NCBI GenBank assembly: GCA_018304295.1
Contig: JAGVWK010000008.1
Coordinates: forward strand, 1-50,513
Direction: 5' to 3'
From: Candidatus Micrarchaeota archaeon
Lineage (GTDB): Archaea; Micrarchaeota; Micrarchaeia; Anstonellales; Anstonellaceae
DNA: 50,513 nucleotides
Part shown: piece after piece, positions 1 to 50,513 of the stretch
Position numbering within the stretch: position 1 is the first letter of the stretch
How the letters are laid out: each line of letters opens with the position of its first letter
The notes under the pieces: model-generated
Databases searched by the model: none
What the model was told of the DNA's origin: nothing
The model's input: the letters and a program-made list of their open reading frames with translations, nothing else
Program-made: the position numbers and the translations under genes

Positions 1-2
1 CC

Positions 3-1037
3 CTGCTTTACGGCTATTCAAACGCGCGCGTGCGCGCAATGAAGGGCGAGCTTCTCAAAAAGCCCCAGGTGCTTGACCTTCTTGGCGCAAAGACGCAAAA
101 TGGCATAATAGAGATGCTTTCCCACACGCCTTACAAGGAGAATATACTTTCCCTTTCCCTGCGCTTTAAAAACGAGGAGCTCGTAGAGCTTGCGCTTGGG
201 CAAAACTTTGCGTATAACTCTCAAAAGCTGCTTCGCATAGCCCCAAAGCCCAGCCGCCGCGCCCTACTTGCATTCATGGAGCGCTACGACATCCTCAACA
301 TAAAAACAATACTGCTTTCAAAGCGCCTTGGGAAAAAGGGCGAGGAAATGGCGCACTATACCATGGGCGCCGGCTCGCTTTCCTTTGGCGACCTAAAGGC
401 AATGTGGGAGCTTCCTGATGCGCTCTCCGTCCTCTCCTACCTGCGCTACAGCGAAATAGGGCAGAAAATATTTGCAATGCATTCTTTTGCAAAGGCAAAG
501 GAATCCGTGTCAGGCGGAAGGGATTTTGAGCAGCTCTTTGGCATGCTTGACTCGTACTACTACGCATCAGCAACAGCCGCAATAATTGGCACCGGCAAAG
601 ACTCGCAGCTTTTGCGCTCCATCATACTTTCCGAGGCGGACGCAAAAAATGCGCTCACAGTGCTGCGCTGCAAGGCCGCAGGCATGGATACGGAAGGCGC
701 GCTTTTGCATCTTGTAACGTTCGGGACGCTGCAAAAGGGATTTTTTGAGTCCATTGCAAACGAAAAAGACATGAAGGGCGCAATTGCAAAAGTGCGCTCA
801 AAATTTGGCATTGAAGAAAGCAAGGCCCTTTCCCTTTCCATTATTGAGGCAGAGCTTGAATCAAGGCTTGTTGCAACAAGCCTGCGCGCGCTTTCATTTT
901 CCATGATGTCAATAGGTGCGATAGTTGGCTACCTTTTCCTTAAGGAAGAGGAAATGAGCAACATAAGGAAAATATCAAGGGGCAAGGCGCTGGGGCTTTC
1001 CGACGCACAGATTTCGCAAATGCTTGTGTTCGCATAA
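3..1037 (+). CDS. atpC: A/V-type ATP synthase subunit C (5' end probably outside window)
   Basis: Frame is open from base 3 (LLYGYSNARVRAMK, a typical subunit C N-terminus); C-terminal YLFLKEEEMSNIRKI motif; precedes F,A,B,D. Confidence 0.9.
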   Translation: MLYGYSNARVRAMKGELLKKPQVLDLLGAKTQNGIIEMLSHTPYKENILSLSLRFKNEELVELALGQNFAYNSQKLLRIAPKPSRRALLAFMERYDILNIKTILLSKRLGKKGEEMAHYTMGAGSLSFGDLKAMWELPDALSVLSYLRYSEIGQKIFAMHSFAKAKESVSGGRDFEQLFGMLDSYYYASATAAIIGTGKDSQLLRSIILSEADAKNALTVLRCKAAGMDTEGALLHLVTFGTLQKGFFESIANEKDMKGAIAKVRSKFGIEESKALSLSIIEAELESRLVATSLRALSFSMMSIGAIVGYLFLKEEEMSNIRKISRGKALGLSDAQISQMLVFA

Positions 1038-1077
1038 TGGGCTGGAAATGAAGTTGAACCGGAACTGAAGTGATGAA

Positions 1078-1407
1078 ATGGAATTGGACGAAAAAATAGC
1101 AGTGATAGGGAATTCCTCCCTTGTGAGCGGCTTTAGGCTCGCGGGCTTGCGGGATTTTTTCACCCTTGAAGGCAAACAAGCCGAAGACAAGCTCTCAGAG
1201 CTTATCGGCGATCCGACCTACGGGATAATAATACTGGAGGAAAGCATTCTGGAAAAGGCGGACTGGAGGCTCAAGCGGCGCATTGAGGCGATTGCAAAGC
1301 CCGTTGTCGTGAGCGTGCCCTCCCCAAGCGGCCCAATGGAGCAGTCGGAATCCATAAACATGCTTGTGAAAAGGGCACTGGGCTTTGAGCTTGCGGACAA
1401 GAAATGA
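1078..1407 (+). CDS. atpF: A/V-type ATP synthase subunit F
   Basis: KIAVIG...GFRLAG motif, 109 aa, operon position. Confidence 0.93.
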   Translation: MELDEKIAVIGNSSLVSGFRLAGLRDFFTLEGKQAEDKLSELIGDPTYGIIILEESILEKADWRLKRRIEAIAKPVVVSVPSPSGPMEQSESINMLVKRALGFELADKK

Positions 1408-1433
1408 ACGGATAAAATTTACGAGGTGTTAAA

Positions 1434-3176
1434 ATGGGAGCATTAAGCAAAATTTCAGGGCCCGTAGTAGTGGCAGGCGGCATGAAAGGCGCCAAAATGT
1501 ACGATGTCGTGAAAGTGGGGAACGAAAAGCTCATAGGCGAAATAATCCGCCTTGTGGGCGACAACGCAACAATACAGGTTTACGAGGACACTTCGGGCCT
1601 TAAGCCCGGGGAGCCTGTGGAAAGCACGGGCGAGCCGCTCTCAGTGGAACTTGGGCCGGGACTTCTCCAGTCCATTTACGACGGCATCCAGCGCCCCCTT
1701 GACGCTATTGCAAACAAGCACGGCTCTTTCATACCCCGCGGCGTTGCAGTGGCGCCGCTGGACAGGAAAAAGAAATGGGATTTCAAGGCAAAAGTGAAAA
1801 AAGGCGACAAGGTGCAAAAAGGCGACGTGCTTGGCATAGTGCAGGAAACCGACATAGTTGAGCACCGCATACTTGCGCAAACCGACGGCACGGTGCATTC
1901 CATTTCCTCGGGCAAATACACCGTAACAGAAAACGTGGGCTCAATAGACGACGGCAAAAAAAAGCACGATTTCTCCCTTATGCACCGCCATTTCGTCCGC
2001 GAGGCGCGCCCATACGCGCAAAAGTTTGACCCCAACATCCCCCTTGTAACAGGGCAGCGCATTGTTGACATGTTTTTCCCGATTGCAAAAGGCGGCACAG
2101 CATGCGTTCCGGGTCCCTTTGGAAGCGGCAAGACGGTTACGCAGCACCAGTTTGCAAAATGGTCAGACACCCAAATAGTCGTTTACATAGGGTGCGGGGA
2201 GCGCGGCAATGAAATGACTGAAGTGCTTACGGAATTTCCCCACCTTGAGGACCCCAAAACAAAGAAGCCGCTCATGATGCGCACAGTCCTGATAGCAAAC
2301 ACTTCCAACATGCCCGTTGCAGCCCGCGAAGCCTCAGTATATACTGGCATTACGATTGCGGAATACTACCGCGACATGGGATACGACGTTGCGCTCATGG
2401 CGGACTCCACTTCCCGCTGGGCAGAGGCAATGCGCGAGATTGGCGGCCGCCTTGAGGAAATGCCCGGCGAGGAAGGCTACCCCGCATACCTTGCGCGCAG
2501 GCTCGCAGAGTTCTACGAGCGCGCAGGCCGCGTGCAATGCCTTGGCTCTGCCGACCGCAAAGGCTCAGTAACAATAATAGGCGCCGTCTCCCCGCCCGGC
2601 GGGGACATAAACGAGCCTGTTTCGCAAAACACGCTGCGCGTTACCAAGGTGTTCCTTGCGCTTGACGCATCCCTTGCGCAAAGAAGGCACTTCCCAGCAT
2701 TCCACTGGCTGCGCTCCTATTCTCTTTACACCGACACCCTTGACCCGTGGTATGCGAACATTTCCTCGGACTGGATAAGCCTTCGCACGCAATCCATGGC
2801 GCTTTTGCAAAAGGAGGCCGAGCTGCAGGAAATAGTGCAGCTTGTAGGCCCGGACGCGCTGCCTGAAAAGGAGCAGGTAATCCTAGCCGTTACAAAGATG
2901 ATACGCGAGGACTATTTGCAGCAATCCGCTTTCCACGACATAGACACATACTCCAGCATGAAAAAGCAGTATCTGATGCTGCGCAGCATCCTCAAGTTCT
3001 ACGAGCGTGCAACCGCATCAGTTGACCTGGGCGTGCAGCTTAAGCACATGTCAGCAATGAAAGTGCGCGAGAAAATCGGCAGGATGAAGGAAGTGCCGGA
3101 AAAAGAACTCAAGGAGCTTGAATCCCTTGCAGGGGAAATAGAAGGAGAGTTTGACTCCCTTGTAAGAAAGCAATAA
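1434..3176 (+). CDS. atpA: A/V-type ATP synthase subunit A
   Basis: Walker [29 protein letters not shown]; GAGGTG SD; no intein. Confidence 0.98.
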
Positions 3177-3215
3177 TCAAATCAGAATAATCAAACAATA
3201 TAATGGGTGGTAATC

Positions 3216-4595
3216 ATGAAAGAATACAAAACAGTGTCAAAAATTGCAGGCCCTCTTGTGTTTGTTGAGGGGGTGGACGCAATCGGCTACAACGAGATTG
3301 CGGAAATAACGCTTCCCTCTGGAGAGAAGCGCAAGGGGCAGGTGCTTGAAACCTCCAAGGGCGTCGCGGTGGTGCAGATTTTCGGCTCCACAGCAGGCCT
3401 TAACATACCCGACACGCGCGTAAAGTTCCTTGGGGAAACAATGAAGCTTGGCGTTTCAACCGAAATGCTCGGGCGCGTTTTCAACGGCCTTGGCGAGCCG
3501 CGCGACAAGGGGCCAAAAATCATCCCCGAAGCGCGCATTGACATCAACGGCTCCGCAATAAACCCCTATTCGCGCTCGGAGCCGCGCGACTTCATCCAAA
3601 CCGGCGTTTCCACAATAGACGGCATGAACACCCTTGTGCGCGGGCAAAAGCTCCCCATCTTTTCAGGAAGCGGCCTTCCTCACAACGCGCTTGCGGTGCA
3701 AATAGCCCGCCAAGCAAAGGCGGTTTCCTCAAAGGGGGAAAAGTTCGCAGTGGTGTTTGCGGCAGTGGGCATAACGCACGAGGAAAGCTCCTTTTTCATG
3801 CGCGATTTTGAAAAAACCGGCGCCCTTGAGAGGGCGGTGCTTTTCCTTAACCTTGCGGACGACCCGTCCGTTGAGCGCATCATCACCCCCCGCCTTGCCC
3901 TCACAACCGCGGAATACCTTGCATACGAAAAAGACATGCACGTGCTTGTGATAATAACCGACATGACGAACTATTGCGAGGCATTGCGCGAAATCGCATC
4001 CGCGCGCGAAGAGGTGCCCGGAAGGCGCGGCTACCCCGGCTACATGTACACTGACCTGTCCACGATATACGAGCGCGCAGGCTGCATAAAGGGAAGGAAA
4101 GGGACGGTTACGCAGCTTTCCATCCTCACAATGCCCGGCGACGACATCACGCACCCGATTGCGGACCTTACCGGCTACATTACGGAGGGGCAGATAGTGC
4201 TTGGACGGGATTTGCACCGCAAAAACATCTACCCGCCTGTTGACGTTCTTCCCTGCTTGTCAAGGCTCATGAACCTTGGGATTGGAAAAGAGCGCACGCG
4301 CGAGGACCACCGCGGCGTTGCAGACCAGCTTTACGCAGGATACGCAACAGGGCGCGACCTTCGTTCCCTTTCCGCAGTTGTCGGCGAGGAGGCGCTTTCA
4401 GAGAACGATAAGCTCTATTTGAAATTCGCAGACGCGTTTGAGCAGCGCTTCATAAAGCAGGACGCGCACGAGGACCGCACAATAGAGCAGACCCTTGAGC
4501 TTGGCTGGGAGCTCTTTGCAATGCTGCCTGAAAGCGAGCTCAAAAGGCTCAAGAAGGAGTTCATAGAAAAATACGGCAAGAAATACAGGAAGTAA
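3216..4595 (+). CDS. atpB: A/V-type ATP synthase subunit B
   Basis: [29 protein letters not shown]. Confidence 0.98.
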
Positions 4596-4696
4596 AAACC
4601 GCAACCCATGAAAAAAATGCAGCAACAGCGAACGAAACAGCGAATGTATGCATATTCGTTGTTGCGGTGCATAAATCACAGCAGGAACGTGATAGG

Positions 4697-5362
4697 ATGG
4701 CAGAGAACCCAAACCCGACAAGAATGGAGCTGCTCAATGCGCGCAGCCGCATAAAGCTTGCGCGCAAGGGGCACACGCTCCTTAAGCAAAAGCGCGACGC
4801 TCTCATCCTTGGGTTCTTCAAGATACTCTCAAAGGCAAAGGATTTGCGCGGCCAGCTGAACTCCCAGATGCAAAAATGCTACTCCTCCCTTGCAATCGCG
4901 CAGGCGTATCACGGAATATATGAAGTGGAAAACGCCGCCCTTTCGGTAAAGGAGGCGCAGGGCGTAAACATCAAGGTGCGCAACATAATGGGCGTTAAAA
5001 TCCCTCACATACAATCCAGCGTGCAGGCGCGCACCCTTCTCACGCGCGGCTACTCAATCGTTGGGACAAGCGCAAAAATAGACGAGGTTGCGGAAAACTT
5101 TGAAGCGGCTTTCGCGCTCGTGGTAACCCTCGCAGAGACTGAAAATGCCATACGCAAGCTCATACGCGAAATAGAAAAGACAAAGCGGCGCGTGAACGCC
5201 CTTGAGTTTGTAGTGCTTCCGCGGCTTGAGTCGCAGGCAAAGCTCATCTCATTCCGCCTGCAGGAAATGGAAAGGGACTCCTTTGTGATGCTTAAAATGA
5301 TAAAGAAAAAGCTCAGCGCAAACGCAGCCGCCGCAGAGGAGCAAAAGGCAAAGCCGAATTAA
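4697..5362 (+). CDS. atpD: A/V-type ATP synthase subunit D
   Basis: NPTRMELL...GHTLLKQKRDAL, KTKRRVNALE. Confidence 0.96.
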   Translation: MAENPNPTRMELLNARSRIKLARKGHTLLKQKRDALILGFFKILSKAKDLRGQLNSQMQKCYSSLAIAQAYHGIYEVENAALSVKEAQGVNIKVRNIMGVKIPHIQSSVQARTLLTRGYSIVGTSAKIDEVAENFEAAFALVVTLAETENAIRKLIREIEKTKRRVNALEFVVLPRLESQAKLISFRLQEMERDSFVMLKMIKKKLSANAAAAEEQKAKPN

Positions 5363-5380
5363 AAAAAGAAAATAAAAAGC

Positions 5381-5767
5381 TCAAATGAGCTTTATGTCCC
5401 TCTGCAAGTCCTCCAAATCCTGCTCATGCTCAATCTCATCCTCAAGTATTTTCCTTATGAGGTGGAAGGTTATCGGATCCTTTGTAACCATGATTTTCTT
5501 GAGCATGTCATTGTAGACTTTTATTGCCCATTGCTCGCCCTTTATGTTCTGCTCAATGAGCTTTAGCACGTTAGGGTCCTTTGGCTCGTCATAGCCGCAC
5601 GTTGATTTCTTGACCCACTCCCCGGGGTTGAGTATCGGCGTGCCCCCAAGCTCTATTATCCTTTTTGCAAGCATTTCCGCGTGCTTGAACTCGTCAGCGG
5701 CGTGCTCGCTTAGCTCCGCCTGCACGTTTGGGCCGCTTCTCTTAAATATGTTTCCCTGCATATCCAA
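5381..5767 (-). pseudogene. Dps-like/ferritin-like diiron protein, N-terminally truncated
   Basis: DEFKHAEMLAKRIIELGGTP and EDEIEHEQDL ferritin motifs are present; the first helix (usually DEWLAYYQYW-like) is absent and an in-frame TAG lies just upstream. Confidence 0.7.
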
Positions 5768-5923
5768 CTAACAAACCCCTTAGGTGATATTGATGAGAAA
5801 AGGACAACACGCAAACAGGCTGCAGTCGCGCAAGCGCGTGGCGGCAGGAAAGAAAAAGGCAAAAAAACGCATACAGGAAAACATGTGCAAATGCGACTGC
5901 GAGTGCACGGAATAGTTTTTCTT

Positions 5924-6127
5924 TTATTCCTTCTTTTTCATCTCTCTGTATTTGTGATATTTCCAAACTCCATTAAAATACGCCAACGCACCTGCAAGCA
6001 TGAGTATTAGCGCCAATATGACATAATCCTTATTAAAACTAAGAATTCCGTAAGCTATGCCTACTGCACCAAGACCCAAGCTTGTTTCAAAACCTGCTTC
6101 CCCAAGCAACAGCCATTTGTCCGCCAT
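5924..6127 (-). CDS. Small two-helix membrane protein
   Basis: GAGGTGA SD before ATG 6127; two hydrophobic segments and a basic tail. Confidence 0.65.
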   Translation of the reverse strand: MADKWLLLGEAGFETSLGLGAVGIAYGILSFNKDYVILALILMLAGALAYFNGVWKYHKYREMKKKE

Positions 6128-6246
6128 TTTTTCACCTCGCAAATCCACTTGCACTATATAACGATAGCCCTTTGTATATAAAAGTTAATGCCGCATACCT
6201 CCTTCTTACCAAAACCTTTATATCCTTTCTTCAAAATAATAAACTC

Positions 6247-6780
6247 ATGTTCAAAAAATTGAATTTGTTTTCAAAAACAGAGATGAAGGCGCTCATTTTC
6301 CTATCTGAAAAAGATGGCGAGCTTTACGAGCTTCAAATAGCGCAAGGCGCAGGCATAAGCGCGGCTTCCGCAAATTCCATCCTCAACAAGTTCAGCAAAA
6401 TAGGGCTTATAAAAAAAATCACAAAGGGCAAAATGTCCTTTTACAGGCGCAACGACGAAAACCCCCTTCTTCGCCAGTTCAAGGTTTTCATTAAGGTAAA
6501 CTCCCTGCTGCCGCTTATTGAAAAGGCAGTCCCTCTCTGCAAGCGCATAGTGCTTTTTGGCAGCTGCGCAACAGGCAGGAACGGCGAAAAGAGCGACATA
6601 GACCTCTACTTTCTCTCAAGCGAAAAGAATGCGCTGCGCCGCCTCCTAGAATCAGACCCCAAAATACAGGCAATAATACTAGATAGCGTTGAATATTCCG
6701 CACTTTCCAAAAAAGATAAGCCCCTTTATGGGCGGATAAACGCAGGCATTGAACTTTATGGAGGCGAGCCCTATGGATGA
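6247..6780 (+). CDS. wHTH + minimal nucleotidyltransferase (MNT antitoxin-like)
   Basis: N-terminal HTH; LFGSCATG...SDIDL motif; overlaps the HEPN gene. Confidence 0.9.
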   Translation: MFKKLNLFSKTEMKALIFLSEKDGELYELQIAQGAGISAASANSILNKFSKIGLIKKITKGKMSFYRRNDENPLLRQFKVFIKVNSLLPLIEKAVPLCKRIVLFGSCATGRNGEKSDIDLYFLSSEKNALRRLLESDPKIQAIILDSVEYSALSKKDKPLYGRINAGIELYGGEPYG

Positions 6781-7204
6781 GCGCTTCAGCACTTGTTTGG
6801 CAGAAGGCAAGCTCGTAAAAATCGGATTGCAGCAGGACTTGGTGCAAAAGGAGTTTGATGGCGCAGAATTTGACCTCAAAACCGCGCAAACTTCTCTTTC
6901 TGAAAAAAACCACAAATGGGCAAGCGTGCAGGCATACTACTCAATGTTCCACACTGCAAAGGCGCTTGTGCTCAGCAAGGGCTATCGGGAGAAAAACCAT
7001 TACTGCCTGCGCATTGCGCTCAAGGCTCTTTTCATTGACATCCATCTTCTTGAATCAAAATACATTGAAAGGCTGCGCGATTCCATGAATCTGTGCGAGG
7101 ATGCGGATTACGGGCTCATTTATTCAGACAATTCCGCAAAAGAGGCGGTTGCATGGGCTGCCGAATTCCTGCAAGAAGCAAAAAAACTCATTAAAGGCAA
7201 ATAG
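6773..7204 (+). CDS. HEPN domain protein (MNT-HEPN toxin-like)
   Basis: AYYSMFHTAKALV, KNH, ADY motifs; coupled to the MNT gene. Confidence 0.88.
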   Translation: MDERFSTCLAEGKLVKIGLQQDLVQKEFDGAEFDLKTAQTSLSEKNHKWASVQAYYSMFHTAKALVLSKGYREKNHYCLRIALKALFIDIHLLESKYIERLRDSMNLCEDADYGLIYSDNSAKEAVAWAAEFLQEAKKLIKGK

Positions 7205-7422
7205 GCGTTTCCATGGATTTGGATTTTGAAAAGCCGATTATCTGCCCCTTTTGCGGGGGGATAAAGCCTGAGCAAAAAAACGCAAGGGACGTAAGCTGCC
7301 TTTGCACCTGCCTTGATTGCTCCGACGCAAAGGAGCTTGACTGATTTTACCAATTCCGGACTTCCCTAACAAAAACCTTACATTTAAAAATGGCTTTTCT
7401 TCCAATTATTTGTGGTGTTAAA

Positions 7423-7989
7423 ATGAAAAAATACGTTGCGCTATTCGCACTTTTTGCATCCCTCGTGCTTTTCTATGGCTGCATTGCAGCCCCTTCAGCA
7501 GAGCCGCCAGTTCCGCCAATTGGGGGCGCGAACCAAACAAACCAGTCCAACCAAACAAATCCCAACGCCAATGCAACAGTGTGGCTTTCCTATGAACCCA
7601 TACAATGCGGGGGAAACCCATGGCAGATATGGGAGGCAGAAAGCGGGCGCCAATACATAAGGGCTCCAACCGAAGAGGAAATACTAACCGCATATTACCT
7701 TCAAGTGTACGGCGTGGAAATATTGCAATACCAAAGCAGGTACACGCACGGTATTGTATGCCTTGCATGCTCCTGCCCGCGCGGGGACACAATAAGCATT
7801 GAAGTATACGAAAAAAGCAAGGCAAAAATGCTCTCCCTTGGCTGGAGCGAAGCAACAAAGCCCAAAGACTGCCCTCAGATAATGCCCCCCTCGCCCAATT
7901 TCTGCGAAAACGGCACAATCGTATCCGGAGGCATTGACGACAACGGCTGCGAGCTTGCCCCAGCGTGCATTTTTGAGCCGGACTCGTAG
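7423..7989 (+). CDS. Secreted/lipoprotein-like Cys-rich surface protein (frame continues past TAG to 8136)
   Basis: MKK + hydrophobic stretch + YGC; N/Q/T linker; QCGGNPW, CLACSCPRG and CPQIMPPSPNFC modules. Confidence 0.8.
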   Translation: MKKYVALFALFASLVLFYGCIAAPSAEPPVPPIGGANQTNQSNQTNPNANATVWLSYEPIQCGGNPWQIWEAESGRQYIRAPTEEEILTAYYLQVYGVEILQYQSRYTHGIVCLACSCPRGDTISIEVYEKSKAKMLSLGWSEATKPKDCPQIMPPSPNFCENGTIVSGGIDDNGCELAPACIFEPDS

Positions 7990-8156
7990 GGCAAAATTTA
8001 CATAAGCACAGACAGCGAATCCTGCAGGACAATGCTCTTCCAATGCGCGCAGGGAAAGCAGCCCTTCTTTGACAGCAGCGGCTGCGGGTGCATGGATGCC
8101 AACTCAACTGCAGGAAGCAATTCAACAGGCAACTAAGTGCGCTGCAAAGCTGAAAA

Positions 8157-8309
8157 TAGCCCCGACCAGATTCGAACTGGTGTAACTAGGTTTCTTTCAA
8201 CCGTGACGATTTTCCCTTTTTCCGCCAACGCTTTTTCGCCCGTACCCGCCTGGAGGGCGAAAAAGGGTTGTTCAAAGCCTAGTGTCCTTGGCCGCTAGAC
8301 GACGGGGCT
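8157..8309 (-). tRNA. tRNA-Gln(UUG) with 80-nt canonical 37/38 intron (8192-8271)
   Basis: AGCCCCG/CGGGGCT acceptor stem with A1-U72, CTAGG/CCTAG anticodon stem, TTCGAAT T-loop; BHB with CUUU/AAAG central helix and CAACC/GGUUG intron helix; 73 nt after splicing. Confidence 0.93.
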
Positions 8310-8367
8310 AGCGTGCATTAATATGCAACATTGATATGCAAAAAACAAGTTATAAACTCTATCCTTT

Positions 8368-8820
8368 CTAGCCGCTTGCAACCCTTATCTCCTTCTCCAC
8401 GTTCAAATCCGGCGCAAGCGGTATGTCAAGCTTTACTTTCAGCTTCCACACGGTGATTTTATTGTTTTCCCCATAGTGGTAGTCCGTTGAAGGCGCATTG
8501 GCGGGCAGCACAAATGCCACTTGAAAGTCCTCAGTGGAGAACACCCCTTCACCCGCGACTTTTTTCTCCTGCCGATGCAATATCTTATGCCGATAATCCG
8601 TCTCCTTTTTCACATGCGTGTCCGCGAACATGCCAAGGTCCCGTCTTTGCTGCCTTTCAAAGTCCGTCATCACCCTCTCAATGCTCATCTTTGTCATTTC
8701 ATCGCAGTAGAGGACCGCAACAACGCCGCGCGCTTTTGTTGGCTTGCCGCGCCTAAGGCTTATGGATACGTTTACAGTCTCCCCGGGCGCATACTCCTCC
8801 TTGTCAGTGGTTACAATCAT
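8368..8820 (-). CDS. SpoOM/arrestin-N-like beta-sandwich protein
   Basis: YAPGETVNV...FVLPANAPST...WKLKVKLDIP pattern; AGGTG SD. Confidence 0.6.
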   Translation of the reverse strand: MIVTTDKEEYAPGETVNVSISLRRGKPTKARGVVAVLYCDEMTKMSIERVMTDFERQQRRDLGMFADTHVKKETDYRHKILHRQEKKVAGEGVFSTEDFQVAFVLPANAPSTDYHYGENNKITVWKLKVKLDIPLAPDLNVEKEIRVASG

Positions 8821-8828
8821 TTTAGCAC

Positions 8829-10283
8829 CTAATATTGCCGCGCAACATAAACATATTCCGCAGCATCTTTCCCGCACACAATGCATTTTTCCCCCTGCGG
8901 CTTTTCCTCGGCATCATAGCGGGTTCCGCGCACGTCCCCTGCTGTTTTGCCTTTTATCTCATCCGCGCAGCCCTTCCCTTCAATTTCCATTGTGCAAAAC
9001 GCGACTTTCACAAGCTTCCCTGCCTTAAGCTCTTTTTCAAGCTCGCTCATCTGCTTTGCGCTTGCAAGCGTGGCAGCGAATTTCTCATCCGCCTTTTTCT
9101 TAAGAACGGAAATCATTCCTGAACCAATTCTCCCTATCTCGCCTGCAAGCTCGCCGGCTTTCACGTGTGCTTTCTCGCCGCTAACGCGGTTCGCAACAAC
9201 AAACTCGTTGCTCTGTAGCTCGCGCAGCCCAACTTCCACGCGCACGCATGCGCCCTTAAGCTCCCAATGGTTGTACTTAAAGCCCGGCGTATTGTCGCTC
9301 TTGTCCACAACAACCCGCAACCCTGCATCTTTAAGAATTGCGCCAATCTCGTCCGCCTTTTTCTCAAGGTTTTCGTTTTTTTCGCCCTTTTTGGGTATTG
9401 GCACAACAACAACCTGCACTGGCGCAAGCTCAAATGGCAGCACAAGCCCCCTGTCATCCCCGTGCGTTGATATTAGCGCTGCGTATATGCGCGAAATCGC
9501 AGGCCCATAGCACGTCTGCCAGCAATACTCATGCTTTCCGCTTTCGTCCTGATACTTGACATCAAACGCCTTTGCAAAATTCTGCCCCAAAAGATGCGTT
9601 GAGGGAAGCTGCAATACCCTTCCGTCCGGCATCATGCAGTCCGCGGCATAGGTGTTTAGCGCCCCGGGAAACTTGTCCCACTGCGGCCTGCAGAAAAATA
9701 CAAACGGAACCCCGAACTGCCCGTGTATCACGTGCTGCGCCATTTCCATGTCCTGCTTTACCTGCGCAACGCTTTCCTCATACGTCTCAAACGCATCATG
9801 CGCCTCTATCCAGTAGAACTCGCGGCTGCGTATGAAAGGCCGCGTTGCCTTTGTCTCATGCCTCCACACTTGCGAGGAGTGGTAAATTTTAATCGGCAAA
9901 TCCTTTTTCCCCTGCACCCAAAGCGAATACATCTGGTACATGGAAGTTTCGGAAGTGGGGCGCATTGCAAGCTTCTCTTCAAGCGGATTTCCTCCGGCCT
10001 CAGTAACCCAGAAAACGTCAGGCGCAAATCCCTTCACGTGCTCGCCTTCCTTTGTAAAGTTGCCTTCAGGAATGAGCGCAGGGAACCACGCAGGCAAATG
10101 CCCCGTCTTCTCAAGCTCAGCCTCATACATGCGGTACATCCTCATCATGCTCATTACGGACCATGGCTGGAAAACAACAAACCCCTTCACATTATAGCGT
10201 ATGTCCGCGAGCTCCGCCTCTTTTATGAGCTCGGTATACCATTCCGAAAAGTTAGCGTCTTTTTTATTTTGCATAACCATCAC
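8829..10283 (-). CDS. proS: Proline--tRNA ligase (archaeal/eukaryotic type)
   Basis: FSEWY, MRPTSET, RHETKATRPFIRSREFYW, HLLGQNFAK, C-terminal Zn domain ending ARQY. Confidence 0.97.
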   Translation of the reverse strand: MMVMQNKKDANFSEWYTELIKEAELADIRYNVKGFVVFQPWSVMSMMRMYRMYEAELEKTGHLPAWFPALIPEGNFTKEGEHVKGFAPDVFWVTEAGGNPLEEKLAMRPTSETSMYQMYSLWVQGKKDLPIKIYHSSQVWRHETKATRPFIRSREFYWIEAHDAFETYEESVAQVKQDMEMAQHVIHGQFGVPFVFFCRPQWDKFPGALNTYAADCMMPDGRVLQLPSTHLLGQNFAKAFDVKYQDESGKHEYCWQTCYGPAISRIYAALISTHGDDRGLVLPFELAPVQVVVVPIPKKGEKNENLEKKADEIGAILKDAGLRVVVDKSDNTPGFKYNHWELKGACVRVEVGLRELQSNEFVVANRVSGEKAHVKAGELAGEIGRIGSGMISVLKKKADEKFAATLASAKQMSELEKELKAGKLVKVAFCTMEIEGKGCADEIKGKTAGDVRGTRYDAEEKPQGEKCIVCGKDAAEYVYVARQY

Positions 10284-10342
10284 TTAACGCCATGAATTGC
10301 ATTACAATGCTTTAAAACCTTCTTGCACAAATCCCTCCTTGT

Positions 10343-10888
10343 ATGGAAAAGCACAATCTTCTTACGCTTGAAAACGCAAAAAGCATCCTCGCGCTTGTTT
10401 TTGCACTCGCAATTACGCTTGCAGCCTTTGAGCTTTCAAAAAACGTTGAAGCCTTGCGGGCATGGGGCTATGTTGGCGTTTTCTTCATCGCCCTCATCTC
10501 CAGCGCAACAATGTTCCTTCCAGCCCCGGGCTTTGCAATAATATTCGGCATGAGCGCGTTCCTAAACCCACTTGGGGTTGGCGTGCTTGCAGGCATCGGC
10601 TCTTCCTTTGGGGAGCTTACAAGCTACCTTGTGGGATATTCAGGAAGCGGCAAAATAAAGCGCACAAAAATTTACGCGCAGCACAAAATCGCCCTGCAAA
10701 AATACGGCATGCCCGCAATATTTGTTCTCTCCGCGCTGCCCAACCCTGTGCTTGATTTGGCAGGCATTGCCGCAGGCGCAATGCGCATGCCGGTATGGAA
10801 ATTCCTTCTTGCCACAATGGCGGGCAAAATACTCAAATACCTAGCCATCGCATACACTGGTTTTTACGTGGGCGAATATTTTCTATAG
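10343..10888 (+). CDS. VTT/DedA (SNARE-associated) membrane protein
   Basis: GELTSYLVG, LPNPVLDLAGIAAG, KFLLATMAGK. Confidence 0.88.
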   Translation: MEKHNLLTLENAKSILALVFALAITLAAFELSKNVEALRAWGYVGVFFIALISSATMFLPAPGFAIIFGMSAFLNPLGVGVLAGIGSSFGELTSYLVGYSGSGKIKRTKIYAQHKIALQKYGMPAIFVLSALPNPVLDLAGIAAGAMRMPVWKFLLATMAGKILKYLAIAYTGFYVGEYFL

Positions 10889-10972
10889 GCACATCTGTTT
10901 TCCAGCCCTAAAATTTCCAGCCCCAAAATGCTTATATTTGTTTGTAGACAATATATAACAGTGGGAGTTCGG

Positions 10973-11551
10973 ATGACTAGCTCATCTTTCAGTATGCAGC
11001 CACTTACAGCCCAGAATAAGCCTCCAAATTCTGCCCCTCCAACCGCATTGCGCAGGCTCCTGCCCCTGCGCGAAGATCCGGCGCACGACAATCTTTGGCT
11101 TGTGAACAGGACAATGTCCATTCTTGAGCACGGCTCGCGCACGCACAACCTTTATGCTTTCCTGTCAAGGCTGTTTCCTAATGCAGTTTTGGCAGTGCGG
11201 TCAAATTTTCATGCGTATGACATAGCGAACCTTCCCACTGATCGCACACAAGCAGCCTTTATTTTTTCATTCATGGAAATATTGGGGAAAAATAAAACAG
11301 CGCAATGGCCCTGCCTTCCGGCTTTATCGGCAGAAGATGCCCTCGTCCTGTCGGGTCGCTTTGAAAAAATCTCTTCGGATGGGCTCGTAATTGCCACCCT
11401 TGCCCTGTTTTTCAAGATTGTGGAAGATCCCCGGAATGCAGCTGCCCGACTATACAAGACACAAATTCCGCTGGTTGCCGGCGCCACAACCGCTGAACCG
11501 CGACCGCCCGCCGCAGTGCTTGGGTTGCCTCCATCCACTCCTGCAATCTGA
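10973..11551 (+). CDS. Hypothetical protein
   Basis: Longest ORF filling the gap; no family recognised. Confidence 0.45.
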   Translation: MTSSSFSMQPLTAQNKPPNSAPPTALRRLLPLREDPAHDNLWLVNRTMSILEHGSRTHNLYAFLSRLFPNAVLAVRSNFHAYDIANLPTDRTQAAFIFSFMEILGKNKTAQWPCLPALSAEDALVLSGRFEKISSDGLVIATLALFFKIVEDPRNAAARLYKTQIPLVAGATTAEPRPPAAVLGLPPSTPAI

Positions 11552-11552
11552 G

Positions 11553-11669
11553 CTAAAAGCAGCATGAATCCTTAAACCCGCACTTTTTGCATACCGCGGC
11601 TTTGCTGCCCCCTATCGCATTCATCATTTCGCCGCACTGCGGGCACGGCTTGCAAATATCGGCTTCCAT
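11553..11669 (-). CDS. Small CPxCG zinc-finger protein (38 aa)
   Basis: MEADICKPCPQCGE...CKKCGFKDSCCF; starts 22 nt downstream of tRNA-Ile. Confidence 0.7.
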   Translation of the reverse strand: MEADICKPCPQCGEMMNAIGGSKAAVCKKCGFKDSCCF

Positions 11670-11690
11670 GCCACTCTTTCCAAACAAAAA

Positions 11691-11827
11691 TGGGCCGAAG
11701 GAGATTTGAACTCCCGACCTTTCGATTTCAAAAGTTTCTGCGCGCATGCGCAAAAATTTATCAGTCGAACGCTCCAACCAAGCTAAGCTTCCGTTAACAG
11801 TTGAAATTCAAATGTTAATACCGGCCC
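11691..11827 (-). tRNA. tRNA-Ile(GAU) with two introns (30 nt at 9/10: 11789-11818; 32 nt at 37/38: 11727-11758)
   Basis: Removing both inserts gives a 75-nt cloverleaf GGGCCGG TA GCTTAGCTTGGTTGGAGC G TTCGA CTGATAA TCGAA AGGTC GGGAG TTCAAAT CTCCT TCGGCCC A. Confidence 0.88.
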
Positions 11828-11875
11828 GTAAGTTGGCTGGACATCACGGACAGTTTCCTTATTTTGCTGCCCGTA

Positions 11876-12169
11876 TCAAATCTTATTTCTCTCGCATAAT
11901 TTATTAAGGATTGCTTGTCTCGTATCCTCAGAACGAATCCTAAGATTTTCTTCTTGTCCTTCTGGCGCAAATAGGCTGGACTTGTAGTAATCCCTTACCG
12001 CTATGTGCCCATCTGTCATCAAATCTGCGGCTGTTTCAGCCAATTCAACTGTAGGGAGCAGCGGCAATGTTTTTTTGAAATAGGCAACTGACTCATCAGC
12101 ATATCTGCCTGTCTTATAGCTTTTCTTCAAATCATCGGTGCACACAAGTGGGCTAACATTCATGCCCAA
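11876..12169 (-). pseudogene. LAGLIDADG-like endonuclease remnant
   Basis: ELAETAADLMTDGHI resembles one LAGLIDADG helix; 97 aa is too short for the rest of the fold. Confidence 0.5.
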
Positions 12170-12225
12170 TAACTGAAGTAAAATAATAAAAAAGTAACAT
12201 TTTTGGCCGTAAAAACTCAGCAGCT

Positions 12226-13107
12226 CTAAAGCAGCCTTGGTATGCCGTCCCCCCTCCTTGCCATCACTACCCTCTCCTCTCCGCTCTCAATGAACGCGCC
12301 GCGCGTGTCCAGCGCCACTATGTATTGGCGTTGCAGCTCGTCAAACGCCTTCTGCTCCTCGCCTTCAAAGGTGCGAACCTGCCTCTGCGCAGTCCTTTCC
12401 TGCATCTGCCTGCCAAAAAGCCCTATTTTTTTTTCGTTCTCGTCAAATTCCGCAAGCTTTTCGTTCGCAACCCACACGCTGCCCCTTCCCACTATCGTCC
12501 TTTCGGTTTCTGCGCCCTCTTTTTGCAACTCCACGCGCACAAGCCTTGTCCCATCAACATTCAGGCGGCATCCAAGCCGCGCAGCAAGAAGCGAAATTTC
12601 CTTTCTTTTCCCTTCCGAAAGCGTGCCAACGTCCACCGCCTCCCCCTCGCTGCTTTCCACCATCCTGCAAAGCGCCTCGCAGTCCGAGCGCGGCAGCGAA
12701 TTTGCAAGCACCGTAAGGCGCGCAATGTCCTCCCTCCTGTCAAAGTTCCCCCTTGTAAGCGCGGCCCTTTGCTTCATTTTGCCGTAAACGTCGCCGGCTT
12801 TCTTTGTTATTGCCTCGTCAAGCTCCGCTTTTGAATGCGAGTTTATCTCCGAAGTAATCCCCTCTATTTCCTTTCTGCGCGGCACAATTGCAACAAGGTC
12901 AACAACTTCCAGCTTTTCGCGTATGGGCTTTAGCTTCGCCTCTATCTCCCCGACAAGGTCGCCAAGCGCGCGCACGTGGAAATCGTCCTCCTTTGCGCCG
13001 TTGCGAAGCAAAAAGCCGTGCCTGAACTCGTTTTCGTTTTTCTTCCTTGTAAGCAGCGTGTAATCAACAAGCTCCCTGTTCGTGATAATTACTGTTTCCT
13101 CTCCCAT
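12226..13107 (-). CDS. Hypothetical helical/coiled-coil protein
   Basis: 293 aa ORF with codon usage like its neighbours; no family recognised. Confidence 0.75.
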   Translation of the reverse strand: MGEETVIITNRELVDYTLLTRKKNENEFRHGFLLRNGAKEDDFHVRALGDLVGEIEAKLKPIREKLEVVDLVAIVPRRKEIEGITSEINSHSKAELDEAITKKAGDVYGKMKQRAALTRGNFDRREDIARLTVLANSLPRSDCEALCRMVESSEGEAVDVGTLSEGKRKEISLLAARLGCRLNVDGTRLVRVELQKEGAETERTIVGRGSVWVANEKLAEFDENEKKIGLFGRQMQERTAQRQVRTFEGEEQKAFDELQRQYIVALDTRGAFIESGEERVVMARRGDGIPRLL

Positions 13108-13142
13108 GCCAAACCCATGCCACTATACTGCGAGAATATTTT

Positions 13143-14153
13143 TTAACCCACCGTATTTATCTTTTTTCCCTTTGAAAGCGCGGCAATGCTTTCAAGCGTG
13201 GTTTTTACAATCCTCAGCATCGCGTCTTTTGTGTCAAACGCGCAGTGCGGTGTCATTATGACGTCATCGCGCTCGCGCAGCACGTGATCAATGACCGCAT
13301 TTCTAAGGCTGCACTCATTTGCTGCGCGCGATGAGGAAAGAACCGAGCAGCTTTCGCGCATGAACCTCTCCTCCTCTATCACATCAAGCCCCGCCCCTCC
13401 CAAAATTCCTTTTTGCAGCCCGTAAAGGACGGCATCAGTTTCAACAAGCGGGCCGCGCGATGTGTTTATCAAAAGCGACCCTCTCTTTACTTTGCCTATG
13501 TTGTGCATACCTATGAGGTGGTGCGTGCCCTTGGTGTAAGGCGCATGAAGGCTTATCACATGGCTTTGCGCAAGCAGCTTCCCAAGGGAAACAAGCGCAA
13601 ACCCAAGTTTTTTTGCAAGCTTTTTATCCGCAAAAGGGTCATGCACAAGCACCCTCATCCCAAACCCGTGCGCAATCCTCACAACGTTCTGCCCTATGTG
13701 CCCAGCGCCTATCACGCCTATTGTTTTTCCCATCAAATCAAAGCCGCGCAGCCCCTGCGTTCCAAAGTCCGCGCGCCTTACCTGCTCGTTTGCCTTCACA
13801 ATGCGGCGCGAAAGCGCCAACATGAGCGCAAATGCGAACTCCGCAACAGTTTCCTCCCCGTAAGTGGGCACGTTGTGCACGCTTATGCTCTTTCTTTTGC
13901 ACTCCTGCAAATCAATATGGTCAAACCCTGTTGAGCGCGTGCATATCGCCTTGAGCTTTGGAAATGCCCGCATTTGCTCAGCCCCGATATTTGAAAATGC
14001 GAAAACCGAAACAACCTGCGCATCTTGGTATTTCTTTGCAGTGCGCACGCTAAGCGGCTTTTTCTCAAATGCAATTTCGCACCCTTTCGCCGAAAAATTC
14101 GCCCCTATGTACTCCCTTTCCATCCTATCCGTGTCAAAAAATACAACTTTCAT
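13143..14153 (-). CDS. D-isomer-specific 2-hydroxyacid dehydrogenase (D-lactate dehydrogenase-like)
   Basis: TRSTGFDHID, GVIGAGHIG, INTSRG, GLDVIEEE, TPHCAF. Confidence 0.93.
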   Translation of the reverse strand: MKVVFFDTDRMEREYIGANFSAKGCEIAFEKKPLSVRTAKKYQDAQVVSVFAFSNIGAEQMRAFPKLKAICTRSTGFDHIDLQECKRKSISVHNVPTYGEETVAEFAFALMLALSRRIVKANEQVRRADFGTQGLRGFDLMGKTIGVIGAGHIGQNVVRIAHGFGMRVLVHDPFADKKLAKKLGFALVSLGKLLAQSHVISLHAPYTKGTHHLIGMHNIGKVKRGSLLINTSRGPLVETDAVLYGLQKGILGGAGLDVIEEERFMRESCSVLSSSRAANECSLRNAVIDHVLRERDDVIMTPHCAFDTKDAMLRIVKTTLESIAALSKGKKINTVG

Positions 14154-14302
14154 TCCCCCACCCTCTCCATTCGCATAAACTTTGTAAATATTGTTTGGGA
14201 GGGGCGGCAAAAATAGGTGGGAGGTGAATTATGGCACCGCCCCTTCCCCAAAACAAGTGTTTGGTCGCCTTGCATTTTGCAAGCGTGATACGTTTCATTT
14301 TT

Positions 14303-14851
14303 TCATTTCATTTTGTAATACACTTTCCTCCCTACCTGCTGCTTTTGCAACAAGCCCATCTGGTAAAGCTTGGAGAGCCTTGCGCTTGCGGCGTTTGGCC
14401 CCTTATACCCGAACTCCCTCTTCACTTCATCCGCGCATACGTGCCCTTTTCTTTTCACCAAGCCCAGTATATCCTCGTCCTGCTTTGGAAGGAGAATTTC
14501 TTCCCCTGCCCCGATTTCCAGTTCCCTGTTTTGCGTTTTCAGCCTCTCTTCCAGCTTCGCGACCCTCTCATCCATCTGCAGAAATTTCTGGTCAATCCGT
14601 TCAATTATGCCCTTGAGCAGCCTGTTTGCATTCTCCCGCTCATTCACTGTCCTGTTCATGAGCGCTGCCAAAAATACCGGGTTGTTGAGCATGTGCGCGA
14701 TTTCCTGCGCCTCTTTCTTCATCTGCCCCTTTGTTTCGTCCATGAGCCGGTAGGCTGCCGCATTTGCATCCGTTTTATAAGCATTCTCTTCGTTTTCCAC
14801 TCTATCAACAGCCGCACATTGCGAATGTTTATTGTGATTGATGTTTTCCAT
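14303..14851 (-). CDS. Coiled-coil + C-terminal winged-helix protein (start uncertain)
   Basis: C-terminal NAASARLSKLYQMGLLQKQQVGRKVYY wHTH-like segment. Confidence 0.7.
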   Translation of the reverse strand: MENINHNKHSQCAAVDRVENEENAYKTDANAAAYRLMDETKGQMKKEAQEIAHMLNNPVFLAALMNRTVNERENANRLLKGIIERIDQKFLQMDERVAKLEERLKTQNRELEIGAGEEILLPKQDEDILGLVKRKGHVCADEVKREFGYKGPNAASARLSKLYQMGLLQKQQVGRKVYYKMK

Positions 14852-14994
14852 CGCGAGCATGATTGTTTCGCGATGATGTCTTTGTACTATCATGACTTAG
14901 TCATGATAATATTTATAAATACATAAGCCCATCCGTCGTGAAACTCACAAATTTTTCCCCTACTTAATTCCTCAAAATGCAACAGGTCGGTAAC

Positions 14995-15654
14995 ATGCCC
15001 AAGGAAGAGCACCCCCACATTGTAGTTGACCAGCGGGAACGCTCAGGCGTAAAAGAGCTGCTCTCCTCAATGGGCGCAATAGTGGAAGTGCGCACCCTTG
15101 AAATAGGGGACTTTCTTACCTCGCAGCGCACATGCATAGAGCGCAAAACGCGAAATGATTTTGAAAGTTCCATCCTTGACGGCAGGCTCTTTTCGCAGCT
15201 TTCCCAAATGAAGCAAAACTACGAATGCGCAATAGTGGTTGTGGAGGGAGACGCCCCAACGGAAAGCCGGCTTTCACGCGCAGCGCTCCTTGGCGCATAC
15301 TCATCAGTAATGGCTGATTACGGCTGCTCGCTTTTTTTCACCCGCTCCCTTGAAGCAACCGCGGAACTCGTGCATGCAATCTCAAGGCACGAGCAGCTGG
15401 CGCGAAAATCCCCTCTTCGCGTATATGCAAAAAAGAAAGCCCTCACGCCCTCGCAGGCGCAACGGGGCATAATGGAGTCCCTTCCGGGGGTCGGCCCAAC
15501 GCTTGCAAAATCCCTGCTCAAATACTTCTACACAATAGAGAACGCAATTACCGCCCCTGCAAGCGAGCTTGCGCAGGTGGAGAAAATGGGCGAAAAAAAG
15601 GCAAAGGAAATAAGAAGGCTTCTCACAACCCTTTACAAGGAAGAAGATGACTAA
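14995..15654 (+). CDS. ERCC4/XPF (Hef-type) nuclease with HhH motifs, no helicase domain
   Basis: VDQRE, GDF, IERKT..DF, LPGVGPTLA. Confidence 0.93.
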   Translation: MPKEEHPHIVVDQRERSGVKELLSSMGAIVEVRTLEIGDFLTSQRTCIERKTRNDFESSILDGRLFSQLSQMKQNYECAIVVVEGDAPTESRLSRAALLGAYSSVMADYGCSLFFTRSLEATAELVHAISRHEQLARKSPLRVYAKKKALTPSQAQRGIMESLPGVGPTLAKSLLKYFYTIENAITAPASELAQVEKMGEKKAKEIRRLLTTLYKEEDD

Positions 15655-15878
15655 AGCAGGTTTTCAAATTCTTCCCTTGCCATGTGTAAATCTTTTTTGA
15701 TTATTTTGAGCAAAAGCCCACGCCCTATCGTTTCCCCCGCATGGCAAGGAACAACTGTTGCCCTCCCATCCGGATGCGAAAAAAACATGTGGCTGCCTTC
15801 TTGGCGCACAAGGATAAAGCCTGCCTTTGCAAGTGCTTTGGCAATCTCCTTAGCGCTAAGAAGCGGCAGTTTTGCCAT
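15651..15878 (-). CDS. HicA family toxin
   Basis: RQEGSH...TVVPCH...GLLLKI. Confidence 0.9.
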   Translation of the reverse strand: MAKLPLLSAKEIAKALAKAGFILVRQEGSHMFFSHPDGRATVVPCHAGETIGRGLLLKIIKKDLHMAREEFENLL

Positions 15879-15879
15879 T

Positions 15880-16086
15880 TTAAACCTCAAGTAGCTGCAA
15901 ACCCACAAAACGCTCAGTATTTGGCGCAGGTTGCCTGCACTTGACATACAGCGCAATCGCCTCCTTGGTGCGCTTCATAAGCTCATCAAGATTTTTCGCC
16001 TGCGTGTGGCAGCCGGGAAGCTCAACTACTTCCGATACAAAGCAGCCGTCCTCATCCTGCTCTATGAGCACATTATAATTCGCCAT
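15880..16086 (-). CDS. HicB family antitoxin
   Basis: ELPGCHTQAKNLDELMKRTKEAI. Confidence 0.9.
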   Translation of the reverse strand: MANYNVLIEQDEDGCFVSEVVELPGCHTQAKNLDELMKRTKEAIALYVKCRQPAPNTERFVGLQLLEV

Positions 16087-16295
16087 GCTAAAATTCCTGC
16101 GCGGAGGCTTAAAAATCTGATGTTTTCAGGCAATGCAAACGCCGTCATGGCAGTGCCTGATTAAGAAACAGGCCCCTCACAACCATTTACAAGAAAGAAG
16201 AGGGTGCATGAACGTTTTTCTCCCATAGAGTTAAAAAATTACCACACTATATCCATATTGGCATTTGTTAATCTTCAAATATCAAAGTGGAAAAA

Positions 16296-17321
16296 ATGGC
16301 AAGCGCATCTGCAATACTCCCTGCCCAAACAATCCTGCCTCTAAATGTGCGACCAACAGAAGCGCATCTTCGCCGCGCTTTTTTTGAACGCATCTGGGAA
16401 ATGTCCAAAGGAAAAAAGGAGGGCAATGGCATAACAAGTTTTCAGGAAATTAACTGGCAAAAAATACGCGGCATAATATTTGATTTGGACGGCACGCTTG
16501 AGCCTTACCATAACGACAGGGATGAACTGTTTACGCAGATGCTGCTGGACAACATGGATGATTCCCAAAAGCAAGCTTTCTCTGGGCTAATTGAAGGGGA
16601 AAGCGCCTACATAAATAGTATAAAAGTAGGCACAATCTACGAACGCGACAGCGGAACGGTGCTTTGGGTGCCTCAAAACTGGAAAGAGCGCATAGCCTCC
16701 ATGCAGCAACTCCAGCTAGACGAACTTATACTCATGGCACTCTCAAGCTTATTTACGCCAATTTATGAAAAACAGGGCAAAAACCCCAAGTGCGTAAGCG
16801 AAAAACGGAAAAAAATCCGCCTTTGCGCAGTTCTGGCAGGCATGTCCCACGAACAGATAGTGAAGGTTACCGGAGATTACCATGAAAAAAGGCTGCGTGG
16901 AATACAAGAAGAGCTCAAAAAGTTCCAGCACTTTATTGAATGGGCAGAAACAATGCGCAAAGCAGGTTTCAAGATTTCCGTTGCGAGCAACAGTTCGGAA
17001 AGAATTTCCAACGCCATTCTGGATGCAAGGGGCATGCGCAAGCATGCTGATTGTGTTATCGGGGACGCGCGCAAGCCTTTCAAGGCACAAAAATCATATT
17101 CAAAAGCTGCCAACGCAATGGGCCTTGAACCACGCGAAATAATCGTAGTCGGGGACAGCTTCACAAACGATGTCCAAAGCGCACACCATGAGGGATATGT
17201 TGCTGTCTATCTTGGCTCCTCAAAAGCCGATGATTTCAACCCCTTTCAGCTTCACATGCAGGCTCCGACATTGGAAGCTTTTCTGGGTTTTATGCAAGGG
17301 CAAATTTTTGCTTGCAGATGA
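16296..17321 (+). CDS. HAD-superfamily hydrolase
   Basis: FDLDGTL, ASNS, RKP, VGDSFTND. Confidence 0.88.
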   Translation: MASASAILPAQTILPLNVRPTEAHLRRAFFERIWEMSKGKKEGNGITSFQEINWQKIRGIIFDLDGTLEPYHNDRDELFTQMLLDNMDDSQKQAFSGLIEGESAYINSIKVGTIYERDSGTVLWVPQNWKERIASMQQLQLDELILMALSSLFTPIYEKQGKNPKCVSEKRKKIRLCAVLAGMSHEQIVKVTGDYHEKRLRGIQEELKKFQHFIEWAETMRKAGFKISVASNSSERISNAILDARGMRKHADCVIGDARKPFKAQKSYSKAANAMGLEPREIIVVGDSFTNDVQSAHHEGYVAVYLGSSKADDFNPFQLHMQAPTLEAFLGFMQGQIFACR

Positions 17322-17335
17322 ATGCATGGCTGCGG

Positions 17336-18382
17336 CTAAACACATTCTCCCATTTTCAAAATCGCATCGCGCAGCACACTTTCCTCCTGATTCAGGCAAA
17401 TCCTTACAAATTTCCCGTATTCCCCGAATTCGCTTCCGGCGGAAACCGCAACGCCTTTTTCAAGCGCCCTGTTTGCGAATTCCCACGCATCTTCCATTTT
17501 CTCGTGCGTTGCAAATGCGTATATCCCAGCCTGAGGCATTGCATAGGAAAACCCCGCATCATTGAGCGCCTCCGCAGCAGCCTTTAGCCTTGCCCTCCAA
17601 ATTTTATTTGCCCCTTCCAGTATCTCCTTCTCATTCTCAAGGCACGCAATGCCCGCTTTTTGCACAAAAATTGGCACGCACGTTGATGTAACCTGATTGA
17701 AAGAAATTATTTTCTGTGCAATTTCTTTTGGAGCAATCGCATATCCGAGCCTCCATCCCTCCATTGAAAACTCCTTTGAAAAAGAGCGCACCCTTATGGC
17801 ATCATAGTTCCCAATAGGCTCGTGCGCAAGCCCCTTGTATGCCTCATCAATTACAACAGGCACGTTCTTGCGGGATGCGCTTTCAATGGTGCTTTCCACC
17901 AATTCCTTACCGTACACTGTGCTTGTGGGGTTAAGCGGATTGCATATCAGCAGCATTTTCGCACCCTCAAGGGGTAGCTCCCCAAACTGCCAGTTCTCCT
18001 CCATGCTTGTTTGCACTGGGACAGCTTGCAGCCCAAGCTGCTCGCACGCAAGGTGGTATGCGGGCCAGTGCGGGGAAGGGAATACTACCTTTTTCCCTTT
18101 CCCAAGCACGCTAAGAAGCGCATAAAGAATGTGCTTTGAGCCCGGCCCCACAACAACATTCTCAACGCCGCATTTTTCCCTGCGCGCAATTTTTTCCCTC
18201 AGCTCCATAAGCCCTGCACCGCTCCCGTATCCGCTCCCGTCCTCCTGCATTGATTTTTCAGCAGCCTCCTTTGCACACTTGGGGGCGGGCATATTGGTGT
18301 CCCCTATGTGCAGCTTTGTTATTTTCCTGCCGCTTCGCTCAAGCGACGTAACTTTTTCCACAAATTCATAAAATGCCCCCAT
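17336..18382 (-). CDS. PLP class I/II aminotransferase (likely aromatic aminotransferase by context)
   Basis: NPLNPTS, DEAY, SFSKEFSMEGWRLG; last gene of the aro operon. Confidence 0.9.
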   Translation of the reverse strand: MGAFYEFVEKVTSLERSGRKITKLHIGDTNMPAPKCAKEAAEKSMQEDGSGYGSGAGLMELREKIARREKCGVENVVVGPGSKHILYALLSVLGKGKKVVFPSPHWPAYHLACEQLGLQAVPVQTSMEENWQFGELPLEGAKMLLICNPLNPTSTVYGKELVESTIESASRKNVPVVIDEAYKGLAHEPIGNYDAIRVRSFSKEFSMEGWRLGYAIAPKEIAQKIISFNQVTSTCVPIFVQKAGIACLENEKEILEGANKIWRARLKAAAEALNDAGFSYAMPQAGIYAFATHEKMEDAWEFANRALEKGVAVSAGSEFGEYGKFVRICLNQEESVLRDAILKMGECV

Positions 18383-18397
18383 ACCAACTACCCCTCC

Positions 18398-19447
18398 TCA
18401 CAACTCCTTGTAGCATCCAAGGAAGCGGAACATGCCGCTTTCCTTTTGCGTTTTTTCCAGCGCATCTTTCACATTCTTGTCCTCGTCGCTTCCTGCAAAG
18501 TCAATTATGAACCCATACTCCCCAGTCCCATTTTTCATCGGAAGGGATAGAATGCGCGTCAAATTTATTTTTGCGTCCGCAAGTATCTTCAATATCCCAA
18601 AGAGCGCGCCTGCCTTGTGTGCGGTTGTGAAGGCAATCGTGCACTTGTCCCCTTTTTCCTTTGCCTTTTCCCGCGACACAACAAGGAACCTCGTTGTGTT
18701 TGATGCATGGTCCTCAATGTTCTCCTTTATTATCTCCAGATTGTAAAGCCGCGCACACAGCGCGCTTGCTATTGCTGCCGAGCCCATCGGTTTTTGTGAA
18801 GCAACCATTTTCGCAGCCCCTGCGGTGTCGTAAAAGGGCTTTGGCTCAAGCTTGTTGCGCGCAATAAAGCCAGCGCATTGCGCAAGCGCCTGCGGGTGCG
18901 AATACACGCTTCGTATCTCCCGATAATCCATGCCGGAAGGCGCAAGAAGGCAGTGGTGCACGGGCACTTTCACTTCCCCTACAATGTGCAGCCCCGACTC
19001 CATAAGAAGTTCGTTCACTCCTGCAACCGGGCCTGCCAAGGAATTTTCAACCGGCACAACGCCCAAATCCAGCTCCCCGCTTTTCACAGCCTCAAACACC
19101 TGTGAAAATTCAAGGCAGGGAACTGGCACCGCGTTTTTAAGCGCGCCTGCGGCAATCTCGCTGTACGCCCCATGCTCCCCCTGAAATCCCACAAGCACAA
19201 GTTCTTTTTTCTGAAGCTCTTTTCCTTCCGCAATGAGCTCGGACACGATTTTCCTCCCAAACTCCGCACTCACGAGCCCGTGCGCCTTTTTCCCAATTGC
19301 CCCAAGCACCTGCTGCTCCCGCTTTCCATCCGTAACTTCGCCCTTAAACCTTTTTGTGCGAAGCGAAAGCTCCATCCTCCTGTCCATGAGCCTCAAAAGC
19401 TCAACGTCCAGCCCGTCAATTTTTTTCCTCACTTCGTCCAAGTCCAT
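18398..19447 (-). CDS. pheA: Chorismate mutase/prephenate dehydratase (P-protein)
   Basis: AroQ N-terminus, FQGEHGAYSE, PVENS, SHPQALAQC, NTTRF, ACT domain. Confidence 0.95.
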   Translation of the reverse strand: MDLDEVRKKIDGLDVELLRLMDRRMELSLRTKRFKGEVTDGKREQQVLGAIGKKAHGLVSAEFGRKIVSELIAEGKELQKKELVLVGFQGEHGAYSEIAAGALKNAVPVPCLEFSQVFEAVKSGELDLGVVPVENSLAGPVAGVNELLMESGLHIVGEVKVPVHHCLLAPSGMDYREIRSVYSHPQALAQCAGFIARNKLEPKPFYDTAGAAKMVASQKPMGSAAIASALCARLYNLEIIKENIEDHASNTTRFLVVSREKAKEKGDKCTIAFTTAHKAGALFGILKILADAKINLTRILSLPMKNGTGEYGFIIDFAGSDEDKNVKDALEKTQKESGMFRFLGCYKEL

Positions 19448-19451
19448 GCGC

Positions 19452-20780
19452 TCACCCTAGAATTTCTTTTGCAGGCTCGTAAGAGCCAATGTGCACCAGC
19501 CCCTGCCATCCTGCAATTTTTCCAACTCCCTCTTTCCTGTCAAACTCAACAACAAACTTTTCCCCATCCCTTTTCACTTTATATTCAGTCCTGCCCTGCA
19601 GCAACTCCCCAAGCCTCTCACGCACGTCATCTTTGAGCGCAGACAAAAGGTTTGCCATATGGCGCTCTGAGAATACTCTTGTTATTTCTGCTCCTGCATT
19701 CCTAATGCCATTAAGAAATAACGCAAGATCTTTCATGTCTGGCAGCCCAATTGAAACAATGTGCCTGCTGCCGCCCATCTCAGGCATTTTTGCCTCAAAA
19801 ATCAAGAAGCGTGTCCTGTTTGTCGGGTCATTTTCCAGATTACTTCTTACAATCTTAAGCCCGTAAAGCTGTGCGCACACGTTTCTTGAAATCGCGCCCG
19901 TTTCCCGCAATAATTCAGATGCAACCTTCAATGATGCACCCGCTGTATCATTGTGCTCAACAGCCTCCCATCCATTTTCAGCTATTGCATTGCTGCATTG
20001 CTTGAGCGCTTGTGGATGCGATAAAACGATTTTTATGCCACTAAAATCAGTTTCAGGCAGAGCAAGCAGGCAGTGGTGAATTGGCAAAATTATCTCTCCG
20101 CTCACTCCAAGCGAAGTATTGGCAAGTAGCAAATTTGCATTTTCAACAGCCCCTCCAATTGAGTTCTCAATCGGCACTTCCCCAAAATCAAAAATACCCT
20201 CTCCAACCCCCATGAGCACCTCTTGGAAGCTGCCGCAGGAAATGGGGATTGCCTTCTTATTCTGCGTTTCTGCAGCCAGCTCTCCATGTGCGCCCGGCAT
20301 CCCCTGATAAGCAGAAAGCATTGGATTTTCATTCAGCAGCTTCACTGTCTCGTCTATTATCCTTCTAAAAAAACTTGAGGCAACATTTGGACTCCATGCA
20401 CCTCTGGATGCATCCGTAACTCTTCCTAGCACTTCAATTTCACTGAACGACCACGGGTGCGCGGAAGCCTCTGCCTTTAGGCAGCGGAGGAGCGCACCCG
20501 CACAGGGAATGTTGTGGCTTCCGCCTGAAGCCCTTCCGCAATCTTCGCGGAACCTGCAAATCGGCGAACCGATTTGCGGTCCACTTTTCGCGGAAAGCGA
20601 AAAGTCGGAGCCACGGGCTTCAGCCCGTGGTCGTTCACGCTTAAAGTCGCTCACACCAAGCCCGCCTATTCTCTTGAGTCTGCCCACAACTAGCCCAAGC
20701 TCCATGCGTCTGCGCAGCTGGTGCACTATCAACAGGTCATTCGCATCAATTTTTCCCCTGATTTCTGCCAAGTTCGTCAT
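19452..20780 (-). CDS. Second, divergent chorismate mutase/prephenate dehydratase carrying a 65-aa in-frame insertion
   Basis: AroQ-like N-terminus, YQGMPGAHGE, PIENS, SHPQALKQC, NRTRF; degenerate ACT domain. Confidence 0.85.
   Translation of the reverse strand: MTNLAEIRGKIDANDLLIVHQLRRRMELGLVVGRLKRIGGLGVSDFKRERPRAEARGSDFSLSAKSGPQIGSPICRFREDCGRASGGSHNIPCAGALLRCLKAEASAHPWSFSEIEVLGRVTDASRGAWSPNVASSFFRRIIDETVKLLNENPMLSAYQGMPGAHGELAAETQNKKAIPISCGSFQEVLMGVGEGIFDFGEVPIENSIGGAVENANLLLANTSLGVSGEIILPIHHCLLALPETDFSGIKIVLSHPQALKQCSNAIAENGWEAVEHNDTAGASLKVASELLRETGAISRNVCAQLYGLKIVRSNLENDPTNRTRFLIFEAKMPEMGGSRHIVSIGLPDMKDLALFLNGIRNAGAEITRVFSERHMANLLSALKDDVRERLGELLQGRTEYKVKRDGEKFVVEFDRKEGVGKIAGWQGLVHIGSYEPAKEILG
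20444..20638. mobile_element. 195-nt non-autonomous palindromic element with IS200/IS605-like ends
   Basis: 14-bp terminal inverted repeat TGAACGACCACGGG/CCCGTGGTCGTTCA; subterminal hairpin CCACGGGC-TTCA-GCCCGTGG ending in TTCAC; inserted 3' of TTCAC; removal restores KREIEVL. Confidence 0.8.
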
Positions 20781-20781
20781 G

Positions 20782-21809
20782 CTAGCCCTCTTTCCTGCCT
20801 GCAAGCACAATGTCCGCAATGCAAAATGCCGCAACGTTTTCCACAACAGGCACCGCCCGTATGCAAATGCACGGGTCGTGCCTCCCCTCTATTTTCAGTT
20901 TTGCGCTTTCCATTTTTTCCAAGTCCACTGTGTTTTGCTCGCGGAAAACACTTGATGTAGGCTTGAATGCAACGCGGAACACAATCGGCATCCCTGTTGA
21001 AAGCCCGCCCAATATCCCGCCCGCATTATTTGTTTTTGTTGCAATTTTTCCATCCACAATTACAAACTCGTCATTGTGCGCGCTCCCCTTCATGCGCGCA
21101 GCCTCAAATCCCGCCCCAAACTCCACTCCCTTTGCGGCAGGTATCGCAAATACCGCCTGCGCGATAATGCTTTCAATGCTTGCGAACATCGGCTCTCCAA
21201 TCCCAGCAGGCAGCCCAACAACTTTGCATTCCACTATCCCTCCCACAGAATCCTGCTCCCTAATTGCATTTTTCACTTCCTCCTCCATCTGCGCCGCAGT
21301 TTTTGCATCCGGGCACCTAACCGCATTCGCGTAAGTTCCTTTCACTATTTCCTCTTCACTTGGCTCACCTTGCAGCCTCACGTTTCCAAGCGCGCGCATG
21401 AACGCCAGTGTGCGCACCCCTTTTTTCTCCAGCACTTTCTTTGCAACCGCGCCCGCCATCACAAATGCGGCAGTCATCCTGCCGGAAAAAAACCCTCCGC
21501 CGCTTTTCACTTGGCCGTATTTCACTATCGCGGGGTAATCTGCATGCCCCGGTCGGGGCATCCTTGAGAATTTTGCGTAATGCCCCGGGCGGGTGTCCTT
21601 GTTTTTCACAAGCATGCGCATTTTCCCCCCAGTAGTTTTTCCATTTTCAATGCCGCTTTCAATAACAACGGTGTCCTCCTCCTTTCTCTGGCTTGTGAGC
21701 GCGCTCTGCCCGGGCTTTCGCCCCCAACGTGGGGCCCATGGCTGCTGCCAAACACTTCCAATTTGAAGTTTTTCCCAAATGAAAATGCATTTCCCATTTT
21801 TTCCATCAT
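20782..21809 (-). pseudogene. aroC: Chorismate synthase with internal deletion + frameshift near 21721-21725 (may be an assembly artefact)
   Basis: FGSSHGPHVG in one frame joins RKPGQSALTSQRKEED...PRPGHAD...GRHDPCI in another; roughly 25 conserved codons are missing. Confidence 0.85.
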
Positions 21810-23050
21810 TCCACCCTCAATTTTTCCAAATCCCCAAAGAAATTCGGGTATGATTTTGCAACGCACTGCGCATCCTGTATTTGCACATCCGTGTTGCTTG
21901 CAAGCGCCGCAACCGCGCATGCCATTGCAATGCGGTGGTCCCCATGCGACTGCACGCTGCCGCCTTTTAGCTCTCCTCCCTCCACGCGCATCTCATCCCC
22001 CTGCACGCCAACCTTTGCACCCATTGCAGTGAACTCTTTCACAAGCGCAGCAGCCCTGTCGCTCTCTTTGTTTTTTAGCCGCCCGGCTCCGCGCAACACG
22101 CTTCTCCCCTTGCAGCTGCACGCAAGCGCAACAAGGGGCGGGAACAAATCCGGGCAATCCGTTGCATCAAATTCAAGCGCCCTAAGGCTTGCTTTTGCAA
22201 CCGTTATCGCATTTTCCTCCTGCAGAACTGTCGCCCCGGCATCCTTGAGCGCATCCACTATCACCCTGTCAGCCTGAAGCGATTTTTGCGCAAGCCCCTC
22301 CACCTTCACTTCGCCCGCTATCGCGCCTGCAACAAGCATGAATGAAGCGCCCGACCAGTCTCCCTCAATTTCCACGCTTGCAGGCTTGTATTGCTGCCCG
22401 CCTTTTATTGCGAACCTCTCCATCGTTGCATCCGCCCCAACCTCAACCCCAAACTCCTGCAGCATCTGCAACGTCATGCGCACGTACGGCCTGCTTTTGA
22501 GGCTTTCAACGTGCAAAAGCGAATTTTTTTCGCACAAAGGAAGCGCCATCAAAAGCCCGCTTAAAAGCTGGGAGCTTTTTGAGCCGTCCATGCGCACCTC
22601 CCCCCCTTTCATTTTCCCGCTTATTTTTACAGGCGCATGCCCGTTTTGAGTTTCGCACCGCGCCCCAAGCGCAACAATCGGCGCTTCAATTCCCCCAAGC
22701 TGCCTCTCCCCAAGCGTTCCTTTTCCAACAAGCGTGAATTCCCCATCAAGCGCAGCTGAAATTGCGCAAAACATTCTCATGCACAAGCCGGACTCATCGC
22801 AGTCCAGAGTTCCAGAAGAAGTCGCATTGCCTCCCTTTATCGCAACCTCTCTTTCCAGCATTTCAACCTGTGCCCCAAGGCAGCGTGCAATCCCAAGCGC
22901 AGCAAGAGCGTCCTCACAAAACGAGGGGTTCCTTATAATGCTCTTTCCCTTTGCAAGCGCCGCCGCTGCAACTGCCCTTTGCATCATGCTCTTTGAAGAA
23001 GGCGCGCGCATTTTACCGCACACGTTTCCAGAAGGTATTTTTTCCATCAT
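21806..23050 (-). CDS. aroA: EPSP synthase
   Basis: PSSKS, SSQLLSGLL, EGDWSGA, KESDR, DHRIAM, KSYP. Confidence 0.96.
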   Translation of the reverse strand: MMEKIPSGNVCGKMRAPSSKSMMQRAVAAAALAKGKSIIRNPSFCEDALAALGIARCLGAQVEMLEREVAIKGGNATSSGTLDCDESGLCMRMFCAISAALDGEFTLVGKGTLGERQLGGIEAPIVALGARCETQNGHAPVKISGKMKGGEVRMDGSKSSQLLSGLLMALPLCEKNSLLHVESLKSRPYVRMTLQMLQEFGVEVGADATMERFAIKGGQQYKPASVEIEGDWSGASFMLVAGAIAGEVKVEGLAQKSLQADRVIVDALKDAGATVLQEENAITVAKASLRALEFDATDCPDLFPPLVALACSCKGRSVLRGAGRLKNKESDRAAALVKEFTAMGAKVGVQGDEMRVEGGELKGGSVQSHGDHRIAMACAVAALASNTDVQIQDAQCVAKSYPNFFGDLEKLRVE

Positions 23051-24363
23051 GGCTTTCCAACCCCTATTTCCATTGCTATCATGCTCGCAACTTCCTGCGC
23101 GGTTTTGCCCCCAGTATTCACCATTATGTGGCAGGCTCGCGCGTAAATTTGAAGCCTTGCTTCCAATATCCTGTGCGCAACCTCCTCTTTGTCCTGCCTG
23201 TTTACCAGCGGCCTGCTTGCATCGCCCTTTGTCCTTTCCATTGCCTCTTTTGCGCTTGCAAAAAGCCACACCACAAAGCATTCCTTTTGCAGCAGTTGCG
23301 CATTTTCCTCCCTAAGGACAATGCCTCCCCCGCACGAAATAACGCAATTTTCTTTTTGCACTGCCTCTTTGAGCGCTTCAGCTTCCATCTCCCTGAAACT
23401 AGCCTCGCCCGCCTGCTCAAATATTTCCGGAATGCTTTTCCCTGCGCTTTGCGCAATCATCCCATCCGTTTCCACAAATTCAAGCCCGCACAGCTTTGCC
23501 AAAATCTTTCCAACAGTGCTCTTGCCGCTTCCCATGAACCCTATGAGCGCAATCCTACGCCTGCTTTTCGCATCAGGCCGGTTTTCAAGCACCGCCTTTC
23601 TCATTGCTTCAAGGGGCGCATCTTTCCCTGTGAATTTCCCAAACGCATCAATGCCTTGGAACAGCACCCAGCTTGTCGCATCAACTATTTTGCACCCCGC
23701 CTCTTTTGCATCCGCAACAAGCGCGCTTTGCGCAGAGTAGTTCGCATCCAGCACCACCATGCCCTGCTTAAGCATCCTTTTTGGCACCACCCTTTCATGC
23801 GCGCTTATGCATGAAACAAGAATGGCCGCGCCTTCAAGCGCGTTTTCCAAATCCCCTTCATTTACAGAGCACGCTTCGCACCCAAATATGCGCGCAGCCT
23901 CCTTTGCTTTTTCAAGCGTCCTGTTTGCGCACACTACTTTTGCGCCTTGTTTTGTGAGCGCAAGGATTGCGGCTTTTGCAGCCCCCCCTGCCCCAAGCAC
24001 AACCGCCTTTTTGCCCCTTATCCCTGCACCCGCGTCTATGAGCGCACCTGCAACACCTTGCGGGTCCGTATTGTACCCACTGCTTTTCTTGTTTTCAAAA
24101 ATCAAGGTGTTGCACGCACGCAGCAGCTTCACTTCTTCGTTTTTTTCATCCACCTTGCTTGCAATCCCCTGCTTTAGCGGCGCAGTGATGCTCATTCCTG
24201 CAATTCCCATCTCCTTTGCTGCGGAAAAAACATCGTCCGCATCCTGTGCAAGCATGCGAAAGTATATCGCATCAATCCCCATTGCATCAAACGCGGCCTG
24301 ATGCATCTGCGGGCTAATGCTGTGCGCTATCGGCTTTCCTGCAACTGCAAACAATTTCGTCAT
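23047..24363 (-). CDS. aroE: Shikimate dehydrogenase-shikimate kinase fusion (AroE-AroK)
   Basis: HSISPQMH, ITAPLK, NTD, GAGGAA followed by GFMGSGKST, SCGGG, RPL. Confidence 0.93.
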   Translation of the reverse strand: MTKLFAVAGKPIAHSISPQMHQAAFDAMGIDAIYFRMLAQDADDVFSAAKEMGIAGMSITAPLKQGIASKVDEKNEEVKLLRACNTLIFENKKSSGYNTDPQGVAGALIDAGAGIRGKKAVVLGAGGAAKAAILALTKQGAKVVCANRTLEKAKEAARIFGCEACSVNEGDLENALEGAAILVSCISAHERVVPKRMLKQGMVVLDANYSAQSALVADAKEAGCKIVDATSWVLFQGIDAFGKFTGKDAPLEAMRKAVLENRPDAKSRRRIALIGFMGSGKSTVGKILAKLCGLEFVETDGMIAQSAGKSIPEIFEQAGEASFREMEAEALKEAVQKENCVISCGGGIVLREENAQLLQKECFVVWLFASAKEAMERTKGDASRPLVNRQDKEEVAHRILEARLQIYARACHIMVNTGGKTAQEVASMIAMEIGVGKP

Positions 24364-25016
24364 ATCAATGCACCCATTTCTCGCATTATTTTTCCCATCT
24401 CTTCCTTTTCCATCTGCCCATCCGCGGTTTCTTTTCCTTTCCCTGCCGACGCGAAAGTGAACTCGCTTCCCAAAAGCGGCGCAACAACCCTTGTTATTTT
24501 TCCCTTGCTTCCCATCCCGATAACTATTATCTTGCGCCCTTCTCCAAGCAGCCCAAGAAGCCTTGCATTGTCCTCCTGCTCATTCACTTTGCACGCAACC
24601 TTTGCAATGTCCGCCCCTGCCTCAAAGCATCTGGAAACAATCCCCTCAAGCTCCTCACTTGAAGGCGTCTTTTCAAAATCATGGTGCGAAACAATGGCCT
24701 TGCACGAATGCGCATGCGCCTTTTGCGCTATTTTTTGCACAGCCTCCCTTCCGCTTTCAAGCTCCACATCCACAAACTTTGCGCCTGCTTCAATTGCCAA
24801 AAGCAGCATTTCTTCCCGCTCCTGCTGCGAAAACTTCCCTGCGCGGCACGTTGCAATGAGGGAAACGGGCTGCGAGAATATCTCTCTTATCTCCTGCGCA
24901 CTTGGCTTTCCCTCCAGTGCATCAATGCGCACTTCCGCAAAGGAAAGCCCTTCCAGTGCCCTTATGCATTCCTGCAATGTTTTTTCCGCAATGCTTACGT
25001 AAATTTTCCCTTTCAT
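24360..25016 (-). CDS. aroD: Type I 3-dehydroquinate dehydratase
   Basis: EVRID, IATCR, VSHHDFEKTP, IAKVA, GMG..G..TR, TADGQ. Confidence 0.93.
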   Translation of the reverse strand: MKGKIYVSIAEKTLQECIRALEGLSFAEVRIDALEGKPSAQEIREIFSQPVSLIATCRAGKFSQQEREEMLLLAIEAGAKFVDVELESGREAVQKIAQKAHAHSCKAIVSHHDFEKTPSSEELEGIVSRCFEAGADIAKVACKVNEQEDNARLLGLLGEGRKIIVIGMGSKGKITRVVAPLLGSEFTFASAGKGKETADGQMEKEEMGKIMREMGALI

Positions 25017-26089
25017 AAATGCTCACCGATTTCTTCCAGCCCCATTTGCACAACCTTTGCCTTCCCAATGCCCTCCAGCAGCACGAAGTTGAGCATCCCG
25101 CGCTCCATTTTCTTGTCCTTGCGCATTGCATCAAGCACTGCCTCCTTTTGCGCATCAGCTTTCTCAAGCGCGCCCGCCTTTTGCATAAGCGCCCCGGCAT
25201 CCCGCGCATCCATTTTCGTTGGCAATCCGGCTTTTTTCAAAAGCTCCTCAAGCCTGTCCGCGTCTTTTTGCGCCATCATGCCCTTTGCAACTGAAATTTT
25301 TGCCGCAACGCACATCCCAATCGCAACCGCTTTCCCGTGGCTTATTTTCCCTTCGCTAATTTTCTCAAGCGCATGCCCAACTGTGTGCCCGAAATTAAGC
25401 TTCCTCCTTTCCCCCTTTTCAGTCTCATCCGCCTGCACTATTTTTGTTTTCACCACAAGGCAATCGTGCACCGCCTTTTCAATCGCAGTCCTTTTGAGCG
25501 AAAGCACCTGAGCGCAATTGTCCTCAAGGAAAGAAAAGAGCTGCGCATCCCCTATTGCAGCGCTCTTTATCATTTCAGCCATCCCCTCCTGCATGTGCGG
25601 ACGCGGAAGGCTCTCCAGCATTCCAAAGTCGCACAGGACGAATTTCGGCTGGCTGAAAGTTCCAATGAGGTTTTTGTAGCCCTTGAAATTCACCCCGTTT
25701 TTCCCCCCAACGCTTGCATCCGCCTGCGCAAGCAAAGTTGTTGGCACAAATCCAAACTCCACCCCGCGCAGATAAGTTGCCGCCGCAAACCCTGCCAAAT
25801 CGCACGCAATACCGCCGCCCACCGCCACCACGCATGAACCCCTGTCAAGCCCAAGCTCAAGGAATTTCCCGTAGAGCAGCTGCACGCTTTCAAGGGTTTT
25901 TGCCTCCTCTCCCTCCCCGATTTCCACAATCCTCATTCCCTTGAATTTTTCCCCATGCAGCGCGCGCACGCGCTCGTCCATCACAAGCACGATTTCCCCA
26001 CCTTGCGCGTATTTTGGAACCTCGCTTGCGCTCTCCCCAAGCACGATTTTTGTTTCCCCTGTTTTTCCCTTTATTTCAAGCACTCTCAT
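25013..26089 (-). CDS. aroB: 3-dehydroquinate synthase
   Basis: GGGIACDLAGF, PTTLLAQADASVGGKNG, LNFGHTVGHALE, HGKAV. Confidence 0.96.
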   Translation of the reverse strand: MRVLEIKGKTGETKIVLGESASEVPKYAQGGEIVLVMDERVRALHGEKFKGMRIVEIGEGEEAKTLESVQLLYGKFLELGLDRGSCVVAVGGGIACDLAGFAAATYLRGVEFGFVPTTLLAQADASVGGKNGVNFKGYKNLIGTFSQPKFVLCDFGMLESLPRPHMQEGMAEMIKSAAIGDAQLFSFLEDNCAQVLSLKRTAIEKAVHDCLVVKTKIVQADETEKGERRKLNFGHTVGHALEKISEGKISHGKAVAIGMCVAAKISVAKGMMAQKDADRLEELLKKAGLPTKMDARDAGALMQKAGALEKADAQKEAVLDAMRKDKKMERGMLNFVLLEGIGKAKVVQMGLEEIGEHL

Positions 26090-26131
26090 GCGCACACACC
26101 CAATTTTTATAATGCCTTTCCCTTCAATTTT

Positions 26132-26962
26132 TTAATCCCCATTTTCCAGCCCATTCAGCCCGCTCATGCATTTGTGCAATCCCCTAACATTTTTTGCAAG
26201 CTTCTCAAACTGCGCGTGCGTGAGCTGCTGCTCCTTGTCGCTAAGCGCCTCAGTGGGATTGCGGTGCACCTCAACGATTATCCCGTGCGAGCCGGCCGCA
26301 ACAGCCGCCATGCTCATGGGAGGTATCAGGCTTGGCTTTCCGGTTGCATGGCTTGGATCAACGATTATTGGCAAATGCGTGAGTTCCTTTATCACCGGAA
26401 CCGCGCTCAAATCCAGCGTGTTGCGCGTGTAGGTTTCAAAAGTGCGTATGCCCCTCTCGCACAATATCACGTCCGGATTTCCCTCGTTTAGCACGTATTC
26501 CGCGCTTGAAAGCCACTCCTCAATTGTGGAGTACATGCCCCGCTTAAGAAGAACGGGCTTGCCCGCTTTCCCGACCTCCTTTAGAAGCGCAAAATTCTGC
26601 ATGTTGCGCGTGCCCACCTGCAAAACGTCCGCGTATTCATTCACCCACGATACATCCTTTGTGTCCGTAACTTCTGTAATTATCGGCAGGCCCGTTTCCT
26701 CGCGCGCCTTCTCAAGTATTTTCAGTCCCCTCAGCCCAAGCCCCTGAAAAGCGTATGGGGAAGTGCGCGGCTTGAACGCACCCCCGCGCAGCATGTCAGC
26801 CCCTGCCTTTTTTACCGCGTGCGCCGTTTCCAGCGTCTGCTCCTCGGACTCCACGCTGCACGGCCCCGCCATTATTGTGAATCCCTGCCCCACCCTCACG
26901 TCCCCCACGCGCACAATCGTCCTTGCGTTGCCGTTCAATGCGGCAAGCTTTATGTTTTTCAT
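26132..26962 (-). CDS. aroF: Type I-beta DAHP synthase without regulatory domain (alternative start 27001)
   Basis: [36 protein letters not shown]; GGGTGG SD. Confidence 0.95.
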
Positions 26963-27044
26963 GTTTCCACCCGTTTTTTTTATCTTTCCAATATTTTCCA
27001 TCCAAATGTTATCACTAACAGTAGTTGCACCGGAAAAACCACAC

Positions 27045-27081
27045 AAAAAAGGATTCAGAAAATTTCAGCGCGATTTTCCCG
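27045..27081 (-). terminator. Candidate attenuator terminator: weak stem followed by U6 tract
   Basis: Minus strand CGGGAAAAT-cgcgctgaa-ATTTTCTG-aatcc-TTTTTT just after the leader stop. Confidence 0.45.
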
Positions 27082-27085
27082 ATGG

Positions 27086-27160
27086 CTAATAGCTAAAGCT
27101 AAAGAAATAGCCGAATGTGCGGAACACTCCGCTCCATGCATTTTCTTTAGCTATTGCCAT
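27086..27160 (-). CDS. Putative aro-operon leader peptide MAIAKENAWSGVFRTFGYFFSFSY
   Basis: 24 codons + TAG; 5 Phe, 2 Tyr and 1 Trp within the last 16 residues; directly upstream of DAHP synthase; GTGAT SD-like motif. Confidence 0.8.
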   Translation of the reverse strand: MAIAKENAWSGVFRTFGYFFSFSY

Positions 27161-27197
27161 CCAAAATCACGTTTGTGTAGTTTTTGCGGTGCATGTT

Positions 27198-27205
27198 GTT
27201 TATAA
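27198..27205 (-). promoter_or_regulatory. TATA-like box for the leader/aro transcript
   Basis: TTATAAAC about 40 nt upstream of the leader ATG, downstream of the trpA stop. Confidence 0.55.
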
Positions 27206-27222
27206 TATTATCCCAGCCTGCC

Positions 27223-27969
27223 TCATATTTCCCTTATCTCCCTTGCAAGCCGTCCTATTTGCATAAGCGCGTCCGCCTCACTTTCCTTTTCGCATATGTC
27301 AATTATCCTGCTTCCCACAATAACGCCGTCCGCTCCCGCATCCCTGAATTTTTGCGCGCTCTGCGCATCCGCAACCCCAAAGCCAACGCACAGTTTTTTT
27401 CCGCTTCCCGCAAGCCTTCTCATTCTTTTCACAAACTCCACGCTCTCTTCTTTCACTTCCCCTCGCGCACCCGTAGTGCCTGCAACAGACACAAGATACG
27501 TGAAAAGTTTTTCCCTTGCAAGGATTTTCCCCGCCCGCGTTTCTTTCGTATTTGGCGCGATTAAATTCACAACTGCAATCCCCTCCCTCTGCGCCATCTT
27601 CTCAAATTCTTCGTCTTCTTCAAACGGCAAATCAGGCACAATAATGCCCTGCACTCCCGCCTCTTTCATTTTGCGCAGGAATTTTTCCCTTCCATGCGCA
27701 TATACGACGTTGTAATACGTCATGAAAACAAAAGGCGTTTGCACGCCGTCTTTGCGCAGCCGCATCACCATTCCAAATATTTCCTGCACGCTTGCCCCTC
27801 CCGCAAGGGCGCGATTGGCTGCCCTTTGTATTGTTTTTCCGTCCGCAATAGGGTCTGAGAAAGGTATTCCAAGCTCTATGATGCCCGAGTGCGGCGCAAG
27901 CGCTTTCACAAGCTTTTCAGTAAACGCAATCCCGCCATCCCCGCAGCAAACGTATGGTATAAACATCAT
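27223..27969 (-). CDS. trpA: Tryptophan synthase alpha chain
   Basis: ELGIPFSDPIADGKTIQ, MTYYN, VPDLP, VGFG, GVIVGS. Confidence 0.96.
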   Translation of the reverse strand: MMFIPYVCCGDGGIAFTEKLVKALAPHSGIIELGIPFSDPIADGKTIQRAANRALAGGASVQEIFGMVMRLRKDGVQTPFVFMTYYNVVYAHGREKFLRKMKEAGVQGIIVPDLPFEEDEEFEKMAQREGIAVVNLIAPNTKETRAGKILAREKLFTYLVSVAGTTGARGEVKEESVEFVKRMRRLAGSGKKLCVGFGVADAQSAQKFRDAGADGVIVGSRIIDICEKESEADALMQIGRLAREIREI

Positions 27970-27997
27970 ATTCTCCCCTTCTGCGCGCTCCTGCTTT

Positions 27998-30127
27998 TCA
28001 TATTTTTTCGCCTTCCATTTGCGCAACATGCTGCACGTCCTTGTCCCCCCTGCCTGACAAATTCACAATCACAACCGGCATTTTTCCTGCACCCTTCGTA
28101 GTACTCCCCACGCCACCCAATCCGCTTGCGCCAAGCGCAGTGCGTGCCCCACCATCCAATCCACCTTCTCCAAGCGCAGCCTCTGCAGCAAGCGCACCTT
28201 CCCTTAATTCTTTTGCAAGCTTGGGCAAATATGCGATTGCATGCGCGCTCTCAAGCGCTGGTATTATTCCCTCCATTCTTGCAAGCAAATGAAACGCCTC
28301 AAGCGCTTCCTTATCCTCAACGCAAACATATTGCGCCCTTTTTAGCGCATAAAGGTGCGCATGCTGGGGCCCTATTGCAGGATAATCAAGGCCAGCGGAT
28401 ACAGAGTGCGTTTCCCTTATCTGCCCATCGGCATTCTCAAGCACATAAGTGAGCGTCCCGTGCAGCACTCCCAATTTTGCATCCCCGCTTATGCGCGCCG
28501 CATGTTTTCCGGTTTGCACCCCCTCCCCGGCAGCTTCCACTCCGACCATTTTCACGCCCTCATCCTGTAAAAACGCGCCAAAAAGCCCTATCGCATTGCT
28601 GCCTCCCCCGACGCACGCAAGCAGGCAGTCCGGCAGCCTTCCCTCATCCGTAAGTATCTGCTCGCGAGCCTCCTTCCCTATCACGGATTGGAAATGCGCA
28701 ACAATGGACGGGTAGGGATGCGGCCCAAGCGCAGAGCCAAGTATGTAATGCGTATCCGCAAAATTCGTTGCATAGTCCCTTAGCGCCTCATTCACCGCAT
28801 CCTTTAGCGTGCGGCTTCCTGCCTCCACTATGCGCACATTCGCGCCCAGCATCTCCATCCTATAAACATTAAGCTTCTGCCTTTTCGCATCCTCGCTTCC
28901 CATGTAAACGTCGCATTGGAGCCCAAGCAGCGCGGCAGCAGTCGCAGTCGCAACCCCGTGCTGCCCTGCCCCTGTTTCCGCAATCACCCGTTTCTTTCCC
29001 ATGTATTTTGCAAGAAGCGCCTGCCCTATCGCATTGTTTATCTTGTGCGCGCCGGTGTGCAGCAAATCCTCGCGCTTAAGGTAAATCCTCATTCCTAATT
29101 TTTCGCTTAAATTCCCTGCAAAATAAAGCGGCGTTGGCCTGCCGGCATATTTTGACAAGTAGTGCGAAAGCTGCTTGTTGAACTTTCCGTCTTTTTTTGC
29201 ATCCTCAAACGCTTTTTCCAGCTCTTGCAGCACAGGCACAAGAAGCTCGGAAACATAGGTGCCTCCGAACTTCCCGAACCTTCCGGAACTTGATGCCATG
29301 CATCCGATTTTTTCCCCCGGCGCCCCGGCATCTTTGCTGCCACCTACTGCCTCTGTTTTTGCCGCAGTCGCCCCTTTGAGCTCAAGGATTTTCTTTTTCA
29401 AATCCTGCGCAGTCCATATTGCAGTGCCCACAAGTATCCCGCTTGCCCCAGTTTCCCTAAGAAATTGCACGTCCTCTTTGCCCCTCACGCCGCTTTCGCT
29501 TACAAGCGGCTTTGCAATGTTTGGGAATTTTTCCATTATTTTCTGCGTGCGCCGCAAATCCACTTTCAGGGTTTGCAAGTCCCTGTTGTTTATGCCCACA
29601 ATGTCCGCGTCCGTTTGCAGCGCGCGCTTCATTTCCCCCTCATCATAGCATTCAAGGAGCACCTCAAGCCCAAGTGAGTGCGCACGTGCAATGAATTTGC
29701 GCACGTCAAGCTTTTCCCTCTCCAGCACGCGCATCACAAGAAGCATGCAGTCCGCGCCGCTTGCCGCGGCCGCCTGCACCTGCCTCTCATCAAGCACAAA
29801 ATCCTTGAAAAGGACCGGCAAGCCGGTTTTTTTTGCAATTGCAACGTTCCCCAAGTCCCCCTTGAATATTCTCGGCTCAACAACAACTGAAATCGCATCC
29901 GCGCCGCACTCCAAAAATTCCCCGGCAGCCTGTCCAACGTCAATCCCGCGCATCTCATATTCCCCTGCAGGGGATGCGTGCTTTATTTCGCAAATAAGGC
30001 AGAATTTTCCGCCTGTTAATTTTTCCTTCAACGAACTCCGCTTCACATTTTCCGCTTTTGCCCCTTCGTAGTAGCCCGCCCGCACATTCTCTTTTGCCTG
30101 CGCAATGAATTTGTCAAGAATGTCCAT
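27998..30127 (-). CDS. trpB: Indole-3-glycerol phosphate synthase fused to tryptophan synthase beta (TrpC-TrpB)
   Basis: EIKHASP, FKDF, GINNRDL, ESG, then [36 protein letters not shown] in one frame. Confidence 0.93.
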
Positions 30128-31193
30128 TGTAACCACGCAACTGCTCCAGCTTTTGCATTGCTTTTCCCTCATCAATTGATTTTGCCGCAAGCTCCACTCC
30201 CTGTTTTAAGCTTGCAGCAATCCCGCTTGCATAAATTGCGCCAGCCGCATTGAGCAGCACAACGTCCCGCGCAGCGCGTTCCATTCGGGCTTGCCCCTCC
30301 GCCTGCCCAACAGCCGCTTTTTCCGCATTTGCACCCTCTTTCCTGCCGCCTTTCCCTTCAAGCACGCCAAGAATGATTTTCGCGCTCTCTTGCTTTCCGC
30401 TTGCCCTTATCTGTGCAAGCGAGCTTCTTTGAATCCCGAAATCTTCTGGAACAATTTCGTTTTTTTCAATGCCTTTTCCGCTTGCTTCACAAATTACCGT
30501 GGGCGCGCTTGCTGAAATCTCGTCCATATCCGAGCACACGACAAGCGCCTTTTGCGTCCCAAGCTTTTGCAGCGCAAGCGCAATTTTTTCAACAAGCGCC
30601 TTTTCGTACACCCCGACAACCTGCCTTTTTGCGCCCGCAGGGTTTGTGAGGGGCCCAAGCACATTAAAAACAGTCTTGAAGCCCAACTCCCTTCTCACCT
30701 GCGCAACCGCTTTCATTGCAGGGTGATAAAGGGGCGCAAAAAGGAAAGTTATGCCAATCTCTCCAAGCTGTGCCTGCGCCTGTTTTGCATCAACGCTTAT
30801 TTTCACCCCAAGCTCCTCAAGCACGTCCGCGCTTCCGCTTTTGCTTGAGGCAGCCTTATTGCCGTGCTTTGCAACCCTTGCCCCCACCCCTGCCGCAACT
30901 ATTGCGGCGGCAGTTGAAATATTGAAAGTGCCGCTCCCATCCCCGCCAGTGCCCGCCGTATCCACCAAATTCTCCAAGCTTGTTTCCACCCTCACCGCCC
31001 TGCCCCTCATCACATTTGCAAACGCAACAATCTCCTCAACCGTTTCCCCCTTTGCGGCAAGCAGCGCAAGAAACGCGGCAATCTGCGAAGGGTTAACCTG
31101 CCCGTCCATTATCGCATTGAGCGCGTCCGCTGCCTCATGCCCGGATAAATCCCTCGCCTCTATGAGTTTTTTCAAAATTCCGTCAAATTCCAT
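30114..31193 (-). CDS. trpD: Anthranilate phosphoribosyltransferase
   Basis: [32 protein letters not shown]. Confidence 0.96.
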
Positions 31194-31222
31194 ATAGTTC
31201 GCCCGTTCATCCTTTTCCGCCA

Positions 31223-31440
31223 ATTTTGCAGAAATTTTCCAACATCAGCTTCCCATCCCATAAGGGGCGCAGGCTGACCGAACCCGCCCCTTGAGGGTTT
31301 CAACCCAATTCCGGCGCACAAGTCTCAGCTATGGGAACTTATGCAACCTCTCAGTCCCTCTGAGGGTTTCACTCCCTCTTCATTTCCCTCTCCACAATCC
31401 TGCTATTTTGCAGAAATTTTCCAACATCAGCTTCCCATCC
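31223..31440. repeat. Exact 36-bp direct repeat of the trpG 3' end (31223-31258, 31405-31440) flanking 146 bp with palindromes
   Basis: ATTTTGCAGAAATTTTCCAACATCAGCTTCCCATCC occurs twice. Confidence 0.9.
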
Positions 31441-31976
31441 TGCGCCATTATGGATTCGGGATGGAACTGCACCCCGAAAATGGGGTATTGCCTGTGGCGC
31501 AGCGCCATTATCTCCCCCTCATTGCTCGTTGCGCATATTTGCAGGCATGAAGGGAAACTTTCCTCCTGCACTATGAGCGAATGGTAGCGCATCACCCGCA
31601 GCGGGTTTGCAACGCCCTCAAATATCCCCTCTCCATTGTGCCGCACAATGCTTGTTTTGCCGTGCATCGGGTTTTTTGCGCGCACCACCTTTCCCCCAAA
31701 AACAAGCGCAATGCCTTGGTGCCCAAGGCACACCCCCAAAAGGGGCGTATTTTTCCCAAGCTCTTCTATCGCCTTTGCGCACACCCCAAAATCCTTTTCA
31801 TTTTCAGGCGCGCCGGGCCCGGGAGAAATCACTATCGCATCATATTTTTCGCGCGCAATCCCTTCAACAGAAATTTCATCGTTCCGTTTCACCTGCACAG
31901 TGTGCCCGAGGCTTCCAATCGCCTGATACAAATTGTACGTGAAAGAGTCAAAATTGTCTATTAGCAATATTCTCAT
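31380..31976 (-). CDS. trpG: Anthranilate synthase component II
   Basis: IDNFDSFTYNL, SPGPG, GVCLGHQ, QFHPES. Confidence 0.96.
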   Translation of the reverse strand: MRILLIDNFDSFTYNLYQAIGSLGHTVQVKRNDEISVEGIAREKYDAIVISPGPGAPENEKDFGVCAKAIEELGKNTPLLGVCLGHQGIALVFGGKVVRAKNPMHGKTSIVRHNGEGIFEGVANPLRVMRYHSLIVQEESFPSCLQICATSNEGEIMALRHRQYPIFGVQFHPESIMAQDGKLMLENFCKIAGLWRGK

Positions 31977-33475
31977 TGCCTCGCCCCCCCGTTTACCGCC
32001 CTTTCGTACTTCTCATCCCCGAGCGCGTTAAGAAGCGCCCTTGCCTTGTTTTCGCTTTCCTCGTATTCCTTTTGCGCAACGCTGTCATGCACAATGCCTG
32101 CGCCGCTTTGCACGTATGCCTTTCCCCTGCTTGCAAAAAGCGTGCGTATGGTTATTGCAAAATCCGCATTCCCGTTGCTTGAGAAATATCCAACCGCGCC
32201 CGCATAAGGCCCCCGCGCGGTTCCTTCAATCTCACCTATTATTTCCATTGCGCGCTTTTTTGGCGCACCGCTCACGGTGCCTGCGGGGAATATCGCCTCA
32301 AAGGTGTCAAAGCAGTCCTTCCCCTGCGCAAGATCTCCTTCCACAAGAGACGCAATGTGCTGCACGTGCGAATACTTGTGCACCTCCATGAACTTCTGCA
32401 CTTTTACGCTTCCAACCGCGGCGACTTTCCCAACGTCGTTTCGCGTCAAATCCACAAGCATCAAGTGCTCTGCCCTTTCTTTTTCATCGGCAAGAAGCTC
32501 CTTTTCAAGCGCCTCATCCTCTGCGGGCGTTTTCCCCCTTGCCCTTGTGCCCGCAAGGGTCGCATAGCTGGTTATTTTGTTTCCCTCCACTCTCACAAGG
32601 TTCTCAGGGCTTGAGCCTATCACTTCCCGCTCCCCGAATTTCACGTAAAACATGTAGGGGGAGGGGTTTGTTGCCTTTAATTTGCGGTAAAACGGCAGCA
32701 GGCTGCCCGAATATTTTATCTCATGCCTTTTTGAAAGCACGATTTGGAACGCATCCCCGGCGCTTATGTATTCTTTTGCCTTTTGCACGTTCTGGATGAA
32801 TTTTTCCCGCCCCACGTTGCATTTTTTGTTGTACATCTGAAAATTCTGGCTTTCAAAGCTTGAGCCTTTCACAAAGCTCATTATTTCCTCAAGCCGCGAT
32901 TCCCCCCTGTGCACGTATCTTATGGAATTTGAAAGGTGGTCGTACACCATTGCATCCTCAAAAATCCCAAACTCAAAATCAGGGAACCCAAGCTCGTCCT
33001 TTACTGCCGGCAGGTTCTCTATGTGGCGCGCATACTCAAAGGAAAAATACCCGACAGCCCCTCCAACAAATCCCGCAGCCTGCCACGTATCAGTTGCGCC
33101 CGCCCCGCTTCCAGCGCCCGCGCCCGCCCGCCTTGCATCCCCTGCTCCTCTTGCATGGTCTTTTGCTTCAAAGCCCGCGCTTCCAATCCCGCCGCCGGTC
33201 CCAAAGCCCGCGCCCCTTCCCATTCCAATTTCGGCTTTGAGCTGCTGCAAGGGCTTTTTTGCCACCTGCCTTTCCCCGTTTACCTCAAAAATCCCGTTCT
33301 TTAGGACAATGTGCTTTTTTGGGGAAAACCCAAGAAAGGAAAAGCGCGCAAGCTTGCGCGGGCCCTCTGCGCTCTCAAGAAGGAACGCATTTTGCGCATG
33401 CTCGCACAAAACGCAATACATGTCCAATGGCGATATCTGCAGCTCCAGCTCCTGCGAATGCATGCCAACGTACAT
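31973..33475 (-). CDS. trpE: Anthranilate synthase component I (start 33475 or 33463)
   Basis: LLESA, NPSPYM, GSSPE, EHLMLVDL, FPAGTVSGAPK. Confidence 0.95.
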   Translation of the reverse strand: MYVGMHSQELELQISPLDMYCVLCEHAQNAFLLESAEGPRKLARFSFLGFSPKKHIVLKNGIFEVNGERQVAKKPLQQLKAEIGMGRGAGFGTGGGIGSAGFEAKDHARGAGDARRAGAGAGSGAGATDTWQAAGFVGGAVGYFSFEYARHIENLPAVKDELGFPDFEFGIFEDAMVYDHLSNSIRYVHRGESRLEEIMSFVKGSSFESQNFQMYNKKCNVGREKFIQNVQKAKEYISAGDAFQIVLSKRHEIKYSGSLLPFYRKLKATNPSPYMFYVKFGEREVIGSSPENLVRVEGNKITSYATLAGTRARGKTPAEDEALEKELLADEKERAEHLMLVDLTRNDVGKVAAVGSVKVQKFMEVHKYSHVQHIASLVEGDLAQGKDCFDTFEAIFPAGTVSGAPKKRAMEIIGEIEGTARGPYAGAVGYFSSNGNADFAITIRTLFASRGKAYVQSGAGIVHDSVAQKEYEESENKARALLNALGDEKYERAVNGGARQ

Positions 33476-33570
33476 CCCTTTCCTTGCTTTCCATTTTAGC
33501 ACCCCGCGTAATCTTTAGTGCTATTCTTGCATGCCTGTATATATTTAAACCTTTATGCATAAAAGTATGC

Positions 33571-34071
33571 ATGCTTAAGCTGCTTGAAGACTTTTTTGCG
33601 CGCGCGCACGGCAGGAAAATAGTCGCTGCTGAAATGCTGCGCCTTGGGATGCGCGTGGACCCCAATGGCAGGATATACTTTGGCAGCATAGAGACTCCCC
33701 CGGCAAAAATAGCCCGTGCCTTGGGAATAGACAGGCGCGTTGTGATAGAAACAGCCAAAGACATAGCGGAGGATGCGCGGCTTTTGCAGATATTTTCCCG
33801 CCTGCAGCCGCGCGCCTTTATCGCGGACGCCGCCAAAAGCCTTGGCTGCGACGCAATAATAATACGCGCAGAGGCAAAAAAGAAGGACATAGTGTATTCC
33901 GTAACAAAAGTGCTCTCCCAAGAGCGCGTCCTTATCCGCCAAATCGTTACCGACGACCCCTACATATACCCGGACCCGGTGCTCACGATAATAATTGACG
34001 GGCATCTTCGGCCGCAAGTGATAAAGAAGCTGCGCGAGCTTTCCTTTGCAGACAGCATCACCATAAAATAG
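33571..34071 (+). CDS. trpY: TrpY-family HTH-ACT regulator
   Basis: KIARALGIDRRVV HTH, IRQIVTDDP ACT; divergent from trpE as in Methanothermobacter. Confidence 0.85.
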   Translation: MLKLLEDFFARAHGRKIVAAEMLRLGMRVDPNGRIYFGSIETPPAKIARALGIDRRVVIETAKDIAEDARLLQIFSRLQPRAFIADAAKSLGCDAIIIRAEAKKKDIVYSVTKVLSQERVLIRQIVTDDPYIYPDPVLTIIIDGHLRPQVIKKLRELSFADSITIK

Positions 34072-34230
34072 CGCCCCTTCGCCTTTTTTCCAACCTTCCC
34101 GCTTTCCGACGCCCATTCTGTGTTATTTCGTATTTTTTCATTACTTTTCCTGATATATCTATATAAACAACCTATCCACATATTCCCATGCATATGAAAA
34201 ACTACTTCTAAACAACAATAAGGTGATATT

Positions 34231-34734
34231 TTGGACGAAAAAATACTTTCAATTGTAAGCGCGAAACTGAAAAAATGGGAAGGCATTCCGATAAGCGAGG
34301 ACAAGCTCAAGGAAATACGCGACGAGGTTTACAAGCGCACAAAAAGCAACAAGTTTGCGCCCTTTTCCAACATAAAGAAATGGGTAAAGCACGCCCGCAT
34401 TGAGCTTAAGCGCGCGCAAAAGCCGGCCGCAAAAGCCCATCCGGTTATAAGGGCAAAAAAGGCGGAGCGCATGCAGGAAGAGCCACTGCGCGCAGCACCC
34501 GTGCAGGTGCCTGAGTTTTCCAAGGCGGTTGAGGCTTCCGTGAACGAGCTTAAGCTTTCCACGCAGCCGCATTTGCAGGAAGTGCCCCTTCCAAAGCCCA
34601 CAATAGTGTTTGACAAGGTGTATTTGCAAAGCATAAAGCACGAGATTGCAGGCATACGCCAAGTGATGGAGCGCGTGTCGCGCCAGCTTGACAAGCTTGA
34701 GCACGAGCTCTCTTCGCACCGCCCGGACGACTAA
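34231..34734 (+). CDS. Hypothetical protein with C-terminal coiled coil
   Basis: AGGTGAT SD before a TTG start. Confidence 0.7.
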   Translation: MDEKILSIVSAKLKKWEGIPISEDKLKEIRDEVYKRTKSNKFAPFSNIKKWVKHARIELKRAQKPAAKAHPVIRAKKAERMQEEPLRAAPVQVPEFSKAVEASVNELKLSTQPHLQEVPLPKPTIVFDKVYLQSIKHEIAGIRQVMERVSRQLDKLEHELSSHRPDD

Positions 34735-34747
34735 AAAGCCTGATTGC

Positions 34748-35953
34748 ATGCAAAAGGAACTTTTCCTTTATGCGCTGCACGGCCTCATGCAGCGGTCCCT
34801 TCGCTCCTACCTTACGATACTCGGAGTAGTTATAGGGATTTTTTCCGTATTCATACTTGTTTCAATAGGCCAAGGGGTAACTGCAAGCGTGAACTCCGAG
34901 CTTGAGGCATTTGGCTCAAGCACGATAGTGGTTTCCCCCGGCTCGCTCATGGCCGCAAGCCCCGGCCCCAACGCCCCTCCGATGAGCGGCAGGTTTTTCC
35001 TTAAGGATTTGCGCCTGCTTGAGCGCGTGGACGGCATAGATTTTCTCACCCCATACCTCTATGGGAGGATAGGGATGGAATACAAGGGCGAGCAGCTTTC
35101 CGCAACAGTGCTTGGAATAGAAGCAACAAACTTCCAGCGCGCAGTTTCCACTTTGGAAATAGAGGATGGACGGTTCATCCGCGAGGGCGACAGGCAGGTG
35201 CTTGTGATAGGCAGCAAAATTGCAACCGAATATTTCAATGATGACCTTTACGTGAACAGCGTTGTTGACATCGGCGGGAAAAAATACCGCATAGCAGGCA
35301 TCATGAAGGCAACGGGCGGAACCCTTGACGACACCGACACAAGCATTTACGCGCCCATTGAGGATGTGCGCGAGGTGCTCGGCAGCCTTCTTGCGCGCGA
35401 CGAGATACACGGGATGTACATAATAACAAAAGAAGGGTATGATGTTGAAGAAGTGGCAGAGGACATAAAATTCACGCTGCGCTCTCAGCGGGGGCTGCTT
35501 GAGGGCGAAGAGGATTTCACAATGGTTACTCCTGCATTCATAAGCGAGCAGGTGGGCATAATAACCGGCCTTCTCACCGCCTTTCTTGGCGGAATAGCCG
35601 CAATTTCCCTTCTTGTGGGCAGCGTTACGATTGCAAACACGATGTTCATGTCGGTTCTTGAACGCTACAGCGAGATTGGCGTGCTCAAGGCAATAGGCGC
35701 AAAGCAGGGCGACATACTTAAGATTTTCATTTTTGAAAGCGCAATAATAGGCTTGGCGGGAGGGGCAATAGGCATCCTTATAGGGATTATGGTTGCGCAG
35801 GTGCTATCCCTTTTTGCGGTTCCGGTTTCAATCAGCATGGAGCTTGCGGCTTTCTGCCTTTTCTTCTCCCTTGTGATAGGGGTCGTTGCAGGGTATTTCC
35901 CTGCTAAAAATGCAGCGCAAATGGTTCCTGTTGAAGCGCTTCGCACGGAGTGA
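34748..35953 (+). CDS. MacB/FtsX-type ABC transporter permease
   Basis: RSYLTILGVVIGI, SVLERYSEIGVLKAIGA, PVEALR. Confidence 0.93.
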   Translation: MQKELFLYALHGLMQRSLRSYLTILGVVIGIFSVFILVSIGQGVTASVNSELEAFGSSTIVVSPGSLMAASPGPNAPPMSGRFFLKDLRLLERVDGIDFLTPYLYGRIGMEYKGEQLSATVLGIEATNFQRAVSTLEIEDGRFIREGDRQVLVIGSKIATEYFNDDLYVNSVVDIGGKKYRIAGIMKATGGTLDDTDTSIYAPIEDVREVLGSLLARDEIHGMYIITKEGYDVEEVAEDIKFTLRSQRGLLEGEEDFTMVTPAFISEQVGIITGLLTAFLGGIAAISLLVGSVTIANTMFMSVLERYSEIGVLKAIGAKQGDILKIFIFESAIIGLAGGAIGILIGIMVAQVLSLFAVPVSISMELAAFCLFFSLVIGVVAGYFPAKNAAQMVPVEALRTE

Positions 35954-35957
35954 TAAG

Positions 35958-36728
35958 ATGCATTTTTTCCTTCCAACAGCCTCTTTTTTGATAGGGCTTC
36001 TTGCGGGCTTTGCAGGCGGTATTTTTGGCATAGGCGGCGCAGCCCTCACGCTCCCGCTCTTTCACGTGGTGCTTGGGCTTGGCGGAAACGTTGCAATCGC
36101 AACAGCGCTCCCCCTCACAATACCTACGGCGCTTTCAGGCGCATGGACATATTTGCGCCACGGGCTGCTCAAAAAAAGGACAATACTTGTGTGCGCCATA
36201 GCAGGCTCGCTTTTTTCCATTTTGGGCGCGCTTTTCACGGGCATGTTCTCAAGCCTTGCGCTCATGCTTGCAACCGGCTTTCTTTTTGTGTTCCTTGCCT
36301 TTGCAATACGCTCGCAAAAGCCGCTTCCCAAAATTGAAAAAGTGTGCACTTTGCGCGAAAAAGTCGCAAGGACGGCCGGCATAGGCGCAATTTCAGGCTT
36401 CATATCCGGCTTTTTTGGCATAGGCGGCGGCCCCATACTTGTGCCCCTTCTTGCATATGCGCGCCAAATTCCGCTCAAAAAGGCAATCCCCTGCTCGCTT
36501 GCAATAATAGGGATTTATGCAATCCCCGGCTCCATCGCCCACTACTTCCTTGGCAACATAGACCTTGCGGTTTTCGTGCCTGCCGCATTTGGCACAATAA
36601 TTGGCGCGCAGATTGGCGCGCGCATGTCCATTGGGATAAAAGAGGCAAGGATGAAGCGCCTTTTCTCGCTGCTTCTCTTTTTGCTTGGCGCAACCCTCAT
36701 AATAAACGAGCTATTGCACCTGCTGTAA
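35958..36728 (+). CDS. TauE/SafE (TSUP) family transporter
   Basis: Duplicated GxFGIGG motif; multiple transmembrane segments. Confidence 0.9.
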   Translation: MHFFLPTASFLIGLLAGFAGGIFGIGGAALTLPLFHVVLGLGGNVAIATALPLTIPTALSGAWTYLRHGLLKKRTILVCAIAGSLFSILGALFTGMFSSLALMLATGFLFVFLAFAIRSQKPLPKIEKVCTLREKVARTAGIGAISGFISGFFGIGGGPILVPLLAYARQIPLKKAIPCSLAIIGIYAIPGSIAHYFLGNIDLAVFVPAAFGTIIGAQIGARMSIGIKEARMKRLFSLLLFLLGATLIINELLHLL

Positions 36729-36875
36729 AGCGCGCACGGCAAAACACGTGCAACCGTGCAACGCATTCTGCGCAACCGGCTTTTGGGCGAAACTGCAGAA
36801 GGGAATTACGAAATCGCAGTTTGTAATAATAACCAATATTAACTTTACACCAATTAATATACCATGGCAGGGGAA

Positions 36876-37247
36876 ATGGCCCAAGAGGTTCCGTCCACTC
36901 CAATTGATTCCTCACCTTTTTTTCAGGAAAATTTGGAGGTCTATTCCGTTACAGTAGCAGACAGGACACACGGAGGGAAAGTTTTTATTGTCATTATCGG
37001 ATTTGAGCAGAAGTCTCTTGATTCTCTGCTTCCCACAAAGGATGGCGAAACAAAAGAAGGGCAATTGACAGTTAACATAAAAGGCCTGACCCAGATAGCC
37101 CCTCAACCGGGCACGCCAAGGGAAATGAAAATGATTTTACACCTGAATGAACGGGAATGGTCATCTCTAAAAACAGCCATAAACGTAGGCGACAAGGTAA
37201 AATTGGAAATCAAAATGGGCGAATTGACCCTAAATAAAATTGGTTGA
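36876..37247 (+). CDS. Hypothetical protein, possible arcadin-1-like fold
   Basis: MILHLNEREWSSL...NVGDKVKLEI resembles the arcadin-1 C-terminus (recalled resemblance only). Confidence 0.5.
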   Translation: MAQEVPSTPIDSSPFFQENLEVYSVTVADRTHGGKVFIVIIGFEQKSLDSLLPTKDGETKEGQLTVNIKGLTQIAPQPGTPREMKMILHLNEREWSSLKTAINVGDKVKLEIKMGELTLNKIG

Positions 37248-37251
37248 TATT

Positions 37252-37530
37252 ATGGACATTAAAGTGCGAGTTACGAAAGATGGCGATTTATTGGTTATCT
37301 CAGCAGTGGATCTAAATATAACCACTCAAGGCCGCACCATGGAAGAAGCAAAGGCAAATCTAGTGGAAGCGATAACTTTGTGCCTAGAAGATTCCGATTG
37401 GAGAGAATCGCACAATATCCAATCGAAAGAAAAGACAGAATTTCGGTCAGAAGAAAAAATGCCGAATATCGATTGGGAATCCATATGCTTGGGAAAAAAT
37501 TACCGGACGTCTCTGGTTTTGCCGTCCTGA
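37252..37530 (+). CDS. HicB family antitoxin
   Basis: ITTQGRTMEEAKANLVEAI. Confidence 0.85.
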   Translation: MDIKVRVTKDGDLLVISAVDLNITTQGRTMEEAKANLVEAITLCLEDSDWRESHNIQSKEKTEFRSEEKMPNIDWESICLGKNYRTSLVLPS

Positions 37531-37724
37531 AGGCTTTTTGCAACAAAATGGGCTTTGCCGAAAAGAGCAGACGTGGCAGCCATGTTCTCATATGTGGCTC
37601 GCTAAATGGAAAAAAAGTCTGTTTTCCAGTACCTTTGCACGATCGTTTGTCTAAATACACACTTGTTGCAATAATACGGGAATCGGGTTTGACCAGAGCG
37701 GAATTTCTGGAGTTATTTAAATAA
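37485..37724 (+). CDS. HicA family toxin
   Basis: RRGSH...VPLH...TLVAIIRESGLTRAEF. Confidence 0.85.
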   Translation: MLGKKLPDVSGFAVLKAFCNKMGFAEKSRRGSHVLICGSLNGKKVCFPVPLHDRLSKYTLVAIIRESGLTRAEFLELFK

Positions 37725-37839
37725 ACAGGGGCTTGTGAAATTCATTTTACCACAGAAACAGCACCTCTTGCGCGTTATGCGCCCTGCTTTTATATTTTTC
37801 TTCCGATTTCCATTTGCGACCAATATGCTGCTGCCCAAC

Positions 37840-38790
37840 ATGAAGCTGAAGGTTCCGGAGTGCGAGCCACACATCGCCCTTGACCACGCGCAAGGGGAGC
37901 TTTGCTTTGTTTCCCATGCGCACAGCGACCACACCTCAGCCGTGCGTTCTCTTAAGCCCCTTTTTGCAACAGAAGAAACATTGCACTTGGCAAACGCAAA
38001 AACCGCGCATCCAATTCCCAAAAATATTTCCCTGCTTGGAGCCGGTCACATGCTTGGGGCTGCGCAGCTTTTTGCCCGGCTGGACGGCCAAAGCCTCACT
38101 TACACCGGGGATTTCAAGCTTTCCCCAAGCCTTACGTGCAAGGGCGCTCAAATAAAAGAGTGCGACACGCTCGTAATGGAAAGCACTTACGGCAGCCCAA
38201 GCATGCGCTTTCCATCGCGCGAAGAGGTGCTCTCTCACATGGAAAAATGGGTGAACGCAAACAGCTCAAAAAACGCGATAATATTCGGCGCATACACAAT
38301 GGGAAAAGCACAGGAGATTGTGAAATTCCTAAACGATTTTTGCGGCATAACCCCGATAGTGAGCAGCCGCATAGATTCAATTTGCGCAAAATACGAAGAG
38401 CTCGGAGTGCGCCTCTTGCGCGTGCGCAGCGGCACCGAAGAATCCAATGAAATGGCAAAAAGCCCTTTTGTGGCAGTAATGCCAAGCAGAAGCGTGAACC
38501 TCCAATTCGGCAGCTCGCTTTCAGGGGCGCTTAACATGAACGTCCTTACCGCGCTTGCAAGCGGCTGGGCGCATTCCTTTAGGCTTCCCGTTGACCGCGC
38601 CTTCCCGCTTTCAGACCATGCGGATTTTTCCGAAATGCTCCAATACATAGACTCCGCAAGCCCCAAAAAAATAGTGTGCGCGCTTGGGCGTGGGGAAGAG
38701 ATGGCAATGCATTTGAAAAAACTCGGCTATAACGCGATTGCGGACTCTCAAATAGGAGAGCGCATCGCAATGCAGGCAACCCTCAAATAG
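37840..38790 (+). CDS. Metallo-beta-lactamase/beta-CASP nuclease
   Basis: SHAHSDH, AGHMLG, YTGDF, ESTYG, LSDHADF. Confidence 0.92.
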   Translation: MKLKVPECEPHIALDHAQGELCFVSHAHSDHTSAVRSLKPLFATEETLHLANAKTAHPIPKNISLLGAGHMLGAAQLFARLDGQSLTYTGDFKLSPSLTCKGAQIKECDTLVMESTYGSPSMRFPSREEVLSHMEKWVNANSSKNAIIFGAYTMGKAQEIVKFLNDFCGITPIVSSRIDSICAKYEELGVRLLRVRSGTEESNEMAKSPFVAVMPSRSVNLQFGSSLSGALNMNVLTALASGWAHSFRLPVDRAFPLSDHADFSEMLQYIDSASPKKIVCALGRGEEMAMHLKKLGYNAIADSQIGERIAMQATLK

Positions 38791-38798
38791 GGGTGTTT

Positions 38799-38922
38799 TC
38801 AGCACACAAAAGGAACCTTTATTTCCCGCACGCACGCTCAGCACACAAAAGGAACCTTTATTTCCCGCACGCTTAAGGCAGTTGCTTTGAGCAAAAACCT
38901 ATTTCCCGCACGCACGCTTAAG
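38799..38922. repeat. ~39-bp imperfect tandem repeat built from the 3' end of the 38899-39198 gene
   Basis: TCAGCACACAAAAGGAACCTTTATTTCCCGCACGC twice; core TATTTCCCGCACGC three times. Confidence 0.9.
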
Positions 38923-39198
38923 CTCATTGTAATGCATGTCCGCCATGCCGACTTCAACGTTCACTTTTGCGCCCACTTGGTCATACAGCTCAATTGCAAC
39001 AAGCACTTTTGCAAGGGGCAAATCCTTTACTTTTTGAACTTCCTTAACGTAACTGTAGGGGACTTTCACGCTCTCCTCGTCCGTTTTAAGGCAGATGCCC
39101 TCCTCGCACAGGAGTATGTGCCCTTTTTCATCAAACCCTGCGCTGTAAAGTGGTATGCGTGTTTTTACTGCGCCCATGGGCGTTTTTTCTTCTGCCAT
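38899..39198 (-). CDS. Small hypothetical protein (possibly PH-like)
   Basis: Beta-rich pattern with C-terminal helix. Confidence 0.65.
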   Translation of the reverse strand: MAEEKTPMGAVKTRIPLYSAGFDEKGHILLCEEGICLKTDEESVKVPYSYVKEVQKVKDLPLAKVLVAIELYDQVGAKVNVEVGMADMHYNELKRACGK

Positions 39199-39314
39199 AT
39201 TACCATCCGCCGTTTGCATTTGCCCTTATGGCTGCACTTGCACTTGCCCATTTGTCCAATTACTTTTATATAACTTGCATCCATTTTATAGGCATGGCAG
39301 CCGCTAACACTTAT

Positions 39315-39809
39315 ATGCGAGGGCAGGCAGCAATGGAATACCTTGTTACCTATGGATGGGCAATCCTCGCGCTGCTTGTGGTGCTTGCAGCGTTGGTTTC
39401 CTCGGGCATTTTCACCGCTTCGCGCTTTATCTGGGAGGAGTGCACTTTCCAGCCCAACCTTCAGTGCTCCCCCTTCATACTCTACTCCTCGGACTCCTCA
39501 TCCACATTGCAATTCAGCGTGCTTAACGGGCTTGGTTTTCCGGTGCGCTTTACCGGCATAAACGCAACGCTTGCAAACGGCGAGCAGATGAACGCGCTCC
39601 TTGAAGACACGGTAACGGAAGAAGGCACAAAAGCCGCTTTTACCACAACCCTTGCCTCGCCGCTCCCCAAAGGCAGCCGCCAGACAATATACGTGCAGCT
39701 TTCCTACGTTAACTGCCTCACAACTGACACTAATGCCTGCGACGAGGCAACCGCTTCGGGCGAATACGTCTCCTCAGGCAAGATACTTGCAAACGTGCAG
39801 CCGCAATAA
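39315..39809 (+). CDS. Class III signal peptide (pilin-like) protein
   Basis: RG/QAAMEYLVTYGWAIL. Confidence 0.88.
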   Translation: MRGQAAMEYLVTYGWAILALLVVLAALVSSGIFTASRFIWEECTFQPNLQCSPFILYSSDSSSTLQFSVLNGLGFPVRFTGINATLANGEQMNALLEDTVTEEGTKAAFTTTLASPLPKGSRQTIYVQLSYVNCLTTDTNACDEATASGEYVSSGKILANVQPQ

Positions 39810-39948
39810 CGTTTTGCCTTGCATCTCGCCTTCTTTTTTTGCCTCGTAAAAGACCAAAACGCTTTTAATGCTTTTATGCCCAATGCCTTTTGGCGATCAG
39901 GCATAACGGCAGCAAGGGCGTAAAATAAGTCCCAGAGCAGGGTTGGCA

Positions 39949-42900
39949 ATGATATTCCTATCCAGAATACGGATGCGCGGCTTCAAGTCTTTCAAGAACG
40001 CAGACATCTCCCTCTCGCGCGGCTTTATTTGCCTTGTAGGCCCAAACGGCTCGGGCAAGTCCAACGTAACAGACGCAATACGCTTTGCGCTGGGGGAAAG
40101 CGCGCTGCGCTCTTTGCGCGCAAAAAAAGTCTCAGAGCTCATCAATACCTCTTCAAAGCATGCGGAAGTTACCATTTACATAGACGGCGATCGCAAGCTT
40201 GAGGTAAAGCGCGCCATAAAGGACGACGGCAAAAGCGGCAAATGCATTTACCGCATAAACTCAAAGCGCGCAACGCGCGCAAGCGTTATGGAGGCACTGC
40301 GCCCGCTCGGCCTTGAGGTGGGCTCCCACAACATAATAGCGCAGGGGCAGGTGCAGCGCATAATAGAGCTCAATGCAAAAGAGCGGCGCGCCGTGATAGA
40401 TTCCGTTGCAGGCATAAGCGAGTTTGAGGAGAAAAAGAAAGAGGCAATGAACGAGCTTGAGAAGGTTGAGCGCAAGATTTCAGACTCCGGCATAATACTT
40501 TCCGAGCGCGTCGCATATTTGGGCGAGCTTGAGCATGAGCGAGATGCGGCGCTTGCGCACAACGACGCAACTGAAAAACGCAAAAGCGCGCGCTACACAA
40601 TAGTGAAGCGCGAGCACGAGCACCAAGGCAGGCAGCACTACGAAATTGCGCAAAAATCCATAAGCGCAAAGGCGGAGCTTGAAAAAGCCACCCTTGAGCT
40701 TTCTTCCTTGGACTTGCAGATTTCCTCCCTTGAGGCGCGCCGCGTGGAACTGTCCGCAAAAGTGAATTCCCAAAGCGCGCGCGAGGGCACGCTCAAGCAA
40801 ATAGAGGAGCTTCGCGTTTCCATTTCCGCCTCCACTGCCTCGCTTGCTGAAAGGAAAAAAGACCTTGCGCGCATTGTGGCGCGCCTAGGCGAACTCTCCT
40901 CAAAAAGGGCTGGGCAGAAAAACAAATCCCTTGCGCTCAGCGCTGAAATTGCAAAGCTTCGCAAGGAGCTTTCCTCCCTTGACGCGAAAATAGGCAAGAT
41001 GGAGCAGGAGCAAGAGGCAGGCACGGGCACAGAAATCTCCCAGATACGCACCTCCCTTGACTCGCTTGTTTCGCAGTTGCAGCAGCTTCGCGAGCAGCGC
41101 GCCTCCCTTGCCTCCGACATTTCAAAAAGCAAGGAGATGCACTCCATGCGCCTCTCTGAAATACAGTCCATTTCCTCAACCCTTCCAAAGCTTTCGGATT
41201 CGCGCCTTGAGGGCGAAAGGGCGAACTTGGGCGCGGAAATAGATTCAATTGCAAAGGAAATAGACAAAATTTTCTCGCAGGAAAAAGACCTTAACAAAAA
41301 CATCCCACTGCTTGATCGGCGCATGCTTGAGCTTAAGGAAAAGCATGCAATAATGCGCGCAAGCGCATCCGCATCGGCAACCAATCCCGCAATAGCCTCG
41401 GTGCTCTCAATGGGGCAGCACATAAAGGGGATATATGGAACAGTCGCCGACCTGATAAAATTTGAGCCCGAATATGCAAAAGCAATAGAGGCGGCGGCAG
41501 GAAGCCGCCTCACCTACGTGGTCGTTGAGAACATTGACGTTGCAACCGCGGCAATAGACAGGCTACGTTTTCTCCGATACGCTTCTTGTAAAGGACGTTG
41601 CAGCCGCAAAGAAAGTCGGAATAGGCAAGGCGCGCATGGCAACAATTGAGGGCGAGCTTCTTGAGCGCTCAGGCATAATAACCGGCGGAAGCGCAAAAAG
41701 CAGCATACTTTCGCGCACCGCGCTGCAGACCCTTGAGAGGGAAATAGAAAGCCTGAAAAAGGAGCGCGAGGGCGCATATAGCGAGCTTTACTCAATACGC
41801 GAAACCATCTCACGCAAAAGGCGCGAAAAGGCAGAGGCTGAGATAAAGGCAAAGGGAATTGAGCTTGAGCTTGGCAGCATGGAGGCGGCGCGCAAGTCAA
41901 TTGAGTCCCTCAAGAAAAAAATCTCCCTTTTGCAAAAAGGCGCGCAGGAATTGCAGTCTCAAATTTTCCAGAAGGAAAAAAGCCTCGTTTCCCTTAATGG
42001 CAGCATTGACAAGATGCAGCAGGAGCGCGAGTCCCTCTCCTCCTCAATTGCAAGCGCGCAGGAGCTTGAAAAAGAGCAGGAGAGTGCGCAAGCATTGCAG
42101 CTTCGCTCATTGCTAAGCGACCACTCTGAGCTTGATTCTTCCATTAAGGCAAAAGAAAGCGAACTTTCACTTATGCGCGAGCAGGATGGCGAGCTTGAAA
42201 CCGAGCGCAAAAGCCTTTTTGCAGAGCAGGCAGAAGGCAAAAAACAGGCAGAGGCGCTTTCAGCAGGCATTGAAAAAGATTCGTCCCTACTTTCCCAAAA
42301 GGAAGAGGAGCTTTCCCACCTTAGCGCCTCCGCAAAGAAATTCTTTGCGCAGCTAAAAGCGCTTGAAGAGGAACTTTCAGGCATTTCCTCGCAGCGTGGA
42401 AAGTCGCAGTTTGCCTTTGATTCCCTTAACAAGCAGCTCTCAGAGCTTGAGGCAAAAAAAGCGATAATAGAAAGCAGGCTTGCGGACTACGCGGTGGAGC
42501 TTGAGAATTTCGGGCCAAATTTCCCTTCCTTGCTTGACGTGCCAAAAGCGCAGCTTGAAGAGCTCATAAAGGAGTGCGACGCGAAAATAACCTCCCTTGG
42601 CGCAGTGAACCTGAAAGCACCCGAGCTTTACGAGGAAAAGAAAAAGGACATTGACGGGGTGCGCTCAAAGCTTTCCCTTTTGGCGGACGAAAAAACAGCG
42701 GTGCTTCGCATGATGGACGAGATAGACGCAAAGAAGCGCGACATTTTCCTCTCCACCTTCAACGGAATTGCAGCGAATTTCAAGAAGCTCTTTAACCTCA
42801 TTTTCAAGGGCGAGGGAACGCTGCTTCTTGAGCAGCCCTCGGACCCGTTCAATTCCGGGCTGCAGATAAAGGTGCGCGACGAGCGCCACGAGCGCTACAT

Positions 42901-43225
42901 AGATTCCATGTCAGGGGGCGAAAAATCCCTTCTTGCGCTTCTTTTCATATTCGCAATACAGATGCACAAGGCATCCCCCTTCTACATCCTTGATGAGGCG
43001 GACGCTGCGCTTGACAAAGAGAATTCCCGCAAGCTTGCAGGGCTTTTGCGCCAGCTTTGCGCAAATACGCAGTTCATAGTGGTAAGTCACAACGATGCAA
43101 TACTCTCCTCTTCCGACATAGCACTTGGCGTGATGAAGACGGACGACGGCTCAAAAATAGTGGGGATACAGCTCACTACTGCCGCAAACATAGCAAAAGT
43201 GCGCAAAGTGCCGCAAGATGAATAG
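39949..43225 (+). pseudogene. smc: Chromosome segregation protein SMC, split by hinge deletion + frameshift near 41563-41566 (may be an assembly artefact)
   Basis: GFKSF, GPNGSGKSN, hinge GIYGTV, MSGGEK, LDEADAALD; IDRL is joined out of frame to YVFSDTLLV. Confidence 0.88.
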
Positions 43226-43307
43226 TGCCACAAGATGAAAAATGCCACAAGATGAAAACGCTTTGGAGAATACTGCCGCAAGAGGAATAGTGCCGCAAGA
43301 GGATAGG
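43209..43307. repeat. Five imperfect 17-bp repeats starting at the smc stop region
   Basis: TGCCRCAAGAKGA... at 43209, 43226, 43243, 43274, 43291. Confidence 0.85.
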
Positions 43308-43322
43308 TGCTTACCCTTTCCC

Positions 43323-44528
43323 TTATTTTTCCTTGCTTATTGTGTGGTTTTTCCCATCAGAACTCACCGTTATTGTCCCGTGCAAGTCCGTCCTGTAAAC
43401 GTCCCATCCGTGTATTTCAAACCTTTCAAGGGAGGTTGGGCTTGGCAAATCAAACTGGCTTGGCCCAACGGTTATTACGACATCCTGCAGCGCGTTCATC
43501 CTGCCCTCCACAAGCATTGAAGACCCGTACATGCCTCCCCTGCTCTCCCCCCTGTTGAAATATTGCACAACCGCGCACTCATCAACCCCGACATCGCTTG
43601 ATATTAGCGAAGGCTCAATCTCATGCACGGTTGGGTCAAGCAGCACAATGCAGAATCCCCCATATGCAAGCCTTAATATTATCGCGTCTGATTCCGAACT
43701 TCCTTTGAGCCTCTGGTGCTGCGGATTCATCACGCTTATGTTAAGCCCGTTCACCTGCACCCACTGGCGCGCAACCGGATATTTTACAGGAAGCATTTTT
43801 TCGCTTATTTTCTGCATGAGCGCATCTGACTGCGCAGTATCGTAGCTTATGTTGTTTGTCCAAATTTCCTGCGCGCTTATGCCATCTAACACTGTCGGAA
43901 TCCCTCCAATGCTGTTTATGTCATCGTGCGTTGCAACCATGACATTAAGCGCATCTATCCCGTGCGCGCGCACAAATTCCGCTACTTTCCCCCCCTGCGA
44001 TTGCGCCCCGGCATCAATAAGCATGTTGAAGGTGCCCTTGTTCACAAGAACCGCATTCCCAAATCCCACGTCAATGAAATAAATGTTCAGCGTTGCATTG
44101 GGCGTTTGCACGAGCGCAAAAGTCCCGTTCATGATATCGTGCGATTCCCTGCCCCTTATCGCAACTATCTCCCCGCTTGCATTAATTCCCCCTGTTGCAT
44201 TTGCCCCATTTTCAAGCGTTCCGTTCTCTCCGCTTTCATTTCCCTGCGTTGCATTTGTCGCATTATTTTCCTGCCCGTTTTCCCCCTCGCCCCAGTCAAT
44301 TCCCCCCTCTCCTGTTGTGTTGCCCGCACTAACAGCGCTTTCATTCCAGCCGCCGCTTGCGTTTATGCCGCCCCCGAAATCAATCGGCGGTATCACAATA
44401 GTGCCGTTCAGGAAGGGCTTTTGCGCATCCGGGTGCGCCTGCCCGTACTCCGCGGCAGTGCATCCCAAAAAGAAAGCAAAAAGAAATGCAAAAGAAATGA
44501 AAACTGCAAGGGTTTTTGCGCCTTCCAT
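43323..44528 (-). CDS. Lipoprotein-like protein with ComEC/Rec2-type MBL domain
   Basis: FLGC signal, G/N/E linker, FIDVGFG, LIDAG, YRTDLHGTI. Confidence 0.85.
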   Translation of the reverse strand: MEGAKTLAVFISFAFLFAFFLGCTAAEYGQAHPDAQKPFLNGTIVIPPIDFGGGINASGGWNESAVSAGNTTGEGGIDWGEGENGQENNATNATQGNESGENGTLENGANATGGINASGEIVAIRGRESHDIMNGTFALVQTPNATLNIYFIDVGFGNAVLVNKGTFNMLIDAGAQSQGGKVAEFVRAHGIDALNVMVATHDDINSIGGIPTVLDGISAQEIWTNNISYDTAQSDALMQKISEKMLPVKYPVARQWVQVNGLNISVMNPQHQRLKGSSESDAIILRLAYGGFCIVLLDPTVHEIEPSLISSDVGVDECAVVQYFNRGESRGGMYGSSMLVEGRMNALQDVVITVGPSQFDLPSPTSLERFEIHGWDVYRTDLHGTITVSSDGKNHTISKEK

Positions 44529-44575
44529 GCATTGCTTTTTCCCTTGCAGTTTAAAATGGTTTTTCCCCTGCATCC

Positions 44576-45931
44576 CTACAGCACGGGGAAATACCTTTTC
44601 TTTTCCCAATCGCTCACAGAGAGGCGGTAGTTGTCCCAGTCAGACTGCTGCACGCTTGTAAGGCTTTCATATGCGTGCTTTCCAATCGCGTTGCGCACAA
44701 CCTCGTCTTTTTCCAGCTCCCCCATTGCCTCCTTAAGCGACCCCGGCAGCGTCTTTATGTAAAGCTGCTCAAGCTTTTTGTCATCAAAGTGGTAGACGTT
44801 TTCCTCAACCGGTTTTGGCGGCTCCATTTTTTTCTCCACCCCGTCCATCCCTGCGGCGAGCATTGCGGCAAATGCAAGGTAGGGGTTGCACGAGGGGTCC
44901 GGGAAGCGCACCTCCGCCCTTGTTCCCCCGGGTTTTCCTGCCAGCGCGCGCGGTATGCGTATGAGCGCGCTGCGGTTTGTCCTCCCCCAGCAAATGTACA
45001 CCGGAGCCTCATACCCCGGCACAAGCCTTTTGTAGGAGTTCACCGTGGGGTTTGTTATTGCGCTCAATGCCCTTGCATGGTGCAGTATCCCTGCAATGTA
45101 GTGCTTTGCGGTTGCAGAGAGCAGGTAGCTGTCCTTTGCATCATAGAATGCATTTTCCCCGCCCTTCCAAAGCGACTGGTGCACGTGCATCCCTGAGCCG
45201 TTTATGCCAAAAACCGGCTTTGGCATGAAAGACGCGTGCAGCCCGTATTTTCTTGCCAATGTCCTCACAGTTGTCTTGTACGTCATCACGCTGTCCGCAA
45301 CCGCCAATGCATTCCCATAACGGAAATCTATCTCATGCTGCCCGGGCGCAACCTCGTGGTGCGCCATTTCTATTTTCAGCCCCATTGCCTCAAGCGCGGG
45401 GACAATCTCCCTTCTCAAATCAACTGCCATGTCTTTGGTCGCCAAGTCAAAATACCCCGCATCATCATGCACCACGGCGGTTTGCGGGTCAATGCCGCTC
45501 CCGTTTGCAGCCTTGAATATGAAAAACTCAAGCTCAGGCCCAACCTTAAGCTCATACCCCAATGCTTCTGCTTTTTTGAGCTGCCTTTTCAACACGCCCC
45601 TCGGGTCGCCCTCAAAAGCGGTCTTTTCATCATGGTAAACGTCGCATATTATCCGTGCGATTTTGTTGCCTGTCCATGGAAGGGTCGCATACGTTGAAGT
45701 ATCCGGAACCAAAAACATGTCGCTTTCATATATCCTTGCAAACCCCTCTATTGAGGAGCCGTCAAACCACAATCCCTCCTCAAGGGCGTGCTCCAGCATC
45801 TTAACCGTTATCTCGCACATCTTGGGGTTTCCCAATACGTCCACGAACTCAAGGTCAATGAACTCAACCCCGTTTTTCTTCACGTCTTCTATTATCCTGC
45901 CCTTTTCACCCTCACTTATCTGGTCTAGCAT
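44576..45931 (-). CDS. glnA: Glutamine synthetase type I
   Basis: FDGSSIEG, GPELEF, HHEVAPGQHE, FMPKP, NGSGMH, RLVPGYEAP. Confidence 0.97.
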   Translation of the reverse strand: MLDQISEGEKGRIIEDVKKNGVEFIDLEFVDVLGNPKMCEITVKMLEHALEEGLWFDGSSIEGFARIYESDMFLVPDTSTYATLPWTGNKIARIICDVYHDEKTAFEGDPRGVLKRQLKKAEALGYELKVGPELEFFIFKAANGSGIDPQTAVVHDDAGYFDLATKDMAVDLRREIVPALEAMGLKIEMAHHEVAPGQHEIDFRYGNALAVADSVMTYKTTVRTLARKYGLHASFMPKPVFGINGSGMHVHQSLWKGGENAFYDAKDSYLLSATAKHYIAGILHHARALSAITNPTVNSYKRLVPGYEAPVYICWGRTNRSALIRIPRALAGKPGGTRAEVRFPDPSCNPYLAFAAMLAAGMDGVEKKMEPPKPVEENVYHFDDKKLEQLYIKTLPGSLKEAMGELEKDEVVRNAIGKHAYESLTSVQQSDWDNYRLSVSDWEKKRYFPVL

Positions 45932-46000
45932 CTAATCGCCTCCCATTTCTCTTGCTTGCATGCGATACATATAAATACTCATAAGTTGTTATGCTATACG

Positions 46001-46033
46001 TTTGTGCATAAAAAATGCAAAAAACTGCACAAA
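46001..46033. promoter_or_regulatory. Inverted repeat between divergent glnA and Lrp genes
   Basis: TTTGTGCA-N17-TGCACAAA. Confidence 0.4.
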
Positions 46034-46074
46034 CAATATAAAAGAAAACTGAAAATACCCAAAAAGGTATACAA

Positions 46075-46530
46075 ATGGCACGGGAGATGGACAAAACAGA
46101 CACGGATATACTCGCAGAGCTGCGCCGCGATTGCCGCCAATCATACCGCGAAATAGCGCATCGGCTCAAGCTCCACCCCGCAACCGTGATAAAGCGCGTG
46201 GAGAGGATGCAGCGCGAAAAGCTCATACTGGGCTTTGGCGCAAACCTTGATCTGCTTGCGCTGGGCTTTGAGTTCATGGCTCTCATAGACATACGCATCT
46301 CAAAAGGGCATCTTCTTGAGGTTGAACAAAAATTGCGCTCCCTGCCGCAGGTGGCTGCCATTTACGACGTTACCGGCGACTACGACGCGGTCGCCCTTGT
46401 CGCATGCAAAAACCGTGCGGACTTTTCGCGCATGATAAAGAAAATCCTCCACGAGCCCTACGTTGAGCGCACTAACACGCACGTTATCCTCAACGTGATG
46501 AAAGACAGCTGGGAGTTCGTGCCATTTTAG
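46075..46530 (+). CDS. Lrp/AsnC family regulator
   Basis: MDKTDTDILAEL HTH; YDVTGDYD RAM domain. Confidence 0.94.
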   Translation: MAREMDKTDTDILAELRRDCRQSYREIAHRLKLHPATVIKRVERMQREKLILGFGANLDLLALGFEFMALIDIRISKGHLLEVEQKLRSLPQVAAIYDVTGDYDAVALVACKNRADFSRMIKKILHEPYVERTNTHVILNVMKDSWEFVPF

Positions 46531-46606
46531 CATTTTTAACGCGTTTTTACACCCTTTATACGCCTTTTGCATCACCTTTTTATATCCCCAACTGCCTAAT
46601 TTTAGC

Positions 46607-47377
46607 ATGCGGTTCGGCTATGTGCCTGCCCTGCATGAAAACCTCCTATGCGAAATAGAATTTGCAAAAGAAAACTTTGATTTTGTAGAGGTAACGTATG
46701 TTCCTGGCGCAGATTTCGCGCGCATAGGGCGGCGTGCAATAGAGAAAGTACTGGGCAATTTCCCTGCAAAAGGGTGCGTGCACTGGTCGTACGATTTTTC
46801 CAATATCTCAAGGACGCAGATGCAAAAGGCAATAAGCCAGCTTTCCTTTTTCTCCTCAATTGGGATAAAGGACGTAACAGTAACTCCCTCGCTTAACAAG
46901 AACCTTTTTGTGGGCAGCATGCTCTCGCACAATATGCCATCCTTTTTGCGCGTGCGCGATTTCTGCTGGAACAACAATATCTCCCTGCACGTTGAGAACA
47001 CGGTCGCATTCCCTTTCAACAAGCCCGCTGCAATAAACTCCCTTCTCTACCATTTCCCCACCATGAAATTCACGCTTAATTTGGGGCACAGCCTTGCCGG
47101 ATATGCCGACAGCTACCCCTATTTCCTAAAGGACGTAAGCAAATCCCCCTCCCACTTCTGCCTGCATGATGCGGATTTCCACCACAGCCACCTTGCCTTC
47201 ACTGAAAAGGAGAAGATGCTTGAGGTAATGCAATACGTAAAAAGCCGCAACAGCCGCGCAAGCGTGGGGCTGCAAATATTCTACAAGGTGCAGGATGGCA
47301 AAAAAGTGTCCCTTGAAACAAAAGAGCGGCGGCAAATACTGCTTGACCACCTGAAAATACTGCACGAAGAGCTTTGA
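46607..47377 (+). CDS. Xylose isomerase-like/AP endonuclease 2 TIM barrel, degenerate
   Basis: HVENT, TLNLGH, CLHD, HSHL. Confidence 0.75.
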   Translation: MRFGYVPALHENLLCEIEFAKENFDFVEVTYVPGADFARIGRRAIEKVLGNFPAKGCVHWSYDFSNISRTQMQKAISQLSFFSSIGIKDVTVTPSLNKNLFVGSMLSHNMPSFLRVRDFCWNNNISLHVENTVAFPFNKPAAINSLLYHFPTMKFTLNLGHSLAGYADSYPYFLKDVSKSPSHFCLHDADFHHSHLAFTEKEKMLEVMQYVKSRNSRASVGLQIFYKVQDGKKVSLETKERRQILLDHLKILHEEL

Positions 47378-47384
47378 AAGCCCA

Positions 47385-47640
47385 TCATCTTCTTTCAGCC
47401 ATTTTCCCATCAAATCTTTTTTTCAGGACTGGAAGAAAGCTCAGCACTGCCCCTATGGCTTCTTTGCACGCTTCAACTGAAACTGCCGCAACTCCATACG
47501 CGCATTTGTTGCGCAGCACGCGCAGCCGGTCAAACGATGAAATAAGATACTGCGAACAGCCGCACCTGTCGCGCAAAAACGCTATTTGCGCCTCATGTGA
47601 ATATGGTTTGTATCCCTCAAGCCCCATGAGCGCCTGTTGT
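47385..47640 (-). pseudogene. C-terminal half of a HEPN protein
   Basis: GYKPYSHEA...LRVLRNKCAYG; N-terminal half replaced by the end of the ATPase gene. Confidence 0.6.
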
Positions 47641-49041
47641 TCCGAAAACCATTTTTTCCAAATCCTTAATTTCAAAAAGCACGGTATCCACGCCAAGCGC
47701 GTCTTTTTTCCTGAAACTTTTTGCGAATAGCGCATATTTGCACTTGTATCCCTTGCTCCATTCTATTTTTGCGCATTTTTCCTTAAGCTTTCCAAGAAGT
47801 TCCTGCGCATCTACTTCTTGCGACCATTTGCATTCGCCAAACAACGCTTCTTTTTTTTCTTCATTAACGCCCACAACGTCTATTTCCATTGCCTTGCGCT
47901 TTCCATCTTCCCTATAAGCCCCCCACCACGTGCCAATTTTAGCATTTCCAATGGGGTTCTTCATGGAAATCAATTCCCTGCACACGGTTTCAAAGCGCTT
48001 TCCAACATAAGGGTTGAATTTCACGTCAAAGTTCTTTTTGAAGCCTCCGAATTCAAACGAATCAAGCTCCTGCCTGAGTGGGTAAACGAAATTGAACCAG
48101 AACAGAAAATAGTTGTCCTTGAGCTCATACCTTGTTATTTTTCCGCGTTCTTTCGCATTTATGGGGCAAATGGTCCGCACAAGGTCAAGCTCAATAAGTG
48201 TATCAAGGTATCTCACAAGGCTTGTCCGCTCAACCCCTATGGCAGTGGAAAGCTCATTTGGCGTTGTTCTTCCTGCAGCTATCTCTTTCATTAATGAGAA
48301 ATACGTTTTCGGCTCCCGAAGCTCCTCCTTTAGCAGTATCTCGGCTTCCGCATAAAGCATGCATCCGCGTGCGGCTATGGTTCCAACTGCATTCTCATAT
48401 GCACTCTTATTTGCATCAAGCTCCAAAATGTAAAGCGGTATCCCGCCAGAAATGGAGTAAAGTTCCACTAGCCGCTCAAATTGCATCTTTGGAAAAAATT
48501 TCACAAACTCGAAAAAACCCAAAGGCTCCAGCTTCCATTGTCCCGTCCTTCTCCCATACAGGGGGCTTTTTCTCCCAAGCACCTCCGTTTCCATTGCACC
48601 TATGCTTGAGCCGCACAGTATTATTGACAGCCCCTTTTCCTTAAGCGTCATGTCCCAATGCTTTTGCAAAATTGAAGGTACTGATTTGTTTGCATCCACC
48701 AAGTAAGGGAATTCGTCTATGGCAACTATTGTCCCCTCCAGCTGCTTCTTGCCCAAATACTCAAGCAACTGGCTGAAACTGCCCAAGGGGCTTATTTCAA
48801 GTGTGGAATCCCCGAAATGTCTTGCAAGCTCCATTGAAAATGAATTCACAATTTCTTTTTCAACTTCCTGCGTTGCAAGCAGATAAAGCGCCTTTTTGCC
48901 CTTAAAAAACTGCTTTATCATCTCTGACTTTCCAACCCTTCTTCTGCCGTAAAGCACTGCAAAAAAAGACTTTTTCCCAAACTGGTTTTCCAGAAACTCC
49001 AATTCTCTTTTTCTGTTTACAAAATGTATGAACTTGTTCAT
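47617..49041 (-). CDS. Archaeal AAA ATPase with wHTH and DUF234-type nuclease-like domain
   Basis: FVNRKREL, YGRRRVGKS, IDEFPYL, SPLYGRRT, EIDVV, GECKW. Confidence 0.93.
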   Translation of the reverse strand: MNKFIHFVNRKRELEFLENQFGKKSFFAVLYGRRRVGKSEMIKQFFKGKKALYLLATQEVEKEIVNSFSMELARHFGDSTLEISPLGSFSQLLEYLGKKQLEGTIVAIDEFPYLVDANKSVPSILQKHWDMTLKEKGLSIILCGSSIGAMETEVLGRKSPLYGRRTGQWKLEPLGFFEFVKFFPKMQFERLVELYSISGGIPLYILELDANKSAYENAVGTIAARGCMLYAEAEILLKEELREPKTYFSLMKEIAAGRTTPNELSTAIGVERTSLVRYLDTLIELDLVRTICPINAKERGKITRYELKDNYFLFWFNFVYPLRQELDSFEFGGFKKNFDVKFNPYVGKRFETVCRELISMKNPIGNAKIGTWWGAYREDGKRKAMEIDVVGVNEEKKEALFGECKWSQEVDAQELLGKLKEKCAKIEWSKGYKCKYALFAKSFRKKDALGVDTVLFEIKDLEKMVFGTTGAHGA

Positions 49042-49391
49042 AATGTTCTTTTTCATACAAATATTTATTAATCCCTCAGCCCTTTTCCCCAAACTCCAAA
49101 TGCTGCACAAAATTTTGGAAATCTTCGGAACTTTGGAAATTCTCAAATCAAGCGCACCTCCCAGCGCACCTCGCGCAATTCCCCGCCAGCGTGCAATCGC
49201 TCCACGCAATAACCTTATTTTTCTCTTTTTTTGCGCAATTAATGTGTTCTTTGGCTCATTTTCTTATGTTTTTTACTATTTTTTAACATCAATAATTATA
49301 TTCCAATAAAATACAACAATACCTTATATGTTGCCAAACATGTAATTACAGATATACATAACTTGATAAAACACAACATGAGGTGAACACA

Positions 49392-49541
49392 ATGAGAAAA
49401 ACATGCGACTTCTGCGGCACGCACAAATTCCTCACCTGGCATGAAGAGCTTCAGATGCGCTATTGCCCCAAGTGCAAACCTGAAATGGAAAAAAAGCTCA
49501 AATATGAAAAACAATGGGGCAGCCTGCGCCCGCGCCTATAA
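49392..49541 (+). CDS. Small zinc-finger protein (49 aa), absent from the ORF track
   Basis: GAGGTGA SD; MRKTCDFCG...YCPKCKPE...RPRL. Confidence 0.75.
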   Translation: MRKTCDFCGTHKFLTWHEELQMRYCPKCKPEMEKKLKYEKQWGSLRPRL

Positions 49542-49562
49542 ACCGGAATATGCTGGCAACAA

Positions 49563-49627
49563 CCACTTGCCCTCCACAGCTGGAAAAAGTACACCCCTGT
49601 GCTTTTGTGGAGGGCAGTGGAATTTTT
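49563..49627 (+). terminator. Stem-loop with T-run after the zinc-finger gene
   Basis: TGCCCTCCACA...TGTGGAGGGCA then AATTTTT. Confidence 0.55.
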
Positions 49628-49671
49628 AACCCGTGGCGCGCAATATTCCAGTCTTCTTATTTTAACTTTTT

Positions 49672-49721
49672 TGCTCACTAGACTGAGCAAAAACTATTAA
49701 AAATGCTCAACAGAGTGAGTA
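49672..49721. promoter_or_regulatory. Tandem palindromic operator-like sites
   Basis: TGCTCA-N6-TGAGCA (49672) and TGCTCA-N6-TGAGTA (49704). Confidence 0.6.
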
Positions 49722-49749
49722 TTTTAAACTTTTCCGATAAAACAATGCC

Positions 49750-50513
49750 ATGGTTAGCAGGGAACTTTTGCAGGAAATACTCCAAAGCAGCAGGGAAGAC
49801 ATATCTAAGGCAGGAATAAAAGAAAGGGAAATTTCCATAGAGGATAACCATGCATCAGAGGCCGTATTGGCGAAAGGGGTACGCAGGTGCGGAAAAACTT
49901 TCCTGACATACGAGATTGCAAAAAAATATGACTGCCCTTACATAAACTTTGAGGACGAACGCCTGATTGGCTTTTCAGCGCCCGACTTTGCAAAGCTTCT
50001 TGAGGCAGCAGGCGGTATTTTCCCTGCCACGAAAATTTTTATTTTTGACGAAGTTCAAAATGCGCAGGCGTGGGAAAAATTCGTCGCAAGGCTATACGGA
50101 AAATGCAAATTCTACATAACCGGCTCTTCCTCATACTTCACCAAACACATTTCTCCTCTTACCGGAAGGCATGTTGAAAAGGATGTCCTTCCCCTATCTT
50201 TTCGCGAATATCTGTCTTTTCACTCTCATGGGGAGTTGCAATGGAAAACGTCGGAAATGCGCGACGAGCTTTTCGGGCATTTCTCCCGCTACTCCCAAAA
50301 TGGCGGTCTTCCAAAAGTGGCATTAAGCAATTCCACCGACCTATTAAAAGAATATTTCAGGGACATAGTTTCAAGGGACCTGATAAAACACTCCAAGGTT
50401 GACAGGGTTGATGCGCTTGAGCGCATGGCATATTACCTTCTTGGCAACGCAGGGGCAAAAACAAGCTATCGCTCCTTGGCAGAAAGCTGCGGCTTGCGCC
50501 ACGAGCTTACCGC
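49750..50513 (+). CDS. AAA_14/DUF4143-type ATPase (runs off the window)
   Basis: GVRRCGKT, YINFEDER, FDEVQN, ITGSS, LTGR. Confidence 0.9.
   Translation, partial: MVSRELLQEILQSSREDISKAGIKEREISIEDNHASEAVLAKGVRRCGKTFLTYEIAKKYDCPYINFEDERLIGFSAPDFAKLLEAAGGIFPATKIFIFDEVQNAQAWEKFVARLYGKCKFYITGSSSYFTKHISPLTGRHVEKDVLPLSFREYLSFHSHGELQWKTSEMRDELFGHFSRYSQNGGLPKVALSNSTDLLKEYFRDIVSRDLIKHSKVDRVDALERMAYYLLGNAGAKTSYRSLAESCGLRHELT

Follow-up and report, generated by a model that had tools for sequence, protein, structure and literature searches.

We identified a tRNA-Ile(GAU) gene of Candidatus Micrarchaeota (DPANN) that is interrupted by two introns, one of which lies between positions 9 and 10 of the tRNA, just after the acceptor stem. 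The gene occupies positions 11827 to 11691 on the minus strand of the window, by which we mean the whole 50,513-nt stretch of DNA that was analyzed. It is 137 nt long including the discriminator base A73, does not encode CCA, and is directly followed by a T-run (UUUUUG in the RNA). We put the probability at about 85% that this is a functional tRNA-Ile(GAU) gene, the only one found in the assembly, whose primary transcript contains two protein-spliced archaeal introns. That the gene is real and carries two introns, one of them at 9/10, had been proposed in an earlier note on this DNA and is confirmed here by the agreement between the junctions in orthologues and the tRNA called after removal of both inserts. 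It is an unusual example of an already-known kind of gene, with an intron at a site that has rarely been reported.

Exon 1 (GGGCCGGUA, 11819 to 11827, minus strand, as for all parts of the gene) supplies tRNA positions 1 to 9, i.e., the acceptor 5' strand, U8, and A9. It is followed by intron 1, a 30-nt insert (11789 to 11818) composed of a hairpin with the stems UAACA/UGUUA and UUGA/UCAA and of an invariant 3' end, ACGGAA; read from 11818 to 11789, the insert is exactly as quoted in the earlier note. The 30 nt of exon 2 (11759 to 11788, positions 10 to 37) comprise the D arm, G26, the 5' strand of the anticodon stem, and the loop sequence CUGAUA with the anticodon GAU. Intron 2 (32 nt, 11727 to 11758) lies at the canonical 37/38 site, with a central helix of relaxed type and a hairpin of 9 bp. 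The 36-nt exon 3 (11691 to 11726, positions 38 to 73) runs from the 3' strand of the anticodon stem through the variable loop and the T arm to the acceptor 3' strand, UCGGCCC, and A73. Once both introns were cut out by coordinates, ARAGORN recognized the remaining 75 nt as tRNA-Ile(gat) with a regular cloverleaf, in which exon 1 pairs at seven of seven positions with the 3'-end UCGGCCC, while with default settings no tRNA was called when either insert was retained. The fold of the 138-nt RNA had a z score of −3.63, and none of 200 shuffled sequences folded equally well.

Two standard finders, ARAGORN and the Rfam tRNA model at its gathering score, did not report the gene, which bears out the earlier suspicion that scanners may miss it. 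ARAGORN found 0 tRNAs in the whole window with default settings and, with the -i option, a bogus tRNA-Met with a 784-nt intron that shares the true 3' end. The Rfam model scored 27.8 bits, short of its gathering score of 29, and covered only model positions 5 to 66, because it took the CGG-AA preceding G10 for the end of the acceptor strand. According to the genetic code, tRNA-Ile(GAU) is the decoder of AUU and AUC. In this organism, the decoding of the two common isoleucine codons appears to rest on a gene unreported by two standard finders, and annotations of such genomes would look as if they had no tRNA-Ile. A tRNA-Gln(UUG) gene in the same window (8157 to 8309, minus strand) was overlooked as well; it contains an 80-nt intron at 37/38 (8192 to 8271) that is a member of a sequence family recurring in other tRNA genes, ARAGORN -i miscalled it as tRNA-Stop(tta), and Rfam at the gathering score returned nothing.

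The mature junction can be read directly from orthologues. We searched the DNA of 60 relatives and then of all 42 genomes of the family, and obtained exactly one match to exon 2 per genome in 41 of the 42, the matchless genome being 55% complete. The alignment extends across intron 1 in 11 of these 41 orthologues, namely, in the source genome (G000) and 10 genomes of a neighboring genus, g2, and begins only at the exon in the other 30; a relative from the same genus as the source (G001) is without the 9/10 intron. Among the 11 carriers the insert measures 30 to 35 nt and is always found at the same point. All intron-less loci that were read have UA joined directly to GCUUAG in the pattern GGGCC(G/C)(G/A)UA|GCUUAG, with GGGCCGGUA|GCUUAG at 11 loci of the family and 6 loci from other families, GGGCCGAUA|GCUUAG at three loci (G001 among them), and GGGCCC(G/A)UA|GCUUAG at six. 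Because the intron-less orthologues join exactly there, we conclude that the insert is an intervening sequence and that the mature junction is A9|G10. Cuts at 8/9 would yield the same product, since the intron ends in A and position 9 is likewise A, and motif geometry favors 9/10. Exon 1 is the same in all 11 carriers (9 of 9 bases) and exon 2 nearly so (29 or 30 of 30), in contrast to a variable intron interior; this combination indicates purifying selection on the spliced product. From these comparisons of sequences we infer that the transcript is spliced to give the mature RNA. No public RNA run was found to contain the stretch.

Within the source genome, tRNA-Ile(GAU) is the only one of 27 tRNA genes in which extra sequence separates position 9 from the D stem. 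These 27 consist of 19 genes with an intact T arm and perfect acceptor closure, in which the bases past position 9 were read by eye, plus 8 further 5' parts, also collected by eye. Many other tRNA genes of this genome are interrupted at other sites. Several break inside the T loop after GGUUCRA and continue into a shared long element (..CCUAGGGGGAACACAAGCGUUUCC..CCCCUGAGGUUUCA..), at C30:17343, C12:8344, C29:2956, C27:32010, and C9:28487; the element also occurs just downstream of the tRNA-Val gene on contig C22 and resembles a family of repeats or of T-loop introns. The tRNA-Val(CAC) gene on that contig (C22:16580-16689, minus strand) has an insert of ∼30 nt in the D arm, just after GUC, and is matched by Rfam at model positions 10 to 63 only. 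On contig C41 (328 to 668, plus strand), two near-identical tRNA 5' parts (GCAGGGG UA GCAAAGCUUGGUCAAAU..) lie at 328 and 453, with one matching 3' end downstream.

Judged from its sequence, the intron 1 splice motif is a relaxed 3-4-3 bulge-helix-bulge, a motif defined by two bulges of ∼3 nt on opposite strands, which contain the cut sites, and a 4-bp helix between them. The central helix is formed against the intron end ACGG by three G-C pairs (C4-G, C5-G, and G6-C) and a G7·A mismatch, and all 11 copies keep the three standard pairs. The bulges consist of U8-A9-N, where N is the first intron base (UA|U here), and of A-A-G10 (AA|G). Seven copies have U as that first base and four have A; its pairing with the A of ACGG is therefore not conserved, in keeping with a bulge of 3 nt. 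Outer helices, which are expected on both sides or, in relaxed forms, on at least one, are found toward the intron as a helix of 5 + 4 bp (92.9% of cells paired, with AU, GU, and GC at two positions) and toward the exons as a weak but invariant pairing of G1-G3 with C11-U13 (GGG/CUU; one G-C and two G·U). The TAACA/TGTTA helix, the CCGG:ACGG central helix, and the UA|U and AA|G bulges described in the earlier note are thus all present. Common to all 11 copies are exon 1 and the terminal ACGGAA, together with the hairpin, whose interior differs.

For the structure as a whole, 95.8% of cells pair, compared to 11 to 45% when the partners are slid by 1 to 3 columns. Shuffle controls for covariation were nonsignificant, with 43 of 500 reaching the paired share and 76 of 500 reaching the covariation score, because the majority of columns are constant; neither the central helix nor the exon-side helix varies among the 11 copies, and both therefore give no covariation signal. 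In four orthologues, RNAfold proposed a register shifted by one base, in which C5, G7, and U8 pair with ACGG and the bulges are 2 nt long, and we consider the 3-4-3 register more likely than the shifted one because it has three adjacent G-C pairs and canonical geometry. A blastn-short search for other copies of intron 1 in the genome returned nothing longer than 13 nt, and no sign was seen of membership in a repeat family of this genome.

The 37/38 intron was likewise proposed to have a relaxed motif, and a reading by hand agrees: its central helix is composed of C32-G, U33·U, G34·U, and A35-U, its bulges are U36-A37-A and A-A-A38, and its outer helices are the anticodon stem on one side and the 9-bp hairpin on the other. 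In orthologues, the insertion at 37/38 ranges from 0 to 124 nt, and several of them form a perfect helix at this site, ending in UUAG-CA. A conserved core of ∼50 nt (CCCUUUU..CUCCAG..GGG.ACG..AAAAGCGUU.ACGGAAAA) is common to anticodon-loop introns from different tRNA genes and from another genus, and looks like a transposed intron family; it occurs in the source genome at C8:14876-14945, C43:476-566, C12:8636-8702, and C41 near 600, and in intron 2 of the tRNA-Ile gene of G006 (L022).

The genome encodes enzymes suited to such introns. A 406-aa protein aligns over residues 14 to 406 with residues 1 to 387 of the epsilon2 endonuclease of ARMAN-2 (4FZ2_A; E = 1e-129, 436 bits), contains the Pfam N-terminal and catalytic domains, and is highly conserved in the catalytic-domain region of that alignment. 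Three-unit epsilon2-type enzymes are single polypeptides of ∼390 to 400 aa, with alphaN-alpha-betaC units, that align end to end with the ARMAN-2 enzyme; they are also marked by a catalytic Tyr-His-Lys triad and an ARMAN-specific loop bearing a lysine. By its full-length alignment the protein belongs to this type, so that the broad-specificity endonuclease anticipated for Micrarchaeota is indeed encoded here; it was found in 40 of the 42 family genomes. RtcB is also encoded, and RNase P RNA was detected at 97.3 bits. With the epsilon2-type enzyme and RtcB, the host would thus possess both an endonuclease for relaxed motifs and an RNA ligase. The ARMAN-2 enzyme cleaves strict and relaxed motifs at canonical and noncanonical sites in vitro (PMC3239211). 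The RtcB gene (C46:19693-22410, minus strand) is a single 958-aa frame in which the Pfam matches, 1-50 and 49-426, lie ∼1.3 kb apart, suggesting an intein. A second endonuclease-like gene of 168 aa is located on contig C18 (L032:1471-1977, minus strand); it has a Pfam catalytic domain (33.7 bits), its best match of solved structure is the alpha4-type enzyme of M. jannaschii (1A79; E = 2e-8, full length), and it appears to be an alpha-type paralogue beside the epsilon2 gene.

Several other explanations of the locus were weighed against two protein-spliced introns in a functional gene. The Rfam alignment, which reads CGG-AA-GCUU as positions 5 to 13, and the invariance of ACGGAA in 11 of 11 copies would both suit a splice register in which the intron lies inside the acceptor stem, with exon 1 reduced to GGGC, exon 2 starting from CGGAAGCUU, CGG-AA serving as positions 5 to 9, and A8 in the mature tRNA. 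Position 8 of tRNA is almost always U. Every intron-less orthologous locus that was read has U8, which would set an A8 product apart from each one; moreover, no 3-4-3 motif can be drawn for this register, because only four exon bases would precede the cut, and the constancy of ACGGAA is equally well explained by its role as a central-helix strand and bulge. We therefore regard this register as highly improbable. The same small weight is given to the idea that 9/10 is the site of an intron in a decaying or unexpressed copy, with a working Ile-GAU gene in the unassembled 16% of the genome. The assembly is indeed only 84% complete, and the search within it yielded no second Ile-GAU gene: exon 2 occurs once, with a next-best match of 12 nt. 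However, one copy per genome is the rule in 41 of 42 genomes, and in each of the 10 other carriers the intron-bearing gene is the sole match, including four that are 91 to 93% complete and, specifically, G032, which is 93% complete in 5 contigs. Near-invariant exons around a variable intron interior also speak against decay.

It is slightly less probable still that the 30 nt escape the splicing endonuclease and are kept as an extra arm or trimmed by another nuclease. The motif is relaxed, and the acceptor-closed fold does show a free-standing hairpin between A9 and G10. Within the tRNA core, however, an insert here would come between the D arm and bases U8 and A9; close relatives have the same exons without the insert, the constant part of the intron is exactly what a bulge-helix-bulge requires, and a broad-specificity endonuclease is encoded. 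An assembly or chimera artifact, a natural concern for a 49-contig metagenome bin, has a probability close to nil. Contigs from three other public runs, belonging to other studies, span both introns (X3, 11622-11900; X2, 11500-11811 and 11782-12000; X8, 11716-11881) with zero differences, and the identity of these independent contigs argues that the interruption did not arise in assembly; ten other genomes, in addition, have the same architecture.

The earlier note held that splicing at 9/10 would need the acceptor stem to be open. This is supported for the leaderless RNA, in which the fold with a forced central helix (−41.7 kcal/mol) was 6.4 kcal/mol less stable than the cloverleaf-like minimum (−48.1), and the fold with all three helices forced was 11.5 kcal/mol less stable. 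It has to be supplemented, however, for a transcript with a 25-nt leader: here the predicted minimum (−51.4) itself combines the leader helix with the central helix and the intron hairpin, compared to −48.6 for the forced acceptor-closed fold. The leader element in question, UCCAGCCAACU (11831 to 11841, minus strand, −14 to −4), is complementary to D-region positions 14 to 23, and its predicted target in exon 2, according to duplex and fold calculations, is AGCUUGGUUGGA (A14 to A23; 11773 to 11784, minus strand). The motif-forming fold appeared once 58 nt of the tRNA region had been made, leader included. In the other nine orthologues folded with a leader, it lay 0 to 4.1 kcal/mol above the acceptor-closed fold, or 0.2 kcal/mol below it in G028. 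The acceptor-closed fold was the more stable one in 7 of the 10 transcripts; the motif-forming fold was the minimum in the source genome and tied in G027, and in G028 it was 0.2 kcal/mol better with neither forced fold being the minimum. Little energy thus separates the two shapes in these models, and the motif-forming one does not come out ahead in every case.

A complementarity between the leader of the intron-bearing genes and the D loop is newly described here. In all 11 of these genes, an element lying 0 to 5 nt upstream of G1 is complementary (G·U allowed) to D-region positions 17 to 22 or 23. Its sequence is CCAGCC or CCAAUC with one or two further bases or, in a shorter form, (A/G)CCAG, and the rest of the leaders differ. 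Since the elements lie 0, 4, or 5 nt from G1 and were consequently out of register in the MAFFT alignment, duplex energies were compared instead. The leader:D-region duplex reached −10.4 kcal/mol or lower in 8 of the 11 intron-bearing genes and was weak in G016, G033, and G062 (−8.8 to −6.7 kcal/mol), while among the 28 intron-less genes only that of the same-genus relative G001 reached −10.4 kcal/mol. At position 17, the source genome alone has U, with A opposite in the leader; G028, G065, G034, and G019 have C17 with a leader G, and G032 has a mismatch. The association may be due in part to shared descent.

The promoters bear on the same question. In 6 of the 11 intron-bearing genes the TATA box begins at −44 to −51, as against −33 to −37 in most intron-less ones, which suggests longer leaders in the former. 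In the source genome, the A/T-rich TATA-like stretch AAAATAAGG (11857 to 11865, minus strand), 30 to 38 nt upstream of G1, would be a weak promoter candidate, at about −38/−40. If transcription starts ∼30 nt past the beginning of the box, as a general rule has it, the leader of the source gene, with its weak box, may be only 8 to 10 nt long and hold part of the element, and that of G028 may have only ∼4 nt.

As to how the RNA is cleaved, what the leader does, and in which order the steps occur, we infer the following course. Pairing of the leader with D-region positions 14 to 23 would block formation of the D stem and the acceptor stem, giving a cuttable shape in which the leader helix clamps the D arm and extends the outer helix of the intron 1 motif. 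Acceptor bases C4, C5, G6, and G7 would then pair with ACGG, placing the cut sites within the U8-A9-N and A-A-G10 bulges. A dimer of the epsilon2 endonuclease would cut both bulges and RtcB would join the exons, after which RNase P would take off the leader and the cloverleaf could form; intron 2 would be excised by the same enzymes through its relaxed motif at the canonical site. A more specific proposal is that the 9/10 intron depends on a leader that has coevolved to pair with the D loop, keeping the precursor out of the cloverleaf and freeing the acceptor 5' strand for the motif, that splicing of intron 1 therefore has to precede RNase P cleavage, that the promoter moved ∼10 nt upstream to accommodate the element, and that a relic persists in G001 after loss of its intron; we offer it tentatively, at somewhat below even odds. 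If leader pairing is real, it provides a simple account of how an intron needing an open acceptor stem is spliced, and the transcript would contain a built-in conformational switch ordering the steps of tRNA maturation.

The distribution of intron 1 among close relatives indicates that small introns of this kind turn over quickly. In a quick single-gene tree of ProRS for the two genera, these form separate clades, and carriers of the 9/10 intron are scattered patchily through g2. G016, the first g2 genome to branch off, has the intron, and G030, nested in a clade of carriers, lacks it. The sisters G034 and G036 have a common type of intron 2 and differ in the type of intron 1 and in the leader, a pattern that suggests either rapid turnover or recombination within the gene. 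The leader element kept without an intron in G001 fits a recent loss. The G016 orthologue (L035:1330-1600, minus strand) contains three introns, at 9/10, at 37/38, and in the T loop. As regards mobility factors beside the gene, a homing endonuclease was sought in the 97-aa and 293-aa upstream ORFs, and no Pfam family was detected in them at E values up to 0.1; the same was true of two overlapping ORFs at 10928-11565. A 38-aa ORF (11553 to 11669, minus strand), which starts 22 nt after the tRNA, has two CxxC pairs in a zinc-ribbon-like arrangement and only a weak YhfH-like Pfam match, below the cutoff.

Archaeal tRNA intron sites listed in the review literature include 3/4, 20/21, 22/23, 25/26, 29/30, 30/31, 45/46, 53/54, 56/57, and 59/60, "etc." (PMC4090602). 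The earlier note did not recall 9/10 among the common sites, and this stands insofar as the sections of the reviews compared here do not name it. A full-text search of the literature for "positions 9 and 10" returned nothing on tRNA introns, as judged by titles and the openings of abstracts, the slash form "9/10" being unsearchable. The closest system that we compared is ARMAN-2 (Candidatus Micrarchaeum acidiphilum), in which introns at 59/60 of tRNA-Cys and at 53/54 and 59/60 of tRNA-Pro are cut by the epsilon2 enzyme (PMC3239211). As far as this account goes, the two share the type of lineage, an orthologous three-unit endonuclease, relaxed motifs, several introns per gene, and genes that finders miss. 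In contrast to those ARMAN-2 introns that are named there as examples, which are in the T loop, the tRNA-Ile intron sits at the acceptor/D-stem junction and uses the acceptor 5' strand for its central helix. Such a site widens the range of substrates that an epsilon2 endonuclease presumably handles, and the 11 orthologues offer natural substrate variants for enzymology.

Thermoproteales also have multi-intron tRNA genes, including an intron at 3/4 (Sugahara et al. 2008, via PMC4090602). As summarized there, these resemble the present gene in having protein-spliced introns at many sites, up to three per gene, some of them near the 5' end and needing an unpaired acceptor stem, but Thermoproteales belong to a different phylum and use an (alpha-beta)2 endonuclease. 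In split and permuted tRNAs, a flanking leader and trailer build the bulge-helix-bulge (PMC3218864, PMC4033280). According to the parts of these articles that we draw on, sequence outside the mature tRNA supplies a helix beside the splice motif, as the leader would do here; the tRNA-Ile gene, however, is contiguous, and its leader would pair with its own D loop rather than with a second transcript. D-stem introns have been described in nuclear tRNAs of Cyanidioschyzon merolae (PMC3728597), and Asgard archaea have intervening sequences in the D arm that are missed by tRNAscan-SE, with the few acceptor-stem or junction cases in that census pooled as "other" (bioRxiv 10.64898/2026.10.13.758758). 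Although these cases come from other lineages, they share with the tRNA-Ile(GAU) gene, to the extent that these reports describe them, the placing of introns within the 5' third of the tRNA, where annotators have overlooked them, and an order of splicing that is tied to motif stability.

Follow-up and report, generated by a model that had tools for sequence, protein, structure and literature searches.

A 50,513-nt stretch of DNA from a Candidatus Micrarchaeota archaeon (the window, here always meaning this whole stretch) carries two adjoining chorismate mutase-prephenate dehydratase genes on its minus strand. One, at 18398-19447, is an intact pheA, matched in Pfam over the whole CM_2 profile (positions 1-80 of 80) and by the PDT and ACT families. 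The other, at 19452-20780 (ORF 19452-20846, ATG at 20780) and hereafter the host gene, encodes a divergent CM_2 plus PDT paralogue of 442 aa. The Pfam match of its product to CM_2 breaks off at position 44 of the 80-position profile, precisely where a net insert of 195 nt lies (20444-20638, minus strand), that is, 65 codons that are free of stops in the host frame and translate as RPRAEARG...HPWSFSE. A first-pass annotation of this DNA had described a stop-free 65-codon insert here whose excision restores DFKREIEVL, and the comparison bore this out. The insert is missing from all eight other CM-PDT sequences of alignment A1 (the neighbouring pheA and seven homologues), and with the 195 nt removed the host protein reads D-F-K-R-E-I-E-V-L with the same spacing as in those eight. 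On the mRNA strand the insert-free junction would read ...AAGC joined to GTGAAATT....

The insert falls directly after an Arg-Glu pair that aligns with Arg51 and Glu52 of E. coli chorismate mutase. In the phmmer alignment D45, R48 and E49 of the host protein correspond to 1ecm chain residues 48, 51 and 52, which, like Gln88, we take to be active-site residues of that enzyme; at the Gln88 position the host protein has Leu where the A1 homologues have Gln. With its helix interrupted at the active site and Leu occupying the position expected of Gln88, the chorismate-mutase module of the 442-aa protein is predicted to be probably inactive, so that an annotation as 'chorismate mutase/prephenate dehydratase' would probably describe a protein with no working mutase. 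The pheA next door could supply the activities of the host gene. Pfam revealed no family in the insert peptide, and AlphaFold returned a pLDDT below 50 over residues 44-114, based on an alignment of 9 rows, of which only the host protein's own spans the insert. Among 8000 scored candidates 75 matched the host protein, none of them a close orthologue with an empty site; besides the host protein itself, the best of these matches were 350-aa pheA-like proteins at 41-43% identity.

The insert is bounded by a perfect 14-bp terminal inverted repeat, in which TGAACGACCACGGG at 20444-20457 is 100% complementary to CCCGTGGTCGTTCA at 20624-20637 (14/14 bp paired). The pentanucleotide TTCAC of the plus strand (GTGAA on the mRNA strand) occurs at 20439-20443, directly 3' of the element in the mRNA sense, where it is a candidate target motif in the host flank, and again at 20634-20638, where it forms the first five bases of the element on the mRNA strand. 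Because of this 5-nt direct repeat, the edge of the element can be placed anywhere within 5 nt, and the element measures 194 nt between the outer edges of its inverted repeat, against a net insert of 195 nt. In this single copy TTCAC is the sole direct repeat at the element and overlaps the inverted repeat itself, and on the mRNA strand the 14-bp repeat is bordered by AAGCG and GTGAA, with no duplication of at least 2 bp there. The window holds a second perfect 14-nt inverted repeat, seen among the longest 25 of 51 pairs, but 789 nt separate its arms and no gene break is associated with them.

Near-terminal palindromes are found at both ends of the element. A subterminal hairpin at 20454-20500 (stem CGGGTGCGC/GCGCACCCG at 20454-20462/20492-20500), enclosing a small hairpin at 20468-20487, begins 10 nt from one end, and a second at 20611-20630 (CCACGGGCT/AGCCCGTGG at 20611-20619/20622-20630), overlapping the second arm of the inverted repeat, stops 8 nt from the other. 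Between them lie three central hairpins, at 20534-20552 (6-bp stem TTCCGC/GCGGAA, taken from the folds), 20556-20577 (9-bp stem GCAAATCGG/CCGATTTGC at 20556-20564/20569-20577, 4-nt loop) and 20583-20605 (9-bp stem ACTTTTCGC/GCGAAAAGT at 20583-20591/20597-20605, 5-nt loop). The inverted repeat, both TTCAC motifs and all of these hairpins except those at 20468-20487 and 20534-20552 had been listed in the first-pass annotation, and each was recovered at the place it had been assigned.

The GC content of the element is 61.5%, as against 47.1% for the host gene, and its fold far exceeds chance. Folded as RNA, the mRNA strand reached -118.7 kcal/mol (z -8.21); z was -7.68 for the plus strand as RNA and -9.46 for the plus strand as DNA, and in each case 0 of 200 shuffles were as good. 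Two of the six reading frames are open across the element, the host frame included. Since a 65-codon frame is open in 13.4% of 20000 shuffles at the element's base composition, the chance of an insert both in frame and open is about 0.045, which is suggestive, not compelling; selection may have kept the frame open.

A phmmer search of 1.84 billion cluster representatives returned three matches. Two, P0076 (78 aa, annotated as hypothetical, from a Candidatus Micrarchaeota archaeon, MBS3069034.1) and P0077 (120 aa), were the only representatives matched among short candidates (35-210 aa; 2 of 2865 scored), and among longer ones (211-2000 aa) the sole match was the window's own protein; the family is rare in protein collections. 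The third, P0078 (693 aa), is internally repetitive and was judged unrelated (9 short stretches, 44% identity). Two further records, P0079 and P0095, were found as cluster members and not as representatives. The translation of the element recurs in three other contig records (P0076, P0077 and P0079) and in two other 5' flanks: the window has GVSDFKR before the element, P0077 has NAKHFPFC and P0076 MD, and the similarity begins at the end of the element. Encoded by 20520-20606 (minus strand, 87 nt), a core of 29 aa, DFSLSAKSGPQIGSPICRFREDCGRASGG, is invariant in all three sequences of alignment A2, and the corresponding DNA holds the three central hairpins. Ahead of the conserved end P0077 has Cys-Glu and P0076 Val-Asn, which, judged at the codon level, is compatible with a GTGAA end.

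P0076 follows the window in three reading frames in turn, first through VNDHGLKP, then through the core and finally through EATTFPVR and PLPKGR, which is how a stretch of conserved DNA carrying small indels behaves, and not how a conserved protein does. Absence of related copies, or conservation of the 65 aa as protein, had been named by the first-pass annotation as fatal to a mobile element; copies in fact exist in other flanks, and their reading frames shift, so the 65-aa sequence is not preserved at the protein level. P0076 and similar short hypothetical proteins most likely represent the repeat element in translation.

The copies differ in length by modules of about 18 aa. P0079 is identical to the window over 87/87 aa, from the N-terminus of the host protein through codon 38 of the element, then gains about 36 residues common to P0077, and its ORF terminates inside the element; it is apparently the host gene with a longer, ORF-terminating variant at the same site. 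The contig bearing this long allele is 2995 nt long and may have been chimerically assembled across the common repeat core. The short in-frame allele is real, since a second assembly has it: P0095 is identical to the host protein at 441/442 aa, all 65 insert residues included. That the insert is tolerated in a coding sequence, as had been proposed, is supported by this 442-aa ORF being open in two assemblies. The module added in the long variant bears a weak resemblance to the hairpin at 20583-20605 (9/22 aa, E 0.017).

At the DNA level blastn and blastn-short detected no second copy in the 50.5-kb window, the best other matches being 13 nt long with E of at least 0.1. Two peptide patterns derived from A2 gave 61 pattern matches in genome contigs, none of which was confirmed, and a DNA pattern of the end plus first hairpin hit two bacterial loci whose similarity is confined to the pattern. 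Two such loci are about what chance would give by our own estimate. Phage and plasmid collections yielded no match to blastn in distant mode. The ends, the target motif and the lack of duplication are accordingly read from one DNA copy together with comparison at the amino-acid level. Titles and abstracts retrieved with the 12-nt end motifs belonged only to unrelated papers, and in the available text of two papers on Micrarchaeota (PMC8561730 and PMC12892359) transposons, repeats and chorismate are absent save for one reference-list entry.

We interpret 20444-20638, which lies in the chorismate-mutase module of the host gene, as a member of a Micrarchaeota (DPANN) family of small repeats that are rich in hairpins and encode no protein, a reading to which we assign a probability of roughly 0.6. 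We consider it likely that the insert is a non-autonomous repeat element read through in translation, and we lean slightly towards an insertion without target duplication. The repeats represent a new family within a known category of selfish DNA rather than a novel mechanism. Archaeal repeats with inverted repeats, no transposase and no target duplication are known, cores can be deleted, and a single position can be occupied by different repeats (available text of PMC3119063). An enzyme acting in trans and encoded outside the window would have inserted the element beside TTCAC, leaving the target unduplicated, in the AroQ chorismate-mutase module of the second, divergent CM-prephenate dehydratase paralogue. 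As the 195-nt copy introduces no stop codon into the host frame, translation of the mRNA would continue through it; the protein would gain 65 residues with no confident predicted fold, and the dehydratase part downstream would remain translated. The family varies through hairpin modules gained or lost, and the short in-frame copy probably arose, by core deletion or by recombination, from a longer element, which in a related population appears to disrupt the host gene at this very site.

Mobilisation specifically by an HUH enzyme of the IS200/IS605 type is possible but doubtful. Such elements occur in more than 65% of Micrarchaeota genomes according to the accessible part of PMC13343696, and the lack of duplication beyond TTCAC, the subterminal hairpins and the TTCAC end motif are compatible with them. 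On the plus strand the element follows TTCAC and the net gain is exactly 195 nt, although in this one copy a 5-bp duplication also fits. In the available text of bioRxiv 10.1101/2023.03.14.532601, TTCAC is the transposon-encoded right-end motif of ISGst2, a Geobacillus IS605 element that inserts scarlessly and without duplication. In ISGst2 two positions distinguish the flank motif from the right-end motif, and excision was lost when the flank motif was converted to the right-end one (same source). By analogy, the presence of TTCAC as both flank motif and end motif would speak against the HUH reading here. The perfect 14-bp terminal inverted repeat also speaks against it, since IS605-type elements and PATEs are defined in the sections of PMC3119063 available to us as having no terminal inverted repeats. 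As PATEs are described in these partial sources, the element shares with them near-terminal hairpins, absence of target duplication, a conserved terminal oligonucleotide, variants arising through core deletion and a host phylum in which IS200/IS605 elements abound; it differs in its perfect 14-bp terminal inverted repeat, in its identical flank and end motifs and in having no IS605-type parent in the window. Pfam detected no transposase family among the 66 ORFs of the window that were scanned (41 + 25, 11 of them rescanned at laxer settings), and no tnpB or iscB in the same scan. Of the proposal of a non-autonomous, HUH-mobilised element, the first part therefore stood, the insert being an inserted, non-coding, structured sequence with copies in other flanks; the HUH part did not fare as well, given the perfect inverted repeat and the lack of any TnpA or TnpB found. 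Copies were recovered at the protein level as the proposal anticipated, and the TnpA/TnpB parent it had envisaged was not present in the window.

A classic DDE-type MITE, in which TTCAC would be the 5-bp target-site duplication of a 190-bp element with a strongly preferred target, is unlikely. The 190-bp core is indeed flanked by a 5-nt direct repeat, and the terminal inverted repeat (14/14 bp), the small size (195 nt), the lack of an ORF of its own (no Pfam family) and the occurrence in more than one genomic context (three different 5' flanks, at the protein level) are features of classic prokaryotic MITEs, which are likewise small, non-coding and present in several copies. The element's ends also read TG...CA, as is typical of several DDE families. 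With a 5-bp duplication, however, the inverted repeat would no longer be terminal, as four extra bases, TGAA, would stand on one side only. Moreover, the 5' pentanucleotide of the mRNA strand is compatible with conservation in P0076 and P0077 despite their differing flanks, which counts against a MITE because duplicated random targets would not be conserved. In the single copy there is no target-site duplication of at least 2 bp outside the 14-bp inverted repeat, the window encodes no DDE transposase, and no transposon is known to have ends related to those of the element. Owing to the absence of a duplication outside the inverted repeat, the insertion pattern appears to fit an IS200/IS605-type HUH element or a haloarchaeal small mobile repeat better than a cut-and-paste DDE element.

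The element might instead be PATE-like and encode a working omega-RNA, or another small RNA, for a TnpB or IscB encoded elsewhere, which we regard as highly unlikely. PATEs often encode omega-RNAs (available text of bioRxiv 10.1101/2023.03.14.532601), about 190 nt are conserved, highly structured and end at a TTCAC boundary, and IS200/IS605 elements are common in the phylum (PMC13343696, in part). Rfam nevertheless gave no match at the gathering score on either strand, the window has no tnpB or iscB, a flank motif equal to the element's own end motif would make the occupied site itself a target, and the terminal inverted repeat is atypical. The omega-RNA-like remnant suggested in the first-pass annotation found no evidence: Rfam had no match at the gathering score in the whole window, and with E up to 10 the segment 20300-20800 produced three sub-threshold matches (E 1.5-9.5; 10.6-15.9 bits, as against gathering scores of 40-60).

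An intervening sequence spliced from the RNA, either a bulge-helix-bulge or a self-splicing intron, would leave a mature mRNA for an intact chorismate mutase; a length that is a multiple of three, the exact restoration of the conserved motif, the strong RNA structure joining both ends and the archaeal host agree with this. It has only a very remote probability, because a scan for two 3-nt bulges with a 4-bp helix found a single weak candidate for a 195-nt excision (3/4 central pairs, 3 outer and 0 inner pairs), the ends form an unbroken 14-bp helix, Rfam recognised neither an intron nor a ribozyme family, copies of the sequence, as is usual for repeats, stand in other flanks and can carry additional modules, and the mutase module also lacks a Gln88 equivalent. 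A lineage-specific 65-residue protein insertion that evolved in the gene with incidental palindromes would explain the open frame and the identical allele in two assemblies, yet it appears close to refuted by copies in other frames (P0076) and unrelated flanks, to which the absence of Pfam families, the pLDDT below 50 over the insert, the GC content 14 points above the host gene and the fold z-score of -8 can be added. An intein can be dismissed, as inteins have Cys, Ser or Thr at both junctions and here the insert begins with Arg and is followed by Ile, with no Pfam family.

To our knowledge, small transposase-free repeats have barely been catalogued in DPANN archaea. Our preferred reading, a small repeat family, resembles by category, and as compared by description, the SMR-A and SMR-B repeats of Haloquadratum walsbyi. 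As presented in the available text of PMC3119063, these are archaeal, too short for a transposase and have prominent terminal inverted repeats, no target duplication, an unexplained mobilisation and high copy identity. They measure about 80-110 bp, whereas the element has at least 195 bp and is built of hairpin modules, and SMR-A targets palindromes of IS605-type elements, unlike the copy described here, which lies in a metabolic gene (PMC3119063, in part). Inverted-repeat ends combined with absence of target duplication mark a mode of archaeal mobilisation that is still unexplained.

The Rickettsia palindromic elements (RPE), which PMC10969869 groups with ERIC and BOX as intragenic MITEs in its available text, offer a parallel for the landing site: there too a palindromic repeat sits in frame in a metabolic gene and is translated with the ORF kept. 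RPEs are bacterial and about 150 bp long, and the conserved peptide of each family is in frame in many ORFs (same source, in part). The present element differs in being in a long ORF in only one of three genomic contexts, in having copies read in different frames and in having a long variant with a stop. A peptide of the RPE type shared by many unrelated ORFs was not seen, the window's own protein being the only match among 8000 scored candidates of 211-2000 aa.

A broader scenario, which we consider distinctly unlikely as a whole, is that Micrarchaeota harbour modular hairpin elements with a terminal inverted repeat that insert beside a fixed pentanucleotide with no target duplication, through an IS200/IS605-type transposase acting on an atypical substrate or through the SMR mechanism, that variants swap at one site, and that deletions are selected to re-open the gene; if true, it would provide an archaeal counterpart of the Rickettsia coding palindromes. 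The short in-frame form and the apparent long disruptive form at one site would make a natural test of selection healing broken genes, and the element should be traceable in metagenomes via its spurious peptides. Elsewhere in the window, the glutamine synthetase falls in the same 90% cluster as that of Candidatus Anstonella stagnisolia.

The host gene, a divergent paralogue of the chorismate mutase-prephenate dehydratase gene pheA, lies on the minus strand (ORF 19452-20846) with a likely ATG start at 20780, giving a protein of 442 aa. Pfam analysis placed a prephenate dehydratase domain at residues 157-331 (E 1.9e-46) and a type II chorismate mutase domain at residues 7-50, which covers only profile positions 1-44 of 80 and then breaks off; the neighbouring intact pheA (18398-19447) carries CM_2 (1-80 of 80), PDT and ACT domains. 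Alignment with this pheA and seven database homologues revealed 65 additional residues in the host protein directly C-terminal to the invariant Arg48-Glu49, absent from all eight other sequences, after which the host sequence continues I-E-V-L-G with the correct spacing. The first-pass annotation had placed here an in-frame insert of 65 codons (20444-20638) with an inverted repeat, hairpins and a TTCAC pair, and had claimed that its excision restores the mutase motif; all these features were confirmed in position, and removal of the 195 nt mends the gene. Further downstream, in residues 115-442 (19455-20438, minus strand), an ACT domain was not recognisable by Pfam or in the alignment, the C-terminal region is about 26 residues longer than in pheA homologues, and residues 377-405 have pLDDT <50 in the AlphaFold model.

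The terminal inverted repeat of the element is perfect over 14 bp (20444-20457 and 20624-20637), and the element has four hairpins with 9-bp stems and further pairings. On the plus strand, TTCAC directly flanks one end of the element (20439-20443) and makes up the final five bases of the opposite end (20634-20638). None of 200 dinucleotide shuffles folded as well as the mRNA strand as RNA (-118.7 kcal/mol, z -8.21), the opposite strand as RNA (-114.3, z -7.68) or the element as single-stranded DNA (z -9.46), and its GC content is 61.5%, against 47.1% for the remaining host gene and 50.3% for the window. As a sign that the element exceeds chance, its open frame counts for less than fold and GC: a 65-codon frame of this composition stays open in 13.4% of 20,000 shuffles, and combined with a length divisible by three (chance 1/3) the joint chance is about 0.045. 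Two of the six frames are open across the element, and a 148-aa antisense ORF (20509-20955, plus strand) that reaches over most of it into the beginning of the host gene is probably spurious, reflecting the second of these. The host flanks 20639-20645 and 20431-20437 pair in the RNA fold (ACUUUAA with UUGAAGU, one G-U), so that a small hairpin in the uninterrupted gene would hold the insertion point in its loop; by a rough estimate this pairing is not significant.

The element is a real insertion, representing a new family of archaeal transposase-free small repeats. Searching its 65-aa translation against 1.84 billion representative proteins gave three matches: P0076 (78 aa), annotated as hypothetical and assigned to a Candidatus Micrarchaeota archaeon, P0077 (120 aa), and the internally repetitive P0078 (693 aa), which we regard as unrelated. 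The three-way alignment holds an invariant core of 29 aa, DFSLSAKSGPQIGSPICRFREDCGRASGG, which spans the three central hairpins (20520-20606). The earlier proposal of a mobile element turned on related copies existing and on the 65 aa not being conserved as protein, and it survived on both counts: P0076 and P0077 carry element sequence, and P0076 tracks the window element through three frames in succession (VNDHGLKP in the first, the core in the host frame, EATTFPVR in the first again and PLPKGR in the third). As read from the alignment, these frame changes point to conserved DNA with small indels and rule out a conserved protein. The upstream residues differ (GVSDFKR in the window, NAKHFPFC in P0077, MD in P0076), so the similarity starts at the element end; the codons before the conserved end, Cys-Glu in P0077 and Val-Asn in P0076, would be compatible with GTGAA opening the element on the mRNA strand. 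The stretch separating the core from EATTFPVR varies in length: the window has no extra residues there, P0076 about 18 and P0077 about 36. Part of this extra stretch weakly resembles the window hairpin 20583-20605 in another frame (9/22 aa, E 0.017), and the family seems to be assembled from hairpin modules. The P0077 flank HFPFC before ERPR (residues 10-14) also resembles HFNFT before ERPR on the window plus strand (20430-20443; tblastn E 2.6e-4 for the whole stretch, ERPR included), which may reflect a target preference beyond five bases, or chance.

The family is rare within the searched collections. Besides the window's own protein, protein searches yielded only P0076 and P0077, to which cluster look-ups added P0079 and P0095. 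Two peptide patterns gave 61 pattern matches in 185,579 species genomes, none confirmed; the window's own locus was also missing, its genome evidently not being covered, so further copies in the same genome would be overlooked. One DNA pattern hit two loci, neither similar outside the pattern, and phage and plasmid collections held no element match. We did not see the family described in narrow literature searches, in which the end motifs retrieved two unrelated papers and a term search of two Micrarchaeota papers found no repeats or transposons. Among other identities considered (ALTERNATIVES), Rfam gave no match at gathering score, Pfam found no family within the insert, and a bulge-helix-bulge intron is unsupported. 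Inteins require particular boundary residues, and the insert is not bounded by these. The in-frame position inside an enzyme gene is shared with Rickettsia palindromic elements and some enterobacterial and pneumococcal repeats, as described in PMC10969869.

Pfam analysis detected no transposase among the 41 + 25 ORFs of the window. On the mRNA strand the inverted repeat has AAGCG on one side and GTGAA on the other, and since these differ there is no duplication outside it. We favour insertion without target duplication (probability about 0.55), whereby the 195-nt element would have inserted 3' of TTCAC while itself ending in TTCAC. By category the nearest match is the small mobile repeats of Haloquadratum walsbyi, reported to combine inverted repeats with no duplication, by a mechanism given as unknown (PMC3119063). 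Mobilisation of the HUH type is a tentative proposal: the IS200/IS605 geometry of a left flanking motif, a right transposon-encoded motif, a scarless donor joint and no duplication is matched, TTCAC is the right-end motif of ISGst2 (both bioRxiv 10.1101/2023.03.14.532601), and IS200/IS605 elements are reported from >65% of Micrarchaeota genomes (PMC13343696). However, IS605-type elements and their palindrome-associated derivatives (PATEs) are by the definition in PMC3119063 without terminal inverted repeats, whereas this element has one; and both its motifs are TTCAC, unlike those of ISGst2, which differ and which abolished excision when equalised (bioRxiv 10.1101/2023.03.14.532601). The HUH and omega-RNA parts of the first-pass reading are conjecture. 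The alternative, in which the element measures 190 bp and duplicated 5 bp of a strongly preferred target, is unlikely: four bases would remain unpaired at just one end, and the target would have to be the same in three contexts.

P0079 (153 aa), which clusters with P0077, opens with host protein sequence and is identical to the window at 87 of 87 residues, from the N-terminus past the insertion point up to element codon 38; from there on it follows the long P0077-type variant and its ORF stops within the element. A long, ORF-terminating allele thus appears, from the protein sequences, to occupy the same site in a related population; the 2995-nt metagenome contig encoding P0079 could be a chimera joined at the repeat. 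A different assembly yields P0095, which matches the host protein at 441 of 442 residues, full 65-aa insert included, so the short in-frame allele is reproducible. In its 3' part the window copy lies nearer to P0076 and further from P0079; the short form therefore did not arise from the long one by simple deletion, and recombination between copies or replacement is needed. Both patterns have precedents in Haloquadratum, where such elements have undergone core deletions and where two strains carry different repeats at the identical position (PMC3119063).

In a phmmer alignment, D45, R48 and E49 of the host protein correspond to residues 48, 51 and 52 of E. coli chorismate mutase (1ecm). Asp48, Arg51 and Glu52, together with Gln88, are active-site residues of the E. 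coli enzyme. The host protein has Leu at the position of Gln in the neighbouring pheA and most homologues, the insert splits the helix right after Glu52, and residues 44-114 have pLDDT <50 in the AlphaFold model, built on a shallow alignment; we therefore expect a dead mutase module, with the dehydratase part kept in frame. The adjoining pheA would supply both activities. Next to the host gene, chorismate synthase (20785-21797, minus strand) is split over two frames: its N-terminus (MGNAFSFGKNFKLEVFGSSHGPHVGG...) runs from an ATG at 21797 to a stop at 21606, the match of the remainder to PF01264 starts no earlier than profile position 39 of 327, and about 20 profile positions are missing in addition to the frameshift. 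Either the gene is a pseudogene or the assembly is at fault here; a real break would interrupt the pathway upstream of the host gene.

According to Pfam, the window also encodes A-type ATPase subunits, a short XPF/ERCC4 nuclease and archaeal ATPase_2/DUF234 proteins. Its glutamine synthetase shares a 90%-identity cluster with that of Candidatus Anstonella stagnisolia (Micrarchaeia), and on this sequence likeness the host organism is treated as an Anstonella-like Micrarchaeota archaeon. SMC is split between overlapping plus-strand ORFs (39943-41646 and 41636-43222) within the hinge domain, the first covering hinge profile positions 2-49 of 116, by a frameshift, a split gene or a sequencing error. 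Two gene fusions lie on the minus strand, one of indole-3-glycerol-phosphate synthase with a tryptophan-synthase-beta-like PALP domain (28001-30190, 730 aa) and one of shikimate dehydrogenase with shikimate kinase (23050-24363, 438 aa). A nucleotidyltransferase/HEPN pair (6082-7201) and two HicA-toxin-like ORFs (15654-15956, minus strand; 37380-37721) were also found.

Follow-up and report, generated by a model that had tools for sequence, protein, structure and literature searches.

The stretch of DNA studied here, which we call the window, is an entire contig of 50,513 nucleotides (50.5 kb) from a Candidatus Micrarchaeota assembly that amounts to 1.05 Mb and is 84% complete. Its minus strand is an aromatic supraoperon, with trp genes followed by aro genes. 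The order is trpE, trpG, trpD, a fusion of IGPS and PALP, trpA, a gap of 260 nt, DAHP synthase, aroB, aroD, an aroE-aroK fusion, aroA and aroC, and behind aroC, at the 3' end, there are two chorismate mutase-prephenate dehydratase genes and an aminotransferase gene. The element that concerns us is located on the minus strand in the gap between trpA and the DAHP synthase gene. An earlier note on this DNA had proposed for it a classical attenuator ahead of the first shikimate-pathway gene, and that position holds, since the gene behind the gap is DAHP synthase (PF00793) and the run from aroB to aroA comes after it.

The archaeal origin of the DNA, also part of that proposal, is borne out by the gene content. 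On the contig there are genes for subunits of an A-type ATPase, for an archaeal-type ProRS and for a protein of the 'archaeal ATPase' family, while genes for TBP and for FttA/aCPSF1 (632 aa, KH domain included) are present in the genome. The closest DAHP synthase loci in public genomes belong mostly to Candidatus Micrarchaeota, and the identity to the closest bacterial DAHP synthases is 60-75%. A quick tree of 56 of these enzymes (from the 80 loci fetched, only L031-L085 with rows longer than 200 aa, plus the window) has an unresolved backbone, names no donor and leaves the direction of transfer unsettled. Upstream of trpE, which has its own TATA-like box, no leader was found. Scans of this genome for small ORFs with amino-acid runs gave no other convincing leader peptide, an absence that they do not establish as they miss even the aro leader, owing to spurious long ORFs over the region and to strict thresholds.

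The features of the gap and its flanking genes, all on the minus strand, are the following.

28029-27223, minus strand: trpA, the gene 5' of the leader gap.
About 27208-27198, minus strand: A/T-rich TATA-like box, a 6/8 match to TTTAWATA at -44 from the leader ATG.
27193-27172, minus strand: outer arm A of a 22-nt inverted repeat, which pairs with 27047-27026 (E3) at 91% complementarity.
27172-27144, minus strand: Region 1, made of E1, the start codon and codons 2-6; 5' arm of helix 1:2 by duplex energy and covariation.
27171-27163, minus strand: E1, a Shine-Dalgarno-like box CGUGAUUUU inside Region 1.
27160-27086, minus strand: leader ORF of 24 codons followed by TAG; its aromatic codons are five Phe, two Tyr and one Trp.
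27132-27128 with 27123-27119, minus strand: inner hairpin GCGGA/UCCGC inside the leader ORF; a similar hairpin was seen in one relative.
27099-27068, minus strand: Region 2, made of the last codons F-S-Y, the stop and E2; 3' arm of helix 1:2 and 5' arm of helix 2:3.
27080-27069, minus strand: E2, an A-rich box GGGAAAAUCGCG 3' of the stop codon.
27062-27045, minus strand: loop between E2 and E3, with T4 (27062-27059) and T6 (27050-27045).
27044-27027, minus strand: E3, a U-rich box GUGUGGUUUUUCCGGUGC that contains T5 (27038-27034); 3' arm of helix 2:3.
27018-27008, minus strand: conserved motif UUAGUGAUAAC 3' of E3, the last columns of the alignment.
27006-26995, minus strand: second copy of the UUUGGAUGG box, a direct repeat, with an ATG (27001-26999) in frame with DAHP synthase.
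26962-26132, minus strand: DAHP synthase of type I-beta (PF00793, E 1.9e-81), first gene of the aro cluster.

The leader ORF, the inner hairpin and the TATA-like box were already described in the earlier note, and all of them are present at those places. The ORF runs from the ATG at 27160-27158 to the TAG at 27088-27086, and aromatic codons (one Trp, five Phe and two Tyr) make up 8 of its last 16 codons. In the window the TATA-like box lies only 38-45 nt from the leader ATG. TATA-like octamers (at least 7/8) are found at -52 to -57 in 12 of the 29 relatives' copies that could be assessed, while a scan of the window found no sigma-70-like promoter at the leader. Because of the short distance between box and ATG, outer arm A probably lies 5' of the local transcription start, judging from the sequence, and would then be missing from the RNA of the leader promoter and be part only of RNA that reads through from trpA.

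Relatives, where the earlier note had proposed to look, do have aromatic-rich ORFs with covarying stems at this same place. A covariance model (R1) built from 15 copies matches 30 of 151 genomes of the Micrarchaeota order, with one sense copy in each, and DAHP synthase was found in 47 of the same genomes. Nearly all of the matches (28/30) sit 13-124 nt 5' of the DAHP synthase gene; of the remaining two, one stands ahead of an EPSP synthase gene and the other ahead of an aspartokinase-like gene. Applied to a sample of the whole phylum, R1 matches 8 of 151 genomes, all inside the same order, with zero matches among the families outside it. All copies come from uncultured, metagenome-assembled genomes. 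A DNA search of 40 relatives gave a stretch with 73% identity in another family, which again precedes DAHP synthase and holds a 20-codon aromatic ORF, and the regions upstream of 80 DAHP synthase loci contain ORFs of this sort in most of the Micrarchaeota records.

The 19 genomes that have the enzyme and no R1 match, together with a second gene copy in G020, provide 20 further upstream stretches. A clear aromatic-rich small ORF is present in 10 of them, five of the same type and five of other types, the latter weighing less because aromatic-rich ORFs are common by chance. Three stretches are ambiguous, one is cut by the contig end and six have no aromatic small ORF; two of these six genes, including the second copy of G020, directly follow trpA. 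Two leaders stand out as exceptions among the other types, L157 and L158 of another family (f3-type leaders), with 10 aromatic residues in a stretch of 12 and with their own set of alternative helices. Their last Phe/Trp codons pair with a second segment that alternatively pairs with a pyrimidine-rich third segment, which leads to the same proposed switch logic.

In its own 1.05-Mb assembly the element is single-copy, its sole other match being its own reverse strand. With one copy here and one per relative genome, we rejected a miniature inverted-repeat or other mobile element. In general, a small functional protein gene, a chance inverted repeat or a mobile element would be a most improbable explanation. 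Aromatic-rich small ORFs do arise often by chance in these genomes, with many of them in the scan, but neither a chance ORF nor a protein gene agrees well with an element that precedes the DAHP synthase gene in 28 of 30 matches and an EPSP synthase gene in one more. Moreover, what is conserved is composition, frame and pairing, whereas residue order outside the paired codons varies, and the intergenic RNA (27222-26962) folds at -78.6 kcal/mol with a z of -4.66, a value equalled by none of 200 shuffles.

The ORF appears, from its pattern of conservation, to behave like a leader that is translated by ribosomes. Although its length varies between 20 and 40 codons among 32 distinct copies, in 31 of them a whole number of codons separates the aligned start codon from the conserved anchor; in one copy (L139) the aromatic codons are out of frame. 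Phe, Tyr and Trp account for 31% of the residues of the leader peptides, compared with 8.7% in the long ORFs of the genome. Both Phe and Tyr are present in 31/31 peptides and a Trp codon in 24/31; according to the peptide table, 17 of these 24 Trp codons are at codons 8-13, directly ahead of the Phe/Tyr cluster. A start codon and an in-frame stop at or shortly past E2 are found in nearly all copies. The stop codon takes two positions: in roughly half of the copies it overlaps the beginning of E2, and in eight copies it lies 13-17 nt further 3', so that E2 itself is inside the ORF.

Part of this conservation has another origin. The first codons of the leader mirror the F-S-Y codons, the Ser is always AGC, and the residue after Tyr co-varies with the synonymous third base of codon 2 (pair 37-159). 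Judging from the alignments, conservation of the peptide is in part conservation of RNA pairing. These observations are what one would expect of a structured non-coding RNA, such as a riboswitch for an aromatic compound or a tRNA sensor, in which the ORF would be a by-product of the constraints on the helices. We think that this alternative is very improbable, since such an RNA would have no need of a frame that is kept despite changes in length, nor of a start and an in-frame stop around E2; the middle of the ORF, variable and unpaired, is occupied by aromatic codons as well, with both Phe codons in use (TTC 97 and TTT 43 in the leaders). Nor does Rfam help it: no family matches the window at gathering score, and at E up to 10 only chance-level hits to unrelated families appear, with the T-box and the Trp, Phe, His, Thr and Leu leaders unmatched. 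Neither the f3 leaders nor bacterial aromatic leaders are matched by an Rfam family.

Two helices can be formed by the leader RNA. Helix 1:2 was already known from the earlier note as a start-stop pairing, and its 17 bp between 27161-27145 and 27098-27081, with one bulged A, are confirmed. It pairs E1, the start codon and codons 2-6 with the last codons, the stop and E2, and the duplex of its arms in the window has an energy of -34.5 kcal/mol (z -6.4 with respect to shuffled arms). Helix 2:3 (E2:E3) has a duplex energy of -27.0 kcal/mol (z -4.8) in the window; its GC part is only 4-5 bp long and a U-run is inside the helix. Both helices need E2 and the stop region and are thus mutually exclusive. 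The weak stem that the note had listed is not the functional alternative to the start-stop helix; that role falls to E2:E3. Neither E3 nor the outer 22-nt inverted repeat nor the conservation in relatives had been noticed in it. When outer arm A is included with E3, the whole leader of the window becomes one long rod in the minimum-energy fold.

Both helices covary. For helix 1:2, the covariation in 32 copies is 0.253, compared with 0.168 ± 0.010 in shuffled alignments, none of 500 being as high, and with 0.066-0.132 in slid controls; this score was obtained on an alignment fitted with the covariance model, and such an alignment leans towards the structure. Changes on both sides of its pairs are present in 58 cells compared with 29 ± 4.5 expected, and one pair uses all four Watson-Crick types (GC 9, AU 8, CG 7, UA 4). 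The outer E1:E2 section of the helix is 54% paired and poorly registered in the 32-copy alignment. For helix 2:3, a plain MAFFT alignment was used with 25 of the 32 copies, leaving out seven with long or poorly aligned loops. In it 85.1% of the cells are paired, compared with 44-55% when the arms are slid, and the covariation is 0.297 compared with 0.211 ± 0.017, with 0/500 shuffles as high. Since the register of the arms changes from copy to copy, helix 1:2 called for a covariance model and helix 2:3 for a plain alignment of shorter length. With complete leaders in a plain MAFFT alignment, RNAalifold gave only a 3-bp stem and recovered neither helix. E3 resembles E1 plus the start codon, a likeness to be expected if both pair with the same partner E2, and one copy combines a GTG start with CAC in region 2 and GTG in E3.

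The position of the ribosome can be related to the choice between these helices by modelling it in silico as an unpaired block of 30 nt. With the stop codon in the A site, the E2:E3 pairing probability is at most 0.03 in 31/31 copies. When the ribosome is stalled six or more codons 5' of the stop, it is mostly 0.6-1.0, while a ribosome stalled within the last three codons covers E2 in the same way as one that terminates. In our opinion it is highly probable that the element is a ribosome-sensing leader-peptide switch.

Without ribosome, E2 pairs at equilibrium with E3 rather than with E1 in 18 of 31 copies (probability of at least 0.5). As E2:E3 is already favoured in these ribosome-free copies, equilibrium switching was rejected as a sufficient account. 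This preference has two consequences: helix 1:2 must win kinetically or after release of the ribosome, and an untranslated RNA would be ON, unlike in classical attenuators.

Where the RNA polymerase would stop is suggested by the U-tracts. The earlier note had singled out the U6 tract at 27050-27045; the tract is there, but not alone, as it is one of two or three U-tracts near the leader, the T4 and T5 listed above (27062-27059 and 27038-27034) being the others. Among the relatives, tracts of T5-T7 cluster between E2 and the end of E3, 25 of 31 copies having a run of at least T5 in that segment and the other six none; such runs are present in only 3 of the 30 spacers that separate E3 from the gene start. 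Within this genome, ~1% of the bases ahead of stop codons and ~3% of those behind them belong to T5+ runs, a contrast that is modest because the set of ORFs is crude. No GC-rich hairpin followed by a U-run, and no fourth segment, is present on the leader strand of the window. In this respect the description of the element as a classical attenuator stands only in part: by its sequence it looks like a leader-peptide attenuator in its logic (the ORF, its position, the competing helices), and fails in its anatomy the hairpin-plus-U terminator.

Archaeal termination does not call for such a hairpin. According to the statements consulted in a 2026 review of archaeal termination (PMC13675443), archaeal U-tracts terminate transcription without a hairpin and the KH domains of aCPSF1 recognise the U-tracts of terminators. 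Two things that a conditional terminator of the oligo-U/FttA kind needs are found here: U-tracts of at least four residues at the site and FttA encoded in the genome.

The same U-tracts admit a wiring of bacterial type, which we regard as a serious rival, though an unlikely one. Helix 1:2 would itself be the terminator hairpin, with the U-tract after E2; a stall at Phe or Tyr codons would prevent it from forming, and E3 would capture E2 afterwards. When ribosome-free nascent RNA is folded up to each U-tract, the partner of the 3'-most helix lies 9-25 nt 5' of the ATG, and roughly half of the copies have only 0-6 nt between that helix and the first U-tract, as this wiring would have it. An untranslated RNA would be OFF by default, as in classical attenuators, and passages of the review mentioned above (PMC13675443) state that bacterial-type hairpin/U terminators can function with the archaeal polymerase. 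However, in at least nine copies the gap is 8-24 nt (for example 14 in L031, 16 in L121, 19 in L073 and 24 in L045), too far for release driven by a hairpin, and the idea of a canonical terminator formed by helix 1:2 directly next to the first U-tract was dropped as a general feature, since it holds in only about half of the copies. Bacterial wiring also leaves unexplained why E3 is so strongly conserved and covaries. Furthermore, a pause at the stop codon would block helix 1:2 too, so that there would be read-through in replete cells unless the polymerase waits.

Another alternative dispenses with premature termination. Stalling might alter the initiation of DAHP synthase translation, or the stability or processing of the mRNA, and E1 and E3 do resemble ribosome-binding sites with E2 as their complement; besides, the distant leader L158 has no U-run in its third segment, and a preprint on a mycobacterial poly-Cys uORF speaks, in the part available to us, of operon attenuation by short leaderless ORFs (10.1101/834739). 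We consider such post-transcriptional control improbable, slightly more so than the bacterial wiring. A role of E3 as anti-Shine-Dalgarno of DAHP synthase was rejected, as its pairing with the ribosome-binding region of the gene has a mean z of 0.08 over 30 copies. Two further points speak against such control: depending on the copy, the gene start lies anywhere between 31 and 197 nt from E3, and the U-tracts are concentrated in the E2-E3 segment.

Our best reading, which the sequences make somewhat more probable than the alternatives together, is a leader-peptide switch of the aro operon in which a ribosome stalled by starvation lets E2:E3 bury the U-tract, with read-through as the result. 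The TATA-box promoter would produce an RNA whose first ~25 bases hold E1 and the start of the leader ORF. With charged Phe-, Tyr- and Trp-tRNAs in plenty, the ribosome would reach the stop codon and cover E2, so that E3 and the adjacent U-tracts would emerge single-stranded and transcription would end by archaeal oligo-U termination or through FttA/aCPSF1; after release of the ribosome, helix 1:2 would hold E2. When an aromatic tRNA is scarce, the ribosome would stall at least six codons before the stop, helix 1:2 would be broken and E2 set free. Free E2 would then pair with E3 and bury its U-tract, and the RNA polymerase would read into the DAHP synthase gene.

Translation of the ORF, stalling, the meaning of the helix as ON and termination as output are all four inferred. 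E2:E3 is taken as ON because a biosynthetic operon must switch on under starvation. We would put this particular wiring, with E2:E3 as ON and single-stranded, U-rich E3 as OFF, a little short of an even chance; it fits an archaeal termination that needs U-tracts and not hairpins. Counting against it is that in the ON state the longest U-tract is often in the loop of helix 2:3 and would remain exposed, as would the first U-tract, which is also located in this loop.

The trpL and pheL leaders are ribosome-mediated transcription attenuators of enterobacterial amino-acid operons. The present element shares with them a short leader ORF with a cluster of codons for end products of the pathway, a place in the 5' leader of a biosynthetic operon and mutually exclusive helices chosen by the position of the ribosome, the last point being a prediction here. 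It differs in its archaeal host and TATA-box promoter, in having neither a GC-rich hairpin-plus-U terminator nor a fourth segment, in regulatory codons that pair backwards with the start region of the leader itself, in a U-tract placed inside one of the competing helices, and in mixing Phe, Tyr and Trp codons in a single leader. Ribosome-mediated attenuation of amino-acid operons is treated, in the part seen by us, in PMC3082878.

Bacterial leaders lie closer as far as the enzyme is concerned. The leaders found 5' of the closest bacterial DAHP synthases, in records of Bacteroidota, Chlorobiaceae, Syntrophorhabdaceae, Spirochaetaceae and Desulfobacteraceae, precede the same enzyme (60-75% identity) and have a short upstream ORF rich in F, Y and W. 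They have, however, promoters of the TTGACA type and strong GC hairpins followed by T7-T8, and neither their peptides nor their RNA can be aligned with those of the archaeal family; among the genomes searched, R1 matches nothing outside the order.

A further comparison is offered by E. coli tnaC, in which attenuation is Rho-dependent and is induced by free Trp through arrest of the nascent peptide. Termination in the leader would depend on a factor in both cases, and a ribosome at the end of a short ORF would gate the site of this factor near the stop codon, as predicted here. The differences are that the presumed factor here is FttA/aCPSF1, the signal would be scarce charged tRNA, and the site would be hidden by an RNA helix. 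Stalling by TnaC is described in the consulted part of PMC8429421.

The nearest archaeal system is oligo-U or FttA termination, of which an account is available in parts of PMC2253867. The T5-T7 tracts of the leaders would be its stop signal, and an FttA with a KH domain is encoded here, whereas in the portions consulted of PMC13675443 these signals are described as 3'-end terminators and not as controlled by ribosomes in a 5' leader.

Attenuation by leader peptides is a textbook consequence of coupled transcription and translation, and to our knowledge it has been characterised only in bacteria. The earlier note knew of no characterised classical attenuator of this kind in archaea, and our full-text literature search agrees: the passages that it returned, including those of the termination review, an archaeal ribosome-profiling paper and a uORF tool paper, described no characterised archaeal leader-peptide attenuator. 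The word stem 'attenuat' is absent from the 2026 review (PMC13675443), and the uORF tool paper, in the portion seen, says in passing and with no example that archaeal uORFs regulate by attenuation.

Therefore, we think that there is a good chance, on the sequence evidence, that the element represents the first archaeal family of leader-peptide attenuators. A broader combination, in which it would be the first such family and, moreover, have inverted logic, integrate three amino acids and have been built more than once among Micrarchaeota families, is rather unlikely to be correct in all its parts. If it were true, the regulated hairpin E2:E3 would be an anti-terminator that buries a U-tract, which a ribosome finishing the leader would expose. 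A single leader would sense all three aromatic amino acids, with a stall at the Trp codon masking the 5' arm of the start-stop helix and a stall in the Phe/Tyr cluster masking its 3' arm, and, as the f3-type leaders suggest, separate Micrarchaeota families would have evolved the device more than once.

With about 30 or more conserved and covarying members, the question of attenuation in archaea becomes directly testable, namely whether the coupling of ribosome and polymerase is tight enough in archaea for an attenuator, and what replaces the hairpin terminator. The predicted regulation would also mean that some genome-reduced DPANN archaea keep a regulated pathway for aromatic amino acids, and do not count on reliance on a host alone. 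For archaeal genetics, the leader might be a compact natural part, predicted to respond to aromatic amino acids.

Two minor points concern the edges of the leader. If masking by the ribosome is the right model, our guess is that the trpA read-through RNA, which has outer arm A, would be constitutively ON. At the other edge, the in-frame ATG in the second copy of the UUUGGAUGG box (27001-26999) may be, by its position, an alternative start of DAHP synthase.

The leader of the DAHP synthase gene contains a 24-codon ORF rich in Phe, Tyr and Trp codons. A 22-nt inverted repeat, 91% complementary, joins positions 27172-27193, upstream of the ribosome-binding box of the leader, to 27026-27047, where its pairing partner is E3, the U-rich box that forms the 3' arm of helix 2:3. 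As RNA, this pairing is probably restricted to transcripts that read through from trpA. There is also a near-copy of the leader start box, UUUGGAUGG, at 26995-27006 on the minus strand, 39 nt 5' of the annotated start of DAHP synthase; its ATG lies in frame with this gene and may be an alternative start.

Among the loci fetched from relatives (L-numbers), copies of the aro-leader RNA element are also placed before other genes. One precedes an EPSP synthase gene (L139, 1501-1669), its aromatic codons being out of frame relative to the ATG, and another precedes an aspartokinase-like gene on a contig of 1.9 kb (L138, 293-446). Another Micrarchaeota family carries a differently built leader (L157, ~275-450; L158, ~285-470), in which 10 of 12 residues are aromatic, more than in the window-type leader; the partner of its final Phe/Trp codons is a second segment that can instead pair with a third. 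In one Micrarchaeota genome, the place of the leader ORF before DAHP synthase is occupied by an array of ~20-nt palindromes (L052, ~2080-2480, the same site as L149).

Classical aromatic leader peptides precede DAHP synthase in bacterial relatives of the enzyme, approximately 80-300 nt upstream of its start (L049, L053, L055, L056, L057, L059, L061, L064, L077, L078, L079 and L083). They are accompanied by TTGACA promoters and by terminators formed by GC hairpins followed by T7-T8, and the seven bacterial leaders scanned gave no match to Rfam families.

The following features belong to the aromatic supraoperon of the window.

33494-33560, minus strand: TATA-like box of trpE and short 5' region
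27998-30190, minus strand: IGPS and PALP domains in a single ORF
23047-24363, minus strand: shikimate dehydrogenase fused to an AroK-type shikimate kinase in one ORF
18398-20846, minus strand: two adjacent chorismate mutase-prephenate dehydratase paralogues

A Trp leader is thus missing from the trp half of the supraoperon, since the short 5' region of trpE, a gene with its own TATA-like box, holds no leader ORF. The ORF with IGPS and PALP domains is a possible trpC-trpB fusion, and trpF was not seen as a separate gene among the supraoperon genes examined. Just one of the two chorismate mutase-prephenate dehydratase paralogues bears an ACT domain.

Elsewhere in the window, an SMC-like protein is encoded in two overlapping ORFs.

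39943-41649, plus strand: N-terminal head and hinge
41636-43225, plus strand: C-terminal head

This arrangement may result from a frameshift or an assembly error, or the gene may be split.
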